Below, piece after piece: positions 1 to 10,437 of a stretch of DNA of 10,437 nucleotides. The stretch comes from Bdellovibrionota bacterium (lineage in GTDB: Bacteria > Bdellovibrionota > UBA1018 > UBA923). A program made the position numbers and the translations under genes. Location: assembly GCA_040754655.1 (NCBI GenBank), contig JBFMCE010000111.1, forward strand, positions 1 through 10,437, in the 5' to 3' direction. The notes beneath the pieces are model-generated. The model saw only the letters and a list, made by a program, of their open reading frames with translations, searched no databases and was not told the origin of the DNA. How positions within the stretch are numbered: position 1 is the stretch's first letter; every line of letters begins with the position of its first letter.

Positions 1-120
1 GCCAGAACTGAAGAAGAGTTGGAGAAGGCGCTAGTGGAAGCGATTAAACTCATCACCCCAAGTGATTGTTTGGGGTGGTTCGGGCACTGCGGCTATCAGG
101 TCGCATCCAATTGCAATTAG
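1..120 (+). CDS. IS630-family transposase, C-terminal end (partial, runs off window)
   Basis: Frame 1 reads ARTEEELEKALVEAIKLITPSDCLGWFGHCGYQVASNCN*, matching the typical IS630 transposase tail (ART..L..A...A...IT..D..GWF.HCGY). Not in ORF track. Confidence 0.85.
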   Translation, partial: ARTEEELEKALVEAIKLITPSDCLGWFGHCGYQVASNCN

Positions 121-125
121 CTGTA
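1..125 (+). mobile_element. Right end of IS630-family insertion sequence, ending at TA target (124-125)
   Basis: Transposase stop at 118-120 is followed immediately by CTGTA. IS630 elements duplicate TA. Exact end is inferred because the left end is outside the window. Confidence 0.65.
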
Positions 126-547
126 GTCTTCATCCAAGCAACCAACTCCTTATCAATTTCGCGTCCCCAGTGAACACCTCGGTCAAACAACATCTGTTCA
201 GAGACGCGGTGTGACCCGAAGAAATCTGAAAGCGTCTCGATAACGAGGTTGATGTCAAAGGTGCGGCAAGAGAAAACATCTATGAACGCCTCGCCTAAAC
301 AAGGGTAGGTGTGGATTGCCGCGTGGGATTCATATAGAATAATGACCGATGAACAGCCAGCCTTCTCAACTGGCCCTTCTTCTTGTCCCACCACAGGACC
401 CACCAAAATTCGCATTCCGATTCGTTGAACGACGGCGATAAGGAATTGAGCGACCATCTGCGGATCGGCCAAGGCCTTGATATTCTGGACTTCGGATATC
501 CTCAGTACCAGATGTAATCCGTATACCTGCGAACCGTGATGATCCAT
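53..547 (-). CDS. S-adenosylmethionine decarboxylase proenzyme (SpeD/SpeH-like), 3' end replaced by IS630 sequence
   Basis: G-L-H-L N-terminal strand, self-cleavage motif ILYE|SHAAIHTYP and FIDVFSC. Start re-called at ATG 547 (SD GAGGT 8 nt upstream). Codons below ~124 lie inside the IS. Confidence 0.8.
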   Translation of the reverse strand: MDHHGSQVYGLHLVLRISEVQNIKALADPQMVAQFLIAVVQRIGMRILVGPVVGQEEGPVEKAGCSSVIILYESHAAIHTYPCLGEAFIDVFSCRTFDINLVIETLSDFFGSHRVSEQMLFDRGVHWGREIDKELVAWMKTTANCNWMRPDSRSARTTPNNHLG

Positions 548-563
548 CGAGACTACCTCATTA

Positions 564-608
564 GTAGTAGCACTACTACCACCTTTTATGATAGTAGCAC
601 TACTACCA
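564..608. promoter_or_regulatory. Two palindromic operator-like boxes TAGTAG-CA-CTACTA
   Basis: 17-bp direct repeat TAGTAGCACTACTACCA at 565-581 and 592-608 (27-bp period). Each has dyad symmetry. One fills the -35/-10 spacer, the other lies at or just after the predicted transcription start. Confidence 0.7.
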
Positions 609-616
609 AATGTCAA
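588..616 (-). promoter_or_regulatory. Sigma70-type promoter for the SpeD-like gene
   Basis: Minus strand TTGACA (616-611), 17 nt, TATCAT (593-588), ending about 40 nt upstream of ATG 547. Confidence 0.75.
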
Positions 617-625
617 TAGCCAAAA

Positions 626-946
626 GTGAAAATTTTTGGGAAGTCTCTGGGATTCAGTTATGGTCAGAAAAGCGGGGTCGAAGACGCACTAGAGAAGGTT
701 GTGCGAGCATCGAGCGCAGTCGAGTGCCTCAACTCGATACTTCGGCCATACGCGGCGGTCAAGAAGCAACTGAGTCAGAAGTTTTTGGCGCTGATAGCCC
801 TCTACTGGGACATGCACCCGCTGCCGAAAAGAAGTGGAAGAACACCGTTTCAAGAGAAGGGAGTGAGTTTGGGAACGGAGGACTGGGTAGAGGCGCTGGA
901 GTTGGAGATGTCGCGGATGCGCCTGGTTGAGTCACATACGGCATAA
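626..946 (+). pseudogene. C-terminal remnant of a DDE-type transposase-like protein
   Basis: RASSAVECLNSILRPY resembles the helix bearing the final catalytic Glu of DDE transposases, followed by LIALYW...KRSGRTPF...G..L..EDW. No SD and no N-terminal catalytic portion. Degenerate inverted repeats at 655-682 and 1039-1065. Confidence 0.5.
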
Positions 947-1104
947 GAGTTGAAGAGAAATGAGCGGCTGATGATTACAGATGCTGACAGCGGATCGGCG
1001 TCGGGGTGGGGCTGTGATCAGTTGAATTGTGAAGATATTTCGACCCACTTTTTCGACGCAAACAGGACTATGCATGTGGCTTCAGAAACATTTAACTCGA
1101 TTTC

Positions 1105-1135
1105 TTGACACTTATGAGGATCGGATGTATATATT
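1105..1135 (+). promoter_or_regulatory. Probable sigma70 promoter for TIR/SEFIR gene
   Basis: TTGACA at 1105-1110, then TATATA at 17-nt spacing (1128-1133) or TATATT at 19 nt (1130-1135). Confidence 0.5.
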
Positions 1136-1221
1136 CCGCATAATCTTTTACCGATTTTGGTAATAACGAGGGCCGGGGGCCTTAAGACCCACCGGCTCGC
1201 TATCTAGCTTTGAGAGGCCCC

Positions 1222-3198
1222 ATGAAGTTGAAAGGACTTGCCCTTACGCTTCCTATCTGTGATCTTCGCCCCTGTCTCGACCCCGAATCACGCCTGAAAT
1301 CATTATCACCAGATGTTGCTACGCTGGGTGAAACTCACATCATTGGATTTGGAGCTGCAAAGAGACGAAAGCTCAATATCCCTTGGCGAGAGCGAGACAC
1401 GGTCTTCTTCAAATGTCACGGCGCAATTTCTCTTCCAGAGTACATGCCAGACGGCGAGTCTGTAGATCGAGCCGTTCGGCGGCTCTACTTAGACGAGCTT
1501 GCCTTGGTTCGATTTGAGTTTATGATTTTTGGTCCCCCCAAACATCATTTTGTTGAATACCGGCGTCGCGCAGATGAATTCGCGCGAGATTTTTGGGAAA
1601 GCAGGCTGAGGATAACCGAACGACGCTGCAAAACTGAGGAGACCTTCGCAACGGCGATCCCCAAGTTAGTCAACAAATTTGTTGCGATGACAACACCAGA
1701 GTTTAAGACTAGACCCATTCGATCCGATTTAGTTAAAGCCCTTGAACCACTGATTCAAGTTATTGCTGAAATTTCGGCTAAGGAACGTGAAGCCCTGAAC
1801 CCGGAACATTCATATGATGAAAGCAAGATTTGTTTAGCCTTCCGCTCCCTCAAAATGAAAGGTAGAGCTACATCTGTTGACACAGTATATATCACTTTTC
1901 CACCAGGATCATTCAATCGCCCTGGGAAGCCTGAATATGAACCGTTGGATCAAATAAGGGCTCACATGGCGTGGCTCCATGCAGATTTAGAAATTTTAAC
2001 GCACATACTAAGAAAGTGCGTTCGTAATGAGATTGATCCTACCGTAGTTTCAGCTTACTTGAAAAGACTCGCCGATGGCCTTCGGGACGCCCCAAGACTT
2101 GGTCAACCAGAGCGAGAGATTCTAATCGAACTCGTTAGGGACATGGATAAGTTTCACCACAACCGCGTCTCCCTGCTCCTTGCGGGTCTAAGAGAGTCTG
2201 CGTTACCAACTCGGCTTAAAAACGAAGTTGATGATATGCTTCGCCGCTATCTATTGGGCGGCTCGCCACCAAAGGTAGAGTTGAAAAGGAGATATGAGGA
2301 TATGACAACTGACGATTCAATTGAGCCATCTCCAAGAGTATTGATATCCTATGCTTGGGAAGATGCCGCTCATAAGCAGTGGGTAAAGGACCTTGGGACG
2401 AAGCTACGAACTGAAGGTGTAGATATCATTCTTGACGAATGGAGTACCGCCCTCGGAGATCGATTGCCACACTTTATGGAGCAAGCTGTTCATGGCAGCG
2501 ATTTTGTCGTCTATATCTGCACTCCCGAATACAAACGTAAATCAGACGGTCGCATTAGAGGCGTTGGTTATGAAGGGAATATAATCACTGCGGAGCTCTA
2601 CGCAACAAGTAATGAACGTAAATTTATACCTGTCTTAAGGAAGGGTACTTGGGATGATGCAACCCCAACTTGGGCAGGTGGTAAGCGAGGTGTTGATCTC
2701 ACAGGCGATCCCTATTCTGAAGACCAGTATGAAGATCTGCTTCAGTGCCTTCATAGCTTAACAGAAGGACCGCCAGCGCTCGGCCCCAAACCGAGCAAAG
2801 ACAGGTTTAAAGCTAAGGCTACGAAAAAGGATGCGGACACCGATACAGGATCTGGGACTGTAAAAGTAGGTGCCGCTCGACCTGTTACAGATGAAGACTT
2901 AAGAGATATGAAGCTTGAATTACAACATATCGATGCTCTCAATATAGGTAAAGCAGACAGTGATATTGGCGTAGTAAGGGGGAAGCTTCAAAAAATATAT
3001 GTACTGGAAAATATGGTACGACGATTACAAGCTGAGGGGCGACCTGCTAAGGCTTGGCACTTACAGCGATGGATTTACAAAATAGAGAGAGAAGGGCGCG
3101 TATCAACAGATTTTCAACGACGGATAGATGAAATTAATGACATTGAGGCTGAGAGATCTGCACTTAGGGAAGATGAACGGCGAAAAGAGAGAAAATAA
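1222..3198 (+). CDS. TIR/SEFIR-domain protein with unknown ~360-aa N-terminal domain and charged helical C-terminus (putative defence protein)
   Basis: Region ~2335-2790 reads RVLISYAWED..HKQWV..L...LR.EGVD.ILDEW....GD....FMEQ.V...DFV..ICTP.YK.K......GVGYE...I..ELY.....KFIPVLR, typical of bacterial SEFIR/TIR_2. Start set at ATG 1222 after GAGAGG. Confidence 0.8.
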   Translation: MKLKGLALTLPICDLRPCLDPESRLKSLSPDVATLGETHIIGFGAAKRRKLNIPWRERDTVFFKCHGAISLPEYMPDGESVDRAVRRLYLDELALVRFEFMIFGPPKHHFVEYRRRADEFARDFWESRLRITERRCKTEETFATAIPKLVNKFVAMTTPEFKTRPIRSDLVKALEPLIQVIAEISAKEREALNPEHSYDESKICLAFRSLKMKGRATSVDTVYITFPPGSFNRPGKPEYEPLDQIRAHMAWLHADLEILTHILRKCVRNEIDPTVVSAYLKRLADGLRDAPRLGQPEREILIELVRDMDKFHHNRVSLLLAGLRESALPTRLKNEVDDMLRRYLLGGSPPKVELKRRYEDMTTDDSIEPSPRVLISYAWEDAAHKQWVKDLGTKLRTEGVDIILDEWSTALGDRLPHFMEQAVHGSDFVVYICTPEYKRKSDGRIRGVGYEGNIITAELYATSNERKFIPVLRKGTWDDATPTWAGGKRGVDLTGDPYSEDQYEDLLQCLHSLTEGPPALGPKPSKDRFKAKATKKDADTDTGSGTVKVGAARPVTDEDLRDMKLELQHIDALNIGKADSDIGVVRGKLQKIYVLENMVRRLQAEGRPAKAWHLQRWIYKIEREGRVSTDFQRRIDEINDIEAERSALREDERRKERK

Positions 3199-3367
3199 AA
3201 CACTGTGATCTATACGGCTATTGTTTCGACCACCAGAGACCAGAAAGCCAGGAGTCACTTTATGAAGCTCCCCCGTTTCTAATCCGCTTACCATTAACCA
3301 CCGCATCTTGTGTTCACCGACGCGCCGCGACCGGAGACGAACACAACGATTTGCGGCCACCGCTTCT

Positions 3368-3538
3368 ATGTTCAAATGCTCGCGCTGCCACGCCACGAAC
3401 CTGGCAAGCCAGATCGAGAAGGAACACGGCGACTTCATCGTGCGCTGCCTTGAATGTGGCGCTGAAAACGTCATCGCTCCGATCCTCAACAACAAAGCAC
3501 CTCTGCCGACATTAGGAATAGTTGGCTGGCGCGATTAG
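3368..3538 (+). CDS. Small zinc-ribbon protein (56 aa)
   Basis: MFKCSRC...VRCLECG gives two CxxC pairs with zinc-ribbon spacing. ATG at 3368, no clear SD. Confidence 0.55.
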   Translation: MFKCSRCHATNLASQIEKEHGDFIVRCLECGAENVIAPILNNKAPLPTLGIVGWRD

Positions 3539-3691
3539 AGCGTTTTACGCTGGTGATCATCAAACTGCTGCAGCCGATCAAGACCGATTTTTCTTTCAAC
3601 TGGCTTATGCGCCCAAAAAAATCACACACATTTGCCCCAAGACCAATTTTTAGAAATAGGGTAATAGGAGGCACTCCCTGTTTTAACGATT

Positions 3692-5074
3692 TCACCGGCA
3701 CGGAAGCCTTAGTTTATCCCCCTGCGCAGTGTGTTTTCCTGTGGTGCAAGCGCACGACGGGTTGGCTTCGTAGACGGTTGACTTTACCTCACCAGTAACC
3801 GGGTGGTACGTTAGCTGAGGGTGATATGACCTACCCATATAATTGGTCACCAAATTGACGAACTCTGCGACCGCGAGCCCGGCGACCACCGTATTTAGGA
3901 ATATGACTGAAGGCGCTGATATATCAGCGCCAGTGACATACCCCTCTTGAGCTAACTTGCCTCGCTCTTCACGTGGGAGACTTTCTTCAGCTATCCTCTT
4001 CCCATCAAGGACACCGTAGCACCAGAGACATGCCTGCTTTGGTAGGATGAGATATACTCTTCCGTTTGCAGCCGTAATGTGACCATTCCGACTGTCTATT
4101 CTGTTGCCCATATCAATTACCGGAGTCAGGTATTGATAGACGAACTGATTCAGAATCGCCCGCGACCATTGATTATCAGTGCAGCAAAAAATGACATCAG
4201 CCTGACGTAACTCTAAGGCGATTGCTTCGCTGATGATGTTACCCTTTATCGTGCTGACTTCCGTTCCAAATCCCACGGAGTTTGCCAAACGCTCAACTAT
4301 TTCTACTTTGGCTCTACGGGATGTGATATCTTCCAGTGTTGAGTTGTATATCCGTGAGGTATTACTTGCCTCAACGTGATCATCATCCACTACAATGAGC
4401 CGCTGAACTCCTAGCCGGATGAGTTGATCAATAACGACTGAGCCAGTTCCTCCAGCACCGACGACTGCTACAACAGTCTCAGCAATTCGCTTTTGGCCGT
4501 CAGCGCCGAAGGCCTGCACCTGCCGGTCGTGAGTTTCCTGATGATATAAAGCGTGTTGGGCTTGCCGCCCATTGGCAGGGATCTTACTGATTGTCGATCC
4601 GATCAATGTTATGTGTGCGAGTTGGTGCATTACTGCATCAGGCAGCCAAACACGACCACATACGACACGCTGCCCAAATACTAAACTTGCGTGAGGTCCT
4701 TCAGGCACTCGCTGATAGAAATTATTGAAGCTCTCTATATCTCCCTGATCATCTACCCAGGAGAAGTCAACCTCATCTCGGCAAAACGGATGACTATGCG
4801 TGAGCACAATGCTCTGATTATTCAGCCTTGCTCGCTTCATCACACGAGCTACGGTCTCAGGTGAAATCTGCAGCCGATCACTCCTCTGGGTGATGAAATC
4901 CTCCGCGCGAAGCTTGATGATTTCTTGGACAAGCAGCTTGACCTTACGCGGATGAACACTGCGGCCACAGAGCAAATATGCAGCGTACTCTGTTCGGGGA
5001 TCACCGAGGAGGTGATCTTGCAGTTCGTAAAGGTGCGACTCTTGAATTACGACTTCGTATACCGGTTCGCTCAT
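3692..5074 (-). CDS. JAB/JAMM peptidase - ThiF/E1 adenylyltransferase fusion
   Basis: N-terminal JAMM motif E29...H93-S-H95...S105-x2-D108. C-terminal ThiF motifs HDRQ, GAGGTG (206-211), DDDHVEASNTSR, K256, CCTD, and Zn ligands C349xxC352 and C441xC443. Start overlaps the upstream stop (ATGA, 5071-5074). Confidence 0.92.
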   Translation of the reverse strand: MSEPVYEVVIQESHLYELQDHLLGDPRTEYAAYLLCGRSVHPRKVKLLVQEIIKLRAEDFITQRSDRLQISPETVARVMKRARLNNQSIVLTHSHPFCRDEVDFSWVDDQGDIESFNNFYQRVPEGPHASLVFGQRVVCGRVWLPDAVMHQLAHITLIGSTISKIPANGRQAQHALYHQETHDRQVQAFGADGQKRIAETVVAVVGAGGTGSVVIDQLIRLGVQRLIVVDDDHVEASNTSRIYNSTLEDITSRRAKVEIVERLANSVGFGTEVSTIKGNIISEAIALELRQADVIFCCTDNQWSRAILNQFVYQYLTPVIDMGNRIDSRNGHITAANGRVYLILPKQACLWCYGVLDGKRIAEESLPREERGKLAQEGYVTGADISAPSVIFLNTVVAGLAVAEFVNLVTNYMGRSYHPQLTYHPVTGEVKSTVYEANPSCACTTGKHTAQGDKLRLPCR

Positions 5075-5445
5075 TGCTTTTGCTCCAACCTGCTATCAAT
5101 GAATTTGAGGTAACTTATGAGACCATCACTCGAAGGATTCCACCTGTGCGGATGCCAAGAGAAGCGCAGCCAAGCCTGCCCAAGATTTTGCTCGATGGAG
5201 GTGTTGGCCGGCATTGCTCCATTGGCCAGCAATAGTTGAGGGTGCATCCAAAACATATCCATACCCCCAAGGGGGTAGTTTGGCGGCACTTTGATCAACA
5301 GAGGGCTGCTTTTCTGATTAAAGCCATTTGGCAAAGAATATTGCTCGATCACTACAAAGTCCCATCCACCCTCTTGTGGGTGGAGCTGAAGCGTGAATCC
5401 TTCACGCCTCAGCTCTTCGATCTCATCAGCTAGTTGGTTGTTCAT
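5071..5445 (-). CDS. Prokaryotic E2/UBC-like protein (Prok-E2_E type), no cysteine
   Basis: Y.LP.G......LLI..P.NYP....DMFW..P.L and W.RFSWH...WNP..D motifs. Lies between the Ubl and E1 genes. Confidence 0.85.
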   Translation of the reverse strand: MNNQLADEIEELRREGFTLQLHPQEGGWDFVVIEQYSLPNGFNQKSSPLLIKVPPNYPLGGMDMFWMHPQLLLANGAMPANTSIEQNLGQAWLRFSWHPHRWNPSSDGLISYLKFIDSRLEQKQ

Positions 5446-5450
5446 TACCC

Positions 5451-5714
5451 CTACCCCAAATTGCCGGGAACAACGCCATAAAAACGCATCCCGTTTTTCA
5501 ATTTGACTTCTTCATTGTCGCGGATTCCCTTATCTGGCTCTGGACCAGGAACCTCCAGGAAGAGTTGATAGTCAGCAGGTATGCCGCCCAAGTGCTTGAT
5601 CTCGGCTCCTGTCATTACTGGCTTGGGGGCAACGAACTTTTTTCCGTTAATGAAAATGTTGATGTGGAGAGGCGCTACTTTGCCCTCCTCTTTAGGTTTA
5701 TGCATTTCTTCCAT
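5451..5714 (-). CDS. Ubiquitin-like protein (single multiubiquitin-type beta-grasp domain) ending in Gly
   Basis: IFINGK......MTGAEI..L.GI...YQLF........D..I...E.V.L.NG.RF pattern and C-terminus PGNLG*. Start re-called at ATG 5714 (AGGAGG 7 nt upstream). Confidence 0.85.
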   Translation of the reverse strand: MEEMHKPKEEGKVAPLHINIFINGKKFVAPKPVMTGAEIKHLGGIPADYQLFLEVPGPEPDKGIRDNEEVKLKNGMRFYGVVPGNLG

Positions 5715-5998
5715 CGTGAAACCTCCTGAATCTGTAACTGACAACCATCGGGGTTACTGGTCGTCTTGAATGAACCTTTTCATCGGTTCACCTATGATTC
5801 GCTTGAGCAGGTCTGTTTTTGCCATTAGTAATTTCGACCTGCTCCTTAGATATTTTTTGTCTGAGTGGCAAATTTCGCTTTGCTCAATCGAAATAGAAGT
5901 AGGCTAGAATGCTGCAGAGATAGCCTCGCGAACCGAATGAACAAAGAAAGCAGACTTTGGAGGTTTGTGCTTATGAAATATTGAGGAGGTTTCCTTCT

Positions 5999-6676
5999 GT
6001 GGACGACAAAAATTATGAAGGCGCTATTCAGTGGGAACGAGTTATTAAAAGATTGATGAGGTACGCACACTACTATGCCTGTAAAAAAGCAGGGTTTAAG
6101 GTGAACGAAACCAATGCTGAAGATATTATTTCTATTGGCATCAGCCCGTCAGACTTGATGTCCTCAGTCATTACTGATTTTATCGACGGCAAAATCCCAC
6201 CAAACCCGACAAAGCTGCTGACCGAGAACTACTTGGTGAATTTACTACGGAAGGCATACAGAGAAGAGTTGATGAGCTTTTTTAGATCGCCTCGTGTAAA
6301 AACAACCAAGTATATGGATGAGATTGAACGCTATTCTAAAGATGGTGAGAAAATAGAAGAACCCTTTTTGAGTACCTACAAGGTTGAAAAGATACGTGGC
6401 GTGGATCAGCACCAAATCATAGGCGACCCTGTGCCGCAGCCGGACGAGGATCTAGACTATGAAGCCGAACTAAGAGTACTCTACCAGATATCAGATGGTG
6501 ATCCGGAGGTCCAGGAGATGATCAAAGCCATTTGTGAACACGATTTGGAAACTCCGCGCGAAATAGCCACGTTTCTCAAAACGACCGCACAAGATATATA
6601 CAACAGAAAGAAGAGAATGAGAAGAATGTACGAAGACCTAAGACAATCGTACCGAGAGAGAAAAAAGGCTGTCTAG
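5999..6676 (+). CDS. Divergent sigma70/ECF-like sigma factor or HTH regulator
   Basis: Region-2-like helices (WERVIKRLMRYA...SPSDLMSSVITDFIDGK...LVNLLRKAYREEL) and a region-4-like HTH (TPREIATFLKTTAQDIYNRKKRMRR). Start re-called at in-frame GTG 5999 (GAGGAGGT 8 nt upstream); the track starts at TTG 5957. Confidence 0.65.
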   Translation: MDDKNYEGAIQWERVIKRLMRYAHYYACKKAGFKVNETNAEDIISIGISPSDLMSSVITDFIDGKIPPNPTKLLTENYLVNLLRKAYREELMSFFRSPRVKTTKYMDEIERYSKDGEKIEEPFLSTYKVEKIRGVDQHQIIGDPVPQPDEDLDYEAELRVLYQISDGDPEVQEMIKAICEHDLETPREIATFLKTTAQDIYNRKKRMRRMYEDLRQSYRERKKAV

Positions 6677-6704
6677 TAAAGTCAAAGCCCTACAAAGGAG
6701 ATTT

Positions 6705-7193
6705 ATGACGACTGAAAAAAGACAAAAGGATCAACTGACAGTGAAGAACCCGAAAAAGGCTTGGCGCGTCATAGAGGATTTAATGCTTGATGATGAAGAA
6801 ATGACCATCGATGAGTTGGACACCGAACTAAGAGCATCCGGTATTGACCCTGATGAATGTGTGAATAAGGTTTTCCAGGCCGCAGAAAGAATCGCGAGGG
6901 ATCCTGAGCGGTCGGGTCGCGTGTCCCCACACGTGTCCGATATTCTAAGCCAACTATCGCAACGCCACCGCTCAGAAGCAAAGTCTGCGGCCAGCGATGA
7001 GCAACCTGAGAAAGACAAAAATACCCGCTCGACCTCTGCAGGAGGAGCGCAACAGGCGCAAGCTGCAGTCAGCAGTTTCTACCGTAATTACGAAAAAACG
7101 TCTAACAAGGACCGACAGCTTTTGGAGAAGAATGAAAAGCGTCTACAGAAGAAAGCTAAGAAACTCGCACGGAAAACGCGAACGTCGAAATAA
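6705..7193 (+). CDS. Hypothetical protein, putative anti-sigma / peptidase substrate
   Basis: Strong SD (AAGGAG). Acidic helical N-terminus (IDELDTELRASGIDPD), low-complexity linker, FYRN motif and basic tail. Function inferred only from its position between the sigma-like and peptidase genes. Confidence 0.55.
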   Translation: MTTEKRQKDQLTVKNPKKAWRVIEDLMLDDEEMTIDELDTELRASGIDPDECVNKVFQAAERIARDPERSGRVSPHVSDILSQLSQRHRSEAKSAASDEQPEKDKNTRSTSAGGAQQAQAAVSSFYRNYEKTSNKDRQLLEKNEKRLQKKAKKLARKTRTSK

Positions 7194-7213
7194 TTAATGA
7201 TGGAGTTTGTAAG

Positions 7214-8011
7214 ATGAGTGTCATTTATGCTCGCCGTATTATTGAGGGACGTGGAATAACCGATCCTAAAGAGATTGATCTTGAATCTATAGCAAACTCC
7301 CTAGAAGTAACGATTGAGGAGGCCGACCTAGACGGATGTGATGGTATATTACAAATGATACCAGACCCGAAGTGCGGCATCATCACTGTGAAGAAATCCA
7401 TCAAAGAACCGGGCCAGAAGCGGTTTGTCATTGCTCACGAATTGGGTCACTATGAAACACCCAATCAGCCGAGTCAGGATTATCATTGCAGCACAGCGGA
7501 TATGAGTCCGAAAGGTCATCGTTTTAAGCCGGAAGAGAGAGAGGCAAATGAATTTGCTGCAGAGTTGTTAATGCCAGAAAAGCTGTTTAAACCTAGAATG
7601 AAGAACAAGCGACCCAGTATGGATTTGATCAAATCTCTAGCAGGCGATTTTCAAACGACACTGACTGCCACACTCAGGAGATTCGTAAAGCTCACAGATT
7701 ATCGCTGCGCAATGATTTCATCTGTTGACGGAAAAGTAGAATACTTTGTACCCTCTGGTGATTTTCATCATAGTATTAGTAATGGCACACCTCTCCATCC
7801 TAATTCTTATGCCATAGACTTCTTCAAGTCGGGAAGAATCGAGAATAAGATGCATTCAGTTTTTGCTAATACTTGGATTACAAGCGATCGAATAAGTCGA
7901 AATGCATGCATATACGAACATTCTATTGCCCAACCAAGTTACAAGTCTGTGCTAACACTTTTATGGATAAGTCAGGACATTGACGGGTTGCATTTTCCGG
8001 TGAAAAATTGA
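7214..8011 (+). CDS. ImmA/IrrE (Peptidase_M78) zinc metallo-endopeptidase, last 7 aa MITE-derived
   Basis: KRFVIAHELGH (HExxH), EREANEFAAELLMP, HTH-like segment (LAGDFQTTLTATLRRFV) and C-terminal GAF-like region, as in IrrE/CapP-type proteins. Confidence 0.92.
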   Translation: MSVIYARRIIEGRGITDPKEIDLESIANSLEVTIEEADLDGCDGILQMIPDPKCGIITVKKSIKEPGQKRFVIAHELGHYETPNQPSQDYHCSTADMSPKGHRFKPEEREANEFAAELLMPEKLFKPRMKNKRPSMDLIKSLAGDFQTTLTATLRRFVKLTDYRCAMISSVDGKVEYFVPSGDFHHSISNGTPLHPNSYAIDFFKSGRIENKMHSVFANTWITSDRISRNACIYEHSIAQPSYKSVLTLLWISQDIDGLHFPVKN

Positions 8012-8183
8012 GCCATTTTCCGCTCAAACAGAGAGCCACTTTCAGAGGTTCACAACGCGAGGGCCGTCTGCGGCAATTGCCGTGCAACACGTGAGATAGC
8101 CACACAGGCCGTCAACGGCCCAGCTTGTTTTTGTGGCTCAAACTCTCACCGGAAAATGGCTCAAACTTCGAGCGGAAAATACA
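7989..8183. mobile_element. 195-bp non-autonomous IS21-family-type element (MITE)
   Basis: TG...CA ends. Left TGCATTTTCCGGTGAAAAATTGAGCCATTTTCCGCTC, right (rev-comp) TGTATTTTCCGCTCGAAGTTTGAGCCATTTTCCGGTG, each with two ~23-bp tandem units. 5-bp direct repeat CGGGT on both flanks (7984-7988, 8184-8188). Confidence 0.88.
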
Positions 8184-8188
8184 CGGGT

Positions 8189-8268
8189 TCTACTCCCTAG
8201 ATGAGTACGATGATCGAGAGCCAGATTTAGACCACTTCACCCCAGACGGTAAACGCTGGCGTTGGTAA
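8189..8268 (+). pseudogene. Displaced native 3' end of the ImmA/IrrE peptidase gene
   Basis: Removing the MITE plus one CGGGT joins ...QDIDG in frame to FYSLDEYDDREPDLDHFTPDGKRWRW* (TAA 8266-8268). Confidence 0.8.
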
Positions 8269-8346
8269 TTCATCAAACGCGCCTCGACACCGAAACAGCC
8301 AGACCCTTCCTTGATTGTCTGAGCGTACCAGTATCATCTAAGGCCA

Positions 8347-8374
8347 TTGCCCAATTCATCCCTACTGCTATGCT
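8347..8374 (+). promoter_or_regulatory. Possible extended -10 promoter for DUF2958-like gene
   Basis: TTGCCC, 16 nt, TATGCT preceded by TGn. Followed by palindrome TCAGAC-A-GTCTGA (8375-8387). Confidence 0.4.
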
Positions 8375-8436
8375 TCAGACAGTCTGACGCTTCACTTCCC
8401 TACCGAATCAAAAACCAACTGTCAGGAGGAATAGCA

Positions 8437-8742
8437 ATGGAACTTCTCACGGATGAACTGCGCTCGCAGCTTCCGCCGCTCTATGCCCAGGAAAAAGTTA
8501 AAGACCCAATGGTACACGCCAAATTCTTTACCCCCTGGACTCACTGGACGTGGTACGTGACCGAAGGCTCAGAGGAAGAAGGCGACTTTATCTTTTTCGG
8601 CTACGTCGCCGGTGACTTTGGAGAGTGGGGATATTTTTCGCTCAACGAGCTTGAGTCGGTTCGAGGGCCAGGGGGTCTGACCATCGAGCGCGATCTACAT
8701 TTCACTCCCAAGCGCAAAAGCGAGATTCCAGACTTTCCCTAA
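8437..8742 (+). CDS. DUF2958-like protein
   Basis: LPPLYAQE...DP....KFFTP...WTWYVTE......FFGYV.G...EWGYFSL.EL.......GL.IERDLHF.P signature. ATG 8437 follows AGGAGGA. Confidence 0.8.
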   Translation: MELLTDELRSQLPPLYAQEKVKDPMVHAKFFTPWTHWTWYVTEGSEEEGDFIFFGYVAGDFGEWGYFSLNELESVRGPGGLTIERDLHFTPKRKSEIPDFP

Positions 8743-8781
8743 CCCACAACAACTGGCTACGGAAAAGGCAACGCCAATGCC

Positions 8782-8809
8782 AGAGGGTAGGATACTTCCC
8801 TGCCCTCTT
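8782..8809 (+). terminator. Hairpin / possible terminator after DUF2958-like gene
   Basis: AGAGGGTAGG...CCTGCCCTCT, a 10-bp stem with one G-U and only a short T tail. Confidence 0.45.
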
Positions 8810-8862
8810 GATTCATTCACCCGATGTGCTACGCTTCACTCATCATCAAATCTTCTCTGCCA

Positions 8863-9384
8863 ATGCCCACCAGAAATCTCATCGCCCCTGATCTCATCGA
8901 GCAACACATCTACCTGATTCGCGGCCACAAGGTAATGCTTTCAACTGACCTGGCCGCTCTCTACGCCGTCGAGCCACGGGCGCTTGTCCAGGCAGTCAAG
9001 CGCAACCTCGACCGCTTCCCTGATGACTTTATGTTCCAACTGAGCAAGCGAGAGTTTGAGAATTTGAAATCACAAATTGTGACTTCAAGTTGGGGAGGAC
9101 TGCGCCGCGCCACCCCTTACGCCTTCACCCAGGAAGGAGTAGCAATGCTTTCCAGTGTGCTGCGAAGCAAACAGGCAATCCAGGTCAACATCGCCATCAT
9201 GCGAGCCTTTGTCCGGCTCCGCTCAATTTTGGCTGCGCATAAGGAACTGGCCCGAAAGATCGAGGCGCTGGAGCGAGAAACCAAGACGAATTTCAAAGCC
9301 GTCTTCGAGTTGATCAACAAATATCTCAAACCGCAATCACTGCCCAAGTCTTCAATCGGTTTTCGCACCGAAATAAATAAATAA
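8863..9384 (+). CDS. ORF6N-domain DNA-binding protein (antirepressor-like)
   Basis: IYLIRGHKVMLSTDLAALY.V....LVQAVKRN..RFP.DFMFQL...GGLRRATPYAFTQEGVAMLSSVLRS..AIQVNIAIMRAFV...IGF. Start could be ATG 8824 or 8863. Confidence 0.9.
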   Translation: MPTRNLIAPDLIEQHIYLIRGHKVMLSTDLAALYAVEPRALVQAVKRNLDRFPDDFMFQLSKREFENLKSQIVTSSWGGLRRATPYAFTQEGVAMLSSVLRSKQAIQVNIAIMRAFVRLRSILAAHKELARKIEALERETKTNFKAVFELINKYLKPQSLPKSSIGFRTEINK

Positions 9385-9409
9385 TCGAGCCATCACAGTC
9401 TGTGACACC

Positions 9410-9441
9410 AGAGAGCAGGGCCACTTCCCTGCTCTCTTTTT
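9410..9441 (+). terminator. Intrinsic terminator after ORF6N gene
   Basis: Perfect 11-bp stem AGAGAGCAGGG / CCCTGCTCTCT, 6-nt loop, followed by a T run. Confidence 0.8.
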
Positions 9442-9632
9442 GCTGCCCAGTGGCAGTTGACTACAGATCAAAAGTGAGGTAAACATCGTCACACCCAATA
9501 TACGGGTAAAAACGCACGGGCCGGACGCACGGGACTGGAGACACCTACCTTAACCCGGTCCGTGCTTTAATTTTCTTGGCCTACTATCCCCCCGCCTGCC
9601 GCACACGCTCTCTCAAAAACACCAAGCCGCCT

Positions 9633-9837
9633 TGCTCACGGGTCTTCCATTGTACCGAATTGCAGGCTCCCGGCTGTCAAGCCCCTCCAAAGAAATTCGG
9701 GGGCTTGCTTTTTTATCCTTCCCTCCTCGCCTACGCTTCGTCGTGAACATAAATCGCTTGCGCTTCCCCTACCTGTAGAAGAAGCCAATCGGCTTGACAG
9801 CGCCTGCAATTCGGTTGTTCGCCCCTTGCGGTGAGCA
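9633..9837. promoter_or_regulatory. Long fold-back resembling a single-stranded DNA (Frpo/ssi-type) promoter
   Basis: Helices 9654-9667/9802-9815 (14 bp), 9673-9683/9791-9801 (11 bp, contains TTGACA) and 9633-9639/9831-9837 (7 bp). Minus strand TTGACA (9680-9675) to TACAAT (9654-9649), with the -10 largely unpaired. Confidence 0.6.
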
Positions 9838-9889
9838 TAGCAGCGCTGCGAGCCGCCAAGAAGAACGCGCTGAAAGAAAGGAACAAGTT

Positions 9890-10123
9890 ATGTTCCAACA
9901 AGACAAACCAAAAAGCTTCATGCAGGAACTCGACCTGTGGAGCGATGAACATGTCATCGGCCCGCTGATCGATCCTCACTACAGCGATCCGGCTGAAAAT
10001 CGTGAGGCGACCATCGCCCGCGTCAAGAAAGCCATCCGCGAGAAGGTTCTTGAATCTTATCGCAACGGCCAGGGCGCAGGCCCGGCCAAAGCAGGTGCGC
10101 GGAGGAGCTATGCAAAACGCTGA
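9890..10123 (+). CDS. Hypothetical protein (77 aa)
   Basis: ATG 9890 after AAAGGAA. Protein-like composition (FMQELDLW...VKKAIREKVLESYRNG). Lies directly downstream of the fold-back. Confidence 0.65.
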   Translation: MFQQDKPKSFMQELDLWSDEHVIGPLIDPHYSDPAENREATIARVKKAIREKVLESYRNGQGAGPAKAGARRSYAKR

Positions 10124-10235
10124 ACTCCTGCGGCTACTGTTGGCGCTGGCCTTCGGGCTGGCGCTCCTGGCGCTGATGGAATTAGGCGATAGGCTAAAGC
10201 GCAAGCTTTACGCAACCGCCCGGCGCCGGCGCTAG
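10110..10235 (+). CDS. Small single-pass membrane peptide (41 aa)
   Basis: MQNAELLRLLLALAFGLALLALMELGDRLKRKLYATARRRR. GGAGGAG immediately upstream. Overlaps the end of the previous gene. Confidence 0.5.
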   Translation: MQNAELLRLLLALAFGLALLALMELGDRLKRKLYATARRRR

Positions 10236-10241
10236 AAGCGC

Positions 10242-10277
10242 AAGGCTCGGAAAGAATACACGCTTTCCGAGCCTTTC
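10242..10277. terminator. Hairpin / probable terminator
   Basis: Perfect 13-bp stem AAGGCTCGGAAAG / CTTTCCGAGCCTT, starting 6 nt after the stop at 10235. Confidence 0.6.
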
Positions 10278-10312
10278 ATCATTAACTGATTTGTTTATGT
10301 CCTATCTACAAC

Positions 10313-10435
10313 TCACGTTTCGCTCATTTTGATTTGAGTTTCTGAGAAATGCGGAATCAGACAGTGATAAATCTCAGCACTAAATCCGAGCAGTTCAAGA
10401 ATATGACCTTGCAAAGCGGAGAGCGGTGTCAGATA
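10313..10435 (-). CDS. IS1634-family-like transposase, C-terminal end (partial, runs off window)
   Basis: Minus strand reads YLTPLSALQGHILELLGFSAEIYHCLIPHFSETQIKMSET*, resembling the IS1634-type tail (LTPLS.LQ..IL.LLG....IY). The element end is probably at ~10312 (CTCACGTTTCGC). Not in ORF track. Confidence 0.7.
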   Translation of the reverse strand, partial: YLTPLSALQGHILELLGFSAEIYHCLIPHFSETQIKMSET

Positions 10436-10437
10436 CC

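Follow-up and report, generated by a model that had tools for sequence, protein, structure and literature searches.

A predicted sigma, anti-sigma and CapP switch divergent from a Type I Bub-like conjugation operon in a Bdellovibrionota bacterium

Organisation of the locus

The stretch of DNA analysed here, referred to as the window, comprises 10,437 nucleotides of a Bdellovibrionota contig (JBFMCE010000111.1). Three genes on the minus strand, which encode a ubiquitin-like conjugation core, stand head-to-head with three genes on the plus strand, the triad of a sigma-like protein, its partner and the protease CapP (Table 1), and all six ORFs lie where a first-pass annotation had placed them. 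The minus-strand genes are tightly packed, with a gap of 5 nt from bubA to bubB and an ATGA overlap between bubB and bubCD, and the triad has intergenic gaps of 28 and 20 nt. The ATG of bubA is preceded by GGAGG and the GTG of the sigma gene by GAGGAGG, and no tRNA was found within the window. The span first given for the unit, 3692 to 8268, is right at its left end and wrong at its right end, as the CapP frame stops at 8011; the original CapP tail, severed by an insertion (7989-8183), has its stop at 8268. This insertion was overlooked at first pass, as was the absence of bubE described below.

Table 1. Features of the locus, in window coordinates.
Feature	Position	Strand	Description	Basis
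bubCD	3692..5074	-	JAB peptidase-E1 fusion, 460 aa	PDB 9ea4 and residue alignment, Pfam
bubB	5071..5445	-	stand-alone serine E2, 124 aa	PDB 9eae, PF14462
bubA	5451..5714	-	single-domain Ubl, 87 aa, free C-terminal Gly	PF14452
promoter-like arm toward bubA	5795..5824	-	TGGCAAAAA block, 9-nt gap, second block	inverted repeat I1
promoter-like arm toward sigma gene	5866..5895	+	other arm of inverted repeat I1	
predicted divergent ECF-like sigma-70 factor	5999..6676	+	225 aa	family profile, AF2 model, Foldseek
HTH-less partner	6705..7193	+	162 aa	complex model, domain-wise HMM, column counts
capP	7214..8011	+	265 aa as read	PADLOC capP, PDB 7t5t
MITE-like insertion	7989..8183	none	non-coding, 195 bp	
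displaced CapP tail	8185..8268	+	27 codons	matches homologue tails

The Bub-like conjugation operon

BubA matches Multi_ubiq (PF14452, E 2.6e-13), while BubB matches both Prok-E2_E (PF14462, E 7.6e-23) and the BubB of PDB 9eae (E 2.9e-12). BubCD has Pfam matches to ThiF (E 8.5e-37) and Prok-JAB (E 0.01) and aligns with the BubCD of PDB 9ea4 across residues 9-407 (E 1.8e-43). Its JAB site is intact (E29, H93, H95, D108), the adenylation residue R241 is present, and Y379 in the crossover loop aligns with the GY motif of the 9ea4 protein, with no Cys in residues 353-395. The catalytic residues of BubB, a protein devoid of Cys, are D63, S96 and H98, which are invariant in all 16 sequences compared (BubB and 15 close stand-alone homologues). 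The operon shows the Type I Bub features of a JAB-E1 fusion, a crossover Tyr, a Ser-His-Asp E2 and a separate Ubl ending in Gly, and it shares with the operons described in the available text of Ye et al. (bioRxiv 10.1101/2024.11.21.623953) the gene order Ubl, E2, JAB-E1, an intact JAB domain and a divergent CapP neighbour. By its sequence, the core operon is Type I Bub-like, which bears out the earlier expectation that the core belongs to a described class.

That expectation had named both Bil- and Bub-type systems, and only the latter survives. Like the window, Bil joins Ubl, E2, JAB and E1 functions in a single operon, but as far as the available text of Ye et al. and PMC10557695 describes it, Bil consists of four separate genes with cysteine-based E1 and E2, whereas here the JAB domain is fused to a Tyr-type E1 and the E2 has no Cys; membership of type I or type II Bil is ruled out on these grounds. 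The antiphage function named at first pass was that of Bil; for Bub, the available text of PMC13373217 reports no antiphage role.

The operon departs from the Type I Bub of these accounts in lacking bubE and in an E1 that carries a CxxC (349/352), which is missing from Citrobacter BubCD, and a C-terminal Cys pair (441/443). For bubE (DUF6527), PF20137 has no match in the genome, which is 90% complete, and a profile of six BubE proteins has no match in the window, the contig extending 3.6 kb beyond bubCD. The gene was likewise not found in the four of four genomes that carry the nearest BubB relatives, so that its absence here looks like a trait of the clade. All Bub operons are said to carry bubE in the available text of Ye et al., where the set was selected by DUF6527; since bubE was not found, the operon is filed as Bub-like and not as a canonical Type I Bub member. 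With bubE missing and a BubA that requires no processing, the best candidate for a BubA deconjugase is the JAB domain, which is retained.

The stop of bubA coincides with the Gly junction position of fused BubAB relatives (L082-L085). A BubAB gene split by a chance stop is ruled out, as bubA and bubB lie in different frames and a stand-alone BubB begins at the same point in 15 relatives; Ubl and E2 are also encoded separately in at least 31 rows of Table S1 of Ye et al.

The sigma factor and its partner

The first plus-strand gene encodes a protein which is, by profile comparison and predicted structure, a divergent ECF-like sigma factor. The protein has no Pfam match, Sigma70_r2 being matched by only 3 of 35 family members, and its match to TIGR02937 (E 0.002) is under the cut-off. 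Single-sequence searches found one relative, and none in plasmids. The family profile matches SigH 3mzy (E 2.9e-5) and 5zx2 (E 1.3e-4) over both domains and extends to ordinary ECF sigmas (L123, L125). In the AF2 model, sigma2 and sigma4 helical domains are connected by a disordered linker; the Foldseek matches of this model are sigma factors, if weak ones (best E 1.7e-3), and the ESM Atlas neighbours carry Sigma70 families (0.96). The layout is that of ECF (group IV) factors, with sigma2 and sigma4 only in about 200 aa.

The partner is encoded directly 3' of the sigma gene, as expected of an anti-sigma factor, and belongs to no Pfam family. Across 48 partner members only 10 scattered single Pfam matches were obtained (10 families), none of them to a named HTH family, unlike true CapH-type neighbours, which match HTH_3; the N-terminal XRE HTH that marks CapH is absent from the partner. 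The partners are of a soluble type, the highest 19-residue hydropathy among the 48 being 1.39. A model of the sigma-partner complex scored 0.67 against 0.00 for the best control; among solved complexes 116 of 157 attain this mark, among mismatched pairs 2 of 215, figures that are only rough because our own alignments were used. Runs share at least 76% of contacts, with a partner pLDDT of at least 62, and the modelled interface brings partner residues 10-87, including helix 51-64, into contact with sigma2 and sigma4.

The two ends of the partner point in different directions. Its N-domain recurs in L120, which partners a sigma of the same family (18.0 bits, the host background reaching at most 12.0), where it is followed by a hydrophobic segment and then a 300-aa extension, as in a membrane-type partner. 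The C-domain HMM matches residues 71-116 of an HTH-bearing CapH (L039) at 26.9 bits. HH-align probabilities are low for both domains (35% for the N-domain, 11% for the C-domain match), a PDB profile search with the partner did not return the CapH C-terminal domain, and a wide fold search gave generic helical matches only (best Z 6.0). At the putative cut site, Y126|R127, the first column holds F, H or Y in 41 of 48 partners and the second R in 36 of 48, the comparator CapH being cut at F82|RGYKNL, and this F|R-type motif is kept across partners only 12-22% identical to that of the window. Taken with the complex model, this suggests a chimera in which a sigma-binding N-terminal domain (about 10-87) is joined to a CapH-like C-terminal region. 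The middle gene, for which a cleavable regulator had been proposed at first pass, most likely encodes a cleavable anti-sigma factor with a putative CapP cut site at Y126|R127, which lies outside the modelled sigma interface.

CapP and the insertion

The third gene had been read as an ImmA/IrrE-type switch protease and can now be named as capP, with a match to the PADLOC capP profile (E 3.4e-60, positions 9-241 of 242) and to PDB 7t5t (E 1.8e-15, alignment 34-254). The protein combines an M78 HExxH peptidase (H75, E76, H79, E108) with HTH and GAF regions, all intact up to W251. Its cysteine switch C92 is invariant in the 34 clade members and D96/E is found in all 34. The ssDNA groove of E. coli CapP (R90, K195, W196, Y264, W280) was mapped by offset only, from HExxH and a Thauera alignment, which leaves K195 and W196 unmapped. 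By this mapping R90 falls on Q68, with K69 and R70 adjacent, a Gln found at this position in the window protein and in 23 of 34 clade members; Y264 falls on Y243, kept in 33 of 34; and W280 would land at about residue 259, the insertion point. According to the available text of PMC12828697, close IrrE homologues respond to ssDNA and distant ones need not. In the clade of the window the C-terminal helix is divergent and CapP carries an additional tail.

The insertion has TG...CA ends, 51-nt imperfect terminal inverted repeats of 23-bp units and a 5-bp target duplication, and no second copy was found in the assembly. It encodes the last 7 residues of CapP as read. The displaced tail, acidic and Trp-rich, is still open in its original frame and matches those of P0013 and of further close homologues. 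Such a tail is kept in 12 of the 22 closest homologues, and the residue at which the insertion starts is aromatic in 10 of 34 clade members; several close homologues, 253-256 aa long, lack the tail and terminate at this very point.

Promoter-like arms between the operons

The inverted repeat I1 between bubA and the sigma gene beats 20 of 20 shuffles. Its arms are bipartite; over 16 loci, within-locus identity is 0.75 for block 2 and 0.34 for the spacer. No sigma-70 consensus site was found in the intergenic region. A model whose training set excluded it ranks the minus arm first among the minus-strand sites of the window. Under a two-block model, the best arm pair ranks at the 99.5th percentile when compared with 14,727 host tiles; this model was chosen after a single-block model had missed the window arms (about the 90th percentile, wrong sites), it passes only 10 of 28 leave-one-out loci, and one of 13 HTH-type controls received a high score from it. 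The motifs that came out of unsupervised Gibbs runs were A/T tracts and of little use. The two back-to-back arms are moderately supported as candidate promoters of a private sigma factor for both operons, and the plus arm would imply autoregulation of the sigma gene.

Distribution and cargo of the triad

The order sigma-partner-CapP is found at 10 of 10 non-self sigma matches among 400 host-phylum genomes, a recurrence which shows that the arrangement is not due to chance, and an HTH-less partner is present at 49 of the 51 best CapP loci with upstream DNA. Among metagenome triad loci, 27 have 500 nt or more upstream, and their divergent cargo is Bub-like in six, CBASS-type in four and GIY-YIG in two, with one locus each for Pycsar, SIR2-pAgo, type III R-M, DUF3892+DUF499, DUF2188+KAP, HNH and DUF1883; in the remaining eight the neighbour is unrelated or family-less. 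The triad also fronts Thoeris-like genes, and its cargo is mostly defence. Seen from the E2 side, five of six Bub loci have HTH-type regulators and one has the triad. The fixed six-gene unit proposed at first pass is ruled out by this variety: since the triad fronts other defence operons and most E2-side Bub loci use HTH regulators, the adjacency of conjugation operon and triad holds within the window's own clade only. In a CapP tree built quickly and left unfinished, Bub cargo requires 5 changes, a number as low as this arising in 51 of 500 shuffles. A plasmid of the cultured Pontibacter actiniarum DSM 19842 carries the triad, as CA264_RS21280, CA264_RS21275 and CA264_RS21270, together with a complete Type I Bub operon.

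A model of activation and its alternatives

The reading we lean towards, with modest confidence, is a mobile cassette in which a portable relative of the CapH+CapP switch, acting as an activator, is joined to the Type I Bub-like operon. At rest, the partner N-domain would clamp sigma regions 2 and 4, as modelled, and keep the sigma factor off RNA polymerase. By analogy with known CapP proteins, build-up of ssDNA after DNA damage or phage infection would open the cysteine switch, and CapP would then cleave the CapH-like C-terminal helix of the partner at Y126|R127. The cleaved partner might lose dimerisation, be degraded or both, which would free the sigma factor; this release is the least secure part of the scheme, since the modelled interface does not include the cut. 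Free sigma would fire both back-to-back promoters, that of bubA-bubB-bubCD and that of its own operon, giving positive feedback. As in Citrobacter Bub, BubCD would adenylate BubA and pass it through Y379 to S96 of BubB as oxyesters, for conjugation to target proteins, from which the JAB domain would remove it.

The position of the cut also speaks for a variant in which sigma and anti-sigma act as proposed and only the trigger differs, whether through a different ligand, a different substrate of CapP or cleavage that does no more than prime a second protease. Q68 in place of R90, the divergent C-terminal helix and extra tail of the clade, and the lack of ssDNA stimulation of distant M78 enzymes in the available text of PMC12828697 speak for it; the retention of C92, D96/E and Y243 and of the F|R-type motif across such dissimilar partners speaks against it, and we regard it as unlikely, if the best of the alternatives. 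Slightly less probable is that the family works as proposed and this copy is decaying, its CapP disabled by the insertion and the operon locked off. An insertion that replaces a tail retained by over half of the closest homologues, begins at a position that is aromatic in some clade members and accompanies a missing bubE would fit such decay, but the peptidase, HTH and GAF regions are intact, tailless homologues stop at the same place, the remaining genes are open with their catalytic residues retained, and bubE seems to be missing from the clade as a whole. A two-piece repressor, in which the partner dimerises a sigma-like HTH on the inverted repeat and a housekeeping promoter is derepressed once CapP cuts, in the manner of CapH+CapP, is the least probable of all, for despite the CapH-like dimerisation and cut region, the inverted repeat and a sigma too divergent for Pfam, both sigma2 and sigma4 are retained and are buried behind the partner in the model, the arms are bipartite around a poorly conserved spacer, and the intergenic region offers no sigma-70 site to repress.

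Relation to known systems

Wiring was listed at first pass as an open part, which is true only in part, as CapP beside Bub operons is already published: the available text of Ye et al. counts CapH+CapP at 168 of 544 operons of Type I Bub (6E.1/DUF6527) and, with PMC10557695, at 15% of type II Bil. Where Type I Bub has an HTH repressor as its regulator, the window has a sigma factor and a partner that lacks an HTH. With CapH+CapP, as far as described (Lau et al., bioRxiv 10.1101/2022.04.27.489752; Calloji et al., bioRxiv 10.64898/2026.05.16.725639), the triad shares a cysteine-switch CapP, a partner encoded directly upstream whose C-terminal helix pair holds a putative F|R-like cut site, a divergent position and an equal range of cargo (CBASS, DUF2188, DUF3892, 6E/Bub). 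Unlike CapH, the partner has a predicted sigma-binding domain and no XRE HTH, and the predicted output is activation from private promoters, not derepression. In 24 CBASS systems, Lau et al. record a predicted sigma-70 factor next to capH/capP and, in the text available, do not study it.

The nearest precedent for the sigma side is DdvS/DdvA of Myxococcus xanthus, an ECF sigma and anti-sigma pair over a CBASS-CRISPR defence island with proteolytic release proposed (PMC11506125, available text). Both systems have defence cargo, and DdvA binds sigma2 and sigma4 as the window partner is modelled to do, but DdvA, a zinc anti-sigma of the transmembrane kind, has a periplasmic TPR-CHAT sensor and is released by intramembrane proteolysis, whereas the window partner is soluble and its protease a cytoplasmic M78 enzyme. 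IrrE, M78 and DUF955 are not mentioned in the ECF re-classification paper PMC7826278 (text and its one supplement), and no published account of an anti-sigma wiring of sigma-partner-CapP was found; Bub, CapH+CapP, CapP beside Bub and sigma beside capH/capP are all published.

Significance

The ssDNA-sensing immune controllers CapW, CapH+CapP as well as CapK+CapS act, in the accounts available, by lifting repression. The triad is proposed as an activator-style version of this repressor-based switch, probably turning on Bub and other defence operons. Beyond this locus, and only tentatively, a little short of an even chance, it may represent a cross-phylum family of portable controllers with a private ECF-like sigma, a soluble chimeric anti-sigma, an ssDNA-activated CapP and paired promoters whose second element covaries within each locus, exchanged between Bub, CBASS, Pycsar, Thoeris-like, pAgo and R-M operons and here driving a BubE-less Bub with a JAB eraser. 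The plasmid locus of P. actiniarum DSM 19842 offers a cultured system for direct testing, and the promoter-sigma pairs could serve as orthogonal DNA-damage-inducible parts. If the model is true, it would explain the sigma genes beside capH/capP in the CBASS systems of Lau et al. and give a reason why Bub operons cloned without their regulator may lack a phenotype, and with it a route to inducing them and finding their targets. Sigma-based control would keep toxic defence genes silent by default while feedback amplifies the response, and the controller would move between hosts along with its own promoters.

Gene layout and conjugation core

The six genes of the first-pass annotation, with their 5-nt gap and ATGA overlap, are all real, and a strong ribosome-binding site precedes both the Ubl and the sigma-like gene. 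The annotation had tentatively placed the minus-strand operon in a described class of conjugation systems, Bil or Bub. Bub stands, and Bil is excluded by matches of the 460-aa protein to Citrobacter BubCD (E 1.8e-43) and of the 124-aa protein to BubB (E 2.9e-12), and by an E2 that lacks a cysteine but keeps the residues required for Bub function. These residues, taken from the accessible part of Ye et al. (bioRxiv 10.1101/2024.11.21.623953), are retained throughout the core (JAB E29/H93/H95/D108, R241, crossover Y379, E2 D63/S96/H98). Because of these matches and residues the core is, by sequence, Type I Bub-like.

One defining feature of Type I Bub is bubE, the DUF6527 gene, and here the core departs from the type. 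Searches of the window and of the host genome (90% complete) did not detect bubE, nor was it found in the four genomes, of completeness not given, that carry the nearest BubB relatives. As the published Bub set was chosen by DUF6527 (Ye et al., accessible part), it could not include operons lacking bubE. A CxxC is common to the E1s of this group and also occurs in L113, a locus that has bubE. Fifteen stand-alone BubB homologues (65-82% identity) show that the BubA/BubB split is stable in the clade; separate genes already appear in Table S1 of Ye et al. The C-terminal Gly of BubA coincides with the fusion junction of the fused relatives L082-L085. The conjugation core is of a known kind, with one gene missing.

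The sigma-partner-CapP triad

A search of metagenomes with the alignment of the CapP clade listed at least 80 loci, of which the best 55 (E up to 2e-16) were inspected. Among these, 49 have a partner-type gene of 120-165 aa, two an HTH gene upstream and four no upstream DNA. A sigma-like gene (~200 aa) directly precedes the partner in 41 of the 49; in seven others the contig ends too soon, and one (L013) has no sigma. Since most of the input to the family profiles came from these loci, scans of genomes, plasmids and a second phylum serve as independent tests. Across 400 genomes of the host phylum the sigma profile gave 10 non-self matches, all followed by partner and CapP, including L109 with a weak CapP match and an additional internal HTH in its partner. 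Both plasmid records matched by CapP carry the triad. Seven new sigma matches in the second phylum comprised two triads, one membrane-type partner, one orphan and three weak matches to ordinary sigmas. The sigma profile aligns to SigH structures over both domains, and a fold search returns sigma factors, weakly. A second host triad, on contig C13, belongs to another branch of a quick CapP tree. On a Pontibacter actiniarum plasmid (L116), capP is followed directly, in the same orientation, by umuD and a Y-family polymerase gene, consistent with a link to DNA damage.

The third plus-strand gene encodes CapP, whose cysteine switch C92 is present in 34/34 clade members. At codon 259 the gene is interrupted by a 195-bp element that ends in TG...CA, carries inverted repeats of 51 nt and is flanked by a target duplication of 5 bp; such ends point to a possible IS21-type origin. 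The displaced tail is still open. Among the 22 closest homologues 12 carry this tail, and several stop without it.

Partner domains and predicted binding

Judged by profile matches, the partner is modular. Positions 1-71 of its HMM align with the N-terminal part of the L120 partner at 18.0 bits, where the 8,313 background ORFs of the host reach at most 12.0; positions 104-141 align with the C-terminal end of the canonical HTH CapH at L039 (26.9 bits). None of seven other stand-alone HTH partners exceeded background against this HMM (best 11.3 bits, L083). The L120 partner looks like a membrane anti-sigma, and no CapP was found within its 1.5-kb flank. The L109 partner may represent a step between CapH and the HTH-less form.

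Complex prediction for sigma and partner scored 0.67 (best control 0.00), a mark attained by 116/157 solved complexes against 2/215 mismatched pairs, figures that apply approximately since the alignments were our own. At least 76% of contacts agree between runs and partner pLDDT is at least 62. Partner 10-87 is predicted to contact sigma 9-25, 51-64, 77-80 and 152-216, helix 51-64 presumably being polymerase-binding region 2.2, as in ECF factors generally. The model supports binding as a prediction, and resemblance to solved sigma/anti-sigma complexes may account for part of the score. Alignment columns Y126 (F/H/Y in 41/48) and R127 (R in 36/48) of the window's partner resemble the CapH cleavage site mapped at F82|R83 (Lau et al., bioRxiv 10.1101/2022.04.27.489752, accessible part), and this candidate site lies outside the modelled interface.

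Promoter-like arms

Two inverted 27-nt arms lie between bubA and the sigma gene, and the best inverted repeat exceeded 20/20 shuffles in 17/33 triad regions, the window included. Of two promoter models, the single-block one missed the arms in the window. The other, with two blocks (TGGCAAAAAA, 9-11 nt, NCGGCATNTAN), was trained on 28 loci with the window left out and picked precisely this pair of arms, ranking it at the 99.5th percentile among 14,727 host tiles; the C13 triad reached the 98.8th. The 99th percentile was exceeded by 10/28 leave-one-out loci and 1/13 HTH-type controls. Under the frozen model, four fresh triads fell at the 98.9th, 95.5th, 99.8th and 65th percentiles and five non-triad matches at the 23rd-73rd; at L115 and L116 other tiles outscore the loci's own intergenic pairs. 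Over 16 loci, second-block identity is 0.75 within and 0.53 between loci, and the spacer (0.34 against 0.27) has no comparable within-locus excess. Because the window's arms were seen before the model was chosen, this is moderate evidence that they are promoters of a private sigma. A partial third copy between them is possibly a relic or a second promoter.

Association of triad and cargo

The proposal of a six-gene unit probably holds within the window's clade, where eight contig sizes are common to close CapP and BubB homologues, three also to a partner homologue (5,854 and 8,236 bp among them); this is indirect, the contigs being matched by size. No CapP match was obtained for 3/11 BubB contigs above 3.5 kb. 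More widely the six genes are not a unit, and triad and Bub pair with other partners. The metagenome triad faces Bub-like operons in 6/27 loci and further defence genes in a roughly equal number; its counterparts in the phylum sample lie opposite Bub II, TIR-caspase-TIR, CBASS or DUF3892. Six Bub loci approached from the E2 side have the triad in one and HTH genes in five, and in four of the five an M78-like protein is encoded next door or as a fusion.

The host assembly comprises 3.78 Mb, and the window is one entire contig of 10,437 bp whose remaining genes resemble the cargo of mobile elements or defence loci. The TIR/SEFIR gene, convergent with the Bub operon, is likely a second defence gene; its first 350 residues match no family. 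Comparison with DUF6527 ruled out the zinc-ribbon ORF as bubE. ORF6N is also found close to triads in L003 and L015. BubB was found in 0/40 relatives searched, and of 400 other genomes in the phylum 2 exceed the PF14462 cut-off; the cassette is therefore patchily distributed and was probably gained by lateral transfer.

Features of the window and of related loci
Feature	Position	Strand	Remarks
AdoMet decarboxylase-like gene and 106-aa familyless gene	53-946	minus (decarboxylase-like)	divergent
16-nt near-repeat	558-605		at starts of both genes
TIR_2/SEFIR protein, 654 aa	1234-3198	+	PADLOC bSEFIR E 2.5e-61 over 351-533
Zinc-ribbon ORF, two CxxC	3308-3538	+	between TIR gene and bubCD; sub-threshold Pfam matches only
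Ubl, probable start	5714	-	
Promoter-like arms	5798-5824, 5866-5892		inverted
Partial third arm copy	5830-5853	+	71% identical to 5871-5894
Sigma, probable start	5999	+	
Displaced CapP tail	8185-8268	+	
DUF2958, ORF6N, 77-aa unknown	8437-10123		mobile-element-type; ORF6N PADLOC PDC-S05 E 1e-56
Second host triad	G000:C13:19926-21850 (L114 6948-8847)		own promoter-like pair; faces 153-aa gene without Pfam family
L109 partner	7269-7853		three-part: sigma-binding N-domain, internal XRE HTH; Type II Bub downstream, same strand
L116 (NZ_CP021236.1)	2149-8639		triad and complete Type I Bub
L120 sigma and partner	200-2067	-	same sigma family; 426-aa partner: shared N-domain, hydrophobic segment, long extension

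Relation to known regulators

CapP adjoining Bub has been published (Ye et al.), and the accessible part of Lau et al. mentions, without further study, 24 CBASS systems in which a sigma-70 gene adjoins capH/capP; its table may list such triads. Table S1 of Ye et al., as accessible, has gene-number gaps between CapH and Ubl or CapP and CapH in some rows (e.g. Mucilaginibacter sp. OK098), so that triads with a sigma may be concealed among entries classed as CapH+CapP. In Myxococcus a membrane anti-sigma/ECF pair governs a CBASS-CRISPR island (PMC11506125, accessible part). A literature search covering mainly open-access papers, and Lau and Ye as preprints, returned no account of an HTH-less, CapP-cleaved anti-sigma. 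In the window and its relatives the genes, residues, gene order, variety of cargo and the insertion are directly established, and sigma-partner binding is modelled. CapP would cleave the partner and release sigma to act at its own promoters, with ssDNA as the putative trigger and perhaps an antiphage role. The regulator is apparently an uncharacterised activator-type variant of CapH+CapP that moves independently of its cargo.
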